Below are positions 1 to 64,000 of a stretch of 64,000 nucleotides of DNA, piece after piece. The position numbers and the translations under genes are program-made. Below the pieces are notes generated by a model, which was given only the letters and a program-made list of their open reading frames with translations, was not told the origin of the DNA and ran no database searches. The DNA is from an uncultured Holophagales bacterium (GTDB lineage: Bacteria > Acidobacteriota > Thermoanaerobaculia > Multivoradales > UBA5704): the NCBI GenBank assembly GCA_963842525.1, contig CAWJGT010000032.1, positions 1-64,000 on the forward strand. Direction: 5' to 3'. The first letter of the stretch is position 1, and each line of letters starts with the position of its first letter.

Positions 1-622
1 ATCCGACGATCGCGATAAAGTACGCGAAGAAAAAGGACTTGCCGACGCCGCTCGCGACGTCCCCGAGGTTCAGGGCGTCGAAGACGTCGTTCAGGTAGAG
101 ACCCGCCGGCAGGTCGAGCGTGGAGGTGGCGATGACCAGGCCGCCGAGGATGCCGAGCGCGTCGCCGATCAGGGTGAGGGCCGGCAGCATGACCAGCGTG
201 GCGGCCAGCTTGGGCACCACCAGCTTCTTCACCGGGTCGGCGGCCATCGAGCGCAGGGCGTCGATCTGCTCGGTGACCTTCATGGTGCCGATCTCCGCGG
301 TCATGCCCGAGCCGATGCGCCCGCCAACGATCAGGGCGGTGAGCACCGGTCCCAGCTCGCGGACCAGCGACTTCGACACCACGGCCCCGATGTAGTACTT
401 GATCCCCAGGGACGGCAACGAGAGGGCGGTCTGCAGGGCCATCACCATGCCGGTGAAGATCGTGGTGATACTGGCCACGCCGAGGGAGCGGACGCCGATC
501 TGCTCCATCTGGCGGGTCCAGAGGCCGATCTCGTAGGGGGGACGGACGAGGGCGGCGAAAGCCTGTCCGGTCAGGACGGCCAGCTCCCCCGTCTGTTGGG
601 CCACCTGCCAGAGCTTTTTCAC
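1..622 (-). CDS. mlaE: MlaE-family ABC transporter permease (3' end beyond window)
   Basis: Manual translation from GTG at 622: ...QIGVRSLGVASITTIFTGMVMALQ...LVRELGPVLTALIVGGRIGSGMTAEIGTMKVTEQIDALRSMAADP, the MlaE signature. Start overlaps the stop of the upstream ORF (GTGA). Confidence 0.9.
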   Translation of the reverse strand, partial: MKKLWQVAQQTGELAVLTGQAFAALVRPPYEIGLWTRQMEQIGVRSLGVASITTIFTGMVMALQTALSLPSLGIKYYIGAVVSKSLVRELGPVLTALIVGGRIGSGMTAEIGTMKVTEQIDALRSMAADPVKKLVVPKLAATLVMLPALTLIGDALGILGGLVIATSTLDLPAGLYLNDVFDALNLGDVASGVGKSFFFAYFIAIVG

Positions 623-1032
623 GAGCGGACCGGGTACCAGAAGAGGGCATGGGCCAGGCCGAATCCCAGGTCGGCGGCGGCCAGTGGATAGAGGCCGTCC
701 AGGTCCGGGCCGCGCAGGGCGGCGAGGGCCAGGGCGAGCCCGCCGGCGATCCGGCCGCCGATGGCGACCGCCACGATGCCGCTGTAGCGCCGGGTGTCGC
801 GGGCGGCGAGCAGGTAGAGGCAGGCGAGCATGCCGAGCAGGACGGCCATCACCCAGAGGTAGAACGTCGCTGCGGGCGGAGGGAGCGGGAGGTCGAGCAT
901 CCGCGCTGGCACGCCTGGAGCGGCCACCATGAGCACGGCGAAAGCCAGGTCGTAGAATGCGCCGAGCGCGAGGCTCCCCCGCAGCAGAGAAAGGAACCGG
1001 AACCGCCGGGCGAAGTGGGACACCACGCTCAT
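619..1032 (-). CDS. Hypothetical integral membrane protein (about 4 TM helices)
   Basis: 137-aa hydrophobic ORF translationally coupled to mlaE. Confidence 0.75.
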   Translation of the reverse strand: MSVVSHFARRFRFLSLLRGSLALGAFYDLAFAVLMVAAPGVPARMLDLPLPPPAATFYLWVMAVLLGMLACLYLLAARDTRRYSGIVAVAIGGRIAGGLALALAALRGPDLDGLYPLAAADLGFGLAHALFWYPVRS

Positions 1033-1105
1033 ACGCCGGGGATTCTAGCAGGGAGGGGGAGGAGGTCCGTTCGGAGCCGAGGACAGCGCGGCTAGAATAC
1101 CGCCC

Positions 1106-1903
1106 GTGAATGCCTCCCCCTCCCCCGCAGGCGGCCCTCGCCCGGTCCCCGCCTGGCTGACCGTGTTCGCCACCATCACCGGGAATGCGTTCCTGGTCCT
1201 GGGCAGCCTGATTTTCGGCCTCCTGGCGATCCTGGTGAGCTGGATCCCGCCGCGCGGAATCTGGGTGTTCGCCGTCGCGCGCCTGTGGTCCACCTCCCTG
1301 CTCGCCGCGGGCTGCCTGCGCGTCGAGGTCGAATGCCCTCCGGAGATCGATCCGCACGGCAATTACATCTTCCTGGCCAATCACCAGAGCCTGTTCGACA
1401 TCCCCGTCCTCCTCTCGACCGTGCCCGGCCAGGTCCGCATGATGGCCAAGCGCAGCCTGTTCCGCGTTCCCGTCTTCGGCTGGGCGCTGGCGGCGGGCGG
1501 CTTCATCCCGATCGACCGGGGAGACCGCAGCAGCGCCCGGCAGAGCTTCGCCTCGGCCATCTCCCGCCTGCGCGCCGGGACTTCGATCCTGCTCTTCCCC
1601 GAGGGGACCCGCTCGCTCACCGGCACCCTGCTCCCCTTCCAGCGCGGCGGTTTCCTGCTCGCCCTGAAGAGCGGCCTGCCCATCGTGCCCGTCGGCATCC
1701 GGGGTACGCGGGACATCCAGCGCAAGGGGACCTGGACGATCCGTCCCGGCACGGTCCGGGTGTGCTACGGCACGCCGATCCGCATCGAGGACTTCGGCCT
1801 GCGGCGCAAGCGCGAGCTGATCGCCGAGGTCCGCCGCCGGATCGCCGACCTGGCCGGCCTCGAGCTGCCGCCCGACGAAACCGCGGACGGTGATACGATT
1901 TGA
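1106..1903 (+). CDS. plsC: 1-acyl-sn-glycerol-3-phosphate acyltransferase
   Basis: NHQSLFD (NHx4D) and FPEGTRS motifs, N-terminal TM helix. Confidence 0.9.
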   Translation: MNASPSPAGGPRPVPAWLTVFATITGNAFLVLGSLIFGLLAILVSWIPPRGIWVFAVARLWSTSLLAAGCLRVEVECPPEIDPHGNYIFLANHQSLFDIPVLLSTVPGQVRMMAKRSLFRVPVFGWALAAGGFIPIDRGDRSSARQSFASAISRLRAGTSILLFPEGTRSLTGTLLPFQRGGFLLALKSGLPIVPVGIRGTRDIQRKGTWTIRPGTVRVCYGTPIRIEDFGLRRKRELIAEVRRRIADLAGLELPPDETADGDTI

Positions 1904-1966
1904 AACGCCCTGTCGCGGCGGGTCGATGGGCCCGCCGCTCTCCCCTGACTGAATCGAGGAATCTTC

Positions 1967-3058
1967 ATGGCAACTGATTTCGATGCCGCGGTGTGGGACG
2001 CGCTGAAGACGATCAAGTTCCCGGGCATGAGCCGGGACATCGTCTCCTTCGGCTTCGTGAGCCGCGTTCGCGCCTGCGCCGGTTCGGCCGTCGTCGACCT
2101 GCAGATCGGCACCCAGAACGAGGCCGCGGCCCAGCGGGTCAAGGAAGAGGTCGAGAGGGTGGTCGGCGCCCTGCCCGACTTCCAGGAGGTGCAGGTCAAC
2201 CTGCTCGTGAGCCGGCCGCCCTCGCGCGAGGAGACGGCTCAGAAGGCGATCGCCCAGGACCCGGGCCTCATCCCCGAGGTCAAGCACGTGGTGGCGGTGG
2301 CGAGCGGCAAAGGGGGCGTCGGCAAGTCGACCGTGGCGGCGAACCTGGCCGTCCAGTTGGCCAAGCTCGGCTACAAGGTGGGCCTGCTCGACTCCGATAT
2401 CTACGGCCCGTCCATCCCCATGATGTTCGGCATCACAGAAAAGCCGCAGGTGATCGGCAACCGCATCCATCCTTTCGAGAAGTACGGCATCAAGGTGATG
2501 TCCCTCGGCTTCATCCTGGACACCGACACGCCGGTGATCTGGCGCGGCCCGATGGTGATGAAGGCCATCGAGCAGATGCTCGGCGATGTCGAATGGGGGG
2601 CGCTCGATTACCTGATCCTCGATCTGCCGCCGGGCACCGGCGACGCGCAGCTCACGGTGACGCAGCGCGTCCCCCTTGCCGGAGCGGTGATCGTGACCAC
2701 GCCGCAGGACGTCGCCCTGATCGACGCCCGCAAGGGCCTGGCCATGTTCAAGAAGGTCAACGTGCCGGTAATCGGGATCATCGAGAACATGTCGACCTTC
2801 ATCTGCCCGCACTGCGGCCAGCCCACGGACATCTTCAAGAAGGAAGGCGGGCGCAAGACCGCCGACCTCCTGGGCACGGCCTTCCTCGGCGCCATCCCGC
2901 TCGATCCCAAGATCGTCCTGGGCGGCGACGCCGGCGTGCCGATCGTGGTCTCCGAGCCCCAGGGGGCCCACTCTGACGCCTTCCGCCACGTGGCCGAAGC
3001 CGTGGTCGAGGAGGTCGAGCGGCAGGAGGCGGTCAAGCCGAAGCTGTCGATCGTGTGA
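1967..3058 (+). CDS. apbC: Mrp/NBP35 Fe-S cluster carrier ATPase
   Basis: ASGKGGVGKST, D..IYGPS, WRGPM, DLPPGTGD, ENMS.F.CPHC motifs. Confidence 0.93.
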   Translation: MATDFDAAVWDALKTIKFPGMSRDIVSFGFVSRVRACAGSAVVDLQIGTQNEAAAQRVKEEVERVVGALPDFQEVQVNLLVSRPPSREETAQKAIAQDPGLIPEVKHVVAVASGKGGVGKSTVAANLAVQLAKLGYKVGLLDSDIYGPSIPMMFGITEKPQVIGNRIHPFEKYGIKVMSLGFILDTDTPVIWRGPMVMKAIEQMLGDVEWGALDYLILDLPPGTGDAQLTVTQRVPLAGAVIVTTPQDVALIDARKGLAMFKKVNVPVIGIIENMSTFICPHCGQPTDIFKKEGGRKTADLLGTAFLGAIPLDPKIVLGGDAGVPIVVSEPQGAHSDAFRHVAEAVVEEVERQEAVKPKLSIV

Positions 3059-3262
3059 GCGCGATTGAGGTCCGCGAGCGATCGTGGAGTGGGGCCTGGG
3101 AACGCGGGCGCCCCGCCCGCTCTTCGGGCTTGGTGTCGTGGCGCTCAACCGTTTCGGCACCCTGCTGTTCAAAAGGGTCACCGGCCTGCCCGAAGCCGCA
3201 GAGATCGGCGTATCCCGGGGGCGGCTCGCGCCACACCAGCGGCGGCAGATCGTCCCTCCCTT

Positions 3263-4570
3263 TCACGATTTCTCTCCGGAGGCGGCCTCGAACCGCAGCT
3301 CGGGGTCGTGGCGAGACCGCTGGAAATAGGTGGCCATCTGGTGGAGGAGGTCGAGGGTGACCTCCTCCGCTTCGGCGGCCTGCCGGAAGAGCAGGAGCGC
3401 TGCCAGGGCCTCCTCGTGGACGTCGCGCGACTCGAAGATGGGCACCATCTCGGCGGCGAGCTGCTTCAGGGCCGCCTTCTCCCCGCGCACCGCATGGACC
3501 ATGGCGAGGTCGAGCGAGACCATCGCGGCGTCGAAGCCGATGCCGCGCTCGAGGAAGGCGTCCCGCGCCGACCGTAGAGCCGCCTCGGCCTCGTCCAACC
3601 GGCCCAGCTCGCGGCCGACCCGGCCTTCGAGCCAGCGCAGGCGAACCAGGTTCATTGGCTCGCCGAGGTCGAGGTAGAGCTGCCGCGTTTTCTCGATGTC
3701 CTGCTGCGCCTCCTGCGGATGGCCGCTGTCGGTGAGGAACCAGATGAGGTTGTGCCGGGCCGAGACCTGGAGGCGCGGCTCTTCGAGCAGATCGATCCGG
3801 TCCAGTCCCTTGCGGATCAGCCGGACCGCCTCTACCCACCGGCCGGCGTAGCCATGGGCGGTCCCCTTCTTGATCAGTGCCTTTCCTTCGAGGTGGCGGT
3901 CCCGCGCTTGGCGGTAGATGTCGATCGCGCCGTCGAGCAGTTTGACGGCCTCGTCGAACCGGCCCTGGGAGGCGCGCAGGGAGGCCTTGAAGCCGAGGAT
4001 CTCGGCCTCGGTGTAGGCGTCGCCGTCGCCGCGCTGGAAGTGCTCCTCGGCCCGGCCCAGCGCCTCCTCGGCCCGCCGCAGGTCCGAGGCGATCCGCCGG
4101 GAATTGCCGAGGTGGGCCCAGGCCAGGGCCCGGGCGTCCTCGACCCGCATCGCGCCGTAGTGGTCCGGGTCCAGGCGCTCGGCCACGGCCACGGCGAGCC
4201 CGGCCAGCTCCACCGCGGCCTCCGGGTCCCGGAACCAGGCCGCCCGGCTTTTCTTGCTGAGCAGGTCGCAGAGCAGCAGGGCGTGGAACCGCACCTCCCC
4301 CTCGACCAGTCCCCGCCGCTCGGAGGCGGGTCTTCCCAGGAGGTCCGCGAGGAGCCGCGCCGCCTCGTCGATCTCCTGCAGGATCGCCGAAAGCTCGCCC
4401 GGCGCGGCGGCGAAGACCCGGTCGAACACCGGGTCGTAGTGGGCGCCGGCGGCGGCCTGGCAGGCCGGGCACGCGGCCAGGTGGCGCTGGACCTCCCGGC
4501 GCTCGTCGGCGGAGAGCTGGCCCTGCATGTAGCGGGCGAGGGTCTGCGGATCGGGGTGGCGTTCAGTCAT
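3263..4570 (-). CDS. zf-HC2 (anti-sigma-type zinc finger) plus TPR-like helical repeat protein, 435 aa
   Basis: Start ATG at 4570 gives MTERHPDPQTLARYMQGQLSADERREVQRHLAACPACQ (HxxxCxxC), followed by TPR-like helices (AWAHLGNSRRI, LRWLEGRV, AAMVSLDLA). The start overlaps the end of the upstream small ORF. Confidence 0.8.
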   Translation of the reverse strand: MTERHPDPQTLARYMQGQLSADERREVQRHLAACPACQAAAGAHYDPVFDRVFAAAPGELSAILQEIDEAARLLADLLGRPASERRGLVEGEVRFHALLLCDLLSKKSRAAWFRDPEAAVELAGLAVAVAERLDPDHYGAMRVEDARALAWAHLGNSRRIASDLRRAEEALGRAEEHFQRGDGDAYTEAEILGFKASLRASQGRFDEAVKLLDGAIDIYRQARDRHLEGKALIKKGTAHGYAGRWVEAVRLIRKGLDRIDLLEEPRLQVSARHNLIWFLTDSGHPQEAQQDIEKTRQLYLDLGEPMNLVRLRWLEGRVGRELGRLDEAEAALRSARDAFLERGIGFDAAMVSLDLAMVHAVRGEKAALKQLAAEMVPIFESRDVHEEALAALLLFRQAAEAEEVTLDLLHQMATYFQRSRHDPELRFEAASGEKS

Positions 4571-4823
4571 CTCGCGGCTCCTTGGGAGAGGGGTTGGCGG
4601 TGCGCCGGATCGCCTTCTCGAGCCAGTCGAGCAGCCACCACTCGGGATTGCGCACCCGGTCCCACCGGTAGAGGTACGAGCGCCATGCCTCGGCGGCCAG
4701 ACACGCCGCCTCCTCCAAAGGAACCCCATGACGCAGGAACAGACGCGCCATCCTGGGCCGGATCTTCGCCAGGAGCTTGTCGAGCTCCTCTCGCGTCGGA
4801 CGGTTGGAGGATTCCCCGGGCAT
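4563..4823 (-). CDS. Small protein resembling an isolated sigma-70/ECF region 2, no region 4
   Basis: ELDKLLAKIRPRMARLFLRHGVPLEEAACLAAEAWRSYLYRWDRVRNPEWWLLDWL resembles ECF sigma region 2.1-2.4 (x-AEDL-QE..L...W...RNP..WL pattern). Overlaps the start of the zf-HC2-TPR gene. Confidence 0.55.
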   Translation of the reverse strand: MPGESSNRPTREELDKLLAKIRPRMARLFLRHGVPLEEAACLAAEAWRSYLYRWDRVRNPEWWLLDWLEKAIRRTANPSPKEPRDD

Positions 4824-4872
4824 GTAGTCGCTCTCGCGGACAAGAAGGTAGCGCAAACCGGGAATCTCTGCA

Positions 4873-4915
4873 AGAGAAAAAGAGAACCCGGGGGGCCACC
4901 GGTGGAGCCCCCGGG
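4873..4915 (-). terminator. Intrinsic terminator after the peptide precursor gene
   Basis: GC hairpin CCCGGGGG...CCCCCGGG (4887-4915), followed on the minus strand by TTCTCTTTTTCTCTT, about 20 bp after the stop at 4938. Confidence 0.7.
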
Positions 4916-4937
4916 GGAGCGCGTGAAGAGGGTGAGG

Positions 4938-5219
4938 CTAGCCGTCCGGGTCGATGGTGCCGCGGTTGTCGGAGTCGGCGCTGGCGCCGTTCGGGTCGAT
5001 GGTGATGCGGTTGTCGCTCTGGGACCCGGAGGGGCAGCCGTCCGGGTCGATGCAGCCCCGGTTGTCGGTGTCCGCGCCCAGGAAGGCCCAAAGCGAGGAG
5101 AGGAGAGTGGGGTCTGCGGACGCGGTGACCCCCGGAGCCGCCGCCGCCGGCAGCGGCAGCAGCAGGACGGCGGCGAGAATCCAGACACCCAGGAAACGGA
5201 AGCGGATCGTAAGGGTCAT
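4938..5219 (-). CDS. Small secreted peptide precursor with three DNRxxIDPxG repeats (93 aa)
   Basis: Signal peptide MTLTIRFRFLGVWILAAVLLLPLPAAAA. Cores DNRGCIDPDG, DNRITIDPNG and DNRGTIDPDG-stop. Purine-rich RBS upstream and own terminator downstream. Confidence 0.75.
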   Translation of the reverse strand: MTLTIRFRFLGVWILAAVLLLPLPAAAAPGVTASADPTLLSSLWAFLGADTDNRGCIDPDGCPSGSQSDNRITIDPNGASADSDNRGTIDPDG

Positions 5220-5407
5220 GGCGGGGTTACCCCTTTCCAGGGCAGGCAAGCGGCGCAGCCTTCAGCGGCCGGCGGATCCTGTCCTTGGGGGTAAGAGTAA
5301 CCATCGCGGTCCCCGGAGGCGCGAGATGCGTGTCGCCTCGTTCAGTAAACAGCTCTATCTTGTTTCTGCAATCTAGAAGTGCTAGTTTGTGCGCAAAGGC
5401 GGGCAGG

Positions 5408-5782
5408 ATGATGAACGGACGAGGCAGGGTTCTTGCGGCAGCAGTAGCCTTGAGCTTCCTGATCCCCAGTGCGTCTCAAGCAGGCTGGCTTGGCCCCGGT
5501 TGCTGGATCTGCGAATTCACCTCAATCGTTGGGATGTGGTCGCGATGCAAGATGGTTGGGCACGAAGAAGAAGGAGAGGGTACGAACTGCCGCGACGACG
5601 CTATAATGGGTCCGTCGTGCTTTACCAACGGCGTGGCCTGCTATAACACAGTAGTGACCGGGGGTGGTGGTGGCGGTGGCACGGGCGGCTCCGGAGGCGG
5701 AGGCAGCACCTGCCATGTTGGGTCGGCGTCCTGGTGCCCCCCAGCGTGTGCGACCTGTACGAGGGACCCCTACGCCAACTGA
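5408..5782 (+). CDS. Small secreted cysteine-rich protein (10 Cys, Gly linker)
   Basis: Signal peptide ending ASQA, a 6-Cys domain, a G-rich linker, then Cx7CPPxCxxC. Confidence 0.7.
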   Translation: MMNGRGRVLAAAVALSFLIPSASQAGWLGPGCWICEFTSIVGMWSRCKMVGHEEEGEGTNCRDDAIMGPSCFTNGVACYNTVVTGGGGGGGTGGSGGGGSTCHVGSASWCPPACATCTRDPYAN

Positions 5783-5797
5783 TCCAGGCAGAGCGAC

Positions 5798-8104
5798 GTG
5801 AGACTCCTTCAATTCTCTCGGTCTGTCCTTCTCGGCCTTCTGGTACCACTGGCCGCCTCGGCGCACGAAACACCGCCCGTACGGCTCACGATCGAGATGT
5901 TGCCCATCGGGTCCGGCCAGCCTCTCGCGGGGACGTTGGTCCTGCGTCCCGTCAACGGGAAACTGGAGAGCTCCCTTCGCGTGCCCGTCCACGGTCCGGC
6001 CCCGCTCGCGGTAGAGATCTCCCCAGGGTCTCCCTGGCAGATCCTCGGCGAGGTCGCCGGTCACTGGGCCCCCCGGCGGGTGCTGCCTGCGGGAAAGCCG
6101 GGAATGGAGATGCTCCACCGCCTTCCGCTCTGGCCCGTCGCCAAGGCTTCGGGGGTGGTCAAGGTCGAAAAGGGAGAGAGCCGGCCCAAGGAGCTGAAGC
6201 TCGAGATTCGGGCCACGGGAAACCGCACGACCCTGCGGGATGTGCCGGTATCTCAGGTGTCCTGCCCGGTGGCGGACAACGCGTCCTGGTCCTGCGAGCT
6301 CCCCGCGGCAGCTCTCGACCTGGTCCTCACCGCGGAGGGTTTCGTGCCGCACTACGGGTGGGGCGTGCCCTTCAAGGCCGGCGAAGACCGGCCTTTCGGC
6401 GTCGTCGAGCTGAAGCGGGGCGCTTCGGTCGTGGGTTGGGTGACGGTCGAGGAGGGCTCTCCGGCGCCCGGCTGCCGCGTCCGTCTCTCCCCTCTCGTGG
6501 CTCCGGGAGGACGCCGCGATCCGGCCACCGAGAAGATCAAGCGGCTGACCCTGGAGGCGGCGGTCAACGAACGGGGCTTCTTCCAGATCACAGGTGTACC
6601 GCCGGGTAGTTACCTCCTGGAAGCCGAGCAGCCCGGCTTTGCAACAGCCAGGATGTCGCCGCTGGAGATCTGGGAGAAATCCGAGACCTCGCTCCAGCAG
6701 CCTCTCGTCCTCCGGCGCCCGCTCAACATCGAGCTGCAGATCGTTCCCGCGGTGGACTGGATCGGCAAGCTCTGGAAGATAAGCGTTGCGCGGCGCTCGG
6801 ATTTCAGCGCCAGCTTTGATCCTGCGCCCGTCTACGAGGGGCCTGCCGATGAGCAGGGCCGGATGACTCTTCGCGGCCAGGCGCCGGGGACGTTCTGGAT
6901 CGTGGTATCGGATTCCGCGGACAACCAGCTCTACAACGATTTCGGCGTACCGATCCAGGAGCCCGGGGACGCCCAGCGGGTCATCGAGATCGGCGCCGTG
7001 TCCGTGCGGGGCCGGGTCCTGTTCGGCAAGGAGCCCCTCGCGGCGACCCTCTCGTTCGGCGGCCGCTCCGGCGCCGTCCGGGTGGCCATGGAGTCCGATG
7101 AGGAGGGCTCCTTCGACGGCATGCTCCCGCGGGACGGCGCCTGGCGGGTCTACGTGCGCTCCGCCGACGGCGAAGTGGAGGCCAATACGAAGGTCTCGGT
7201 CGAGGCGAACGATCAAGGCCGGGCGTTGGTGACCGTCTCGTTGCCGGACACCCACCTGTTCGGGCGGGTCGTGGACGAGCAATCGAAGCCGGTGGCGGGC
7301 GCCTCTGTACAAATCGAGACGGGACAGGACGGCCAGCAGGTGTGGAGCGACGCCCAAGGGCGGTTTGAGGTGCGCGGGCTGCCTCCGGGGCTGCTGACCG
7401 CCGCAGCAAAGCTCTATAGGCCCTCGGGATCGGCGACGAGCGAGCCGGCGCAGGTGTTCGTGGCGGAAGGCCAGCCCACGGGGCCGGTCGAGCTTCGGCT
7501 CCGCCGGAGCAAGCCGTTCCTGGGACAGGTCGTGTCCGCGCGGGGACCTGTGCCGGGGGCCTCCCTGGAGATCTTCTCCCGCCGGCCCGCCGCCTGGTTC
7601 GCAAGCTCGGCACGGACCGGCCTGGATGGATCCTTTTCGGCCCAGGTCCCCGAACCGACCGAAGCCGTGGTCGCCGTCGTCAGCGCTCCGGGCAACGCCC
7701 TCAAGGTGTTCGAGGTCGAGGCCACCGGAGCGCCGGTGACCCTTTCAGTACCTTCTGTGGGTGGGGCGCTCGAAATCACCTTTCACGAGACTGAGGAAGC
7801 GGTGAGGACCGGAGATCTCCTGCTCCTGTACTTCCAGGACAATCTTCCCTTGTCGCTCCAAACCCTTCGGCAATGGGCGCTCGGCCATGGTGTGAGCTTC
7901 TACACCCCGGGCCCGCCCGGCCGGCTCCACTACCCGAGCCTTGCCCCGGGAGACTATCGAGTCTGTGTCGTCCAGAGCACGATCGTGCCGGATGGGGAGG
8001 TCTCTTCCTGGATCGACAAGACAGGCCGTTGCGCCTCCGGCCGGCTCGAAGGCGGCGAGACGCTCCGGCTTGAGATCCCCGGAGACCCTCCCAGGGAGCC
8101 CTGA
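5798..8104 (+). CDS. Secreted carboxypeptidase-regulatory-like (transthyretin-like beta-sandwich repeat) protein
   Basis: Signal peptide and repeated motifs such as GRVVDEQSKPVAGASV..SDAQGRFEVRGLPPG and GFFQITGVPPGSYLLEAEQPGF. Confidence 0.8.
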   Translation: MRLLQFSRSVLLGLLVPLAASAHETPPVRLTIEMLPIGSGQPLAGTLVLRPVNGKLESSLRVPVHGPAPLAVEISPGSPWQILGEVAGHWAPRRVLPAGKPGMEMLHRLPLWPVAKASGVVKVEKGESRPKELKLEIRATGNRTTLRDVPVSQVSCPVADNASWSCELPAAALDLVLTAEGFVPHYGWGVPFKAGEDRPFGVVELKRGASVVGWVTVEEGSPAPGCRVRLSPLVAPGGRRDPATEKIKRLTLEAAVNERGFFQITGVPPGSYLLEAEQPGFATARMSPLEIWEKSETSLQQPLVLRRPLNIELQIVPAVDWIGKLWKISVARRSDFSASFDPAPVYEGPADEQGRMTLRGQAPGTFWIVVSDSADNQLYNDFGVPIQEPGDAQRVIEIGAVSVRGRVLFGKEPLAATLSFGGRSGAVRVAMESDEEGSFDGMLPRDGAWRVYVRSADGEVEANTKVSVEANDQGRALVTVSLPDTHLFGRVVDEQSKPVAGASVQIETGQDGQQVWSDAQGRFEVRGLPPGLLTAAAKLYRPSGSATSEPAQVFVAEGQPTGPVELRLRRSKPFLGQVVSARGPVPGASLEIFSRRPAAWFASSARTGLDGSFSAQVPEPTEAVVAVVSAPGNALKVFEVEATGAPVTLSVPSVGGALEITFHETEEAVRTGDLLLLYFQDNLPLSLQTLRQWALGHGVSFYTPGPPGRLHYPSLAPGDYRVCVVQSTIVPDGEVSSWIDKTGRCASGRLEGGETLRLEIPGDPPREP

Positions 8105-8169
8105 TTGGCCCGAACAGCACGCTGATGAGAACAGGGCCGGCGGCTCGCCCGAGGCCACAGAGCTTGGCG

Positions 8170-8700
8170 TATCCGAGGGCTTCCGGACGGTTCCGAAGGC
8201 CTGGAGAAGAATTCCGAAGGGCTTCAGAGTCTCCCGGAAGCCTTCCGGAAACTTTTCGAGGCGTCCAGAAGTTTTCCGGAGGGCTTCCGGACAGTTCCGA
8301 AGGCCCGGAGAAGAATTCCGAAGGGCTTCAGAATCTTCCGGAAGCCTTCCAGAAACTTTTCGAGGCGTCCAGAAGTTTTCCGGGAGGCTTCTGGACGGTT
8401 CCGAAGGCCTGGAGGAAAATTCTGGAGGCTTTCGGAATTCTTCGGAAGGGCTGGAAAAAATTTTGGAGGGCTCCAGAATTTTTCCGAAGCCCTCCAGAAC
8501 CGTCCGGAAGGCCTGGAGAACCATCCGGAAGCCCTGGAGAAGAATTCTGGAGGGCTTCAGAATTCTTCGGAAGCCCTGGAAAAACTTTTGGCAGGCTCCA
8601 GAAATTTTCCGAAGGCCTCCAGAACTGTCCAGAAGCCCTTCGGAACTGTCCGGAAGCCCTTCCGAATCCTCCCGAGTCCTTCGAAATCTCCTCCCAACGC
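8170..8700. repeat. Degenerate ~21-bp-period array with a 104-bp higher-order repeat
   Basis: Units such as TTCCGAAGGCCTGGAGAAGAA and TTCCGAAGGGCTTCAGAGTCT. Super-units start at 8191, 8295 and 8399. Rich in TTCCGGAA-like palindromes. Confidence 0.85.
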
Positions 8701-8855
8701 TTCGCCGTCGTCCCGAAAAGCAGGAAAAGAACCCGTCATCTAGGCTGCGTCTGTCCTCTGGGCCAGGAAGCCGTCGCCCAGAGTTACACTAGTTTACACC
8801 TTGGGCTACCGAACGGCGCCCTCCGGCCGCCCGGTGCGAGTGGTATTTTGCCGCC

Positions 8856-9051
8856 ATGAAAAGTGCCACTCAGACGACCATCGACGTTCACTGTCCAGGA
8901 AGGGAAGGTTGAGATCGAGCCCGTGCCACGCGAAGTCCGTATCGTCCAGAAGGGGCCCTTGCGGGTCGCCGTCCCTGCCGAGGAGGGACCATCGCTCACT
9001 GAGGCGACCGTGGAACGGGTGCGCCGAGAGATCCGCGAGCGCGAAGCGTGA
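8856..9051 (+). pseudogene. AbrB/MazE/VapB-type antitoxin remnant (internal deletion or frameshift)
   Basis: MKSATQTTID in one frame joins ..GKVEIEPVPREVRIVQKGPLRVAVPAEEGPSLTEATVERVRREIRE in another. The GRIVIPK core is missing. Confidence 0.6.
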
Positions 9052-9160
9052 CAGGGTTCCGCTCATCACAGTCCTCGATACCAGCGTTGTCGTCTCTGGC
9101 CTCCTCTCCTGGCATGAAACAGCACGAGCCGGCCTCGGATGCGGCCTCCAATCGCAGTAG
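9048..9160 (+). pseudogene. Truncated PIN-domain (VapC) toxin remnant
   Basis: ITVLDTSVVVSGLLSWHE, a typical PIN N-terminus, followed by an early stop. Confidence 0.6.
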
Positions 9161-9197
9161 GTCAAGCCGGCCGCCATTCCATAAGCTCTAGCCCACC

Positions 9198-9875
9198 ATG
9201 CCCATCGCCCTGATCGCGGATTCCCACCTCGGCGGTCCCGGCGGCTCTGCCGGACCGCTCGTCGAGCAGCTCGCGGCGCTGCCTTCGCAGGGATGCGAGC
9301 GGCTGATCCTGATGGGAGACCTCTTCCAGGCCTGGATCGGGGACCCCCGCTTTGAAACGCTGGACATCGTGGCGGTGGTCGACGCCCTGCGGGCGCTGCG
9401 CCGGGACGGCTTGCGGATCGACTACATCGAGGGGAACCGGGATTTCTACCTGGCGGACAGCCCCTATGCGGACGCGTTCGACCATGTGGGGACCGAGGTC
9501 GCCTTCCAGGCGGGAGGAATCCGGTATCTGGCCGTGCATGGCGATGGGCTGAACGACCGGGACTGGCAGTACCGGTTCTGGCGCCGGCTCTCGAAGAGCG
9601 CCCCGGTCGAATTCCTGGTGCGGCACATCCCGCGCCGGCTCGCCCACCGGATGGTGCATTCCACCGAGCAGCGCCTCTCACAGACCAACTTCAAGCACAA
9701 GGCCGCGCTGCCGGAGAAGCCCATCCGTCGCTACGCCGAGCGCCGCCTCGCCCAGGGGCACGACGTCCTCCTCCTCGGCCACTTCCACGAGCCGCGGGTC
9801 TGGCCGGTCCCTGGCGGCGAGGTGCGTCTCCTCGACGCCTGGTTCAAGACCCGGCAGGTGGAGTGGATCGGCTAA
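9198..9875 (+). CDS. lpxH: UDP-2,3-diacylglucosamine hydrolase (LpxH-like metallophosphoesterase)
   Basis: DSH, GDLF, GNRDF, HGD and GHFH motifs. Confidence 0.8.
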   Translation: MPIALIADSHLGGPGGSAGPLVEQLAALPSQGCERLILMGDLFQAWIGDPRFETLDIVAVVDALRALRRDGLRIDYIEGNRDFYLADSPYADAFDHVGTEVAFQAGGIRYLAVHGDGLNDRDWQYRFWRRLSKSAPVEFLVRHIPRRLAHRMVHSTEQRLSQTNFKHKAALPEKPIRRYAERRLAQGHDVLLLGHFHEPRVWPVPGGEVRLLDAWFKTRQVEWIG

Positions 9876-9886
9876 GATCCCGCCCC

Positions 9887-10654
9887 ATGTCGTTGCGCGT
9901 CACCATGCTCGGCAGCGGGACCTCGACGGGCGTGCCGGTGATCGGCTGCACGTGCCGGGTCTGCCGGTCGGACAACCCGCGCAACAAGCGGTGGCGGCCG
10001 GGGCTCAAGCTGGAGATCGGCCCGTCCGTGGTCCTCGTGGACACCCCGACGGACCTGCGCGAGCAGGCGCTCCGCTTCGGCCTCCCGCGGCTGGACGCGG
10101 TGCTCTATACGCACCCCCATGCCGATCACATCTTCGGGCTGGACGACATCCGGATCTTCAACTTCCGCCAGCGGACGACCATCCCCTGCTATGGCTCCGA
10201 GGAAACCTTGCAGGCGATCCGGCGCACCTTCGCTTATGTCTTCGCGCCGGCGCAGGAAGGGGGCGGCAAGCCGCAGATCGAGCTGAACCCGGTGCGCGAG
10301 CCGTTCGGCCTGCTCGGCCGGACCGTGGTCCCGGTGCCGGTCTGGCACGGCAGCATGGAGGTCTTCGGCTACCGGATCGGGAGCTTCGCCTATGTCACGG
10401 ACTGCAACCGGATCCCCGAGGAGAGCTTCCGGCTGCTCGAGGGGGTGGAGGTCCTGATCCTCGACGCGTTGCGCTTCCGGCCCCACTCGACGCACTTCTC
10501 GGTCCAGGAGGCCATGCAGGTCGCGGCGCGGATCGGCGCGGCGCGGACGATCCTCACCCACATGACCCACGAGGTCGATCACGACGCTCCGGAGGTGCCG
10601 CTGGCCCCGGGTGTGGAATTCGGCTATGACGGGCTCGCCTTCGACGTCCCCTGA
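9887..10654 (+). CDS. MBL-fold metallo-hydrolase (PhnP/YycJ-like)
   Basis: GSGTSTGVPVIGCTCRVC and THPHADHIFGLDD motifs. Confidence 0.9.
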   Translation: MSLRVTMLGSGTSTGVPVIGCTCRVCRSDNPRNKRWRPGLKLEIGPSVVLVDTPTDLREQALRFGLPRLDAVLYTHPHADHIFGLDDIRIFNFRQRTTIPCYGSEETLQAIRRTFAYVFAPAQEGGGKPQIELNPVREPFGLLGRTVVPVPVWHGSMEVFGYRIGSFAYVTDCNRIPEESFRLLEGVEVLILDALRFRPHSTHFSVQEAMQVAARIGAARTILTHMTHEVDHDAPEVPLAPGVEFGYDGLAFDVP

Positions 10655-11936
10655 GGCACGGGCGATCCCGAGCGGACGCCGCGCCGCGGGCCGGTTGCGG
10701 GTCCCGCCGTCCAAGAGCCAGACCCACCGGTGCTTCAACCTGGCGCTGCTGGCCGGCGCCCCCCTGACCGTCGCGCACCCGCTCGTCGCGGAGGATACCC
10801 GTCTCTTCCTGGAGGCCCTCCGGCGGTGCGGCTTCCGGGTGGAGGAGGGGCCTGGCCGGGTGCGCCTGGAGCCCGCGGGAGGGTCTGGATCGCAAGCGGA
10901 CGAGGTCGAGATCTTCTGTGGCAATGCCGGGACCATGCTGCGCTTCCTGGTGGCGACGCTGACGGTGATCCCCGGCCGGTGGCGGCTGGACGGCGTGCCC
11001 CGCCTGCGGGAGCGGCCGGTCCGGCCTCTGGTCGACGCCCTGCGCCGCCTCGGCGCCCGTATCGACTACCTGGGTGTGGATGGGTACGTCCCACTGAGGA
11101 TCGAGGGCGGGAGCCTGGAGGCCGGGACGACGACCCTCGACGCCGGGGAGTCGAGCCAGTACCTCTCCGCGCTGCTGATGGCGGCCCTCCGCGCTCCCGG
11201 GGAGGTGACCGTCGAGGCCGAAGCGTTGACCTCCCAGCCGTATATAGATGTCACTCTCGGCGCGATCGCCGCCTTCGGCGGGAAGGTCGAGCCGCTCGGG
11301 CCGCGGACCTGGCGGGTCCGGCCGTCCCGTCTCGGCGCCGCGGGGGTGATCGAGGTCGAAGGGGACTGGTCGGCGGCGGCCTACCCGGCCGCGGCGGCGG
11401 CTCTCACGGGTGGGGAGGTGGTGCTCGAGGGGCTCGCTCCCGACTCCCGGCAGGGGGACCGCGGCTTCCTGGACCTGCTCCGGGCGATGGGCGTGGAGGC
11501 CGGCTGGAGCGGCCGGGAGCTGACGGTGCGGGGCCGCGATCTGCGTAGCGTCGAGGCGGACCTCTCGTCCATGCCCGACCAGGTGCCGACCCTGGCCGCG
11601 CTGGCTCCTTTCGCTCAGGGGACAACGCGCATCTTCAACGTCGCCCACCTCCGGATCAAGGAGAGCGATCGGCTGGAGGCGATGGCGACCGGGTTGCGCC
11701 GGCTCGGCGCCGAGGTGGTCGAAGGGCCGGACTGGCTGCGCATCCCTGGCCTCTGGGCGGACCGGCAGGCGCCCAGGGAGGGAGAGATTCGCGTCGATCC
11801 CCGCGACGACCACCGCATCGCCATGAGCCTCGCGCTCGTGGGCCTGCGCCGCCCGGGCGTCGTCGTCACCTCGCCCGGGGTGGTGGCGAAGTCCTATCCA
11901 GGCTTCTGGGAAGACCTCGAGAAGCTGCTGGGGTGA
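10626..11936 (+). CDS. aroA: 3-phosphoshikimate 1-carboxyvinyltransferase (EPSP synthase)
   Basis: PPSKSQTHR, GNAGTMLR, SSQYLSALL, LRIKESDR and DDHRIAM motifs. Confidence 0.93.
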   Translation: MTGSPSTSPEARAIPSGRRAAGRLRVPPSKSQTHRCFNLALLAGAPLTVAHPLVAEDTRLFLEALRRCGFRVEEGPGRVRLEPAGGSGSQADEVEIFCGNAGTMLRFLVATLTVIPGRWRLDGVPRLRERPVRPLVDALRRLGARIDYLGVDGYVPLRIEGGSLEAGTTTLDAGESSQYLSALLMAALRAPGEVTVEAEALTSQPYIDVTLGAIAAFGGKVEPLGPRTWRVRPSRLGAAGVIEVEGDWSAAAYPAAAAALTGGEVVLEGLAPDSRQGDRGFLDLLRAMGVEAGWSGRELTVRGRDLRSVEADLSSMPDQVPTLAALAPFAQGTTRIFNVAHLRIKESDRLEAMATGLRRLGAEVVEGPDWLRIPGLWADRQAPREGEIRVDPRDDHRIAMSLALVGLRRPGVVVTSPGVVAKSYPGFWEDLEKLLG

Positions 11937-12001
11937 CGCTTCACGAGTCCTGAGAACATTTCCCTTCCCGGCGCGCCCGGTGTTCGGTTAGACTCCGCAT
12001 A

Positions 12002-15000
12002 ATGTCGCTCTTCGAGGCCGGGTCTTCGGTGCGGAGCACCGCGCGTGTCGTGGCATTGGTCCATCCGTGCCTGGAGCCCCTGCCGCACGCCGTCCCTCTC
12101 GCCAGCGCCCGGCTCAAGAACCGGCAGAGGTTGGGTGTCGTGCTCCAGGCCGCGGGCCTCCTCGCGCTGCTCGAGCGGGCCGGGTGGCGGGTGATGGACT
12201 GGAACGCCGCGCTGGTGGACAACCGCGGCCGGCTCACGCTCGCCGAGGGTGGGATCGAGCCGGGGCGGGGGCCCTGGCTCCCGCAGGAGGTGCTGCGGGA
12301 CGTCCTGGCGCGGCTTTTCGTGCGGGGTTGGGAGAGCGGGCTTCCAGGGCGCGGCGACGCGCGACGGGCCACCCGCGCGCTGCGCGCGAGCTGGAGCCAG
12401 TCGCTCGCTCCCATCTCCCTGGACGAGGCCGTGGCGCGGGTGCTCGAGAAGGCGGCCTTCCTCTGGGAGCCGGCCTTCGCCGCGGTCCGGACCGCTCTCG
12501 CCGGGGAGATCCGCTTGGCGGAAGGTGGCGGGGAGCGCGTCCGGCTCTGCGTGGCCGGTCCTGGGCCGTTCCGTCGCCGTATGCTCGCGCAGTGCCGGAC
12601 CCTGGAGGAGCTGCAGGCGCGGCTCGCCGCTCCAGAGGCGCGGGAGGACTGGGATGCGGCGGAGCAGCAGGGAGAGCCGCGGGACCTGGCCCGGGCGCGG
12701 CGTTGGCGGGCTGCGGTCCAGGCCTGGGCGCGCAAGCCGCCGCGGTCCGACGAGGAGCGGGTCGAGCTGGCCGGAGCGCTGGCGGCGCTCGGCCGGTTCA
12801 CGGCGGCTCTCGCAGAGCTCTCGGGCCTCCGGACGACGACCGAGGCCCGGGTCCTGCGGGCCGGCTGCCAGCTCCAGATGGGGCAGCTCGCTAGCGTCCG
12901 GGCGGCCCTGCTGAAGCTGGAGGACGTCTGGCTTCCCACCGAGCAGGCCGTCGTCGTCGCCGAGATCGCTCCGCGCATGTTCGCCAGCCTGGGCGAGACG
13001 GAGCTGTCCGAGCGCTGGGTCCGCCGGGCTCTCACGGCCACCGCGGACGGGCCACCGGTCCTCGCTCTGCGAGCCCGGCTCGCCGCTGCCATGGCCGCCT
13101 GGGACCGTGGCGACTCCGCGGCCATGGACCTCCAGTTGGCGCAAGCCCGGGCGGCGGTCGATCACCGGGAGGTCGCCTGGCTCTTCCACCAGGCCTGCGC
13201 GCTCCGCGAGGAGGACGGCCCCCGGGCGGCCGCCCACGCGACCCGGGCGCTCGGAGTCAGCCGCCGCTTCCTGACCCGCCATCAGGCTGGGGGTCTCTGG
13301 AACGATCTCGGGCTGGCGCGGGCCCGGGCCGGCGACCTGGCAGGAGCCGAGCGGGCCTTCGTCCATGCCGCCCGGCTCCTGGGGGGCTGCGACGGGCCTC
13401 GCAAGACGACTCTCGCCCTCTTCAATCTGGCCGAGATCCGGCTCCGGCGCGGCCGGCTCCTCGGCGTGCGGGAGATCCTGGAGCGCTCCACGGCGGAGAA
13501 CCGGTTGTCCCGCAACCTGCGCGGCCAGGTCCAGGACAGCGAGCTGTGGATCCGTCTGGAGCTGGTCCTGGGCCGGCCCGAGGCGGCCCTCTCCCTCTGC
13601 CGTGACACCCTGCGCCGGAAGCTGAAGTGGCGCCGGGAGGAGCTCCATCTCCTGGCCGCTCGCGCCCTGGGTTGGCTGGGGAGGCCCCGCGAGGCGTTCG
13701 CCGCGCTGGCGCGGAGCTTGCCCGGAGCCCTGCTGGAGCTCGAGCCGGAGGAGCGGCCCGCGGTCTTCGCCCAGGCGGGCGACCTCGCCGCGGCCCGGCG
13801 TCAGGTCGAAGCGCTGCCTGAGCCCGGCCTGCGGGAGCTCTGGGGCGCGGTGCTCTCCGGCCGCATCCCGACGGCATCTCAGTGGATGGCTCTGGGCCCG
13901 CTCGAGCCCTACCGGGCAGCCCGCCTGGTTTTCGACGCCGAGAAGATCGCGGCGGGAGCGGCACCGTCCGACGTCCTGCGGTCTGCGGTCGCTACGTTGC
14001 GGGCCGTGGGAGCCGGCTCCCTGGCGGAGGTCCTCGAAACGCGCGATCGGGGACCCTGGCATGCCCTCACGGCCTACCTGCAAGGACCGGGCGGACCCGA
14101 AGCCATCTCTGCCGTGTTCGCCGCGGCAGGCTGCCCGGAGGCGGAGGTCCTCCGCGAGCAGGAGGGGCAGGAGGGGGACGTCCGGCGGCTGGTGGCAGGG
14201 GAGGGAGGAGGCCGGGAGATCTCGCTTCCGGTGCCCGGGGAGCCCGGCGCGTGCCTCATCCTGCGCGCCCGTGAGGTCGCGGGGGCCCCGGCGGCGCTGC
14301 TTGCCCTGCTTGCCTGGGAAGCCGCGCGGCCCTCCGAGGGACCGGATCCGCTGCCGGAGGCCGATCCTGTCGTCGAGAATGTGTCTCGTGAGACGGGTCC
14401 CGGCGACATGGTGGGGGAGAGCGCCGCGCTGCGGACCGCACTGGCCCGGCTGGACCGTCTGGCAGCCGGCGATGTTCCCGTCCTGGTGCTTGGCGAGAGC
14501 GGTACCGGCAAGGAGCTTGCGGCCCGCCGGCTCCACCAGGCCAGCCCGCGCTCCCGCGCCCCGTTCGTGGCTGTCAATTGCGCGGCCCTCTCGGAGACGC
14601 TGATTCTTTCCGATCTTTTCGGGCACTCGCGCGGAGCCTTCACCGGCGCGGACCGGGAGCGCGCCGGTGTCTTCGAGACCGCGCAGGGAGGGACGGTCTT
14701 CCTGGACGAGATCGGAGATCTCCCCCTGGTCGCCCAGGGGTTGCTGCTGCGCGTGCTGCAGGAGGGCGAGGTGCGCCGGCTCGGGGAGAGCCTGTCCAAG
14801 AAGGTGAACGTGCGGGTCCTCGCGGCCACGCACCGCGACCTCGACGCCATGGTCGCGGCCGGGACGTTCCGCCAGGACCTCTATTTTCGTTTGAAGGTGG
14901 GGCGTGTCGAGCTGCCGCCTCTGCGCGATCGCGGCGAGGATGTGCTGCGGTTGGCCGATGCGTTCCTCTCCCGTCTGCGGCGTGCGGGGCTCCGGCTGTC

Positions 15001-15304
15001 GCGCGAGGCGCGCGCCCGGCTGTTCGCCCATGCCTGGCCGGGCAACGTGCGCGAGCTTCAGAACGTGTTGAGCATGGCCGCCGCTCTCACCGAAGACGGT
15101 GTGATCGGGCCCGAGCACCTGGAACTGCCGCACGCCGAGCCTGCTCCCCAGGGCTCCTACCACGAGCAGGTGGAAGCCTTCCGGCGCCGTCTGATCGAAA
15201 GCACGCTGGCGGCCTGCGGTGGCAACATGTCCGAAAGCGCGCGGCGCCTCGGGCTGTCGCGGCAGTCTTTTGCGTATCTCGCCCGCCAATACGCGCTGCG
15301 CTGA
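12002..15304 (+). CDS. Sigma-54-dependent activator (bEBP) with a large N-terminal TPR-like region and Fis HTH
   Basis: GESGTGKE, GAFTGA, FLDEIG, FRQDLYFRL and WPGNVREL motifs, C-terminal HTH. Confidence 0.88.
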   Translation: MSLFEAGSSVRSTARVVALVHPCLEPLPHAVPLASARLKNRQRLGVVLQAAGLLALLERAGWRVMDWNAALVDNRGRLTLAEGGIEPGRGPWLPQEVLRDVLARLFVRGWESGLPGRGDARRATRALRASWSQSLAPISLDEAVARVLEKAAFLWEPAFAAVRTALAGEIRLAEGGGERVRLCVAGPGPFRRRMLAQCRTLEELQARLAAPEAREDWDAAEQQGEPRDLARARRWRAAVQAWARKPPRSDEERVELAGALAALGRFTAALAELSGLRTTTEARVLRAGCQLQMGQLASVRAALLKLEDVWLPTEQAVVVAEIAPRMFASLGETELSERWVRRALTATADGPPVLALRARLAAAMAAWDRGDSAAMDLQLAQARAAVDHREVAWLFHQACALREEDGPRAAAHATRALGVSRRFLTRHQAGGLWNDLGLARARAGDLAGAERAFVHAARLLGGCDGPRKTTLALFNLAEIRLRRGRLLGVREILERSTAENRLSRNLRGQVQDSELWIRLELVLGRPEAALSLCRDTLRRKLKWRREELHLLAARALGWLGRPREAFAALARSLPGALLELEPEERPAVFAQAGDLAAARRQVEALPEPGLRELWGAVLSGRIPTASQWMALGPLEPYRAARLVFDAEKIAAGAAPSDVLRSAVATLRAVGAGSLAEVLETRDRGPWHALTAYLQGPGGPEAISAVFAAAGCPEAEVLREQEGQEGDVRRLVAGEGGGREISLPVPGEPGACLILRAREVAGAPAALLALLAWEAARPSEGPDPLPEADPVVENVSRETGPGDMVGESAALRTALARLDRLAAGDVPVLVLGESGTGKELAARRLHQASPRSRAPFVAVNCAALSETLILSDLFGHSRGAFTGADRERAGVFETAQGGTVFLDEIGDLPLVAQGLLLRVLQEGEVRRLGESLSKKVNVRVLAATHRDLDAMVAAGTFRQDLYFRLKVGRVELPPLRDRGEDVLRLADAFLSRLRRAGLRLSREARARLFAHAWPGNVRELQNVLSMAAALTEDGVIGPEHLELPHAEPAPQGSYHEQVEAFRRRLIESTLAACGGNMSESARRLGLSRQSFAYLARQYALR

Positions 15305-15342
15305 TCGAAATCGATCCCCAATTGATCCCCAATTGACTCCCC

Positions 15343-15852
15343 TTAGGGGGCGCGATCCGCGGGCAGCGGTGTGAAGCTTTCGCGCATGCAGGGCCGCAGG
15401 ATCTCGGCGATCCGTTCCAGTCCTTCGCGATCGGCATCCGTGAAGGCCGCCGCCTCGCGTGAGTCGAGATCGAGCACCGCGATCAATGCGCCGTCAGGAT
15501 TGAAGATCGGAACCACGATCTCGGAACGTGCCGCGGAGTCGCAGGCGATGTGGCCGGGAAACGCGTGGACGTCAGGCACCAACTGCGTTCTCCGTTCGCG
15601 CGCCGCGGCGCCGCAGACACCGCGATCGAATGGAATCTCCAGGCAGCCGAGAGGGCCCTGGTACGGTCCGACGCGCAGCAGCCCTGGCGCGACGACCCGA
15701 TAGAAACCTGCCCAGCTCACGCCGGGAAGACGGCGATGCAGAAGGCAGGCGCAGCTTGCCATGGCGGCGATCGGATCTTCCAGGCCTTGCACCACCGAGC
15801 CGATCTCCAGCGAGACTTCGCGATAAAGCTCTTGTTTTTGCCGGTCGTCCAT
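15343..15852 (-). CDS. msrC: GAF-domain free methionine-(R)-sulfoxide reductase
   Basis: WAGFY, GPYQG..GC, GVCG, HIACD..ARSEIVVP and LDLDS motifs. Confidence 0.8.
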   Translation of the reverse strand: MDDRQKQELYREVSLEIGSVVQGLEDPIAAMASCACLLHRRLPGVSWAGFYRVVAPGLLRVGPYQGPLGCLEIPFDRGVCGAAARERRTQLVPDVHAFPGHIACDSAARSEIVVPIFNPDGALIAVLDLDSREAAAFTDADREGLERIAEILRPCMRESFTPLPADRAP

Positions 15853-15914
15853 GCTCCGGCATTCTATGCGAACGGCAAAATGAAAGCCCGCGTGCCGCGC
15901 CATCTCGACGTTTC

Positions 15915-15930
15915 TGGTACGGTTTCTGCT
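15915..15930 (+). promoter_or_regulatory. Putative sigma-54 (-24/-12) promoter
   Basis: TGGTAC-GGTTT-CTGCT has the exact GG-N10-GC spacing of TGGCAC-N5-TTGCW. Confidence 0.45.
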
Positions 15931-15938
15931 CCGAGCTA

Positions 15939-15967
15939 TTGACTTGCGGCCCCGGTCCTTTGATAAT
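15939..15967 (+). promoter_or_regulatory. Putative sigma-70 promoter
   Basis: TTGACT-N17-GATAAT, 75 bp upstream of the ATG at 16042. Confidence 0.55.
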
Positions 15968-16041
15968 CGACTCGGTTGTTCAGGGGAGAGAACCCCAATT
16001 GTCTAACCTTTCCATGTACATAACCAGGAGGCGAGGAACAC

Positions 16042-16893
16042 ATGTCGGAACCCGAGGCGACGCAAGGAAAGCTCTATACCCTCTCTGAGATCTCACAGAA
16101 GACCGGCATCTCGATGCCGACTCTCCAGCGTTACAAGAAGCTTTACCAGAATCGGATCCCCTCGTCAGGCAGCGGGCGCAAGCAGCGCTATCCCGACAAC
16201 GCTCTGCCCGTGTTCGAGGAGCTCCGCAACGAGAACCTGGGGCGGCGCGGCCGTCCACGCAAGGATCCGAATGCGCCGCGGCCGGCGGCTGCTGCGCGGG
16301 GCCGGGCTGCCAAGGCCACGGCGGGTGCCAAGCGCGGCCGCAAGGCAGGCTCGGCGCGTCCCGCACCGGCGGCCGCGGCAAAGACGCCGGGCAGGCGCGG
16401 TCGCAAACCGGCTGCTGCCGCGGCCGGTGCGCGCGGCGGCTCCGGAAACCTGATGACGCTGACCCAGATCAGCGAGGACACCGGGATTTCGTATCCGACG
16501 CTCGTGCGCTACGTCCGTCTTCACAGCGACAAGCTACCGAGCGAAGGCAAGGGCCGCGCGCGGCGTTTCTATCCGCAGGCCGCGGATGTCTTCCGCCAGC
16601 TCCGTCAGGAGAGCGGACGTGGTGGTCGCAAGCCCGGAAAAAAGGTCGGCCGTCCCCCTGGCCGTCCCCCCGGTCGTCCCTCCGGTCGTCCCTCCGGTCG
16701 TCCCCCCGGCCGTCCGGCGGCGGCCGCCCCGGCCGCAGCTCCCGCCCGCCGCGGTCGTCCCCCCGGCTCGGGTGCCAAGCGTGGCGAGGAGGGCGCTTTC
16801 CAGAAGCGTTTGCGCGCACTGGAGAGGTCGCAGGAAGGCCTGGAGAAGAGATTCAAGGGATTCGTGCAGAGCCTGCAGAAGCTCTTCCGCTAG
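16042..16893 (+). CDS. Basic DNA-binding protein: two MerR-like HTH modules, AT-hook/GRP repeats and a C-terminal coiled coil
   Basis: Duplicated module (YTLSEISQKTGISMPTLQRYKK / MTLTQISEDTGISYPTLVRYVR), RRGRPRK, and GRPPGRPPGRPSGRPSGRPPGRP. AGGAGG/GAGGA RBS. Confidence 0.82.
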   Translation: MSEPEATQGKLYTLSEISQKTGISMPTLQRYKKLYQNRIPSSGSGRKQRYPDNALPVFEELRNENLGRRGRPRKDPNAPRPAAAARGRAAKATAGAKRGRKAGSARPAPAAAAKTPGRRGRKPAAAAAGARGGSGNLMTLTQISEDTGISYPTLVRYVRLHSDKLPSEGKGRARRFYPQAADVFRQLRQESGRGGRKPGKKVGRPPGRPPGRPSGRPSGRPPGRPAAAAPAAAPARRGRPPGSGAKRGEEGAFQKRLRALERSQEGLEKRFKGFVQSLQKLFR

Positions 16894-16909
16894 ACTGGAA
16901 AGGCACGCT

Positions 16910-17959
16910 TCACCGCGTGCGTTTCCTGGCGCCCCGGCCCCGGCGGGCCGGGGTTTCTTTTTGTTCCAGTTGCTCCAGATGATCCCATCCGAGGTCCGGC
17001 AGCGGCCTCGTCACGCCGCCCAGCCGCAGCCGGATCTCTCGTGATTCCGTGATCCGCCCGATGCGCCGGCAACCGAAGCCCTCCGGCGGAGAAACGCCTG
17101 CAGGCAATGTGAAGAGGAGAACGTAGTCTTCTCCGCCGCCCAGCACTAGATCGAGCGGATCGCTCTCGATCCGTGCGCAGAGCACGGCGAAGCGAGGGGC
17201 GAGCGGCAGGTCGCTCGCGACGACTTCCGCGCCGGCTTTGCTCTCGCGGCAGAGCCGGTGGAGGTCGCGGGCCAGCCCGTCGGAAATATCCATCGCCGCC
17301 CCTTCCGCCCCCTCCGCTTCTTCCGATTGTTGACCGAGCCATCGTCCGAGCTCCAGTTGCGGAGTGGGGAACAGGTGGCGGCGCACCGCGCGGCGGGCGG
17401 CGGCAGCGATCGAAGAGTTTTCTTCGCAAGCCGCCGGCAGGACGATCCTCGCGCCGCGCCAGCGCGCTCCGCGTTCGATCAGCAGGCGGCCGGCCGCCGA
17501 TTCTCCAAGCGTCCCTCCCACCCAGAGATCGTGCCCCGGGGCCGCTCCGGACCGGTGCAGCCATCGGCCCCCTTCCGGTCGGGTCCCGAGCAGCGTCAGG
17601 GTCGCGGTTGTTTGCGGGCTGCGCGCCAGGTCGCCGCCGGCGAGCCGCAGACCGTGGCGGCGGCAGGCGTCGAGGAGCGCACGGAAGAATCGCTCATGAT
17701 CGAAACCGGGAGGCGTCGAGAGGGCGAGAAAGGCGTAGGCCGGGACTGCTCCCGTCGCGGCCAGATCGGAGAGGTTGACGGCCAGCAGGCGGCGCGCGAG
17801 GAGAGCGGGATCGAGGTCCGGCACGAAGTGCACGCCTGAGATCTGGCTGTCGACGGTCACCGCGACGGGACCCATCGCGGGGAGCACGGCGGCATCGTCG
17901 CCGATCAGGTCGTGATCGATCTCCGCGCGGAGCCAGCGGAGCAGCCGGTCCTCGCCCAT
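16910..17959 (-). CDS. thiL: Thiamine-monophosphate kinase
   Basis: IGDDAAV, NLSDLAATGA, GGD, MDISDGL and GGEDY motifs. Confidence 0.92.
   Translation of the reverse strand: MGEDRLLRWLRAEIDHDLIGDDAAVLPAMGPVAVTVDSQISGVHFVPDLDPALLARRLLAVNLSDLAATGAVPAYAFLALSTPPGFDHERFFRALLDACRRHGLRLAGGDLARSPQTTATLTLLGTRPEGGRWLHRSGAAPGHDLWVGGTLGESAAGRLLIERGARWRGARIVLPAACEENSSIAAAARRAVRRHLFPTPQLELGRWLGQQSEEAEGAEGAAMDISDGLARDLHRLCRESKAGAEVVASDLPLAPRFAVLCARIESDPLDLVLGGGEDYVLLFTLPAGVSPPEGFGCRRIGRITESREIRLRLGGVTRPLPDLGWDHLEQLEQKETPARRGRGARKRTR
16932..16962 (+). terminator. Intrinsic terminator
   Basis: CCCCGGCCC-CGGC-GGGCCGGGG followed by TTTCTTTTT. Overlaps the thiL 3' end on the other strand. Confidence 0.75.
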
Positions 17960-17977
17960 CCGGGTCTACCTGATCGA

Positions 17978-20415
<2,438 letters not shown>

Positions 20416-20419
<4 letters not shown>

Positions 20420-20907
20420 ACCCCGACCCCCTCGGAAGCCCCCTCGGAAGAAGTTTCAGGCTCCTCGATATGCAATCGACGGGCCTCTTGCCGTTTGTCC
20501 TGGATCTTCGGGAATTCGATCGTCAGCAACCCGTCGACCAGCCGGGCGCTCCCCTTGTGAGTGTTCGCCGGAGAAAAGAGCTGGATCTCACGGCTGAAGC
20601 GGCCATGGCCCCGCTCCATGCAGTGGAACTTGATGCGCTGGGCGCCGGGCAGCGGCGTCGACTTGGTGCCGGACAGGGTGATGGAGGTGCCGCGCACCTC
20701 GATCGTGAGGTCGGCGGCCTGGAAGCCGGGCACCTCGACGAGGATCAGGATCGACGAGGGGGTCTCGACGACGTCGACGTTGGGGTGCCACTCGCCCATG
20801 GGCAGGGAGCCGTCGCCCATCTGCATCGCCTCCTGGAAGAGGCGGTCGAGCTCAGCCTGGAAACGGGAGAGGAGGAAAACCGGGGCATATCTCGCGGCCA
20901 TGGTCAT
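20416..20907 (-). CDS. Hsp20/alpha-crystallin small heat-shock protein
   Basis: PNVDVVET, ERGHGRFSREI and DGLLTIEFPK motifs; directly upstream of lon. Confidence 0.88.
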
Positions 20908-21368
20908 GCCTCTTTGTCAGGAGGGAGAAGGGGTGTGAGCACGTCCATGAAGGCGCCGACGTCCTCGAAGCGGCGATAGACCGAGGCGAAGCGGACATAG
21001 GCCACCGAGTCGAGCTCCTTGAGCCCTTCCATCACGAAGGCACCGATCTCCTGGGTCGAAATCTCGCGGTCCTCGCGCTCGTGGAGCATGCCCTCGGCCT
21101 CGTCGACGATCGACTCCAGCCGCTTCAGCGGCACGGGCCGCTTCTCGCAAGCTTTAAGCATACCGCCAAGGAGCTTCTTGCGGCTGAACTCCTCGCGCGT
21201 GCCGTCGTGCTTGACGACCATGTAGGGGATGTCCTCGATCTGCTCGTAGGACGTGAACCTGCGGCTGCAGGCCAGGCATTCACGACGGCGGCGGATGGTG
21301 GCGCCGTCGCGGCTCTCCCGCGAATCCACCACCCGGTCGCGTCTTTCGGAGCAGAACGGGCATCTCAT
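20904..21368 (-). CDS. nrdR: Transcriptional repressor NrdR
   Basis: MRCPFC..VVDSR..IRRRRECLAC, ATP cone, VAYVRFASVYRRF. Confidence 0.96.
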   Translation of the reverse strand: MRCPFCSERRDRVVDSRESRDGATIRRRRECLACSRRFTSYEQIEDIPYMVVKHDGTREEFSRKKLLGGMLKACEKRPVPLKRLESIVDEAEGMLHEREDREISTQEIGAFVMEGLKELDSVAYVRFASVYRRFEDVGAFMDVLTPLLPPDKEA

Positions 21369-21425
21369 GTCGGTCGGATTCCAGAGCCGGCGCCGCGGCC
21401 GCGGCGGGTCCAGGGGGGCCTCCGG

Positions 21426-22581
21426 CTACTCTTTGGCATTCAGGGCGATGTTGAGGCGCAGGAGCAGCTTTTCGAGGTGCGAGGCGTCCTTGATGTTCGA
21501 ACTGCAGGTCGCGGACCGCCTCGACGACCTGGTGCTGCTCGTCCTCCACCTGGAAGCTCAGGAGGACGCGGCGGGCGCGCTGGAAATCCGCGCGCTTCAA
21601 GGTCATCTCGATGTTGCGCGACAGCTCGCCCCGGCCGTTCGTGGCCGCCTTGGCCGAGGCCACCGCTGCTCCGGACGCCGACGCCGGCGTCTGCATCGCC
21701 TGCCGGCGCAGCTTCTCGAGCTCGCCCAGGACGTCGACCGAGCCCTTTCGGACGGCCGGCTGCGGCCGGGCCGAGGGCGGCGGCGGCGGCGGTGCTGCCG
21801 CAGCGGGCCGGGGAGCCGTGGGAGCCGGCGCGGTCTGGGCCGCCGGGGGAGCCGGGGCCGCCGAGGCGGCCGGCTGCACCTGCGGATGGGCCTCCGAAAC
21901 CGGGTGCGGCGGAGGCGGCGCGGCCACCGAAGCCGGCCGGGGCAGGGGCGGCGGCGCGGGACGAGGCGGCGTCGTGGTCGTCTCCGAGCTCCGGCCGAGC
22001 CGCTTCTTCAGGGCGAGCAGGGTCACCTTCGAGATCTCCTTGAGCGTCTCGAAGACGCCCATCCCGGTGACGGCCGAGGCCTCGACCCAGGACCAGTTGC
22101 CACGGTTCATGGCCTGGTTCATCTCGTCCACCGTGCAGATGTCGGGCAGGTCGCGCTTGTTGTACTGCAGCACGAGCGGCAGGGTGTCGGCCGACAGCCC
22201 CATCTCGGCGAGGTTCTCCTCCAGGTTGCGCAGGGAGTCGAGGTTGGCCTGGAGCATGGGCCGCTGCGAATCGGCCACGAAGACCACGCCGTCGACGCCC
22301 TTGAGCACCAGCTTCCGGGTGGTGTTGTAGAAGACCTGGCCGGGCACCGTGTAGAGCTGGATGCGGGTGTTGAAGCCGGCGATCGTGCCGACGTCGATGG
22401 GGAGGAGATCGAAGAACAGGGTGCGGTCGGTCTCGGTCTCCAGCGACACCATCTCGCCCCGCGACTCCGTGGTGGTGTGGCCGTAGATATAGTGGAGATT
22501 CGTCGTCTTGCCGCACAGACCGGGTCCGTAATAGACCACTTTGGCGGCCATCTGCATCGTGCTGTAGTTGAAGAAGACCAT
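21426..22581 (-). CDS. MglA-like small GTPase with Pro/Ala-rich linker and C-terminal domain (one frameshift near 21495)
   Basis: KVVYYGPGLCGKTTNL, TLFFDLLP, TVPGQ and NKRDLP motifs. Shifting frame at ...DLQFE gives IKDASHLEKLLLRLNIALNAKE-stop at 21426, which removes the overlap with nrdR. Confidence 0.8.
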
Positions 22582-22671
22582 GGTTTTGTGCAACCCGGGA
22601 CGGGGCCTGGAGCATAGCACCCGCCCCGGAGGGGGTCAATCGGAGCCCTGCCTCAACCTCCCTCAACTCCC

Positions 22672-23676
22672 TCAAGGCACCGCTTCGAACGCCAGGATGC
22701 GGCCGGTCGGGGTCCTGGTGATCTCCCGCAGCATGGCGCGCGCCCGCTCGGGGGTCAGCGTCCCTGCCTGGGAGAGGCGCCGGAGGAGCTTGGCGACCCC
22801 GAGCGCCTCGCGGTCGCTCCGCGCCTCCAGCACTGGGACGGCCTGCTCCGCGGCTTCGTGGGCTCCGGCCAGGTCTCCGAGGACGGTGCGGAGCACCGCG
22901 AGCTCCACCGATGCCAGCGCGGCCTCGACCGTCCGGTCCGCGGCGTTCAGACCGCCCTGGACCTCGGCGAGGATCTCCGCTGCCTTGGCCGTCCGGCCGA
23001 GGGCATCCGCCAGCCGCCCCTCCATCCAGCGCAGCCGGAGCCGGAGAGGCTCGTCGGTCCCCGCGGCCAGCCGCTTCATCCTGGCGAGGCCCTTTTCGGC
23101 TTCGGCGGCACGTTCCGCCGCGCAGAGGGCGGCCGCCTGCTGGAGCCCGACGGCGATGCGGTCCTTCGGCTCGCCGTGCTCGTCCATCCTCCGGACGGCT
23201 TCGTGGAGCGCTGCCAGCGCCGCGGCGCCGTCTCCCCATTCGGACAGCAGGGCGGCCTTCTGGGCGAGGATCCAGGGCTTGTCCCGTCCATGGGCGATCC
23301 GTTCCGCGAATTCCAGTCTCTCGAGGGCCATCCGCGGATGCCCCTGGTCCCGCCTCTCCGCCGCTTCGAGGCGGTAGCGTCGCATGCTGTCGCCGAGGTC
23401 CAGATCCAGGCTGTCCAGGTCCAGCTCCGGCCGCGGCTCGCTCGCGATGGCGGGAGCCGGGCTGGTTCCGCCGAGCCCCTCCGTCACCGCGGCAGGCACG
23501 CCGAGCTCGCGGGCGACCCGCTGGACGAGCTCGGGAGCCGGAACGCGCTCGCCCCGCTCATACGCCGAGATGTCCTCCACGGTCGCTCCTGTGACCTCGG
23601 CCATCTTTTCCAGGCTCCATCCGGCCACCTCGCGCAGGCTGCGGAACAGCTCGCCGCGTTCCTGATCTCTCATCAT
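22672..23676 (-). CDS. XRE-family HTH regulator with TPR-like C-terminal domain
   Basis: LREVAGWSLEKMAEVTG..ISAYERGERVP (XRE HTH) and LRWMEGRLA..AALASVELA (TPR-like). Confidence 0.8.
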   Translation of the reverse strand: MMRDQERGELFRSLREVAGWSLEKMAEVTGATVEDISAYERGERVPAPELVQRVARELGVPAAVTEGLGGTSPAPAIASEPRPELDLDSLDLDLGDSMRRYRLEAAERRDQGHPRMALERLEFAERIAHGRDKPWILAQKAALLSEWGDGAAALAALHEAVRRMDEHGEPKDRIAVGLQQAAALCAAERAAEAEKGLARMKRLAAGTDEPLRLRLRWMEGRLADALGRTAKAAEILAEVQGGLNAADRTVEAALASVELAVLRTVLGDLAGAHEAAEQAVPVLEARSDREALGVAKLLRRLSQAGTLTPERARAMLREITRTPTGRILAFEAVP

Positions 23677-23735
23677 GGGATTTCCTCCATGGCCTCGGCG
23701 AGGAAGGATACTCTTTTCCATGCCGCGGTGGGGCT

Positions 23736-24608
23736 TCACGCCGGTGGATCCAGCTCCGCCAGCAGCTCCCGATGCCCGGGTTCGAGCGGGACGGCCCTTT
23801 CCCTCTGCCGGAGGGTCTCCCGGGCCAGGTCCCGGACCAGGCCGGTCTTTTCCGGCGCGAGCTCCGCGAGCGCTGCGAGCTGGCGCGCCACGGTGGCGCG
23901 ATCACCCCGGGCGGCCGGGCCGGTGAGGGACGCTCCGAGGGGGTCTCCCGCGGCATGGGCGTCCAGGGCGGCGGCGAGGGCGCCGCGGCACAGCTCGAGA
24001 TAGCCGCGCGTCACCTCGCCCGGCAGGCCGAGCCGTTGCGCGATCTCCTCGGCCGCGGCCAGCAGGGTGACGACACCCCCGGCGGCCAGGCTCGCCGCCA
24101 GATGATAGAGCGGGCGTGCCGCGGCCGGTACCTCGGCCGCCACTCCTCCCCAGGCCCGGACGATACGGCAGGCCAGCTCCTGCGCCGCCGGGTCGCCGTC
24201 CACCGCGAAGAAGACGCCCCGCGCCTGCTCCGGGTCCGGCAGGGGGTGCGGGAAGGCCTTCAGGGGGTGGAGCGAGCCCACGGCCACGCCGGCCTCCCGC
24301 AACGGCGCCAGGACCGCGGCGTCGAGGCTGCCGGACGTGTGGAGAGCCACCGCCGCTTGCGGCCGGCGGGCCAGGGTTGCGGCAACCCCGGGGAGCGCCG
24401 CGTCCGCGACCGCGACGAGGAGCAGGTCCTGGCCGGCCGTGGCCAGCCCGTCGAGCCCGGCGCGCCCCGCCGCGGCCACCTGCCGGGCCCCCGCCGCCGC
24501 CAGCCAGCCGGCCAAGCTCGACCCCACCCGGCCCGGACCGGCCAGGGAGAAGGAGAGGCCGCTCAATGCGGAGGAGGAGTCGTCATCCACGGGCGCTGAC
24601 GATAACAC
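23736..24608 (-). CDS. Rossmann-like + DUF2520 oxidoreductase (PanG-like); start uncertain
   Basis: GPGRVG, HTSGS, SLHPL and YHLAA..A motifs, LTGPAARGD. Confidence 0.85.
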   Translation of the reverse strand: MLSSAPVDDDSSSALSGLSFSLAGPGRVGSSLAGWLAAAGARQVAAAGRAGLDGLATAGQDLLLVAVADAALPGVAATLARRPQAAVALHTSGSLDAAVLAPLREAGVAVGSLHPLKAFPHPLPDPEQARGVFFAVDGDPAAQELACRIVRAWGGVAAEVPAAARPLYHLAASLAAGGVVTLLAAAEEIAQRLGLPGEVTRGYLELCRGALAAALDAHAAGDPLGASLTGPAARGDRATVARQLAALAELAPEKTGLVRDLARETLRQRERAVPLEPGHRELLAELDPPA

Positions 24609-24649
24609 GATAAGTCCCTTTCTGTTCAGTCATTTGGGAAATGCCGATC

Positions 24650-24678
24650 TTGACAGGCGCGGGCTTCCCGGGTACCAT
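24650..24678 (+). promoter_or_regulatory. Sigma-70 promoter of the hrcA-dnaK operon
   Basis: TTGACA-N17-TACCAT immediately upstream of CIRCE. Confidence 0.85.
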
Positions 24679-24681
24679 GCG

Positions 24682-24708
24682 TTAGCACTCGGAGCCGGAG
24701 AGTGCTAA
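24682..24708. promoter_or_regulatory. CIRCE operator (HrcA binding site)
   Basis: Perfect TTAGCACTC-N9-GAGTGCTAA. Confidence 0.97.
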
Positions 24709-24748
24709 TCGAACCCGGAGCTCGTCGCGACGGAGCGAAAGGAAGACC

Positions 24749-25822
24749 GTGGTCATGCCCGAGGCACGAGACCCCAAGAAGCTGAGCGCCAGGGACCTGG
24801 AGATCCTGCGGGATGTCATCCTGACCTATGTCCTGAGCGCGGAGCCGGTCAGCTCGCGCTCGGTTTCGAAACACGGCCGGCTCGGCCTTTCCGCGGCGAC
24901 TGTCCGCAACGTCATGGCGGACCTCGAGGAGTGGGGCTATCTGATGCAGCCCCATACCTCGGCGGGGCGGGTGCCCACGCCGACGGCCTATCACCTGTTC
25001 ATCGATTCGATGATGCAGACGCGCAAGCTCCCGGCCCGCGAGCGCCGCTACATCGAGGAGAACCTGCGCGGCGGCGACGCCGACCAGCTCATGGGCACGG
25101 CGTCCCACCTTCTGTCGGAGCTCTCCCGGCAGGTCGGGATCGTGGTCGCTCCGGCGGTGGGCGACACGGTGCTCAAGGCCGTGGACTTCGTCCCCCTGTC
25201 CGGGCGCAGGGTCCTTTGCGTGGTGGTCTCGGCGGCCGGCTTCGTGGACAACAAGGTGATCGAGACCGAGGAGGAGATCCCCCGCGAGGAGCTGGTGCGG
25301 ATCTCCAACTATCTGACCGAGAGCTTTGCCGGCCAGACGCTGCGCGAGATCCGCGACCGCCTGCTCAAGAGGATGGCCGAGGAGCGGGCGCAGGTGGACC
25401 GCATGCTGGCGCTCGCCATCGAGCTGGCGCGCCAGGGGCTCGACCTCCCCGGCGGCCCCGAGGTGCTGGTCGACGGCGCCCCGTCGCTCCTCACCCAGCC
25501 CGAGCTGGCCGACATCCAGCGGGTGCGCCGGATGTTCGAGGCGTTCGCCGACAAGGCCCGCCTGGTGCGGCTGCTCAACCGCTGCCTCCAGGGGAGCGGC
25601 GTCCGCGTGCTGATCGGCGAGGACAGCGAGCTCACCTCGGAGCTCGACTTCAGTCTGGTTGCCACCCCGTACGGCGTGGGGGAGCAGCCGCTCGGCACGC
25701 TGGGGATCATCGGTCCCTCGCGGATGGAGTATGAGAGAGTGATCCCCCTTGTCCATTTCCTCGGGGAGACGCTGAGCCGGGCCCTGAGTGAGAGCTTCTC
25801 CGGCGGATCTGAGCGAAAATAG
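24749..25822 (+). CDS. hrcA: Heat-inducible transcription repressor
   Basis: EPVSSR, SAATVRNVMADLEE, PHTSAGRVPT and GIIGPSRMEY motifs; CIRCE upstream. Confidence 0.96.
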   Translation: MVMPEARDPKKLSARDLEILRDVILTYVLSAEPVSSRSVSKHGRLGLSAATVRNVMADLEEWGYLMQPHTSAGRVPTPTAYHLFIDSMMQTRKLPARERRYIEENLRGGDADQLMGTASHLLSELSRQVGIVVAPAVGDTVLKAVDFVPLSGRRVLCVVVSAAGFVDNKVIETEEEIPREELVRISNYLTESFAGQTLREIRDRLLKRMAEERAQVDRMLALAIELARQGLDLPGGPEVLVDGAPSLLTQPELADIQRVRRMFEAFADKARLVRLLNRCLQGSGVRVLIGEDSELTSELDFSLVATPYGVGEQPLGTLGIIGPSRMEYERVIPLVHFLGETLSRALSESFSGGSERK

Positions 25823-25844
25823 CAGGCAGGAGGCTGGGAGATAG

Positions 25845-26498
25845 ATGGCAAACGAGACAGAGCAGAGCAACGACAGCCCGGAGGTTTCCCTGGATCTGGA
25901 CGCCCAGACGGAGGATCTGGAGAGCGCCATGCGCGAGGCGGTGGCGGCCGTGGAGGAGGTGGAGAAGGGAGCCGGTACGGACCCGGATGCAGCCTCCGAC
26001 GCGGCGGACAGAGCGGACGAGGAGGAGGTCGCCAGGCTGCGGCGGGAGATCGCCGACCTGCGCGACCGCTCGATGCGCACGCTGGCCGATTTCGACAACT
26101 ACCGCAAGCGCAGCGAGCGCGAGCGCCAGGAGACCCGGAAGTACGCCCTGGCCGAGCCGCTGCGCGAGTTCCTCGAGATCGTGGACAACCTGGGCCTGGC
26201 CCTCGCGGCGGCCGGCTCGGCCGACGACCTGAAGAGCGGAGTGCAGATGATCCACCGCCAGATGCTGGACCTGCTGCGCCGCCACGGAGTCCAGGAGATC
26301 GAGGCGCTCGGCCAGCCGTTCAACCCGTCGCTGCACGACGCGGTGACGCGCGAGGAGGATCCCACGGTCAAGGAGCCGACGGTCACCGGCGAGATGCGCC
26401 GCGGCTTTCGCCTTCATGACCGCCTGCTGCGGCCGTCCATGGTCAAGGTGTCGGTGCCGGCGGAGGCGCCCAAGCCGGCCGGAGGCGGGGAGGCGTAG
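25845..26498 (+). CDS. grpE: Nucleotide exchange factor GrpE
   Basis: ADFDNYRKR, FNPSLHDAV and RLLRPSMVKV motifs. Confidence 0.95.
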   Translation: MANETEQSNDSPEVSLDLDAQTEDLESAMREAVAAVEEVEKGAGTDPDAASDAADRADEEEVARLRREIADLRDRSMRTLADFDNYRKRSERERQETRKYALAEPLREFLEIVDNLGLALAAAGSADDLKSGVQMIHRQMLDLLRRHGVQEIEALGQPFNPSLHDAVTREEDPTVKEPTVTGEMRRGFRLHDRLLRPSMVKVSVPAEAPKPAGGGEA

Positions 26499-26501
26499 AA
26501 G

Positions 26502-26702
26502 ACCTCACCCCCTGTCCCCCTCTCCCATCTCCCTTCCACCCCCCGCCGGGAGAGGGGGGACGTAGCTGGAGCCGTTTTCGCGAGTCCACTGCGGCGCGTT
26601 GCGAGGCAGAAGCTGCGACCTTGTCCCCGAGGCCTGAGCTGCGTCCCCCCTCTCCCGGGGATGGGAGGACGGGAGATGGGAGAGGGGGACAGGGGGTGAG
26701 GT
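26502..26702. repeat. Inverted pair of REP-like elements (BIME-like long hairpin)
   Basis: 32-bp perfect inverted repeat (26502-26533 vs 26671-26702) plus inner arms CCGGGAGAGGGGGGACG/CGTCCCCCCTCTCCCGG. Confidence 0.85.
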
Positions 26703-26750
26703 TACAATAGGCGCGTTCGTCTCGGATTCAGGCAACGGTGAGGACTCGGC

Positions 26751-28571
26751 GTGAGCAAGATTCTCGGCATCGACCTCGGCACGACCAACAGTTGCGCCGC
26801 CATCGTGGAGGCCCTGGAGCCCCGCGTCCTGGCCAACCGCGAGGGGAGCCGGACCACCCCGTCCATCGTCGCCTTCGCCGAGGAGGGGGACCGCCTGGTC
26901 GGCCAGATCGCCAAGCGCCAGGCGATCACCAACCCCCAGAACACCGTCCATGCCGTCAAGCGGTTGATCGGGCGGAAGTTCCGCGACCCGCAGGTGGCCA
27001 AGGCCCGGGAGGTCCTGCCCTACACCCTGGTCGAGTCCCCCAACGGCGACATCAAGCTCGAGATCCGCGACCGGCAGTACAGCCCGGAGGAGATCTCGGC
27101 CCTGATCCTGCGCGAGGTGAAGGACTTCGTGGAGGAGTTGCTGGGCGAGCCGATCCAGGAGGCGGTCATCACGGTGCCCGCCTACTTCGACGATTCCCAG
27201 CGCCAGGCCACCAAGGACGCCGGCAAGATCGCCGGCCTCGAGGTGCTGCGCATCATCAACGAGCCGACCGCCGCGGCGCTCGCCTATGGCCTGGACCGCA
27301 GCGAAACGGCCAAGACCATCGCCGTCTACGACCTGGGAGGCGGCACCTTCGACATCTCGGTCCTCCAGCTCTCGCAGGGGATCTTCGAGGTCCGCTCCAC
27401 CTCCGGCGACACCTACCTGGGAGGAGAGGACTTCGACCAGCGGATCATGGACTGGCTGATCCGGGAGTTCCAGACCGAGACGGGCATCGACCTGCGCGGC
27501 GACCGCATGGCCCTCCAGCGTCTCAAGGAGGCGGCCGAGCGCGCCAAGTGCGAGCTGTCGGCGGTCGACGAGTCGGCGATCAACCTTCCCTTCATCTCGG
27601 CCGACCGCACCGGGCCGCGGCACCTTGCCCGCAACCTGACCCGTGCCCACTTCGAGAGCCTCGTGCTCGAGCTCGTGGAACGCACCGAGGGACCCTGCCG
27701 CGACGCGCTGCGGCAGGCGGGCCTGCGCGCCGACCAGATCGACGAGGTGCTCCTGGTCGGCGGGCAGACGCGGACTCCCATGGTCGGGCAGACCGTCGAG
27801 AAGATCTTCGGCCGCAAGCCGAACCGGGACATCAATCCGGACGAGGTGGTGGCCATGGGCGCCGCCGTCCAGGGCGGCATCGTGAAAGGTGACATCAAGG
27901 ACCTGGTGCTCCTCGACGTCACCCCGCTCTCCCTCGGTGTCGAGACCCAGGGCGGCCTCTTCACCCGGCTGATCGACCGCAACTCGACGATCCCCACCCG
28001 ATCGACGCAGGTCTTCACCACCGTGGTGGACAACCAGGACATCGTCGAGGTCCACGTCGTCCAGGGCGAACGGCAGATCGCGGCCGAGAACAAGTCGCTG
28101 GGGCGCTTCGAGCTGGTGGGAATCCCGCCGGCGCCGCGCGGTGTTCCGCAGATCGAGGTCTCCTTCGCGATCGATTCGAACGGCATCGTCAACGTCTCGG
28201 CGCGCGACATGGCGACCAACCTGTCGCAGAGCATCCAGATCACCCCGGCCGGCGGCCTGTCGGAAGACGAGGTCCAGCGGCTGGTCGACGAGGCGAGCAA
28301 GCAGTCCCAGAGCGACCTCCAGAAGCGCGACGTCCAGCAGCTCAAGAACCGGCTCGAAGGGCTGATCTACAGCAACGAGCGCGTCTTCGAGCAGTTCCGC
28401 GACATGCTGCAGGAGGCCGATTCGAAGAAGATCCACGAGGCGCTGCTCAAGGCGCGGGTCTCGCTCAACGAGAACAAGCGGGCCGATCTGGAGGCGGCGA
28501 TCTTCGATCTCAACGAGGTGTCCCGCACGCTTTCGGACGTGATGCTGACCAAGACGAGCCCGCAGAAGTAG
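26751..28571 (+). CDS. dnaK: Chaperone DnaK
   Basis: [23 protein letters not shown] and GVPQIEV motifs. Confidence 0.97.
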
Positions 28572-28606
28572 TCCTGAAAAAAGCGCCTGAGAAATGAGAA
28601 GGAAGA

Positions 28607-29716
28607 ATGGCCAAGCGTGACTATTACGAGGTTCTGAGCGTCGGCAAGACCGCCGGCCAGCCGGAGATCAAGTCGGCCTACCGCAAGCTGGCCCAGAAGT
28701 ACCATCCGGACCGCAATCCGGGGGACAAGGAGGCCGAGGAGAATTTCAAGGAGGCGGCCGAGGCCTATGCGGTGCTCTCGGATGCCGACAAGCGGGCGCG
28801 TTACGACCGCTTCGGCCACCAGGGAGTGAGCGGCGTCGGCGCCGGCGGCTTCGATCCGTCGATCTTCGCCGACTTCTCGGACATCCTGGGCGACTTCTTC
28901 GGCCTCGGCGGCGGCGGCCGGCGGGGCCCCACGGGCATGACCCGCGGCGCCGACCTGCGCTACGACCTCACGCTGTCGTTCGAAGAGGCGGCTTTCGGCA
29001 CGGAGACGGCGCTGCGCATCCCGCGGCTGGAGAGCTGCTCGCGATGCAGCGGCACCGGCAGCGCCGGGGGCTCGGCCCCGTCGACCTGCTCCGCCTGCGG
29101 CGGGCGCGGCCAGGTGCGCTTCACACAGGGCTTCTTCACCGTGGCCCGCACCTGCCCGCAGTGCCGCGGCGAGGGGCGGGTGGTCACCGATCCCTGCCCG
29201 GAGTGCCGCGGCGAGGGCCGGGTCGAGCGCGAGCGGACGATCTCGGTCAAGATCCCCGCCGGCGTGGATACCGGGGCGCGGCTGCGCCTCACCGGCGAGG
29301 GCGAGCACGGGCGCCAGGGCGGCCCGGCGGGCGACCTCTACGTCGTCCTGCAGGTCCGGCCGCACGCGCGCTTCCGGCGCGACGGCTCGACGGTGCTTTC
29401 GCGCGTCTCGATCAGCTATCCGCAGGCGGTGCTCGGAGCGAGCATCGAGGTCGAGACGCTGCACGGCAAATCGCCGCTCGAGATCCCGGCCGGCACCCCG
29501 TACGGCCGCGACTTCCGCCTGCGCGCCCAGGGGATCGCCCGCCTGGACGGCAGCGGGCGCGGCGACCACGTCGTGACGGTCCAGGTCGAGGTTCCCAACC
29601 CGCGCAACCTCTCGGAGGAGGAGGTCCAGCTCCTGCGCCGCCTCGCCGACCTCGGCGGCCAGCCCGTCAAGGAAGAGCGGCGGGTCTTGGACAAGGTGAA
29701 GAACCTGTTCGGGTAG
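28607..29716 (+). CDS. dnaJ: Chaperone DnaJ
   Basis: HPD J-domain and four CxxCxGxG repeats. Confidence 0.97.
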   Translation: MAKRDYYEVLSVGKTAGQPEIKSAYRKLAQKYHPDRNPGDKEAEENFKEAAEAYAVLSDADKRARYDRFGHQGVSGVGAGGFDPSIFADFSDILGDFFGLGGGGRRGPTGMTRGADLRYDLTLSFEEAAFGTETALRIPRLESCSRCSGTGSAGGSAPSTCSACGGRGQVRFTQGFFTVARTCPQCRGEGRVVTDPCPECRGEGRVERERTISVKIPAGVDTGARLRLTGEGEHGRQGGPAGDLYVVLQVRPHARFRRDGSTVLSRVSISYPQAVLGASIEVETLHGKSPLEIPAGTPYGRDFRLRAQGIARLDGSGRGDHVVTVQVEVPNPRNLSEEEVQLLRRLADLGGQPVKEERRVLDKVKNLFG

Positions 29717-29758
29717 ACCCTCACCCCCGGCCCCTCTCCCGCCGAGCGGGAGAGGGAG
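29717..29758. repeat. Single REP-like palindrome of the same family as 26502-26702
   Basis: ACCCTCACCCCCGGCCCCTCTCCCGCCGAGCGGGAGAGGG directly after the dnaJ stop. Confidence 0.7.
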
Positions 29759-29764
29759 AAGCTC

Positions 29765-30615
29765 ATGCCCTACCTCCGCCGCGTCTATCTCGTCCCTCCC
29801 CACCTCGAAGACTTCTTCGTCGCCGACCTCTGGGAGGCGGGGACGCTCGGGGTGATGTCGAACGCTGCGCCGGACGGCCGGCTGCGCCTGGAGGCCTGGT
29901 TCGCGGCGGAGGCTCCGCCCTGGGACAGAGACGACTGGCCGGCGCAGGGAGTTGATTTCGCGGCCGAGGAGCTGGTCGCGGAGACGGACTGGCTGGCGGC
30001 CTGGCGAGAGCAGGCCCAGCCGTTTCCCGTCGGGCGCACCCTCTTCGTCGACCCCCGCGAGCCGGATGAGGGGCCGGGGGAGGTCCCCGAAGGACGGAAG
30101 CTGCTGCGTCTGCCGGCGCGGGCGGCCTTCGGCACGGGAAGCCATGAATCGACGAGCCTGGCAGTCGAGCTGCTCGAGGACCTCGACCTCGCCGGCCGGC
30201 AGCGTGCTCGACGTGGGAACCGGGACCGGCATTCTCTCCTTCGTAGCCCTGCTGGGCGGCGCGCGCCTGGCCGCCGGCTTCGACCTCGATCCGGCCGCGC
30301 CATTCCATGCGCGCGACAACAGCCGCCTGAACGGCCTCCGGCCGCTCTTCTTCGCCGGCCGGGTCGCGGCGGTGCGCGACGCGCCGTTCTTCGACCTGGC
30401 GTTGGTCAACGTCGTGCCGGAGCAGATCCTTCCGGAGATGCCCGCCATCGCCCGCCGGCTGCGGCCGGGAGGCGCGGCGATCCTCTCCGGGATTCTGGCC
30501 GAGCGCGGCCGGCAGGTTCTGGACCGCCTGCGCGGTCTCGGGTTTCTCCGAAGCTGGCCGCCGCGAAGCCGGCGACTGGGTGGCCTTTCGCATGGTCCTG
30601 GGAGACGGGGAGTGA
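29765..30615 (+). CDS. prmA: Ribosomal protein L11 methyltransferase (two apparent frameshifts, near 30200 and 30541)
   Basis: DWLAAWR and AFGTGSHEST in the first frame, VLDVGTGTGILS and ILSGIL in the second, ..GDWVAFRMVLGDGE-stop in the third. Follows dnaJ. Confidence 0.85.
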
Positions 30616-31325
30616 GCCAGGTCACGCTGCTCGCCGATCCCGGGAGCTTCGACGCGAAGGCGAGGTCCGGGTCGAGGGGGAGCCCTACCGGCACCTCTTC
30701 CGGGCGCGAAGGCTCGCGGTGGGCGACCGCGTCCGGGTCGTCGACGGCCGGGGACAGGCGCGCTGGGCCGCGGTGGCCCGGATCGACCGCTCGGCGGCGG
30801 TGATGGTGCTGGGTGAGCCGGCTCCGGGCAACGAGCCGGAGCTGCGGCTCGAGCTGCTGGTGCCGACCTGCCGTCCCGAGCGGGCGTCCTGGCTCGTCGA
30901 GAAGGCCACGGAGCTCGGGGTCGCATCCATCCGCTTCCTCCACACCGAGCGCGCACCGCGCCAGCTCGGGGACAGCACCGTCGCCCGTCTGCAACGAGTG
31001 GCCGCCGCAGCCCTGGAGCAGTGCCATGGCTCCCGACTGCCGGAGATCACCGGGCCGCACGAATGGAGCGAGCTTGCCACGCTGACAGGCGGTGTCGGCG
31101 AGCGCTGGGTCCTGGACACGGAAGCCGAGACCGCCGGCGGAGGCTTCGTCGGCAGCCATGGAGGCTCTCCTCATCGGCCCGGAGGGAGGATGGTCGCCGG
31201 GCGAGCGCCGGCATCTCGTAGATACGGCATGGAGGCTGGTCGGTCTCGGGCCGCGGGTCCTGCGCTTGGAGACCGCGGCCATCGTCGGAGCGGCAATCCT
31301 CCTCCATCATCAAGGCAACGCTTGA
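30612..31325 (+). CDS. rsmE: 16S rRNA m3U1498 methyltransferase (apparent frameshifts near 30655 and 31160)
   Basis: HLFRARRLAVGDRVRVVDG and LVEKATELGV, then in another frame LLIGPEGGWS..LGPRVLRLETAA. Confidence 0.85.
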
Positions 31326-31350
31326 CTTGCGCCCCTTCCCTTTCTAGGAT
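31322..31350 (+). promoter_or_regulatory. Putative sigma-70 promoter
   Basis: TTGACT-N17-TAGGAT about 100 bp upstream of the R-M gene. Confidence 0.45.
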
Positions 31351-33051
31351 GACGCAACCAGCTACCCTTATTCCACAACGGCGAGGGAACCGGTGGGAAG
31401 GGTGTTACGTGATCCCGTCAGTCGGAAAGGGACATGACATTGGCTCGTGATCCAGAGGCTCATGATGGATAATCGGGGCGTGCGGAAGCTCAAACAGCAT
31501 GGGGAGCAACTCGCCCGTGAGGCGGCAGTTGCCACCGCCGGTGCCGGCAACGAGGCCACGCTCCGGCATGAGCTCGAGAAGGCGTTGGAGCGTCACTGTC
31601 GAGACTTGGGGCTGCCCTGGGTTCCCTTTCAGCTCGACATGCTCGTCCGCAACAAAGAAGGTGGGCGGGCACGCTATCTCGACGTCTCCCATGGTGCAGT
31701 CATCATCGAGTACGAGCCTCCGGCAAGCTTTCGGGGCCGTGAGGGCGCGCGGCTGCAACATGCACGAGCTCAAGTCGAAGAGTACGCCCTCCTGTTGCAA
31801 GGCGAGGAGGGACGCGATCTCTCCGAGTACGTTCTGGTGAGTTGGGATGGGAGCCACATCAGCTTCGGACGCTACCGCGGCGCGAAGGCTGAATGGGATC
31901 GCCTGACCTCTTTCGAGGTGGCCGCTGCACAGCTCCTGCTTTCGCTTCTTCAGTCCCAGGGTGCGCCGCTTGTCCATCCGCACCTCCTGTTGAATCTCGT
32001 CGGTCCGGAATCCGGGCATGGCGCTTCGTTGATCCCGGTTCTCTTCCGGGCGGTGCGCCGAGCGTAAGCTTCTCGAAACCCGACACCAAGACGCGACTGC
32101 TGTTTACCAATGGCGCCGCCTTTTCGGCCAGGTGGTTGGAGTCCAGTCGGACCGTCTACGTGCTCTGCTGAAAACCAGGGCAAGGTCCACGGGCAGCCCT
32201 ATGCGGCAGACCCGGTCGCTTATCTGTGTTCCCGCAATACCTACATCGCGCTGGTGGCCAAGCTGGTAGCTGCCCTTGCGTTACCTGATGGTTCTCAGGA
32301 CCTCACGGATTCTGCAGTGCCGATCCAGGTTCGCATCGGAGCGCTTGAGTCGGGAGAGCTGTTTCGCTCCTCCGGCATCTCCAATATGCTCGCCGGGGAT
32401 TTCTTCTCCTGGTATCGCGATGACCCGGATTGGGTTCGCTTCGCACCCCTGGTGGAGGATCTTCTGGCTGCGCTGAGCGGAGTCACCTTCGACGTGACCA
32501 GGAAAAGCCCGGAATCCACTCGCGATCTGTTCAAGGGGATGTACCAGTCTTTTGTGCCAAGAGCCTTGCGCCACGCGCTAGGTGAGTATTACACGCCGGA
32601 TTGGCTGGCCGCGCACGCACTGGACACCATGAAATGGAGCCCGGAGGATCCACTCCTGGATCCGACCTGCGGCTCAGGCACTTTCATTTTGGAGGCTTTG
32701 CGGCGCCGGTTGGGCGCTCCCGGGGCCGAGACGAAGAGCGCCCATGAGCTTCTTCGCGGGATTTACGGGATCGATCTGAATCCCCTCGCGGTCTTGGCGG
32801 CGAGGGCCTCGATCGTCGTCTCCTTGGCGCCACGCCTGAAGCCGGGCGATCCGCTCGACCTTCCCGTCTATCTCGCCGATGCGATCAATCCAGCCTCCGT
32901 CGAGGGCAGCAGTTACGACCATCGGCTCCAGACGGAGCTGGGGGTCATGCATTTTCGGATTCCGAGATCGGTCGTAGAGCACCCCCGTTTCTTCGCCGTC
33001 TTTGCGCGCATTCGGGAACTGGTTGAAGCGGGTTATGCGGCAACCAAGATC

Positions 33052-34699
33052 GTATCTGTTTACCGCCCTAGTGCCGCCTTCCCCGAGCGGTGGCACGTCC
33101 GCAAGGGCTTGAAGTTCTCTTCTCGGCATGGTCTAATGTCTTTCAGGCATGCCGACTTACGAGGAACTCCTTCAAGAGAACTCTGAGCTCCGCCAAGCCA
33201 ACGGTGAGCTTCGCCAGCGTGTGGAGGAGCAGGGGCGCCAGATTGCGCACCTGAAGCGCCAGCGTCGTCGGAGAAACTTGTCGAGGCGCTACGGCGCCGG
33301 CAAACGCCAGGCTGCCCCCTTCTCGAAGGGAGATCCGAGCGAGGATCCCAAGTCTCAGGGCGCAAAGCCGGGGATCAATATGGTCAGCAAGCGACTCGAG
33401 CTGTGCCCGATCACGTCGACGAACCCATCGTGGTGGAGCGCCCGCTGGAATTGTGAGCACTGTGGGGGTCAGGTCATTCCGCAGGGCGAAGCTCGCCAGT
33501 ATCAGACCGATCTGCCGCCGATTCGGCCGGTGACGACGGAGTTCATCCTCCATTATGGGAAGTGCTCGGCATGTGGCCGGGAAGCTGTGGGGCGTCACCC
33601 GCGCCAGACTTCCCAGGCGTTCCGGGTCGGCAACGTGCAACTCGGTCCAAACGTGTTGGGGCTCGCCGCCTGGCTCAACAAGGTCGGAGGCTTGAGCTAC
33701 GGCAAGATCGCCGCGTTGCTGAAGGAGCTGGCTGGACTGTCTGTGTCGCGCTCGGCCCTGTGCCGCGCGCTGCTTCGCATGAGTAAGAAGCTGGAGCCCT
33801 TGTACGAGGAGCTGAAGGCGAAGATCCGGAGCTTCTCCTGTGGTGTACCCGGACGAGACGGGCTGGCGGGAGGGGGGCTATAGCGTGTGGTTGTGGGTGT
33901 TCACCAATCGCAGCGAGACGGTCTACAGCATCCAGCCGGGTCGTGGCTATGCCGAGGCCTCTGAGGTCCTGGGGGAGGGCTTTGTCGGCGTGCTGGTGGC
34001 TGATGGTTGGGCTCCCTATCAGAAATTTGAAGAAGCGACTCATCAGACCTGTCTGGCGCATCTGTTGCGCCGTTGCGAGGAGCTGCTGGAGAAGGCGACA
34101 GGGGGTGCGGTGCGCTTTCCTCGGGCGGTGAAAGAGATCCTGCAGGCCGCCTTGGGGGCGCGAGATCAGCGGGCGCGGGCAACTCAGCGGCGAGGCGCTG
34201 GAGAAGTCAAGCAGGACTTCGAGCTCCAGATGGAAAGCGTCTGTCGGGGCAGTTCACGAACCCCGACAACCAGCGTCTGGCTCAGCATTTGATACGTCAC
34301 CAGGAGCAGCTGTTTGTCTTCCTGGAACGCACGGATGTGGAGGCGACCAATTGGCCGGCCGAACAAGGGATTCGCCCGGCGGTCATCAACCGCAAGACAT
34401 CTGGGGGAAATCGGACGGCCGAGGGGTCCCAGGCGCAAGCGGTCTTGATGAGTGCCCTGCGCACATTTCAGCAACACCAAGTCGGGACACTCGAGATCTT
34501 GCCCCAGCTTCTGCGCAGCCCCCAGCTACCGAAGCTTGAGGCAATACTTCCTGCGTCACAGCCACCGTAACAGTTCTCGCCACGAGTTATCCGTGGCTCC
34601 AGGTCGGTAGCCGCTCGCCCTCGTCAGGTCGCCTGGCCAGCGCGGACGTGTGTCCAGGGAAAACCTTCCCCAAAAGTGCCGCTGACGGTAAACAGATAC
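33052..34699 (+). mobile_element. IS66-family insertion sequence (TnpC-only, ISBst12-like organisation), 1648 bp
   Basis: Terminal IRs GTATCTGTTTACCG (33052-33065) and CGGTAAACAGATAC (34686-34699). 8-bp direct repeat CCAAGATC at 33044-33051 and 34700-34707. Confidence 0.92.
33149..34570 (+). CDS. IS66 DDE transposase TnpC (split over three frames)
   Basis: N-terminal coiled coil, CEHCG..CSACG zinc finger, DETGW, VADGWAPY, HQTCLAHLLR and TNWPAEQGIRPAVINRKTSGG. Confidence 0.88.
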
Positions 34700-36227
34700 C
34701 CAAGATCTTCGCTGCGTTGGCGCAAGATTTTCCGGAGCTGTCGCTGCCGGAGCCTGAGAAAGCAGAGCCTCTGCTCATCCCTTGGAATCCTGGCCGAGCC
34801 TCCAGAAACGGGGCTGGAATGGCATCTGGTGCGCGATTCTCGCAGACCGCTTCGCCGCCGGGAGTATCCCGCCCGTCGCCTATATTGCAGGGAATCCTCC
34901 CTGGGTCAAGTGGAGCCATCTGCCTCCAGAATATGCCGAGTTCATCAAGGGCCGGTGCATGGATCTCGGGGTGTTCAGCGAGGACCGGTGGGTGGGGGGG
35001 ATTGAGTCCGATATCTCCACGGTCATCACCTATGAGGTGATCGACAAGTGGCTGGCACCCAGGGGCATGCTTGCGTTCTTCATCACCGGCTCAGTCTTCG
35101 CCAAGAATCCAGCCAGGGGATCCGGCGTTTCGAGCTGCAGAACCGGCATCTTCATTTTCGGGTGCTGCGCGTCGAGGACTTCGATGCCGTGGCTCCTTTC
35201 GAGGACGTGGACAATCACCCCACCCTTCTGGTTGTGAGGCGTGACGAGAAGACGGTCTACCCGGTCCCGTATCGGGTGTGGAGCACGCCAAGCGACAAGG
35301 GCCTTGATTCTGGCATCGACCTCTTGGCCGAGCCGGTCCCGGGGACGGATGCGGGGCCGTGGCTGAAGGGCACGGCTGCAGAGCACCGGGTCTGGAAGAA
35401 AATATTCGCCACCCGGGAGCAGGCGTATACCGCACGGAAAGGGATCACGACAGACCGGAATGGCATTTTCTTCGTCGAGCTGCAGGAGGTCTCGGAAGAC
35501 GGCAGGATGTGTACGATCCGGAACGTCCCTGAGATCGGCAGGACACGAGGGATTCAGAGGGTTCGCGAGGTCGTCGAGGCCGATCATGTCTTTCCTCTCC
35601 TGCGCGGCCGGGGTGTGTCCGCCTTCGCGGCGGTCCCGGATCCCGCATACCGGGTCCTGTTGCCCCAACGCGGCATGCACGGAGATCCGGGCTTGCCGGA
35701 GAAGGCCCCGGGAGCCCACCGGTTTTTGCGGCGCTTCAAATCAGAGCTCGAGCGGCGGTCCAGTTACCTCCGATTTCAACGCGGGCAGCCCTATTGGTCG
35801 GTCTGGAGCACGGGGGCTTATACCTTCAGCGCTTTCAAAGTCGTTTGGAAGGAGATGTCGGGGGGGAGGTTCGTAGCCGCCTACACAGGTCGGCACAGGG
35901 ACCCCAGCCTGGGCAGGAAAATCGTCATCCCGGACCACAAGCTCTACTTCGTGCCCGTGGAGACCGAAGCGGAGGCCGCCTACCTGGCGGGCCTGCTCAA
36001 CGCGCGGACCATCACGCGGGCGATCTCTGCCTACGCAGCGCAGTTGAGCCTGGGCGTCAGCGTGGTCGAGTATCTGGCGATTCCGCCCTTCAACCCTGAC
36101 CATGCAACCCACGCCAGCCTGTCCAGGCAAGCGCAAGCGATCACTGCTCGCGGTGGGAACCCCACTCCGGAGGAGCTTGGCATCCTGGATAGCCTGGCCC
36201 TTCGGCTTTTTTAGTGCCCACGAAGCG

Positions 36228-36655
36228 AACCAGCGGCGCACGCTCCGCAAAGCCAGTGTGAGCTCACACTGGAGCAGCGTCCCGGGACACTGGCCCAGCG
36301 CACGCTCCGCAAACCCAGCGTGAGCTACGCTGGCGCAGCGTGTCGGGACGCTGGCTCAGCGTACGCTCCGCAAACCCAGTGAGAGCTTACGCTGGCGCAG
36401 CGTGTCGAGACACTGGCTCAGCGTACGCTCCGCAAACCCAGCGTGAGCTGACGCTGGCGCAGCGTGTCGGGACGCTGGCTCAGCGTACGCTCCGCAAACC
36501 CAGCGTGAGCTCACGCTGGCGCAGCGTGTCGGGACATTGGCCCAGCGTACGCTCCGCAAACCCAGCGTGAGCTCACGCTGGCGCAGCGTGTCGGGACACT
36601 GGCCCAGCGTACGCTCCGCAAACCCAGCGTGAGCTCACGCTGGCGCAGCGTCCCG
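36228..36655. repeat. 62-bp tandem repeat (about 7 copies) with an internal perfect 20-bp palindrome
   Basis: CGCTCCGCAA recurs at 36241, 36303, 36364, 36426, 36488, 36550 and 36612. The consensus unit contains CCAGCGTGAGCTCACGCTGG and is built from three 20-21-bp CAGCGT-initiated subunits. Confidence 0.92.
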
Positions 36656-38029
36656 AGACTGAAACGCTCGTCCAGAACTTTCGAGACACCTTCTGAACGG
36701 CTCTTGACCTTCCTCCGCTCCGGCCTGGGGTGGAGCCAGGCGGAGCTGGGCGAAGCCGCCAACGTCAGCCCGAGCCTCCTCAACGACTACGAGCACGGCA
36801 GGAAGGACCTCAAGAGAGACCGGCTGGAGTTCCTGGTCTCCTTTATGGGGCACAGGCCCAAGGAGATCGACGCCGACCGGGTTCTGGCAGAGGCGTTCTT
36901 TGCCGGCTGCTCGCTCTGGGTGGCGAAGCTCTCGAAGCCATCGAGGCGGTCAAATCCGACATGCAGCCGACGGGTACCCGCCGTGCTCCGAGGCGAAGGA
37001 CCGCGAATTGGCGGCCGGCTCTGTGGGTGCGCCTGGAACGGCAACAGCTCACGGCAACGGACTGCGCTGGTTGAAGAAGATGAGGAGTTCCGAGCCTGGG
37101 CGCTCAGCGAGCTTGTCGCGGCGAAGAGCATAGAGAAGGCGCCGAGCAGCCCGGCCGAAGCCCTGGAGCTTGCCATGCTGGCGCTCCGTATCGCCGAGCT
37201 GTGCCCCGGCGAAAAATGGCTGCGCGAGCGCGCCCAGGGCAATGCATGGTTCCATGTAGCGAATGCCCGCCGCGTGACCAATGATCTCCGCGGCAGCGAC
37301 GTGGCCCTCGCCACGGCGACGAGGCACTGGGAGGCCGGGGCCAGCGGAGATCCTGGGCTCTTCAATGAGGCCATCGTGCTCGGGCTGGAAGCAACCATCC
37401 GGAAGTCGCAACGCCGCTTTCCCGAGGCCCTGCGGCGGATCGAAGAGGCTCTAGCTGCCGACCAGGGAGGCCTCCGCGCACAGTTGCTCCTTGCCAAGGC
37501 TCAGATTCTGGGGGCGGTCGGAGACATCGAGGCCTCGACCGAGGTGCTCCGCGAGGCGATTCCTTACATCGCCGAGGACCGGGAGCCGCGGACAGCGCTC
37601 GGCGTACGCTTCCAGCTCATGATCTGTCTCTGCCTACAGGACCGTGCTGCGGAGGCGGCACACGAGCTTCCCAATCTGCATGTCCTCGCCGAGAAGCTCG
37701 ATCAGGACATGGACCGCGTGCGTTTGGTGTGGCTCGAAGGGAAGGTCGCCGCGGGCACCGGCAGGGTCGAGGAAGCCGAGGAAGCTTTCGAGCAGGCCCG
37801 CCGCAAGTTCGTTTCTTACAAGCCTCCTCTGGTCTTCAACTACGCGCTGGTGAGCCTGGACCTGGGGCTGCTGCTTCTGGGGCAGGGCCGGAACATCGAG
37901 GTGGCGACCCTGGCCGAGGAGATGGTTTCGATCTTCACCGGCAGCCTTGGTCCGCTTTCTCCGTCTTGTTCATGCGCAGAAGAGTGTAGCATCGGGCCTT
38001 GCGGCCCAATTACCTCGCCCCCCGGGTAG
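36629..38029 (+). CDS. XRE-HTH + TPR-like regulator (start uncertain; compensating frameshifts or deletions)
   Basis: LRSGLGWSQAELGEAANVSPSLLNDYEHG (XRE HTH), then AWFHVANARRVTNDL, LVWLEGKVA and ALVSLDLG as in the 3263-4570 protein. The middle (~36880-37070) and the C-terminus read better in other frames. Confidence 0.7.
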   Translation: MSSRWRSVPRLKRSSRTFETPSERLLTFLRSGLGWSQAELGEAANVSPSLLNDYEHGRKDLKRDRLEFLVSFMGHRPKEIDADRVLAEAFFAGCSLWVAKLSKPSRRSNPTCSRRVPAVLRGEGPRIGGRLCGCAWNGNSSRQRTALVEEDEEFRAWALSELVAAKSIEKAPSSPAEALELAMLALRIAELCPGEKWLRERAQGNAWFHVANARRVTNDLRGSDVALATATRHWEAGASGDPGLFNEAIVLGLEATIRKSQRRFPEALRRIEEALAADQGGLRAQLLLAKAQILGAVGDIEASTEVLREAIPYIAEDREPRTALGVRFQLMICLCLQDRAAEAAHELPNLHVLAEKLDQDMDRVRLVWLEGKVAAGTGRVEEAEEAFEQARRKFVSYKPPLVFNYALVSLDLGLLLLGQGRNIEVATLAEEMVSIFTGSLGPLSPSCSCAEECSIGPCGPITSPPG

Positions 38030-38090
38030 ACACCCGCCCCGGTTCCGGCTAGCATCGAGGACACTTTTGCGGTCTGCTGAAGGAGGCCCG

Positions 38091-39059
38091 GTGTCCGATC
38101 CCTATGCCGGTATTCGCTGGATCTGGAAAAATGGCGAGCTCGTCGAGTTCGCGAACGCGACCGTCCATGTGCTGAGCCACGGCCTGCACTACGGCTCGGG
38201 CGCCTTCGAGGGCATCCGATGCTACGAGACGACGGACGGGCCGGCCGTGTTCCGGCTGCACGACCACCTCCGGCGCCTGGAGAGCTCCTGCAAGATCTAC
38301 CGTATGCCGATCCCCTTTTCCGGAGCGGAGCTGGCGGAGGCGGTGTTCGACACGATCCGCTCCAACGAGCTGCGGGAGTGCTATATCCGGCCGCTCGTCT
38401 TCCGCGGCTTCGGCCCCTCCCTGGGGGTCGACCCGCTGCGCTCGCCCGTCGAGGTGGTCGTGGCGGTCTGGAAGTGGGGCCGCTATCTCGGCGATGCCGC
38501 GGAGGAAGGGGTGGACGTCTGCGTCTCTTCCTGGCCGCGGGTGGCGCCGGGCGCGCTGCCCGCGGTGGCCAAGGCGACCGGGAACTATCTCAATTCGCAG
38601 CTCATCAAGATCGAGGCGCACGTCAACGGCTACGTCGAGGGAATCGCGCTCGACGCGCAGGGCTATGTGAGCGAGGGCTCTGGAGAGAACGTCTTTGCGA
38701 TCCGCAACGGCATCCTGGTGACGCCTCCCGCCTCCTCGTCGCTGCTGCCGGGGATCACCCGCGACACGGTGATCACCCTCGCCCGCGACCTCGGCCTGCA
38801 GGTGCGGGAGGAGCCGGTCCCGCGCGGTCTTCTCTACATCTGCGACGAGCTGTTCATGACCGGCACCGCCGCCGAGATCACCCCGGTGCGGTCGGTCGAC
38901 AAGATCCCGGTGGGCGGCGGCCGGCCCGGCGAGGTGACCCGCCGCCTCATGGCGGAGTTCCGCGCCACCGTCACCGGCAGGACCCAGGACCCTCATCGCT
39001 GGCTGGCGCCGGTCGCGCCCCGGCCCGTGGCGGTCGAGGCCCAGGGCCGCACCGTCTGA
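38091..39059 (+). CDS. ilvE: Branched-chain amino acid aminotransferase
   Basis: HGLHYGSGAFEGIRCY, KATGNYLNS, EGSGEN, LPGITRDTV and GTAAEITP motifs. Confidence 0.95.
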   Translation: MSDPYAGIRWIWKNGELVEFANATVHVLSHGLHYGSGAFEGIRCYETTDGPAVFRLHDHLRRLESSCKIYRMPIPFSGAELAEAVFDTIRSNELRECYIRPLVFRGFGPSLGVDPLRSPVEVVVAVWKWGRYLGDAAEEGVDVCVSSWPRVAPGALPAVAKATGNYLNSQLIKIEAHVNGYVEGIALDAQGYVSEGSGENVFAIRNGILVTPPASSSLLPGITRDTVITLARDLGLQVREEPVPRGLLYICDELFMTGTAAEITPVRSVDKIPVGGGRPGEVTRRLMAEFRATVTGRTQDPHRWLAPVAPRPVAVEAQGRTV

Positions 39060-39075
39060 AACGTAGGAGCACACG

Positions 39076-40242
39076 ATGAACATCAACGACCTGCTCAAGA
39101 TCGCGGTGGACCGCAAGTCCTCGGACCTCCACCTCAAGGTGGGCAGCCACCCCGTCATCCGCGTGGACGGCGAGCTGATCTCGCTGGCCGAGCTGAAGCG
39201 CCTCATGCAGGAGGACACCATCGCGATGGCGTTCTCGATCATGAACGCCCGCCAGAAGCAGCGTTTCAAGGAGGAGCTGGAGCTCGACATCGCCTATCAG
39301 GTGCCGGGGCTCGGCCGCTTCCGCTGCAACGTCTTCCAGCAGCGCGGCGCGGTGGGCATCGTGATGCGCGTCATCCCGGCCCGTATCCAGACCGCCCGCG
39401 AGCTGATGCTGCCGCCCGTCCTCGAACGCATCTGCGAGGAGCGGCGCGGCCTGGTCCTCTGCACCGGCACCACCGGATCGGGCAAGTCGACCACCCTGGC
39501 GGCGCTGATCGACTACATCAACACCAACCGCGGCGAGCACATCATCACCGTCGAGGACCCGATCGAGTTCCTCCATCGGGACAAGAAGTCGCTCGTCAAC
39601 CAGCGCGAGATCGACGTGGACACGCGCTCCTTCGCCACCGCCCTGCGCGCCGCGCTCCGCCAGGACCCCGATGTCATCCTGGTCGGCGAAATGCGCGACT
39701 ACGAGACGATCGAGACGGCCCTGCTCGCCGCCGAGACCGGCCACCTCGTCTTCTCGACCCTGCACACCCTGGATGCCACGGAGACGATCAACCGCATCAT
39801 CTCGGTCTTTCCGCCGCATCACCAGAAGCAGATCCGCATCCAGCTCTCGCAGGTCCTCAAGGCCAGCATCTCCCTGCGCCTGGTGCCGCGGGCCGACGGC
39901 GTCGGCCGCGTGCCGGCCGCCGAGGTGCTGATCTCGACGGCCTACATCCGCGAATGCATCGAGAACAAGGAGAAGACCAAGTACATCCGCGAGCAGATCT
40001 CGCTGGGCACCAGCCAGTACGGGATGCAGACGTTCGACCAGTCGCTCTACCAGCTCTTCCGCAGCGGTCTGATCACCCTCGACGAGGCGCTCAAGCGGGC
40101 GACCAATCCCGACGAGTTCCGCCTCAAGATCCAGGGCGTCCAGTTCACGGCCGACATCTCGCGCGAGCAGATGGAGGAGGCCATGCACGCCCAGGGCGGC
40201 GCCGACGACCTGCTCACCGGCGGATCGCAGTTCGAAATTTGA
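39076..40242 (+). CDS. pilT: Type IV pilus retraction ATPase PilT/PilU
   Basis: SDLHL, GTTGSGKSTT, EDPIE, RQDPDVILVGEMRD, TLHT and GMQTFDQ motifs. Confidence 0.9.
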   Translation: MNINDLLKIAVDRKSSDLHLKVGSHPVIRVDGELISLAELKRLMQEDTIAMAFSIMNARQKQRFKEELELDIAYQVPGLGRFRCNVFQQRGAVGIVMRVIPARIQTARELMLPPVLERICEERRGLVLCTGTTGSGKSTTLAALIDYINTNRGEHIITVEDPIEFLHRDKKSLVNQREIDVDTRSFATALRAALRQDPDVILVGEMRDYETIETALLAAETGHLVFSTLHTLDATETINRIISVFPPHHQKQIRIQLSQVLKASISLRLVPRADGVGRVPAAEVLISTAYIRECIENKEKTKYIREQISLGTSQYGMQTFDQSLYQLFRSGLITLDEALKRATNPDEFRLKIQGVQFTADISREQMEEAMHAQGGADDLLTGGSQFEI

Positions 40243-40691
40243 GCGGTTGTTACGATAAGGCGGCCCAGCTCCTGGCCGCCCGCCCGCACTTCCGGGCCGA
40301 GCTCGCGGCCAAGCTCGCGCAGCGCGACTATCCGCCCGAGGAGGTCGAAGAGGCCCTCGACCGCCTGACCGCCCAGGGATACCTCGACGACCGCCGCACC
40401 GCCCGCGACTTCGTCGTCCATCGCCAGGAGCGCGGCGGCGAGGGGCGGCTTCGTCTCAGGGCCGAATTGGAGCGCCGCGGCGCGCCGGACGAAGCGGTCG
40501 AGGAGGCCCTTGCCGAGCTGACTCCGGAGGACGACCTGCCGGCGGCCCGCGAGGCGGCGCGGCGGTGGGCGGAGCGGCGATCGCGTGCCGAGGATCCCGC
40601 CGCGCTGGCCCGCCACCTGGCCCGGAAGGGGTTTTCCCGCCGTGCTATCTTTGCCCTCTTGAACGAGAGGCACGACGTCGATCCGGAGTAA
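40239..40691 (+). CDS. recX: Regulatory protein RecX
   Basis: LLAARPHFRAELAAKL, GYLDD, RLRAELERRG and LARKGF motifs; upstream of alaS; TTG start overlaps the pilT stop. Confidence 0.85.
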   Translation: MSGCYDKAAQLLAARPHFRAELAAKLAQRDYPPEEVEEALDRLTAQGYLDDRRTARDFVVHRQERGGEGRLRLRAELERRGAPDEAVEEALAELTPEDDLPAAREAARRWAERRSRAEDPAALARHLARKGFSRRAIFALLNERHDVDPE

Positions 40692-40698
40692 CTCGTCC

Positions 40699-43368
<2,670 letters not shown>

Positions 43369-43496
43369 CCCCCCGCACCCCCCACGGGTATGGGCTTGCA
43401 ATTTTCCACTCGTCCTCTAAGATAGCGCCAGCCGCATAAGCTGTACCCAAGCAGGTTGTGTAGGATCGCGGCCCAACGATTTGGGGGTCCTATCTC

Positions 43497-44192
43497 GTGC
43501 CGAGCTTCAGAGCCGGAGTTTCAGGAGTCTTCGTCCTGTTCACGCTCTTCGTGTGCCCCGTTGGGGCCGAGGTGAGGGTGAAGACCGGGGCGGATGGCCA
43601 GAGAATCATCTTCAACGAGAGCTCGACGCAGCGGACCCGCCGCCTCTCCGACCGGCTGATCCCGGTCCCTGACACGAAGCTCGAGCCGCTCATCGACCGG
43701 CACAGCGCGGCCCAGAACCTCGATCCGCGGCTGGTGCGGGCGGTCATCCAGGCTGAATCCGGATACAACCCGCGTGCCCTGTCGAACAAGGGCGCCATCG
43801 GCCTGATGCAGCTCATGCCCGCCACCGCCAGCACCCTGCGGGTGAGCGATCCCTGGAACATCGAGGAGAACCTCCGCGGCGGCACCGCCTACTTGCGCAA
43901 GCTCCTCGACCGCTTCGCCGGCAGCCTGGAGATGGCCGTCGCCGCCTACAACGCCGGCCCCGGCGCAGTGGAGCGGCACCGCGGCATCCCGCCCTACCGC
44001 GAGACCCGCGAGTACGTGCGCCGGGTCATCGGCCTCTACCGGGGAGCCGATACGGCTCCGGCGGTCCGGACCGCCGCCTCCCGCCGCATCGTGCCGCCGG
44101 CTCCGGCCCCGACCTTCGACGCGGGCCGCCGCAAGCCACGCCTCGTTCGCAACAGCGACAACCAGCTCGTCATCACGACCGCTCTCGACTGA
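43497..44192 (+). CDS. Lytic transglycosylase (SLT domain)
   Basis: IQAESGYNP, GAIGLMQLMP, AAYNAGPG and ETREYV motifs. Confidence 0.9.
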   Translation: MPSFRAGVSGVFVLFTLFVCPVGAEVRVKTGADGQRIIFNESSTQRTRRLSDRLIPVPDTKLEPLIDRHSAAQNLDPRLVRAVIQAESGYNPRALSNKGAIGLMQLMPATASTLRVSDPWNIEENLRGGTAYLRKLLDRFAGSLEMAVAAYNAGPGAVERHRGIPPYRETREYVRRVIGLYRGADTAPAVRTAASRRIVPPAPAPTFDAGRRKPRLVRNSDNQLVITTALD

Positions 44193-44247
44193 GGCGGCTC
44201 ACGCCTGACATACAATGCCGGGCGCAGGCCGTCCCCTGCGTGCGCCC

Positions 44248-44850
44248 ATGCTCAATCTACCGAACCTGCTCTCGACCATCCGCATCCTCCTCGTCCCGCC
44301 CCTGGTCGTGGTCCTGCTGACCCGGTTCGAGGGCAAGGAGTGGTGGGGCCTGGGCCTGTTCCTCCTCGCCGCGGTCATGGACTTCTTCGACGGCTTCGTG
44401 GCCCGGCGGCGCAAGCAGATCACCCGGTTGGGTACGCTGCTCGACCCGGCGGCCGACAAGATCCTGGTCTCCGCCGCTTTCATCTCCCTGGTCGAGCTCG
44501 ATCCACAGGTCGTGCCGTCCTGGATCGTGGTGGTCATCATCGCTCGCGAGTTTGCGGTGACCGCCCTGCGCAGCTTCGCCGCGGCCGAGGGCCTGGTGAT
44601 CCCGTCGGGCCTATCCGGCAAGGTCAAGACGATCGTCCAGATCGTGTCGATCGCGCTGCTCATCATCTACAACCAGCTCGGAGAGTTCCGGCATCTGGCT
44701 CCCATCTCCCTCTGGGTCGCCATGGTGGTGACCGTCTATTCCGGGGTCGAGTACTTCGTGCGCTTCGGCCACCTCATCCTGCGGGGTGAGGTCCCGGACT
44801 CGCTCGCGCAGCCCCCATCGTCCTCTTCTTCGAATCCTTCGAGGCGCTGA
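44248..44850 (+). CDS. pgsA: CDP-diacylglycerol--glycerol-3-phosphate 3-phosphatidyltransferase
   Basis: NLPNLLSTIR and DFFDGFVARR..T.LG.LLDPAADK motifs. Confidence 0.9.
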   Translation: MLNLPNLLSTIRILLVPPLVVVLLTRFEGKEWWGLGLFLLAAVMDFFDGFVARRRKQITRLGTLLDPAADKILVSAAFISLVELDPQVVPSWIVVVIIAREFAVTALRSFAAAEGLVIPSGLSGKVKTIVQIVSIALLIIYNQLGEFRHLAPISLWVAMVVTVYSGVEYFVRFGHLILRGEVPDSLAQPPSSSSSNPSRR

Positions 44851-47454
44851 ATGGAGCTCTCATGGCTGCAACGCCTCGCGCTGTTTGCGAGGTACCGGTA
44901 CCGGCTGGTCTTCGCGGCCTTCGCTGTGCTCGTGGGGATCTCCCTGGTCCTTGCCTCGCGGCTCTCGTTCAACACCGACATGCTGAGCCTGCTGCCGAGC
45001 AAGGACCCGGCGGTGCGGGCCTACATCGAGGCCCTGGAGGACTTCGGCAGCAGCACCTACCTGCTGGTGGGGGTGCGCATTCCCGAGGGCCGGGTCGTCG
45101 AGCCCTACGAGACCTTCGCCGACCGGCTGGCCAAGGATCTGGCCAAGCTCCCCGAGCTGAAGGCCGTCGAGCACCGGATCGGCGACCCCGAGGAGCTGCT
45201 GACCACGTTCTTCCCCAAATCGGTACTGTTCCTGGAGGAGCCGGAGCGCCGGCAGCTTGCCGGGCGGCTGAGCGACGAGGGCATCCGCCAGCGCGTCCAT
45301 GAGCTGCGGCGCCAGCTCGGGACCCCGCAGGGTATCGCGGCCAAGGGGCTCAACAAGCTCGATCCGCTGGGTCTGTCCGAGATCTTCCTCGGCCGGGTCC
45401 AGACCTCCCGCGGCACCCTGAAGGTCGACTGGACCAGCGGCTACTACCTCTCGCGGGACCGCCGCATGCTGCTGATCCTGGCCGAGCCGATCCGGCCTCC
45501 CCAGGACATCAAGTTCGACGAGCGCCTCGCGGCGCGGGTCGACGCCACCGTCGCCGGCCTCTTGCAGGAATGGGACGAAATCGCCGGCCCGGAGCCGCCG
45601 CCGCGGCCTGAGGTCGTGGTGGGCGGCCCCTACCTCACCGCCCTGGGCGATGCCTCGCTGATCCGCAAGGACATGATCTTCAACATCGCCACCTCGGGGC
45701 TCGGGGTCTTCCTCCTCTTCTTCTTCGCCTTTCGCCGTCCGTGGGCCCTGGTCTATGCCTTCGTGCCGCTGCTCTGCGGGCTGGCCCTCACCTTCGGGTT
45801 CTCCGAGCTGGCCGTCGGCTCCCTGAGCGCGGCGACCAGCGGGGTGGCGGCGCTGCTCATCGGCATGGGGCTCGACTTCGTCATCGTCTCCTATGGCCGC
45901 TATGTCGAGGAGAGGCGGAAGGGGGCAGCGTTCGAGGAGGCCCTGATCGCCATGTCGGGCTCCTCGGGGCGTGCCGTGCTGAGCGGCGCCGTCACGACCA
46001 CGGCGACCTTCTGGGCCTTTACCTTCACCGACTTCTCCGGGCTGCGCGAGATGGGCCTGCTGACCGGGACCGGCATCCTGTTCTGCGCCCTGGCCGTGTT
46101 CCTCCTGCTGCCCGCCATGCTCGCCTGGAGCGAGGACCACCACAAGCGGCGTCAGACGGCGCCCAACCTCTACCTGCACGCCTTCGGCTCCGACCGGCTC
46201 ATCCGGCTCTGCATGCGCCACCGGCGGCCGACGATCCTTGTCGGGACGGTGATCACGCTGGTATGCCTTGCCCTGGCGATCAACATCGAGTTCGACGAGA
46301 GCATGAAGACCATGAGACCCAAGGGGAACCGCGGGATCGACGTCGCCGAGGAAGTGGGGAAGCGGTTCGGCTCGGGCTTCGATTCGATGATGCTGGTGCT
46401 GACCGGGGACACGCCGGAGGAGGCCATCGAGCTGGCCGGCCGGGCCGCCGGCGAGGCCCGGAAGCTGGTGGAGGCCGGCACCCTCTACGGCTACAGCGGG
46501 GTGACCACGCTGATCCCGCCACCCCACCAGCAGCAGGAGGTGCTGGCCTGGCTGGCCCGCGAGCGCAGCGGGGCCCTCGACCTCGACCGCATCCGCGCCA
46601 CGTTCCGGCAGGCCGTGGACAAAGAGGGGCTGCGCCAGGAGCCGTTCGAGCCGGGGCTCGACCTGCTCGCCCGGGCGATCCAGCTCTCCGGCCCCATCGG
46701 CCGCGCCGACTTTCAGGAGACCCCGCAGACCCGGCTGCTGCTCGACCGGTATCTCCGGCAGACCGACCGGGGCTGGAAGGCCGCGGTCTACCTCTACCCC
46801 CCGAACAACCTGTGGCGCCGCGAGCCGCCTCCCGACGCCGTCCGCCTGGCGCACAACCTGGGTCCGAAAGCGGCCCTCGCCGGAGTCAACGTGGTCAACC
46901 AGCGGGTCCGCCAGCAGGTGATCCGCGATGCTTGGATCGCCGGCATCCTGGGCGTCATCCTGGTGGTGATCCTCCTCTGGATCGACTTCCGGAGCCTGCG
47001 CTACGCCTTCATTGCCCTGGCGCCGCTGACCGTCGGCATGATCTGGATGGCGGGAGGCATGGTGGCGATCGATACGCCGATGAACTTCATCAACATCTTC
47101 GTGACCACCATGATCATCGGCATCGGGGTTGACTATGGGGTGCACGTCCTCCACCGCTTCCAGGAGGTACGGGACCTGCCGCGGGAGGAGCTCGACAACG
47201 GCCTTCTGGAGACCGGCAAGGCCGTGATGGCGGCCGCCCTGTCGACCATCGTCGGCTTCGGTTCGAACCTGTCGTCGCACTATCCCGGCATCGCATCGAC
47301 GAGCCGGGTCGCCATCCTCGGCACCCTCGCCACCTCCCTGGTCGCCATCACCATCGTGCCGGCCATCCTGAGCTGGCGCTGGGAGAAGCGGCGGAAGCAG
47401 GGAATCCCGGTGGCCGAGCCCCTGAAAAGGCCGGAGGCGGCTGCGGTGCCGTAG
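44851..47454 (+). CDS. MMPL/RND-family lipid transporter
   Basis: Two repeats of one TM, a periplasmic domain and five TMs, with GMGLDF and GIGVDY motifs. Confidence 0.85.
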   Translation: MELSWLQRLALFARYRYRLVFAAFAVLVGISLVLASRLSFNTDMLSLLPSKDPAVRAYIEALEDFGSSTYLLVGVRIPEGRVVEPYETFADRLAKDLAKLPELKAVEHRIGDPEELLTTFFPKSVLFLEEPERRQLAGRLSDEGIRQRVHELRRQLGTPQGIAAKGLNKLDPLGLSEIFLGRVQTSRGTLKVDWTSGYYLSRDRRMLLILAEPIRPPQDIKFDERLAARVDATVAGLLQEWDEIAGPEPPPRPEVVVGGPYLTALGDASLIRKDMIFNIATSGLGVFLLFFFAFRRPWALVYAFVPLLCGLALTFGFSELAVGSLSAATSGVAALLIGMGLDFVIVSYGRYVEERRKGAAFEEALIAMSGSSGRAVLSGAVTTTATFWAFTFTDFSGLREMGLLTGTGILFCALAVFLLLPAMLAWSEDHHKRRQTAPNLYLHAFGSDRLIRLCMRHRRPTILVGTVITLVCLALAINIEFDESMKTMRPKGNRGIDVAEEVGKRFGSGFDSMMLVLTGDTPEEAIELAGRAAGEARKLVEAGTLYGYSGVTTLIPPPHQQQEVLAWLARERSGALDLDRIRATFRQAVDKEGLRQEPFEPGLDLLARAIQLSGPIGRADFQETPQTRLLLDRYLRQTDRGWKAAVYLYPPNNLWRREPPPDAVRLAHNLGPKAALAGVNVVNQRVRQQVIRDAWIAGILGVILVVILLWIDFRSLRYAFIALAPLTVGMIWMAGGMVAIDTPMNFINIFVTTMIIGIGVDYGVHVLHRFQEVRDLPREELDNGLLETGKAVMAAALSTIVGFGSNLSSHYPGIASTSRVAILGTLATSLVAITIVPAILSWRWEKRRKQGIPVAEPLKRPEAAAVP

Positions 47455-47471
47455 ACTCGCGCGAAAAAGGC

Positions 47472-49004
47472 TCACTCCACCAGCACCTCGGGGACCGCGA
47501 GCTGCCGGCCTGCCGCTTTGGGATCACCCAACTCCACCAGGGCCCAGCGGGGCGGGCACCAGAAACGGACCGGGAGCACCGAGGTCCCCAGGCCGGCGGT
47601 GATGAACAGAGATGTCAGACCGCGCTGGTTCGGAGCCGGGAATTCGAAGCGTCCGAGGTCGAAATACGGTCCCAGGGCGTCGCGGGTGGTGAGGGCGCCG
47701 ACGAACGGCAGCCGGACCTGGCCGCCATGGGTGTGGCCGGCGAGGACGGTCTCCAGGCCGCGCTGCGACGCCTCCAGGACCACGCTGGGCGTGTGCGCGA
47801 GCACGACCTTCGGTGTCCCGGGCGGGACATAGGGGCTGCGCGCGAGGGCCAGCGCCAGGCGGGTGCCCCGGGCGCCTTCGCGGAAGCCTTCAGGGCGCCG
47901 GGCACCGGTCAGAGGCGCGGCGAGCAGCGTCGTGCCTCCGGCCGTCACCTTGAGGTTGCGGTAGGCCACGGTGCCGCCGCCCCAGGCCCAGAGCCCTACG
48001 GTCCCGGAGGTGACGCGGTACGGCGACCGGTCCTCGGCCCGGGCCTGCCATTCCCGGGGCTCGGGCCGATCCACCGGCCAGACGCGCGCCGCGATCCGCA
48101 CACCGTCCGGAGAAACCGCTGTCCGCACCCGCAGCCGGTACCAGCGGCCGGGCTCGGGGTCGACGCCCGTGTCCACGTCGCCGGTCAGCGTGGTGCCGTG
48201 GGCCACAAGGATGTAGCTGCCCGGGCTGCCGTGCTCGGGCCGCGCCCGGCGGAGGCGGTACATCCGGTCCTCGCCGATCATGAAACGGCTGTGGAACGCG
48301 ATCCCGGCCCCGACGTCCTCGTTCGCGATCCAGGCGTCGCAGACCACCTCGTAGCCGCTCCAGGCGAGAGGGCCTCCGGTGTCCGACAGCCCGGCCGGCT
48401 CCGGGTCGTAGTGACTGTAGAAGTTCCGGAAGGGCTCTCCCCATTGCGCGCCATAGGTCCAGGCTCCGCTGGCGCGCACCGACCGGAAGGGTGACGGCCA
48501 GCGCCGCGTCAGGCGGTCGAAGCCCACCTGCTGATTGAGCCCGAGGAGCAAAAGGCCGCCCCCCGGCCCGATCCGCCTTCCTTCGTTCGACAGCCACTCG
48601 ACGCCGGCCCGGTCGAGTGCGGCGACCACCGCGCCCTGGTGCTCGCTGTGCCCCTGGACAGCGACCACCGGCGCGACCCGCCGAAGGGCGGCGAGGAATG
48701 CCGCGGTGGCCGCGATGTGCCGGGCCATGGGCTCCTCCTCCGGCACGTCCCGGATCAGGTCGCCGCTGATCAGGACCATGTCCGGCCGGACACGGGCGAT
48801 CTCGGCGAGCAGCTTGTGGAGCTGCGGCCGATCCTCCGAGATGTGGAGGTCGCTCAGCAGGGCCGCGCGCAGCGGCGGCGCCGGGAGGTCGATGCGGACA
48901 GAGTCCTGGAGGAGGAGCACCCGGGGCTCCAGCCAGAAGGCATCGGCCAGTCCCAGAGCGGCGAGCAGCAGGGCGGCAAGGAGGCCGGCGCGGCGGCGGG
49001 TCAC
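47472..49004 (-). CDS. Metallophosphoesterase with a large inserted beta-rich domain
   Basis: SDLH, SGDL, GHSEH, AHTP and AGHTHGGQV motifs with a ~230-aa insertion. GTG start overlaps the rhomboid stop. Confidence 0.78.
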   Translation of the reverse strand: MTRRRAGLLAALLLAALGLADAFWLEPRVLLLQDSVRIDLPAPPLRAALLSDLHISEDRPQLHKLLAEIARVRPDMVLISGDLIRDVPEEEPMARHIAATAAFLAALRRVAPVVAVQGHSEHQGAVVAALDRAGVEWLSNEGRRIGPGGGLLLLGLNQQVGFDRLTRRWPSPFRSVRASGAWTYGAQWGEPFRNFYSHYDPEPAGLSDTGGPLAWSGYEVVCDAWIANEDVGAGIAFHSRFMIGEDRMYRLRRARPEHGSPGSYILVAHGTTLTGDVDTGVDPEPGRWYRLRVRTAVSPDGVRIAARVWPVDRPEPREWQARAEDRSPYRVTSGTVGLWAWGGGTVAYRNLKVTAGGTTLLAAPLTGARRPEGFREGARGTRLALALARSPYVPPGTPKVVLAHTPSVVLEASQRGLETVLAGHTHGGQVRLPFVGALTTRDALGPYFDLGRFEFPAPNQRGLTSLFITAGLGTSVLPVRFWCPPRWALVELGDPKAAGRQLAVPEVLVE

Positions 49005-49711
49005 CAGGACAGTCCCCGGGCCTCCGGGCCTTTCCGTTGGCGGAATCCGCCCAACAGCAGCAGGAGGATCGGGCCGGCGACGAAGCCGCCGATGTGCGCG
49101 AACCAGGCCACCCCGCCCGCGGCGGCCGGATCTGCTACCTGGAGCGACGAGACCCCCGAGAAGAGCTGGATCAGGAACCAGATCGGGAGGTAGACGATGG
49201 CCGGGACCTCGATGAAACGGATGAAGATGAAGAACCAGAACACGGTGACGATACGCGCCATCGGATGCAGGAAGAGATAGGCGCCGAGCACTCCGGAGAT
49301 GGCGCCGCTGGCGCCGATGGCCGGGACGGCCGACAGCGGATTGAAGAAGGCATGGGCGAAGGTCGCGGCGTAGCCGGAGAGCAGGTAGAAGATCAGATAC
49401 CGCACGTGGCCGAGCCGGTCCTCGATGTTGTCGCCGAAGATCCAGAGGAAGAGCATGTTGCCGAGGAAATGCCCCCAGCCGCCGTGGAGGAACATGGAGA
49501 GCAGCCCGCTCTGCAGGCCCCAGGCGACCTCCGAGGGGTAGATGACGCGGTCCTCGAAAATCCGCGCGGGGATGAAGGCCGACTGGAGGAGGCCCTCGAG
49601 CCGTTCCCCCAGCCACAGCTCGTAGAAGAAGAAGAGTGCGTTGACGGCGATCAGCAGGATGTTCACGACCGGCCGGGTCCGGCTCGGGTTGAGGTCGCGG
49701 ATCGGTAACAT
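49001..49711 (-). CDS. Rhomboid intramembrane serine protease
   Basis: HGGWGHFLGNMLFL, GASGA and AHIGGF motifs. Confidence 0.92.
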   Translation of the reverse strand: MLPIRDLNPSRTRPVVNILLIAVNALFFFYELWLGERLEGLLQSAFIPARIFEDRVIYPSEVAWGLQSGLLSMFLHGGWGHFLGNMLFLWIFGDNIEDRLGHVRYLIFYLLSGYAATFAHAFFNPLSAVPAIGASGAISGVLGAYLFLHPMARIVTVFWFFIFIRFIEVPAIVYLPIWFLIQLFSGVSSLQVADPAAAGGVAWFAHIGGFVAGPILLLLLGGFRQRKGPEARGLSW

Positions 49712-49725
49712 GAGGCCCCTCCGGG

Positions 49726-51213
49726 CTACCGGGAGCGGATCCGGTGCACCCGCATCAGGTTCGTCAACGGCCGGTCCCGGATGGGGTGGCCCATCAGGAC
49801 GATGATCCTCTCCTCGGGGACCACCAGGTGGGCCTCCAGCAAGTGCCGTTCCACCGCCTGGACCACCTCGTCGAGGGTGCCGACCTCGGTGCCGGTCACC
49901 AGCGGCCGGACCCCCCAGACGAGCTGGATCTGGCGCGCCACCCGCTCCTCGGGGGTGAAGGCGACGATCGGCGCCCGCGGCCGGTAGCGGGCGACCAGGC
50001 GGGCGGTGAAACCGCTCTGGCTGAACGCCACGATGCGGCTGACCCCGAGCTGGTCGGCGGCATAGACGGCCGCGGCGGAGACCACGTCGGGCACGTCGAG
50101 CGGCATCTCGGTTTCCGCAGGATGGGCAGGATGGGTCGAGGGGTCGAGCTCGAAGCTGCGCCGCGCATGGACATGGCCGAGCGGCTGCAGGCCCGGGCCG
50201 GCTTCGTCGAGGCCGCGCGCATAGTCCTCGGCCTCCTTGATGATCCGGCCCATGGTGCGGACCACCTCGACCGGGTACTTCCCGATGGCGGTTTCGCCCG
50301 AGAGCATCAGGGCGTCCGCTCCGTCGAGGACGGCGTTGGCGACGTCGGTCGCCTCGGCGCGGGTCGGGCGCGGCTGCTCGATCATCGACTCCAGCATCTG
50401 GGTCGCGACGATGACCGGCTTGCCGGCCAGGCGCCCCGCGGCGACGATCTTCTTCTGGAGCACTGGGACCGTGTGGAGCGGCACCTCGACCCCGAGATCG
50501 CCGCGGGCAACCATCAGGGCGTCCGCCGCCTCGGTGATCTCGTCGAGGTGCTCCAGGGCGGTGGCGCGCTCGAGCTTGGCCACCACGGGAATGCGTCCGC
50601 CGTTCTGCTCCATGACCTCCCGGATCGCTTCGATGTGGCGTGCCTCGCCGACGTAGCTCGCGGCGACGTAGTCGGCCCCTTCGGCGCACGCGAAGGCAAT
50701 GTCGGAGCGGTCCTTTTCAGAGATCTCGAACGGCAGCGACGTGTCCGGCAGGTTGATCCCCTTGCGGGTGCGTACCGGCCCGCCGTTGACGACGCGCGCC
50801 CGCACCCGCTCCCCCTCCTTGGACTCGACGCGCAGCTCCACGAGACCGCCGTCGATGAGCACCCGTTCTCCGGGCTCCAGGTGCTCGATGAACCCCTCGT
50901 CCACCGGGAGGTCCACACCTTCGGACGCCTCGCCCAGCACCAACTCCTCGCCGGGCGTGAGCGTGCGGCCCTCTCCGGGCAGCCGGCCGAGGCGGTAGCG
51001 CGGGCCCATCAGGTCCATCACCACCGGCAGATGGCATTTCTCCTCCGCGGCGATGCGGCGGACGAGCTGGAGGTTCTTGCGGTGCTCCTCCTGCGAGCCG
51101 TGGGAGAGGTTGAGACGGAACAGGTCGACGCCGGATTGGATGAGCCCCCGCAGGACCTCCTCGCGCGTGCTCGCCGGCCCCAGGGTGGCCATGATCTTCG
51201 CTCGCCGTTCCAT
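49726..51213 (-). CDS. pyk: Pyruvate kinase
   Basis: ATLGPAS, RLNLSHG, MVARGDLGVE, ATQMLESM and MLSGETA motifs. Confidence 0.96.
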   Translation of the reverse strand: MERRAKIMATLGPASTREEVLRGLIQSGVDLFRLNLSHGSQEEHRKNLQLVRRIAAEEKCHLPVVMDLMGPRYRLGRLPGEGRTLTPGEELVLGEASEGVDLPVDEGFIEHLEPGERVLIDGGLVELRVESKEGERVRARVVNGGPVRTRKGINLPDTSLPFEISEKDRSDIAFACAEGADYVAASYVGEARHIEAIREVMEQNGGRIPVVAKLERATALEHLDEITEAADALMVARGDLGVEVPLHTVPVLQKKIVAAGRLAGKPVIVATQMLESMIEQPRPTRAEATDVANAVLDGADALMLSGETAIGKYPVEVVRTMGRIIKEAEDYARGLDEAGPGLQPLGHVHARRSFELDPSTHPAHPAETEMPLDVPDVVSAAAVYAADQLGVSRIVAFSQSGFTARLVARYRPRAPIVAFTPEERVARQIQLVWGVRPLVTGTEVGTLDEVVQAVERHLLEAHLVVPEERIIVLMGHPIRDRPLTNLMRVHRIRSR

Positions 51214-51278
51214 GGCCGACAGTATAGCGGCCCCGTGCTACCATCTCCGTCCCCACAAAACGGGGTGCGAGGTAACAC

Positions 51279-52595
51279 ATGTTCGACGGTCTCCAGAGCA
51301 GGCTCCAGGACGTTTTCAGCGCCCTCAAGGGAGAGGGCAGGGTCACTCCCGAGAAGCTCGATGCGGCGCTGCGCCAGATCCGCATGGCGCTGCTCGAAGC
51401 CGACGTCCATTACCGGGTGGTCAAGCCCTTCGTCGAGCGGGTGCGCGAGCGGGCCATGGGCTCCGAGGTGCTCGAGAGCCTCACCCCGGCCCAGCAGGTG
51501 GTCAAGATCGTGCGCGACGAGCTGGCGTCCCTGCTCGGCGAGGAGGGGAGCGAGCTGCGCCTCGACGGCCGGCCCGCCGTCATCCTGCTCTGCGGCCTCC
51601 AGGGCTCGGGCAAGACGACCACCGCCGGCAAGCTCGCCAAGCGGCTCAAGAAACGCGGCAAGCATCCGATCCTCGTGGCGGGCGACCTCCAGCGCGCCGC
51701 CGCGGTCGAGCAGCTCAAGCAGGTCGGCAAGGGGGTCGAGGTCCCGGTCATCGAGCCCGAGGGGAGCGAGACCGTCATCGCCCTCGGCGAGCGCGCCTTG
51801 AACGTGGCCCGGCAGCGCGGGCACGACGTGGTGATCATGGACACCGCCGGCCGCCTGCACGTCGACGAGGCGCTGATGGACGAGATCCGCCGCCTCGCCG
51901 ACCGCATCCAGCCGCACGAGACGCTGTTCGTCGCCGATTCCATGACCGGCCAGGACGCGGTCAAGAGCGCCGAGCAGTTCGCCGCGGCCCTGCCGCTGAC
52001 CGGCGCCATCCTCACCAAGCTGGACGGCGACTCCCGGGGCGGCGCCGCGCTGTCGATCCGCACCGTGGCCCGGGTGCCGATCCGCTTCGTGGGCGTCGGC
52101 GAGAAGGCAGACGACCTCGAGCTCTTCCATCCCGAGCGCATGGCCTCGCGGATGATCGGCATGGGCGACATCCTGTCGCTGATCGAAAAGGCCGAAAAGG
52201 GGCTCGACGCGGAGGAGACCGAGCGCCTCGCCAAGCGCATGATCCGCCAGGAGTTCACCCTGGAGGACCTGCGCGACCAGCTCCGCCAGATCCGCCGCCT
52301 GGGACCGCTCGCCTCGGTGCTCGAAATGCTTCCCAAGGTCGGGCCGCTCAAGGGCCTCGACGCCGCTCAGGTCGACGAAGGCGGGTTGAAGCGCGTCGAG
52401 GCCATCATCAACTCGATGACGCCGCTCGAACGGCGGCGGCCCGACGTGCTGAACGGCAGCCGCAAGAAGCGGATCGCCATCGGTGCGGGCACCTCGGTGC
52501 AGGAGATCAACAAGCTGGTCAAGCAGTACCGCACCATGCAGAAGATGATGAAGGGCGTCCAGGGGAAGTGGCTGCGCAAGGCTTTAGGGGGGTAG
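51279..52595 (+). CDS. ffh: Signal recognition particle protein
   Basis: GLQGSGKTT, DTAGR, TKLDGD and AIINSMT..ERR motifs. Confidence 0.97.
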   Translation: MFDGLQSRLQDVFSALKGEGRVTPEKLDAALRQIRMALLEADVHYRVVKPFVERVRERAMGSEVLESLTPAQQVVKIVRDELASLLGEEGSELRLDGRPAVILLCGLQGSGKTTTAGKLAKRLKKRGKHPILVAGDLQRAAAVEQLKQVGKGVEVPVIEPEGSETVIALGERALNVARQRGHDVVIMDTAGRLHVDEALMDEIRRLADRIQPHETLFVADSMTGQDAVKSAEQFAAALPLTGAILTKLDGDSRGGAALSIRTVARVPIRFVGVGEKADDLELFHPERMASRMIGMGDILSLIEKAEKGLDAEETERLAKRMIRQEFTLEDLRDQLRQIRRLGPLASVLEMLPKVGPLKGLDAAQVDEGGLKRVEAIINSMTPLERRRPDVLNGSRKKRIAIGAGTSVQEINKLVKQYRTMQKMMKGVQGKWLRKALGG

Positions 52596-52606
52596 GATCC
52601 CCAGCC

Positions 52607-53113
52607 ATGAAACCAATCGTCGCGCTTGCAGCGTTGCTCTCGATCGCCCTGCCGGAGGTGCGGGTCGAGATCCCGCTCCTGGGCAGCCCGGCAGAGACGG
52701 TCGAGATCCCACGCGCCCCCTGGCACATCTACAACTTCGACCTGGCGAGTCTCAACTTCGCCTTCCGCCATCTGGTCGACCCGAAAGGCCGCTTCACCGT
52801 AGGGATCGCCGACCCGACCTTCCGCCAGGAGGGACCTGCCTTCGTCTACAAGGGAGAGGTCGAGGTCGTATACGCCGGCGAGGAGACCCGCGGCGGCGTC
52901 CCAAGCCGGAAATACCTGATCGACGGCAAGGGGCTGGAGAACCGGGGGGGCTTCCTCTGGGTCGATGCCGCCGAGGGGCACTTCGTCGATGCCGAGATCG
53001 ACCTGCCGGACAACCCGGACTGGAAGACCTTCAAGTTCCAGCTTCAGAAAGTGGAGGAGATGGACGCCCCCGCCTGGGAGCGCTTCATGAAGGATCAAAT
53101 GGCGGTTCGATGA
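52607..53113 (+). CDS. Hypothetical exported protein (possibly internally deleted)
   Basis: ATG 11 bp after the ffh stop, signal-like N-terminus, GC3-biased codons. Its 3' end is duplicated at 59194-59403. Confidence 0.6.
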   Translation: MKPIVALAALLSIALPEVRVEIPLLGSPAETVEIPRAPWHIYNFDLASLNFAFRHLVDPKGRFTVGIADPTFRQEGPAFVYKGEVEVVYAGEETRGGVPSRKYLIDGKGLENRGGFLWVDAAEGHFVDAEIDLPDNPDWKTFKFQLQKVEEMDAPAWERFMKDQMAVR

Positions 53114-53745
53114 GCGGGCGCGGGCTCCTCCTTCTCCTGGCGGCTACCGCGGTGGCCCTGGTGATCTCCGGGATGCATCCCTACGACCGGACGACGTGGG
53201 TGCTCGAGGTCCTGCCGGTCCTCGTGGGCGTGCCGCTCCTGATCGCGACCTGGCGCCGGTTCCCGTTGACGCCGCTGGTCTACTGGCTCCTGTTCGTCCA
53301 TGCCCTGATCCTGATGCTCGGCGGGCACTACACCTACGCGCGGGGGCCGCTGGGCTTCTGGGTCCAGGACCTCCTGGACCTGGGCCGCAACCACTACGAC
53401 CGGCTGGGCCATTTCGCCCAGGGGTTCGTCCCTGCCATGCTGGCCCGGGAGATCCTGCTCCGGAAGACGCCTCTGCGGCGAGGCGGCTGGCTCTTCTTCC
53501 TGGCGACCTCGGTCTGCCTCGCCTTCAGCGCCTTCTACGAATTCACCGAATGGTGGGCCGCCGTGATCGGCGGCTCGGCTGCCGATGCCTTCCTCGGCAC
53601 CCAGGGCGACGTCTGGGACACCCAGTGGGACATGTTCCTGGCCCTCGTCGGCGCCGTCACCGCCCAGCTTCTCCTCTCCCGCTGGCACGACCGGCAATTA
53701 GAGAGGATGGGGAGCCCCGAAGACCGCTCGACGAAGACACGATGA
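53110..53745 (+). CDS. DUF2238 (YjdF-like) inner membrane protein
   Basis: GGHYTYA, RNHYDRLGHF, YEFTEW and FLGTQGDVWDTQWDM motifs. Confidence 0.88.
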   Translation: MSGRGLLLLLAATAVALVISGMHPYDRTTWVLEVLPVLVGVPLLIATWRRFPLTPLVYWLLFVHALILMLGGHYTYARGPLGFWVQDLLDLGRNHYDRLGHFAQGFVPAMLAREILLRKTPLRRGGWLFFLATSVCLAFSAFYEFTEWWAAVIGGSAADAFLGTQGDVWDTQWDMFLALVGAVTAQLLLSRWHDRQLERMGSPEDRSTKTR

Positions 53746-53867
53746 CGGGGCCGGTGGGATAGGGCTCCGTCAAAGATCTGTGGTCGAAGTGGCTTGGCGT
53801 TGCGTTCGTGGCCGACGCCCCACAGGCCGGGCGGTTGCAGGTATGATTGGAGCGTGAGGTTCAGCCC

Positions 53868-54173
53868 GTGCCCGTCGTCAGCTCCATCCCGGACCCCCTC
53901 CTTCAAGTGAAACGCGAGGAGATCCTCGCTCTGGCAGCCCGCCACGGGGCGAGCAGCCTGCGGATCTTCGGCTCCTTCGCACGCGGCGAGGCCCACACCG
54001 CCAGCGACGTCGATTTCCTCGTGGAGCTCGGCCCCGGGGCCACGTTGATCGACCTCGGCGCCCTCCAGATGGACCTCCAGGATCTCCTCGACCGGAAAGT
54101 CGACGTTGTCGAGCCGGACGCCCTGCACTGGTCCATCCGGGAGCGCGTTCTCCGGGAGGCGGTCCCGCTGTGA
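53868..54173 (+). CDS. MNT nucleotidyltransferase antitoxin (MntA-like)
   Basis: FGSFARGEAHTASDVDFLV (GSx10DxD); overlaps the downstream HEPN gene. Confidence 0.88.
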   Translation: MPVVSSIPDPLLQVKREEILALAARHGASSLRIFGSFARGEAHTASDVDFLVELGPGATLIDLGALQMDLQDLLDRKVDVVEPDALHWSIRERVLREAVPL

Positions 54174-54517
54174 AGGACGACCGGCTCTACCTGCTCCACA
54201 TCAGCGAAAGTGTGGAGCGGATCGAGGAGTACGTTGCCGAAGGGCGCGAGGCATTCTTTGCGGATCGCAAGACCCAGGACGCTGTCTTGCGCAACCTCCA
54301 GACGTTGGCCGAGTCAAGCCAGCGGCTCTCCGAGCCGCTGAAGGCGTCCCGGCCTGAGATCGACTGGCGGGGAATCGCCGGCCTCCGTAACATCTTGGTC
54401 CACGACTACCTCGGGGTCAGCCTGCCGCGAGTTTGGGAAATCGTAGAGGTGTTTCTCCCCCAACTGAAAGCGGCTGTCCGCCATTGGCTGGAGACTTGGC
54501 CCTCTCCGAGCTCCTGA
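54170..54517 (+). CDS. HEPN/DUF86 RNase toxin (HepT-like)
   Basis: YLLHI..., DAVLRNL and W..IAGLRNILVHDY (Rx4H). Confidence 0.88.
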   Translation: MKDDRLYLLHISESVERIEEYVAEGREAFFADRKTQDAVLRNLQTLAESSQRLSEPLKASRPEIDWRGIAGLRNILVHDYLGVSLPRVWEIVEVFLPQLKAAVRHWLETWPSPSS

Positions 54518-54577
54518 GTGTGTGTAGAGCGGCAGCGGTGCACCGCCGCTGGTATCCTAGGAGTCGGAGCACCGACA

Positions 54578-57500
54578 GTGGAAAGAGACAGAGCGCTCGC
54601 TCACGATCTTTTCGTCTCCCATGCGGAGGAGGACCGGTCCTGGGTGCTCGGCTTTTTCCTTCCTGCTCTCGGCCTGCCGCGCGAGCGCGTCGTGACTTCG
54701 GGTGACCTGGTCCCTGGGCGCGGCCGCATCGCCGAAATCGTGCGTGCCGTTGAGAGCAGTCGCTACACGGTAGCAGTCCTGAGCCGCTCCTATCTGGCCG
54801 ACGACTGGTCGGTGCTGACGGATGAGCTCGCTTCTCATCTGAGTGTCGCGAGCGGACCTGACGGAAACCGCATTATTCCTCTGCGGCGAGAGCCTACCGT
54901 GGAGGTCCCGCTTCACCTTGGGTTCCGGATCTGGCTGGACTGCGCCGATCCCGAGCGCGCGAACGAAGAGATCGGGCGCCTTCGCGAGCTGCTCGGCACT
55001 GCCGGACCCGGGCCGGAGGAGGCTCCTCCCGAGTGCCCCTACCCTGGTATGGTGCCCTTTACGGCAAGCCAGAGTGAGCTCTTCCACGGCCGCGAGACCG
55101 AGATTGAACGACTTCTCGATCTGATCTCGACCCACAACCGCTTGTTCGTGATCGGGCCTTCCGGGTCGGGCAAGTCGTCTCTTCTCCAGGCCGGACTTCT
55201 GCCCCGCCTCGGTGCCGGGCTCGCTGATCGCCGGCGTTCTTGGCGAGTGCTCCAGATCCGGCCGGGGCAGAAGCCGGCGGAGGTTATCCTTGCCGCGCTG
55301 CGAGCCAGCAGCGAAGCAGACATTTCCGATGCGGTTGATCGCATACTGGCCCGCGAGCCTCCTGCCGAAAAGTTGCTGCTGGTAGTCGACCCGCTCGAAG
55401 AGGTGTTCACATTGGGCGACAACGAGTCGCGGGATGGGCTCTGCCGTGTTCTTCGGGAGTTGAGGTGCGGCCGCTGCACGATCCTCCTGGCCGTGCGCGC
55501 CGATTTCTACGCAGAGCTCATGAAGCCGGACTTTTGGCCGCTGCTGGGACCGGATCAGCGTTTCCTCTTCCCGGTTGCCCCTCTGGCCGGGGAAGCACTT
55601 CGTGCGGCGATTGAAAAACCTGCGGAGGCGGTTGGAGTCTATGTTGAGCGAGCCCTCGCAGATCAGGTGATCTCCGAGGCGGCCCGCGAGCCTGGGGCTC
55701 TTCCCATGGTCCAGGAAACGCTGCGCCGGATCTGGCGCCGCCAGTGGGGCTCGGAGTGGCGAGGCAGGACCTGGCGCCTGCTGCCCCTCGCTTTGTATGA
55801 GAGCCTGGGACAGAAGGACGGTCGTACAGGCTTACAAGTGGCGCTCGCCGATCATGCCGACGCTGCTCTGGGTGGGCTCTCCACAGAGCGGCAGGCTCTG
55901 GCCCGGCGGATCTTCCTGCGTCTTGTTCAGTTCGGTGAGGGTCGACCAGATACCCGCCGTCAGCAGACGGTCAAGAGCCTGCTCGGGGATACCGATGATC
56001 CCGGCGAGGTTCGGGCGGTGATCCAACATCTGGTGGAACGCAGGCTCCTGACTCCGGCCGAGCGCGACGGGGAGAAGGCGGTGGACCTTTGCCATGAGAC
56101 TCTCATTGTTGGCTGGCCGACGCTGCAGTCATGGTTGACCGATCTCCGGTTGGCAGAGCAAAGGCGTCGGCTTCTGGTCGAGAAGGTGGCGGAGTGGAAT
56201 CGGTTGGAGCACCGAGGAGGCCTCCTGGACGAGGTGGAGCTCCGGGAAGCAACACAGTGGTTGGAGAGCCCCGAGAGCCGGGTCCTCGGCTCGGTCGCCG
56301 GCCTCAAGGACCTTGTACAGGCCAGCCATGCGATCTTGGAACGGGAGGAGAAGAGGCGCAAGCTTCGAATTGTCCTGCTTTGGGGCGCTGTAGCGGTCTT
56401 GCTGGCGGCCCTTCTGGCCACTGGCTTATTCTGGAATCGGGAGCGTCTTCAGCGGAGGGTGTCCCTGGTCCAGGCGCTGGCCGCGCGCGCCAACCGCTTG
56501 ATCGCGCAGGAGCGCGATCCGGAGCTGGCCGGCCTCCTCGCGGTGCAGAGCTATCGGCTGCTTAAGAAGAATCAGGGTGAAGCTCACCTCCCGCAAGTCG
56601 ATGAGGTGCTGCGGTCCGTGCTCGCTGACAAGGATTTCAGCACCGGGCTCGACGCCGGCATCGAGGTGAGCGACATGGCCCTGAGCGGCGATGGGCGCCT
56701 GCTCGCAGCCAGCGGCCCCGGGGGTGCGCTCCGGGTTTGGGATTTGGCCCGCCCGGGCACGCCGCCGCGGGTTCTGAAGAGCGGGACGGGCCAGGTAAAC
56801 AAAACCGGGGAGGGCCGGGTATTCGTGAGCTTCCACCCCTCTCAACCCCTGCTGGCGGCTATGGGAGACGATGGAATCCGCCTGTGGGATTTTGCAGAGG
56901 CTCAGCCGCGTGTTCAACTGCTGACCGATCGTAGTGTCTTCCGTGGCGGCATACTCTTCTCCTCTGATGGTGGACGTCTGTTTTTTCTCGGTCGCGGTGG
57001 GACTGCCAACATTTGGGATGTTAAGCGTGGGACGGAGAGAACGCTGCCCTCCGGAGATTCCGAAGAGTGGATCGGGAGGCTGTCACTGAGCGGGGATGGG
57101 AAACGGCTCGTCGGCGTAGGAGACAATGTGCTTCTGGTTTGGGACACGGAGCATCTCGACCGGCGGCCCAGAACCTTCGCCTTCGATGGGACGGAGCTCG
57201 GCGCACGTCTTGACCTGGCTGTGGACTCTGGGGGTGCTCGGGTGGCGACCCTCCGGCTTGGAAGTATTGTGCTCAACGATCTCGCGCAGCCGGGCGAAGA
57301 GCCGGTCAGTCTTCCTATCCCCGGACAACCGAATTCGGTCGCCTTTTCCCCAGACGGACAGACTTTGGCAGCGGGAAACCTCGACGGCGACATCTTCTTG
57401 TGGGATCTCAAGGCTCTCAAGCCGGAGCAGAAGCCGCGGGTGCTTCGTGGGCACGGCCAGAACGTCCGGGTCCTTCGCTTCGACCGGCAGAGCCGCTGGC

Positions 57501-58573
57501 TGATCTCGGGCAGCTTCGACCGGACGGTCCGTCGGTGGAACCTGACGCAGAGAGCGGAAGAGCCGCAAGTCTTCTTCGGTCGAGACAAAGAAGTGTCGTC
57601 GCTGGCCTTCACTCCTGACGGCGCGGCACTCGCTTTCAGCGGAGTCGGTGGCCTCCGGTTCCAGCTCCTCGGCGGCTCGCCAGCCGTTTTCCCGCCTATC
57701 GAGATGGGAGAGGTAAGCTCCATTGCTTTCGATCTTCACCGCGGCGCTCTTGCTCTCGCCGCGAGCGGTGTCGTCGTGCTGGTCCCCGATCCTCATTCCC
57801 CGAACAACCGGAGCGAGCTGCCGGTCGGCGCTCCTGTGTCCGATATCGCCTTCCATCCGGACGGCACTGTGCTGGCTTGGGCGGGCGAGAGAACCGTGGA
57901 CGTCCACCGGATCGGCGGTCCGCCGACCTACCTGTCGGTCAGGGTGAAGCATCTTTTTTACCCGCTGAGTTTGGCCTTTGACCCGGACGGGGAAGCCCTG
58001 GCAGTCGCCAGCTACGAAGGGGTGTTTCTGTGGCCGTCATTCCGGCACGGAACGGAGGCCGGCCAGCCGCTCCGTCTACCGAGCCCGGTTCGTTCCTGGT
58101 ATGCAACGGAAATCAGTCCGGAAGGCAGGTGGCTGGCGGCCGGGGGGGGAAGCGGTGCGCTGGGGCTCTGGGAAATGGACCACCCCACCGATGAGCCACG
58201 GCTTCTCGTCGGCCCTCGCGGGTCGGTGTGGGCCGTCGCCTTCGACCGGGAACATCGACTGGCCAGCGCCGGGCAGGACGGGATCGTACGGCTCTGGGAC
58301 CTTCATAGGCCCGACGACGAGCCCGTGGCTCTTCACGGTGGAGGCCGGCCTCTCAAGACCGTGGCGTTCAGCCCGGATGGGAGTCTGGTGGCCGCCGCAG
58401 GCGAGGATGGCCTGCTGCGGGTCTGGACGGTCAGCACCGAGACGCTGGTTGACCGCGTCTGCGCCCTGGCCCGGCGCAACCTGTCTTTGGACGAGTGGCG
58501 GCTCTACGTCGGTGGCGATGTCGAATACGAATTGACGTGCCCGGAGCTTCCCTCCGGGGCCGGAGTGAATTGA
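54578..58573 (+). CDS. TIR - nSTAND1-type NTPase - TM - WD40 repeat protein
   Basis: DLFVSHAEEDRSWV (TIR), CPYPGMVPF..FHGRE, GPSGSGKSS and LVVDPLEE (NTPase), a TM helix IVLLWGAVAVLLAALLATGLFW, then many WD40 repeats (VAFSPDG..LWD). Confidence 0.88.
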   Translation: MERDRALAHDLFVSHAEEDRSWVLGFFLPALGLPRERVVTSGDLVPGRGRIAEIVRAVESSRYTVAVLSRSYLADDWSVLTDELASHLSVASGPDGNRIIPLRREPTVEVPLHLGFRIWLDCADPERANEEIGRLRELLGTAGPGPEEAPPECPYPGMVPFTASQSELFHGRETEIERLLDLISTHNRLFVIGPSGSGKSSLLQAGLLPRLGAGLADRRRSWRVLQIRPGQKPAEVILAALRASSEADISDAVDRILAREPPAEKLLLVVDPLEEVFTLGDNESRDGLCRVLRELRCGRCTILLAVRADFYAELMKPDFWPLLGPDQRFLFPVAPLAGEALRAAIEKPAEAVGVYVERALADQVISEAAREPGALPMVQETLRRIWRRQWGSEWRGRTWRLLPLALYESLGQKDGRTGLQVALADHADAALGGLSTERQALARRIFLRLVQFGEGRPDTRRQQTVKSLLGDTDDPGEVRAVIQHLVERRLLTPAERDGEKAVDLCHETLIVGWPTLQSWLTDLRLAEQRRRLLVEKVAEWNRLEHRGGLLDEVELREATQWLESPESRVLGSVAGLKDLVQASHAILEREEKRRKLRIVLLWGAVAVLLAALLATGLFWNRERLQRRVSLVQALAARANRLIAQERDPELAGLLAVQSYRLLKKNQGEAHLPQVDEVLRSVLADKDFSTGLDAGIEVSDMALSGDGRLLAASGPGGALRVWDLARPGTPPRVLKSGTGQVNKTGEGRVFVSFHPSQPLLAAMGDDGIRLWDFAEAQPRVQLLTDRSVFRGGILFSSDGGRLFFLGRGGTANIWDVKRGTERTLPSGDSEEWIGRLSLSGDGKRLVGVGDNVLLVWDTEHLDRRPRTFAFDGTELGARLDLAVDSGGARVATLRLGSIVLNDLAQPGEEPVSLPIPGQPNSVAFSPDGQTLAAGNLDGDIFLWDLKALKPEQKPRVLRGHGQNVRVLRFDRQSRWLISGSFDRTVRRWNLTQRAEEPQVFFGRDKEVSSLAFTPDGAALAFSGVGGLRFQLLGGSPAVFPPIEMGEVSSIAFDLHRGALALAASGVVVLVPDPHSPNNRSELPVGAPVSDIAFHPDGTVLAWAGERTVDVHRIGGPPTYLSVRVKHLFYPLSLAFDPDGEALAVASYEGVFLWPSFRHGTEAGQPLRLPSPVRSWYATEISPEGRWLAAGGGSGALGLWEMDHPTDEPRLLVGPRGSVWAVAFDREHRLASAGQDGIVRLWDLHRPDDEPVALHGGGRPLKTVAFSPDGSLVAAAGEDGLLRVWTVSTETLVDRVCALARRNLSLDEWRLYVGGDVEYELTCPELPSGAGVN

Positions 58574-58579
58574 GCCACG

Positions 58580-59017
58580 ATGACCGTATCGCGCAGGATC
58601 TCGTTTGATGTCTTCGTCAGCTATCGGCAGAGGGATCCGGACCGCACGTGGGTGCGGGAGAGGCTTGTTCCCGCCTTGTCTGCGGCCGGTCTCCGCATCT
58701 TCGTCGATTACCAGAGCTTTCGTTTGGGAGCCCCTCTGGTTCGCGAGATGGAGCGGGCCGTCGAGGCGAGCCGCTATACCCTTGCCGTCCTCTCGCCGGC
58801 CTATCTGGAGAGCAACTTCACGGATCTTGAGCGGGTTATGGCGCAGCACCTCGGAGTTGAGCGTAGCGAAACCCGCTTGGTGGCCGTTCTGCTCCAGCCC
58901 TGCACCCCGCCTTTGAGCGTCCGGGCGTGCCTGTATCTCGACATGACGGACGAGGCCCGGTTTGACGAACAGATCGCTGTACTTGTCGAACAGCTCCGGC
59001 AGGAGCCCAATATGTGA
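58580..59017 (+). CDS. Stand-alone TIR-domain protein
   Basis: FDVFVSY..DRTWVRERLVPAL..GLRIFVD..F.LG..SRYTLAVLSPAYLES..LE. Confidence 0.88.
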   Translation: MTVSRRISFDVFVSYRQRDPDRTWVRERLVPALSAAGLRIFVDYQSFRLGAPLVREMERAVEASRYTLAVLSPAYLESNFTDLERVMAQHLGVERSETRLVAVLLQPCTPPLSVRACLYLDMTDEARFDEQIAVLVEQLRQEPNM

Positions 59018-59193
59018 CCGCGGTCGGTCAGCAAAGCAGGATCGCGAGGAGTTGGTCACTGACACGAAACGTGGTGGCTCGTAGACGCTCGACAGCGGCA
59101 CCCGGGATCGACGAGGCTCTTCTCGATTGCCATGTCGAGGACTCCGATCAGGCCGGTGATGGACAGCCCCCGATCCCAGGCGAGGTGGCAACT

Positions 59194-59403
59194 GCCGAAA
59201 GTACCGGATCAACGGCAAGGGGCTGGACAACCGGGGCGGCTTCCGCTGGGTCCATGCCGCCGAAGGGCACTTCGTTGACGTGGAGATCGACCTGCCGGAC
59301 AAATCCGGACTGGAAGACCTTCAAGTTTCAGCTCCTGAAGGTCGAGGAGATGGACGTCCCAGCCTGGGAGCGCTTCATGAAGGATCAGCTCGCGGCCCCT
59401 TGA
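59194..59403 (+). repeat. Diverged direct-repeat copy of the 3' end of the 52607-53113 gene (gene fragment)
   Basis: Matches 52905-53113 and encodes NPDWKTFKFQLLKVEEMDVPAWERFMKDQ vs NPDWKTFKFQLQKVEEMDAPAWERFMKDQ. Confidence 0.88.
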
Positions 59404-59559
59404 GCCGGCGCGGGATGGCTTCAGGACGTTTCTCCCTGTGACCGGGACGATCTACAGTTTGTAGAGGACGGCGCGCGGCTCAATCCGGGCGGTCGAGATC
59501 GGGCTGATGACGAGCCTGTCTGCGCACAGGACGGATTGGAGCGCACTGCGGGCGGTGCT

Positions 59560-59990
59560 GAACGTGTTTCCCCCGATCCTCCTCGCACTGCGGACGATCC
59601 GGATTGCGTAGAGGACGGTTCTCGATGCGCAGCGGATGGAGCAGAACGAGTTACGAACGGTTCCAAGCGGGCAACGAACCGTCCTGAACACATTGCGGAT
59701 CGTCCGGAACGGGCAGCGAACCGTCCGCAGCGCATAGCGGACGGTTCTGAATGGCCTCCGAACCGTCCTTAGCGCGTTTCGGATGGTTCTGAACGGGCAT
59801 CGAATCATCCGGAACGCATAGCGGACGGTTCTGAACGCACAACGAACCGTCCGGAATACGTTCCGGATGATCCTGAACGGGCAGCGAACCGTCCTGAACG
59901 CACCCCGTGTCGCGCGGAACGCGTTCAACACCGTCCGCAACGCGATTGGAACCGTCTGCAACGCGGTCGACGTCGTGCCGAACGCGTCGC
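59560..59990. repeat. Degenerate 21-bp-period tandem array
   Basis: Consecutive units GCGGACGGTTCTGAATGGCCT / CCGAACCGTCCTTAGCGCGTT / TCGGATGGTTCTGAACGGGCA. The minus frame reads heptads FRTVRCP/FRIIRNV. Confidence 0.85.
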
Positions 59991-60051
59991 CGGGATAGAG
60001 GACGACGGCACGCATAGTACCTCCGGAGCAAGACTAGCAGAGGCTCCGGAT

Positions 60052-60801
60052 CTACGCCTCCCCCTGCCCCCACAGCACCGCCGTCAGGTCCCGCACGAGA
60101 TTTTCGTTCGAGAGGTGCGGAGCGTCGATGCCGAGGCGCTGGCGGTAGTGGCTGCCGACCTCTTCCATCAGGTCGTAGCGGGCGCTCTCGGTCAGGCGGT
60201 CGGCGCGCAGGCAGAGGGTGAGGAGGAACTCGCGCTCTTCCAGACTGACACGCTGGCGGACGCGGCGCTGCAGGGCCGGGGTGCGCAGGACGTTGAAGCG
60301 GCGGTCGAGGCGCAGGTCGCCCTGGGGACGGAGGGGGATGCGCTCCTGGACGACCAGTGTGTCGGCCACGATGTCGCCCAGGCGGCGGCGGTCGCGGTCG
60401 ATCAGCGAGACCAGCCCGCCGAGGCCGTAGAAAGCCGGCGCGAAGTCGAGCGCCCGGACGATGTTGCGCACGAACGACTGCTCCAGCCGGATGGGGAGCC
60501 CGCGGCCGTCCACCACCCGCAGCTTGGTCATCCGCTTGCCGATCGTGCGGCCCTGGTGGCGCAGCTCGAACCAGATGTGATACCCGGTGAAGATCACGAA
60601 GGTGAAGGTGACCTGCAGGGCCTGCTGCACGCCCTGAGGGAGGAAGGTCACCCGCAGGAGCGTGTTGAGCAGGGAGACGATGGCCAGCGAAATGGCGAAG
60701 TCGATGAGCAGAGCGAGGAAGCGGCTTCCCAGGCCCGCCGGGGTCAGGCGGATCTGGACGTGCTCCGGCGTGAGGACCCGCCGCTCGGTCTGGACTCTCA
60801 T
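60052..60801 (-). CDS. RDD family protein
   Basis: TPEHV..AGLGSRFLALLID, GRTIGKR..LRVV and RRLGDIVADTLVV motifs. Confidence 0.9.
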   Translation of the reverse strand: MRVQTERRVLTPEHVQIRLTPAGLGSRFLALLIDFAISLAIVSLLNTLLRVTFLPQGVQQALQVTFTFVIFTGYHIWFELRHQGRTIGKRMTKLRVVDGRGLPIRLEQSFVRNIVRALDFAPAFYGLGGLVSLIDRDRRRLGDIVADTLVVQERIPLRPQGDLRLDRRFNVLRTPALQRRVRQRVSLEEREFLLTLCLRADRLTESARYDLMEEVGSHYRQRLGIDAPHLSNENLVRDLTAVLWGQGEA

Positions 60802-61823
60802 GGCGCCCCTGTCCCCGTCGACGTTCCCATCTTGCGGTCGCGCGGCAGGAAGAGGTAGATCAAAAGGCCGGCGTGCAGCAGCGCCGCCACCGCGATCTTC
60901 AGGGAGTAGGGCACGGTCTTGGCCGAAAACTGGGAGAAGGAGCCCTCGATCAGCCCGGCGATGACGAGGAAGACCATCACGCCCACCATCATGCGCCAGA
61001 CCGCTGGAAAGACGCGCCGCAGAGAAGCGCCCCGGGAGAGCTCGCCCGGCAGGAAGAGCGCCCGGCCGGCGACCAGGCCCGCGGCGCCCGCGAAGACGAT
61101 CGACGGCAGCTCGATGGCCCCGTGCGGGCCCACCCAGGCGAGGAAGAAGACGCTCACCCCATCGAGCACGTACTGCGTGGCGATCGCTCCCAGGATGATG
61201 CCGTTGTAGAAAAGGATCCAGACGCCGCCTACCAGGGTCAGGGCGCCCAGGCTGAAGGCGAGGAACGAGACCTTGATGTTGTGGGTGTAGAGCTGCGCTC
61301 CGAAGAGGGCGGCGTCTTCGACCCTCGCGATCCGCTCCTCGTTCTTCTCGATCTGCTCGACGCGCTCGCGCGGGCTCTGGGTGAAGAAGTCCTGCGGGAT
61401 CAGGTCTTCGGCGGAGTAGGGACTGGCCAGCACCACGCCGGCCCCGAAGAGCGCGCCGAGCAGCAGCGCGGCGGCGGCGGATACCACGGCCATGGCGTGC
61501 CGCTGGAACGCCTCGGGGACTTTCGACCCGAGGAAGTCGGCGATTTCCCGCAGTGCTCCCTGGATTCCCCGGCCCCGCCGCGGCCGGTAGATGAAGCGGT
61601 AGCCGCGGCCGGCCAGGGCGTTCAGCCGCTCGAGCAGCTCGGGGTCGGCCGTCAGCGAACGCGCCTGGTTCAGGTCGGACGAGGTCAGCCGGTAGAGGCG
61701 GAGCAGCTCGCGCATCCCCTCCGGGCCGACCTCCCGCTCGGGAGAGCTCTCGGCGCGGTCCAACAGCTCTTCAAGCCGCCGCCAGCGCGGCTCCCGGTCC
61801 TGGAGAAAGCGTTCGATGTCCAT
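60798..61823 (-). CDS. SpoIIM/DUF95 family membrane protein
   Basis: W.RLE.LL, LYR..SSDL, HNIKVSF, PHGAIEL and AGLIEG motifs. Confidence 0.88.
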   Translation of the reverse strand: MDIERFLQDREPRWRRLEELLDRAESSPEREVGPEGMRELLRLYRLTSSDLNQARSLTADPELLERLNALAGRGYRFIYRPRRGRGIQGALREIADFLGSKVPEAFQRHAMAVVSAAAALLLGALFGAGVVLASPYSAEDLIPQDFFTQSPRERVEQIEKNEERIARVEDAALFGAQLYTHNIKVSFLAFSLGALTLVGGVWILFYNGIILGAIATQYVLDGVSVFFLAWVGPHGAIELPSIVFAGAAGLVAGRALFLPGELSRGASLRRVFPAVWRMMVGVMVFLVIAGLIEGSFSQFSAKTVPYSLKIAVAALLHAGLLIYLFLPRDRKMGTSTGTGAP

Positions 61824-61836
61824 GGCTCGGATCCCT

Positions 61837-63170
61837 CTAGAGGAGCTGCCGCCTCTTGACTTCCAGATAGCTGTTGACCGCCTCGACACCGGCGTCACCC
61901 GGCGCGGTCTCGACCACCAGGGCTCCGCGCCGCCGGAGGTCGGCGAGGGTGCGCCGCCGCTCGATCCACAGGTCGTGCGCCACCAGGGTGCGGCAGAGCT
62001 CCGGCTTGTCCTGAGGCCTGAATTGGGCCGCGGCGGCGAGCCCGGGGTCCGAGAAGACGATCACCACCGGCAGGTGCTGGGGGACGATCATGTCGACCGT
62101 CCGCGCCAGGGTCCGTTCGTCTTCGAGCTCGGGCAGGGCGGTGAGGACGAGGACCAGGGCCCGGCTGCGGAGCCGCCGCCGGAGATGGGCGCCCAGGGCC
62201 AGGTAGTCGGTATGCCGGTATTCCGGGCTCACGCCCGCCGCGAAGCCGGTCAGCTTGCGCAGATGGCTGCTGCCGCGCCCCTGGCCGAGCCCCTGCTCGA
62301 CGTCGTCGGCGAAGGAGAGGAGGCCCACCCGGTCCTCCATCCGGTTGCAGAGGGAAGCGAGGAGCACGGCGGCGTTGACTGCATGATCGAGCCGGGTAAT
62401 CTGCGCCACCCGCGCGGCCATGCGGTGCCCGCGGTCGAGGCAGATCAGGATGTCCTGCGACCGGTCCAGCCGGTACTCGCGGGTGATCAGCTTGCGGTGC
62501 CGCGCCGATGCCTTCCACGCCACGTCGCGCAGGTCGTCCCCCAGCACGTACTCGCGCAGGCGGTCGAAATCGCGCCCCTTGCCCAGGCTCGGCGCCGCGC
62601 GGTTGCCGAGCCCCTGGAGGAAGAGGCGGTCGAGCCGCCCGCGCAGCCGGCGCACGGCCTTGAGGCTCGGCAGGACGGTGATCTCTGTCCGCGTGGCCTT
62701 TTTGGCCCCGGAGTCTGGCGAGGCGGCGTCGGCTGGAGCCACCCGTTCCGCCCAGCCGTTGAACGTCGCCGCCACCCACAGCGGAGCGAGGGAGGCTGTG
62801 CCGCGCGCGATGGCCCGCACCGAGGCGTCCAGGGACAGCACCTCCCCGGGCCGGCAGATCCCTGCGAGCCGCGTCGAAGGTTGAGACAGAAGATCCGGCC
62901 AGACCTGACGCAGGGCGAGGCGGACCGGGCGCGCGGCCGAGGTCGACACGCGCAAGGGGAGGATCTCCTCCTCGTCGAGGGAGAGCACGATCGCCTCCGG
63001 CCGGTCGGTAGTGATGCGCAGCCTGCGCAGCGCGAGCGCCTCGCTGGCCGCGACGGCGAGGAGCGCCAGCAGGCCGAGCAGCACGAGCCAGGCGGCCTCC
63101 GGCACAAACGGCACCAGGAGGGCCAGGAGGCCCAGGGCGCCGAAAGCCCGGATGAAGCGCGGCCCCGGCC

Positions 63171-63174
<4 letters not shown>
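61837..63174 (-). CDS. DUF58 (vWA-like) protein
   Basis: DFDRLREYVLGDDLRDVAWKASAR motif; follows MoxR. Confidence 0.9.

Positions 63175-64000
<826 letters not shown>

Follow-up and report, generated by a model that had tools for sequence, protein, structure and literature searches.

The three genes located between positions 3263 and 5219 of the window (the whole stretch of DNA analyzed, 64,000 nucleotides of contig CAWJGT010000032.1 from an uncultured Holophagales bacterium) are best explained as one cassette of a lineage-specific and heavily expanded family in one order of the Acidobacteriota. The cassette consists of a gene for a predicted secreted peptide precursor, a small gene similar to a sigma factor (mini-sigma) and a gene for a soluble TPR protein with a zinc anti-sigma motif (ZAS-TPR protein). 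A sequence-only reading of this DNA had described three co-oriented genes, namely a 93-aa precursor with a Sec-type signal peptide and three cores, an 86-aa sigma-region-2-like protein overlapping the next gene, and an anti-sigma-type finger fused to TPR-like repeats, and all these elements were recovered. The genes are all in the minus strand, where they had been placed, and the second and third share 8 nt. The features and the methods that located them are as follows.

5220..5282, minus strand: leader 5' of the precursor gene; a nested inverted repeat rich in GC (GGACAGG...CCTGCC) stands immediately before the Shine-Dalgarno GGAAAGGGG (leader comparison)
4938..5219, minus strand: precursor gene, 93 aa plus stop (translation, hydropathy, alignment, profile match)
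5136..5219, minus strand: predicted signal peptide, residues 1-28 (sequence and hydropathy)
5037..5066, minus strand: core 1, DNRGCIDPDG, residues 52-61, followed by C-P (translation)
4986..5015, minus strand: core 2, DNRITIDPNG, residues 69-78 (translation)
4941..4970, minus strand: core 3, DNRGTIDPDG, residues 84-93 (translation)
4872..4916, minus strand: terminator-like GC hairpin and T-rich run between the precursor and mini-sigma genes (terminator scan and fold)
4563..4823, minus strand: mini-sigma, 86 aa, apparent sigma region 2 only, with an acidic tail ...KEPRDD and no region 4 (hhalign, predicted structure, Foldseek)
3263..4570, minus strand: soluble ZAS-TPR protein, 435 aa plus stop (Pfam, AF2, Foldseek, hydropathy)
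4460..4558, minus strand: zinc anti-sigma (zf-HC2) motif H5 ... H30-x3-C34-x2-C37 (Pfam zf-HC2)
3311..4318, minus strand: TPR superhelix, about residues 85-420, presumed ligand-binding domain (Pfam, AF2, Foldseek)

The precursor reads from 5219 to 4941 with its stop at 4938-4940, and has 93 aa if the ATG is the start (103 aa if translation begins at the TTG at 5249). Its n-region contains R6 and R8, and the peak of hydropathy in a 19-residue window (2.26, residues 9-27) is followed by AAAA|P; signal-peptide cleavage was placed by eye after the AAAA run and is putative. A Trp-containing helix, LLSSLWAFLG, separates the signal peptide from the cores, which share the pattern D-N-R-x-x-I-D-P-x-G, the final Gly of core 3 being the last codon ahead of the stop. 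The Cys-x5-Cys pair of core 1 could form a disulfide loop, as inferred from the translation. W44, I57-D58-P59-x-G61 and D90-P91-x-G93 are conserved in the precursor alignment. The profile of the peptide family matched the window precursor (C32:4941-5219) at E 1.5e-27, and a word-indexed search found a single relative. Pfam EF-hand_1 gave a match below cut-off on core 1 (E 0.063), and an EF-hand identity of the cores was rejected because the match is sub-threshold and the G position is not kept among the paralogues. In the least diverged pair the precursor had a dN/dS of ~0.44 and the mini-sigma one of 0.51 (up to ~1 in some distant pairs), and the value for the TPR gene was 0.33; all these values are rough since they were computed on diverged paralogues with saturated dS, and they count in favour of the cassette genes being truly coding.

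In the third gene, Pfam identified zf-HC2 at residues 12-38 (3e-7, 30.9 bits vs a cut-off of 22.2) and TPR_12 (9.5e-12), while the NCBIfam models for ChrR, RsrA and anti-sigma factors all matched below cut-off. The AF2 model (pLDDT 86.5) is an all-helical superhelix of 22 helices, and with a maximum hydropathy of 1.41 there is no transmembrane segment. Foldseek matches of the TPR model are TPR superhelices that bind peptides, namely LGN/Pins, RapJ-CSF (4gyo), RapI and a phage Rap with its pheromone. By sequence, the search against the PDB gave RapH at 8.6e-5 over ~100 residues, with kinesin light chain, LGN and designed TPRs all ranking higher, and Pfam and NCBIfam gave generic TPR models only, with no match to a described RRNPP receptor family. 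The overlap with the mini-sigma gene, ATGACTGA at 4563-4570, contains the stop of the latter and the start of the ZAS-TPR gene.

The mini-sigma is encoded from the ATG at 4823 to 4566 (86 aa, or 97 aa if counted from a TTG at 4856). Pfam and NCBIfam gave nothing at E <= 1 for it, and a profile of mini-sigmas only matched no sigma among the PDB sequences. The likeness to region 2 comes from hhalign with the local ECF family, where a profile of 8 mini-sigma proteins aligned with 99.1% probability (E 1.4e-18) to the full-length ECF neighbours, covering their residues 1-69; this full-length family matches Pfam Sigma70_r2 at 1.4e-10. The predicted structure has three helices (pLDDT 82), for which Foldseek ranked ECF sigma region 2 first, though with E >= 1, and PhyR-NepR structures were among the weak matches. 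The protein had been called a minimal sigma, but the window copy has no region 4 and neither of the motifs (DAEDxxQD and YWRxxRR) seen in the full-length relatives, so that it is probably unable to act as a sigma by itself. A split sigma of two subunits was also considered and rejected, since region 4 of the local ECF clade, run by hmmsearch against all the genome ORFs, matched nothing but full-length sigmas from other groups, and no partner polypeptide appeared. The region-2-only form is intact at six places in this genome, with conserved length and an acidic ...KEPEDE tail, and is present in three other genera, invariably between the precursor and the TPR gene. Because of this conservation across several genera the mini-sigma is probably functional. 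A sigma domain as a separate small polypeptide or as a binding decoy resembles SigO-RsoA of Bacillus subtilis, whose sigma-2 and sigma-4 belong, as cited in PMC7826278, to two distinct polypeptides, and PhyR. Unlike SigO-RsoA, a region-4-only partner of the mini-sigma clade was not found in the genome; unlike PhyR, which sequesters NepR, the mini-sigma has no receiver domain; and unlike both, the window copy has lost motifs that its full-length relatives keep.

Located 20-65 nt past the precursor stop there is a GC hairpin followed by TTCTCTTTTTCTCTT, described by the sequence-only reading as the precursor's own terminator. Hairpin and T-run are there, but with 2 terminator-like sites found in the region vs 1.3 expected in the scan, and a fold z-score of -0.27, the terminator is plausible and alone not significant. 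A comparable hairpin and T-run was seen by eye behind 8 of 18 related precursors. As for the leader, RNAalifold over 18 sequences found no consensus structure, a structure of two helices drawn by hand was 86% paired over 8 close leaders, covariation was not above chance (102 of 500 shuffles were equally high) and an Rfam search at the locus matched no family. With no RNAalifold consensus and covariation within the shuffles, we do not claim the leader hairpin as an RNA element. A scan of 3000-5900 gave no sigma-70 promoter-like site, and no convincing common ECF-type promoter was found by eye 5' of the precursors.

Linkage of precursors to TPR genes had been set beforehand as the critical prediction, and the genome displays it clearly. 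Among 70 small ORFs that are predicted to be secreted and have an [ILVMF]DPxG core at the C-terminus, 57 are within 1.5 kb of an ORF matching the TPR profile, compared with 271 of 5000 random positions. This is a stricter recount, with its random-position control, of an earlier and looser figure, which left out two ORFs that were clearly not related (C19:85914 and C34:73284) and had 31/34 motif-bearing small ORFs no more than 700 bp away from a third-gene paralogue. Other genomes concur, with peptide and TPR genes linked at 5/5 loci and, in further genomes, at about 10/20 loci (taking as locus the top TPR match per genome); many co-located pairs also appear when the profile listings of related genomes are compared. 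A sigma with regions 2 and 4 is alongside in 10/20 loci of other genomes.

The N-terminal domain of the TPR paralogues varies. In this genome 17/77 carry HTH_XRE and 28/77 a zinc anti-sigma domain, and a core ORF is nearby in 15/17 of the HTH type, 20/28 of the ZAS type and 16/32 of the others. HTH_31/HTH_3 was found on the second TPR paralogue of the window itself. Output through a sigma/anti-sigma pair instead of an HTH, as originally proposed, is wrong for the family, given that 17/77 paralogues are HTH_XRE proteins and 15 of these 17 adjoin a peptide gene. On the paralogue tree the switch between ZAS and HTH is one single event, so the statement that the peptide follows the TPR domain whatever the output rests on one event. 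The upstream His plus [HC]x2-5CxxC is retained in 26/28 of the ZAS-type paralogues, and many of the anti-sigma-type cassettes have a full-length ECF sigma directly upstream, one with Sigma70_r2 and r4; the full ECF sigma linked to a paralogue matched TIGR02937 with 63 bits vs a cut-off of 42.9. Two of the three nearest TPR paralogues, in C29 and C3, have no zinc finger. No family besides peptide, TPR and sigma recurs within 6 kb of 33 cassettes, by a method that detects only families shared among loci. The three Opp-type binding proteins (SBP_bac_5) of the genome show only that an Opp-type importer may exist.

The precursors carry 1-7 ten-residue units, [DE]-x-G/R-x-x-[ILM]-D-P-x-G, often ending at the stop; in this genome 19/33 end exactly at the core and the other 14/33 do not. 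Over the five residues before DPxG, identity is 63% among the units of one precursor and 31% among different precursors, and 0/2000 permutations came up to what was observed. Some precursors have Cys-flanked cores, which are candidate disulfide loops. Among small relatives in the databases the core is at the extreme C-terminus in 73/144.

In public data the peptide profile found 1808 cluster representatives. It matched 24/24 genomes of the same family, 5/16 of other families of the order and 0/150 sampled elsewhere in the phylum; the TPR profile matched 39/41 relatives. Related contigs are Acidobacteriota, Thermoanaerobaculia or Holophagales MAGs and the Atlas neighbours are mostly Acidobacteriota, and among them no origin in Firmicutes or in a Firmicute mobile element was seen. 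Five genomes of the same genus have no close orthologue of the window locus, the best match having 70% DNA identity in the TPR part only. The closest relatives in three other genomes are 39-41-aa versions without a typical signal peptide. At the other extreme, there are proteins of 640-780 aa with ~40 DPxG repeats, described as long secreted proteins, which hint at a non-signalling role for the repeat; a metagenome scan with a 783-aa repeat protein gave no match.

The cassettes resemble in several ways the RRNPP systems (Rap/Phr, NprR/NprX, PlcR/PapR, PrgX, Rgg/SHP, AimR/AimP). The gene of a predicted exported pro-peptide adjoins that of a soluble TPR protein, the putative receptor; the presumed active unit is C-terminal or nearly so; a genome has many paralogous cassettes, each with its own peptide; some of the proteins (17/77 local paralogues) have the HTH_XRE plus TPR architecture, Foldseek matches include Rap-pheromone complexes, and there are no dedicated processing genes. 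The 435-aa soluble protein is also within the size of RRNPP receptors (roughly 250-500 aa). Unlike RRNPP systems, known from Firmicutes and phages, the cassettes are hosted by a diderm phylum, their precursors carry 1-7 DPxG-ended units that are often Cys-looped (candidate), their receptors may have a zinc anti-sigma domain (28/77 local paralogues), sometimes with an ECF sigma, and membership by sequence is undetectable beyond generic TPR models. The RRNPP_detector survey covers Firmicutes, and a term search in PMC10075063 gave 0 occurrences each of 'Acidobacteria', 'sigma' and 'diderm'. On the output side, HxxxCxxC with an upstream His on a soluble anti-sigma and, in paralogous cassettes with a full ECF sigma, the order sigma - anti-sigma are as in the ECF/ZAS pairs RsrA/SigR, ChrR/RpoE and RshA/SigH. 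ECF270 (Acidobacteria bacterium) is listed in PMC8999054 as ZAS-regulated with unknown mechanism. In the soluble ZAS factors known so far the zinc site serves to sense redox or singlet oxygen, whereas the cassettes have in addition a TPR domain of 350 residues and, linked to it, a peptide gene; moreover, the window sigma has region 2 only instead of the two regions of a cognate ECF sigma. Multi-core precursors are known from yeast alpha-factor, fungal and plant multi-core RiPPs and cyanobactins. Like these, the cassette precursors have near-identical short units with short spacers in one secreted precursor; unlike them, they have a bacterial host, Sec export, no linked protease or modifying enzyme, and a unit defined by the DPxG turn.

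RRNPP-like signalling between peptide and receptor is in our view the best reading of these data, with about an even chance of being correct. The analogy had been drawn by the sequence-only reading; the linkage, the soluble TPR receptor and the cassette-specific cores speak for it, but its exclusion of an HTH was wrong and its mini-sigma lacks region 4. It is strengthened because the receptor is soluble, the fold is like that of Rap-pheromone complexes, the cores are cassette-specific and no dedicated processing genes are nearby. The precursor would be exported by a Sec-type route and cleaved into DPxG-ended peptides of ~10 residues, some of them disulfide-looped, that would re-enter the cell and dock on the concave side of the matching TPR domain. 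Docking would alter the N-terminal domain, the ZAS freeing or capturing a sigma or the HTH shifting its DNA binding, so that each cassette would be a separate channel, as in Rap/Phr, PlcR/PapR and AimR/AimP. In the window the mini-sigma would still bind the ZAS domain, most likely as a decoy or adaptor rather than as a promoter-recognising sigma, this being the weakest step of the proposal. Against signalling, a 1-kDa peptide would have to cross the outer membrane twice without a cassette-linked transporter, and the 39-41-aa versions and the proteins with ~40 DPxG repeats also speak against it.

Adjacency is equally compatible with a receptor and its ligand and with a regulator and its target. 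The main rival explanation takes the peptide as a regulated product, with the TPR regulator sensing a cytoplasmic cue or protein and activating, by way of its sigma or HTH, the gene of the adjacent secreted repeat peptide, which would work extracellularly, for example as an antimicrobial, in binding metal or calcium, or in the matrix or in adhesion. That adjacency alone does not tell target from ligand favours it, together with the lack of an import system linked to the cassettes, the long secreted proteins with ~40 DPxG repeats, the weak EF-hand-loop likeness of core 1 (E 0.063, below cut-off) and the candidate disulfide-looped cores, typical of extracellular peptides. We regard it nevertheless as rather unlikely, since it leaves unexplained why a fold of the peptide-binding type is the conserved partner of two output domains, why the variable residues are homogenised within and diversified between cassettes on a fixed scaffold, and why the core is so frequently the exact end of the precursor; it would also be unusual for a genome to have dozens of paralogous effectors, each under separate regulation. 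Re-import would be dispensable if the TPR domain bound the ...IDPDG-COOH end of precursor that had not been exported, reporting precursor load or Sec capacity with a logic that resembles FlgM/sigma-28. The cytoplasmic receptor (no TM segment) and the frequent position of the core at the extreme C-terminus (19/33 local precursors, 73/144 database relatives) fit this export-coupled feedback, which sidesteps the outer-membrane problem and to which the 39-41-aa versions without a clear signal peptide could contribute intracellularly. There is precedent in the TPR carboxylate clamp, established for the C-termini of Hsp70/Hsp90 (EEVD) and for PTS1. It would, however, make the internal core repeats pointless, and likewise the disulfide loops, formable only after export, and 14/33 local precursors continue beyond the motif, so we consider it improbable.

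The window cassette could also be a decaying copy with a sigma remnant, a module that no longer signals whatever the rest of the family does. Its missing region 4, the lost DAEDxxQD and YWRxxRR motifs, the rough mini-sigma dN/dS of ~0.5 (~1 in some distant pairs), the nearest paralogues without zinc finger (C29, C3) and the five same-genus genomes with at best 70% DNA identity in the TPR part only are what decay would leave, but the same region-2-only form is intact six times in the genome with its length and ...KEPEDE tail, recurs between precursor and TPR gene in three other genera, and in the window all three frames are open and the translational overlap is retained. Decay of the whole module is for these reasons quite improbable, and the sigma/anti-sigma output of the window cassette may be degenerating because the sigma has no region 4 and 2/3 of the nearest paralogues have no zinc finger. 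Finally, in a RiPP pathway the multi-core precursor would be modified by enzymes, with the TPR protein as biosynthetic scaffold in the manner of the HaaT-type TPR of cyclophane RiPPs. The precursor layout and an NCBIfam match of the window TPR protein to HaaT (7.4e-11, 40.9 bits, far below the cut-off of 1125) would agree with this, but no enzyme family recurs within 6 kb of the 33 cassettes, the TPR proteins have regulatory N-termini (ZAS or HTH) and the precursor has a Sec signal in place of a leader for a cytoplasmic enzyme, making this pathway extremely improbable.

The layout had been presented as without a described counterpart, and none was found in the openly accessible literature searched, where neither the peptide family nor peptide-sensing ZAS-TPR proteins were described. 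Taken at its fullest, RRNPP-like signalling would make this the first system of exported, processed and reimported pheromones in a diderm phylum, with dozens of orthogonal channels of DPxG decapeptide and TPR protein, ZAS-ECF or HTH output and the mini-sigmas as a new class of adaptors, a claim that we put forward tentatively and with somewhat less than an even chance of holding in all its parts.

Acidobacteriota are among the most abundant bacteria of soil, and to our knowledge almost nothing is known of their signalling. RRNPP-type cassettes are regarded, as far as we know, as a speciality of Gram-positive bacteria, and we know of none in this double-membraned phylum. The host here is a soil Acidobacterium with dozens of the cassettes, and a single genome can have as many as about 50-70 peptide genes of the family. 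Even if the peptides are the output, what is defined here is a large family of peptides secreted by Acidobacteria, so far undescribed, with regulators dedicated to them. If they are ligands, cell-cell or self-signalling with imported peptides would also exist behind an outer membrane, ECF sigma/anti-sigma pairs would have a new type of input, in which a soluble ZAS factor carries a TPR domain that binds a peptide, and these genomes would contain a large natural collection of peptide-regulator pairs with the potential to be orthogonal.

The sequence-only reading had placed three co-oriented genes at 3263..5219, with tandem cores in the product of the first, an overlap between the other two, and a zinc finger fused to TPR repeats in the last. 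This was borne out in every particular. The features concerned, together with a second TPR paralogue found in the window, are:

5219 to 4941 (stop 4938-4940), minus strand: precursor gene, 93 aa by translation
20-65 nt 3' of the precursor stop, minus strand: terminator-like GC hairpin and T-rich run (terminator scan, folding)
4823 to 4566, minus strand: mini-sigma gene, 86 aa
4570 to 3266, minus strand: ZAS-TPR gene (zinc anti-sigma domain plus TPR), 435 aa, starting 8 nt before the mini-sigma end (ATGACTGA)
36629-38029, plus strand: second TPR paralogue, with an HTH_XRE N-terminus (HTH_31 at 2.8e-7, HTH_3) plus TPR

The precursor has two Arg in its N-terminus, and then a strongly hydrophobic segment (residues 9-27, with a 19-residue hydropathy of 2.26) that runs into an AAAA-P junction. 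A short Trp-containing helix (LLSSLWAFLG) separates this junction from three ten-residue cores, DNRGCIDPDG, DNRITIDPNG and DNRGTIDPDG, the final Gly of the third being the last codon. The gene had also been credited with its own terminator; the hairpin and T-rich run are indeed present, but alone they are statistically unremarkable (2 terminator-like sites observed vs 1.3 expected in the scan, fold z-score -0.27). By eye, a hairpin and T-rich run of the same kind lie 3' of 8 of 18 related precursors. Directly before the precursor Shine-Dalgarno there is a GC-rich nested inverted repeat (5220-5282, minus strand; GGCAGG ... CCTGCC around a GGCC hairpin), found at this position in 17 related precursors as well and kept in sequence among close relatives; its covariation was not above that of shuffles and it had no match in Rfam. 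Divergently from the precursor lie a small ORF rich in Cys and Gly that looks secreted (5405-5782, plus strand; ...GGGGGGGTGGSGGGGSTCHVGSASWCPPACATC...) and, behind it, a gene for a 768-aa protein whose start is signal-like (5798-8104, plus strand). Tandem repeats occur at 8175-8660 and 59668-59902 (periods 104/125 bp and 42/84 bp), the first array containing long repetitive ORFs on both strands.

These cassettes, a secreted xDPxG peptide gene next to a TPR regulator gene with or without a sigma, form a real, large family and not a single locus. In the 9.95 Mb genome (67-69% GC), of which the window is contig C32, a six-frame regular-expression scan retrieved about 32 small ORFs combining a signal-like N-terminus with a helix of the W-x-x-L-x-x-x-W type and 2-4 [ILVM]DPxG units. 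The ZAS-TPR protein has 125 phmmer relatives in the same genome, and 31 of 34 candidate precursors (two plainly unrelated ORFs having been taken out by eye beforehand) were at most 700 bp from one of them. The co-location of DPxG precursors with this TPR family, suggested earlier as a check, was also evident in a stricter recount, restricted to ORFs of 40-200 aa from Met with a signal-like N-terminus and one [ILVMF]DPxG within the last 45 residues, whatever the repeat number: 57 of 70 such ORFs genome-wide had an ORF matching the TPR profile at most 1.5 kb away, vs 271 of 5000 random positions. Actually, many TPR genes first scored as peptide-less are preceded by single-core precursors ending ...C-I-D-P-x-G-x-P-x-P-C, and a tandem run of five ZAS-TPR genes outside the window, on contig C9 (424157-434272), has such an 87-109-aa secreted ORF before each gene. 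No further gene family recurs around the cassettes, indicating that they are self-contained. In five genomes of the same genus the best match to the window locus covers only the TPR part, at 70% identity on the DNA level, and the lack of a close orthologue in these five genomes indicates a fast turnover of cassettes. The genome encodes three Opp-type (SBP_bac_5) substrate-binding proteins; one of their genes lies some 3 kb away from the cassette at C9:408 kb, possibly by coincidence, and two of the three (C9:403765-404823 and C1:375359-376348) are within about 4 kb of TPR-family genes, which may also be chance.

The nearest public contigs to the window come from Acidobacteriota, Thermoanaerobaculia or Holophagales MAGs. 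All five loci found in other Acidobacteriota with the window ZAS-TPR protein (P0003) have a small xDPxG ORF directly upstream, and in the three closest the precursor ends DNRG[TS]IDPNG, as in the window. In these three (L001 2696-2851, L002 2384-2839 and L003 2573-2860) the precursors are very short (39-41 aa from Met) and contain one such core; their only substitute for a normal signal peptide is a Trp/Leu helix, and a second TPR gene lies upstream where the window has the mini-sigma. Searching 41 related genomes with the TPR profile gave matches in 39, as a rule 20-45 scored ones in each, and a recognisable precursor was at most 2.5 kb from the best TPR match at about 10 of 20 loci (one per genome; the rows for L018 and L019 were judged spurious). 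A profile built from ten precursors had matches in 24/24 genomes of the same family and 5/16 from other families of the order, and in none of the 150 genomes of the phylum sample other than the window genome itself (G000). Many of these matches were 300-700 bp upstream of TPR matches (G016:C2, G010:C3, G024:C3, G003:C60, G004:C389, G008:C748).

Against 1.84 billion cluster representatives the precursor profile retrieved 1808 proteins at E <= 0.001, 92 of them at E <= 1e-10. Among the best 150 of the 1808, 144 had at most 200 aa, and these small relatives mostly showed a signal-like N-terminus (135) and two or more strict motifs (139), with DPxG at the exact end in 73. None of the matches looked up carried a name or Pfam domain, and ESM Atlas neighbours were 'hypothetical protein', mostly from Acidobacteriota. 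There are also large secreted metagenomic proteins (P0007, 783 aa; P0010, 639 aa; P0012; P0024) in which an N-terminal domain and a C-terminal region of VDEWD repeats enclose a tandem array of about 40 xDPxG[KR] units, all four lacking Pfam domains.

The repeat unit has the consensus [DE]-x-[GR]-x-x-[ILM]-D-P-x-G. Other cassettes of the window genome have cores of the DQGHTIDPNG or GGQLDPDG type, for example. Identity over the five residues that precede the invariant DPxG is 63% within one precursor vs 31% between precursors, a homogeneity reached in 0 of 2000 permutations. The scaffold is thus fixed, while the variable part is specific to the cassette and homogenised inside each gene; ligand-receptor specificity would produce this pattern, and gene conversion inside the repeat array also contributes to it. 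Two core styles could be distinguished, one linear and ending at the stop codon, the other Cys-flanked, C-x-[IL]-D-P-x-G-x-C, and ending ...GS.

P0003 carries a zf-HC2 domain (Pfam, 3e-7, above cut-off; H30-x3-C34-x2-C37 with H5 upstream) followed by TPR_12 (9.5e-12), and has no hydrophobic segment (maximum hydropathy 1.41). Sequence searches gave only generic TPR similarity and no membership in any RRNPP family. The AlphaFold2 model (14-row alignment) has 22 helices, with pLDDT 86.5 and pTM 0.78, and its significant Foldseek matches were TPR superhelices holding extended peptides in the groove: LGN/Pins first (E 4e-6), then RapJ with its pheromone (4gyo, 4e-5), MalT domain III, RapI, and phage Rap with pheromones. 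The predicted fold fits peptide binding, without being proof of it.

The N-termini of the 77 paralogues covering more than 250 of 393 profile positions clustered into 28 ZAS-type, 17 HTH-type and 32 short or unclassified, the upstream His and [HC]x2-5CxxC being kept in 26 of the 28. An output through a sigma/anti-sigma pair 'instead of an HTH' had been proposed; for the family as a whole this is not right, 17 of the 77 paralogues being of HTH type. Ahead of the second window paralogue a 62-bp unit recurs 6.7 times with 92% identity (36236-36651), and no xDPxG ORF was found within 1.5 kb of this gene. In a first count, where a peptide gene was present, its style was Cys-looped for 12/12 HTH-type genes and linear for 10/13 of ZAS type. 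A FastTree phylogeny of the TPR domains places the HTH-type genes in a single clade (support 99) lying within the ZAS-type, and the label changes only once along the tree, making the domain swap a single event. The peptide gene and the TPR domain thus remained together when the output changed, though on one occasion only.

Paralogous cassettes carry a full-length ECF sigma (175-185 aa) directly upstream of the ZAS-TPR gene, at 10 of 20 loci from other genomes and on contig C34 of the window genome, with Sigma70_r2 at 1.4e-10 plus region 4 (Pfam) and 63 bits for NCBIfam sigma70-ECF vs a cut-off of 42.9. The 86-aa protein of the window belongs to a distinct short form (75-105 aa), present in three other genera too. 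Without matches in Pfam or NCBIfam, it aligns to the first 69 residues of the full-length sigmas (alignment A2; hhalign 99.1%, E 1.4e-18). It has no region 4 and has lost DAEDxxQD and YWRxxRR, both nearly invariant in the full-length set, and the short form has a conserved acidic tail, ...KEPEDE, overlapping the TPR gene start. The model is a three-helix bundle (pLDDT 82) whose top-ranked neighbours are ECF region 2 structures (SigW, sigma-E region 2, SigH, PhyR), none of them significant (E >= 1). Five of the six region-2-only ORFs of the genome are flanked by a precursor on one side and by a TPR gene, or what remains of one, on the other; the sixth (C4:191657-191881; 2158-2382 in locus L007) is an orphan with no adjoining precursor or TPR gene and with an FAD-type oxidoreductase-like ORF after it. 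The genome yielded no region-4-only partner, and dN/dS was about 0.5 in the least diverged pair. From these comparisons we conclude that the mini-sigma is probably a conserved sigma-2 derivative rather than a recent pseudogene. Promoter recognition by it alone seems unlikely, and the most economical guess is that it might serve the ZAS domain as a decoy or adaptor. Sigma-like decoys have a precedent in PhyR. A split sigma is exemplified by SigO-RsoA, cited in PMC7826278.

The cassette differs from ECF sigma/ZAS pairs in having the ZAS anti-sigma domain without a complete sigma at the locus. In the part of PMC8999054 dealing with ECFs with soluble ZAS partners, ECF270, from an Acidobacteria bacterium, is listed with the mechanism unknown. 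With RRNPP systems the likeness would be in the working, the cassette standing outside that family by sequence and by taxon, and the words Acidobacteria, sigma and diderm are absent from the RRNPP_detector paper. In the full-text literature searched, neither the peptide family nor a ZAS-TPR protein linked to a peptide was described. The cassette family is apparently undescribed so far.

What is established comprises gene content and linkage, a TPR fold in a soluble protein, two types of output domain, and cores that differ from cassette to cassette; on this basis a mechanism can be proposed. The precursor would be exported and cleaved after the Gly of DPxG; the peptide would then re-enter the cell and bind the TPR groove, and binding would affect the ZAS or HTH domain. 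We rate the chances that the peptide is the ligand of the TPR regulator as about even, the present evidence fitting a regulated product as well. That the peptide is such an output and not a signal appears rather unlikely on balance; the existence of 640-780-aa proteins that have some 40 DPxG units is, however, a weak point of the ligand mechanism. Sensing in the cytoplasm of the C-terminus of an unexported precursor looks improbable; the 39-41-aa precursors without a normal signal peptide in the three closest foreign relatives also count against an exported ligand. Decay of the window copy and a RiPP role share the small remaining probability, and the truncation of the sigma in the window is a further weak point of the ligand mechanism. 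A double crossing of the outer membrane would moreover demand a route, and none was identified. Although unproven, the analogy with RRNPP systems, in which the peptide would act as ligand of its neighbouring TPR regulator, is the best current explanation.
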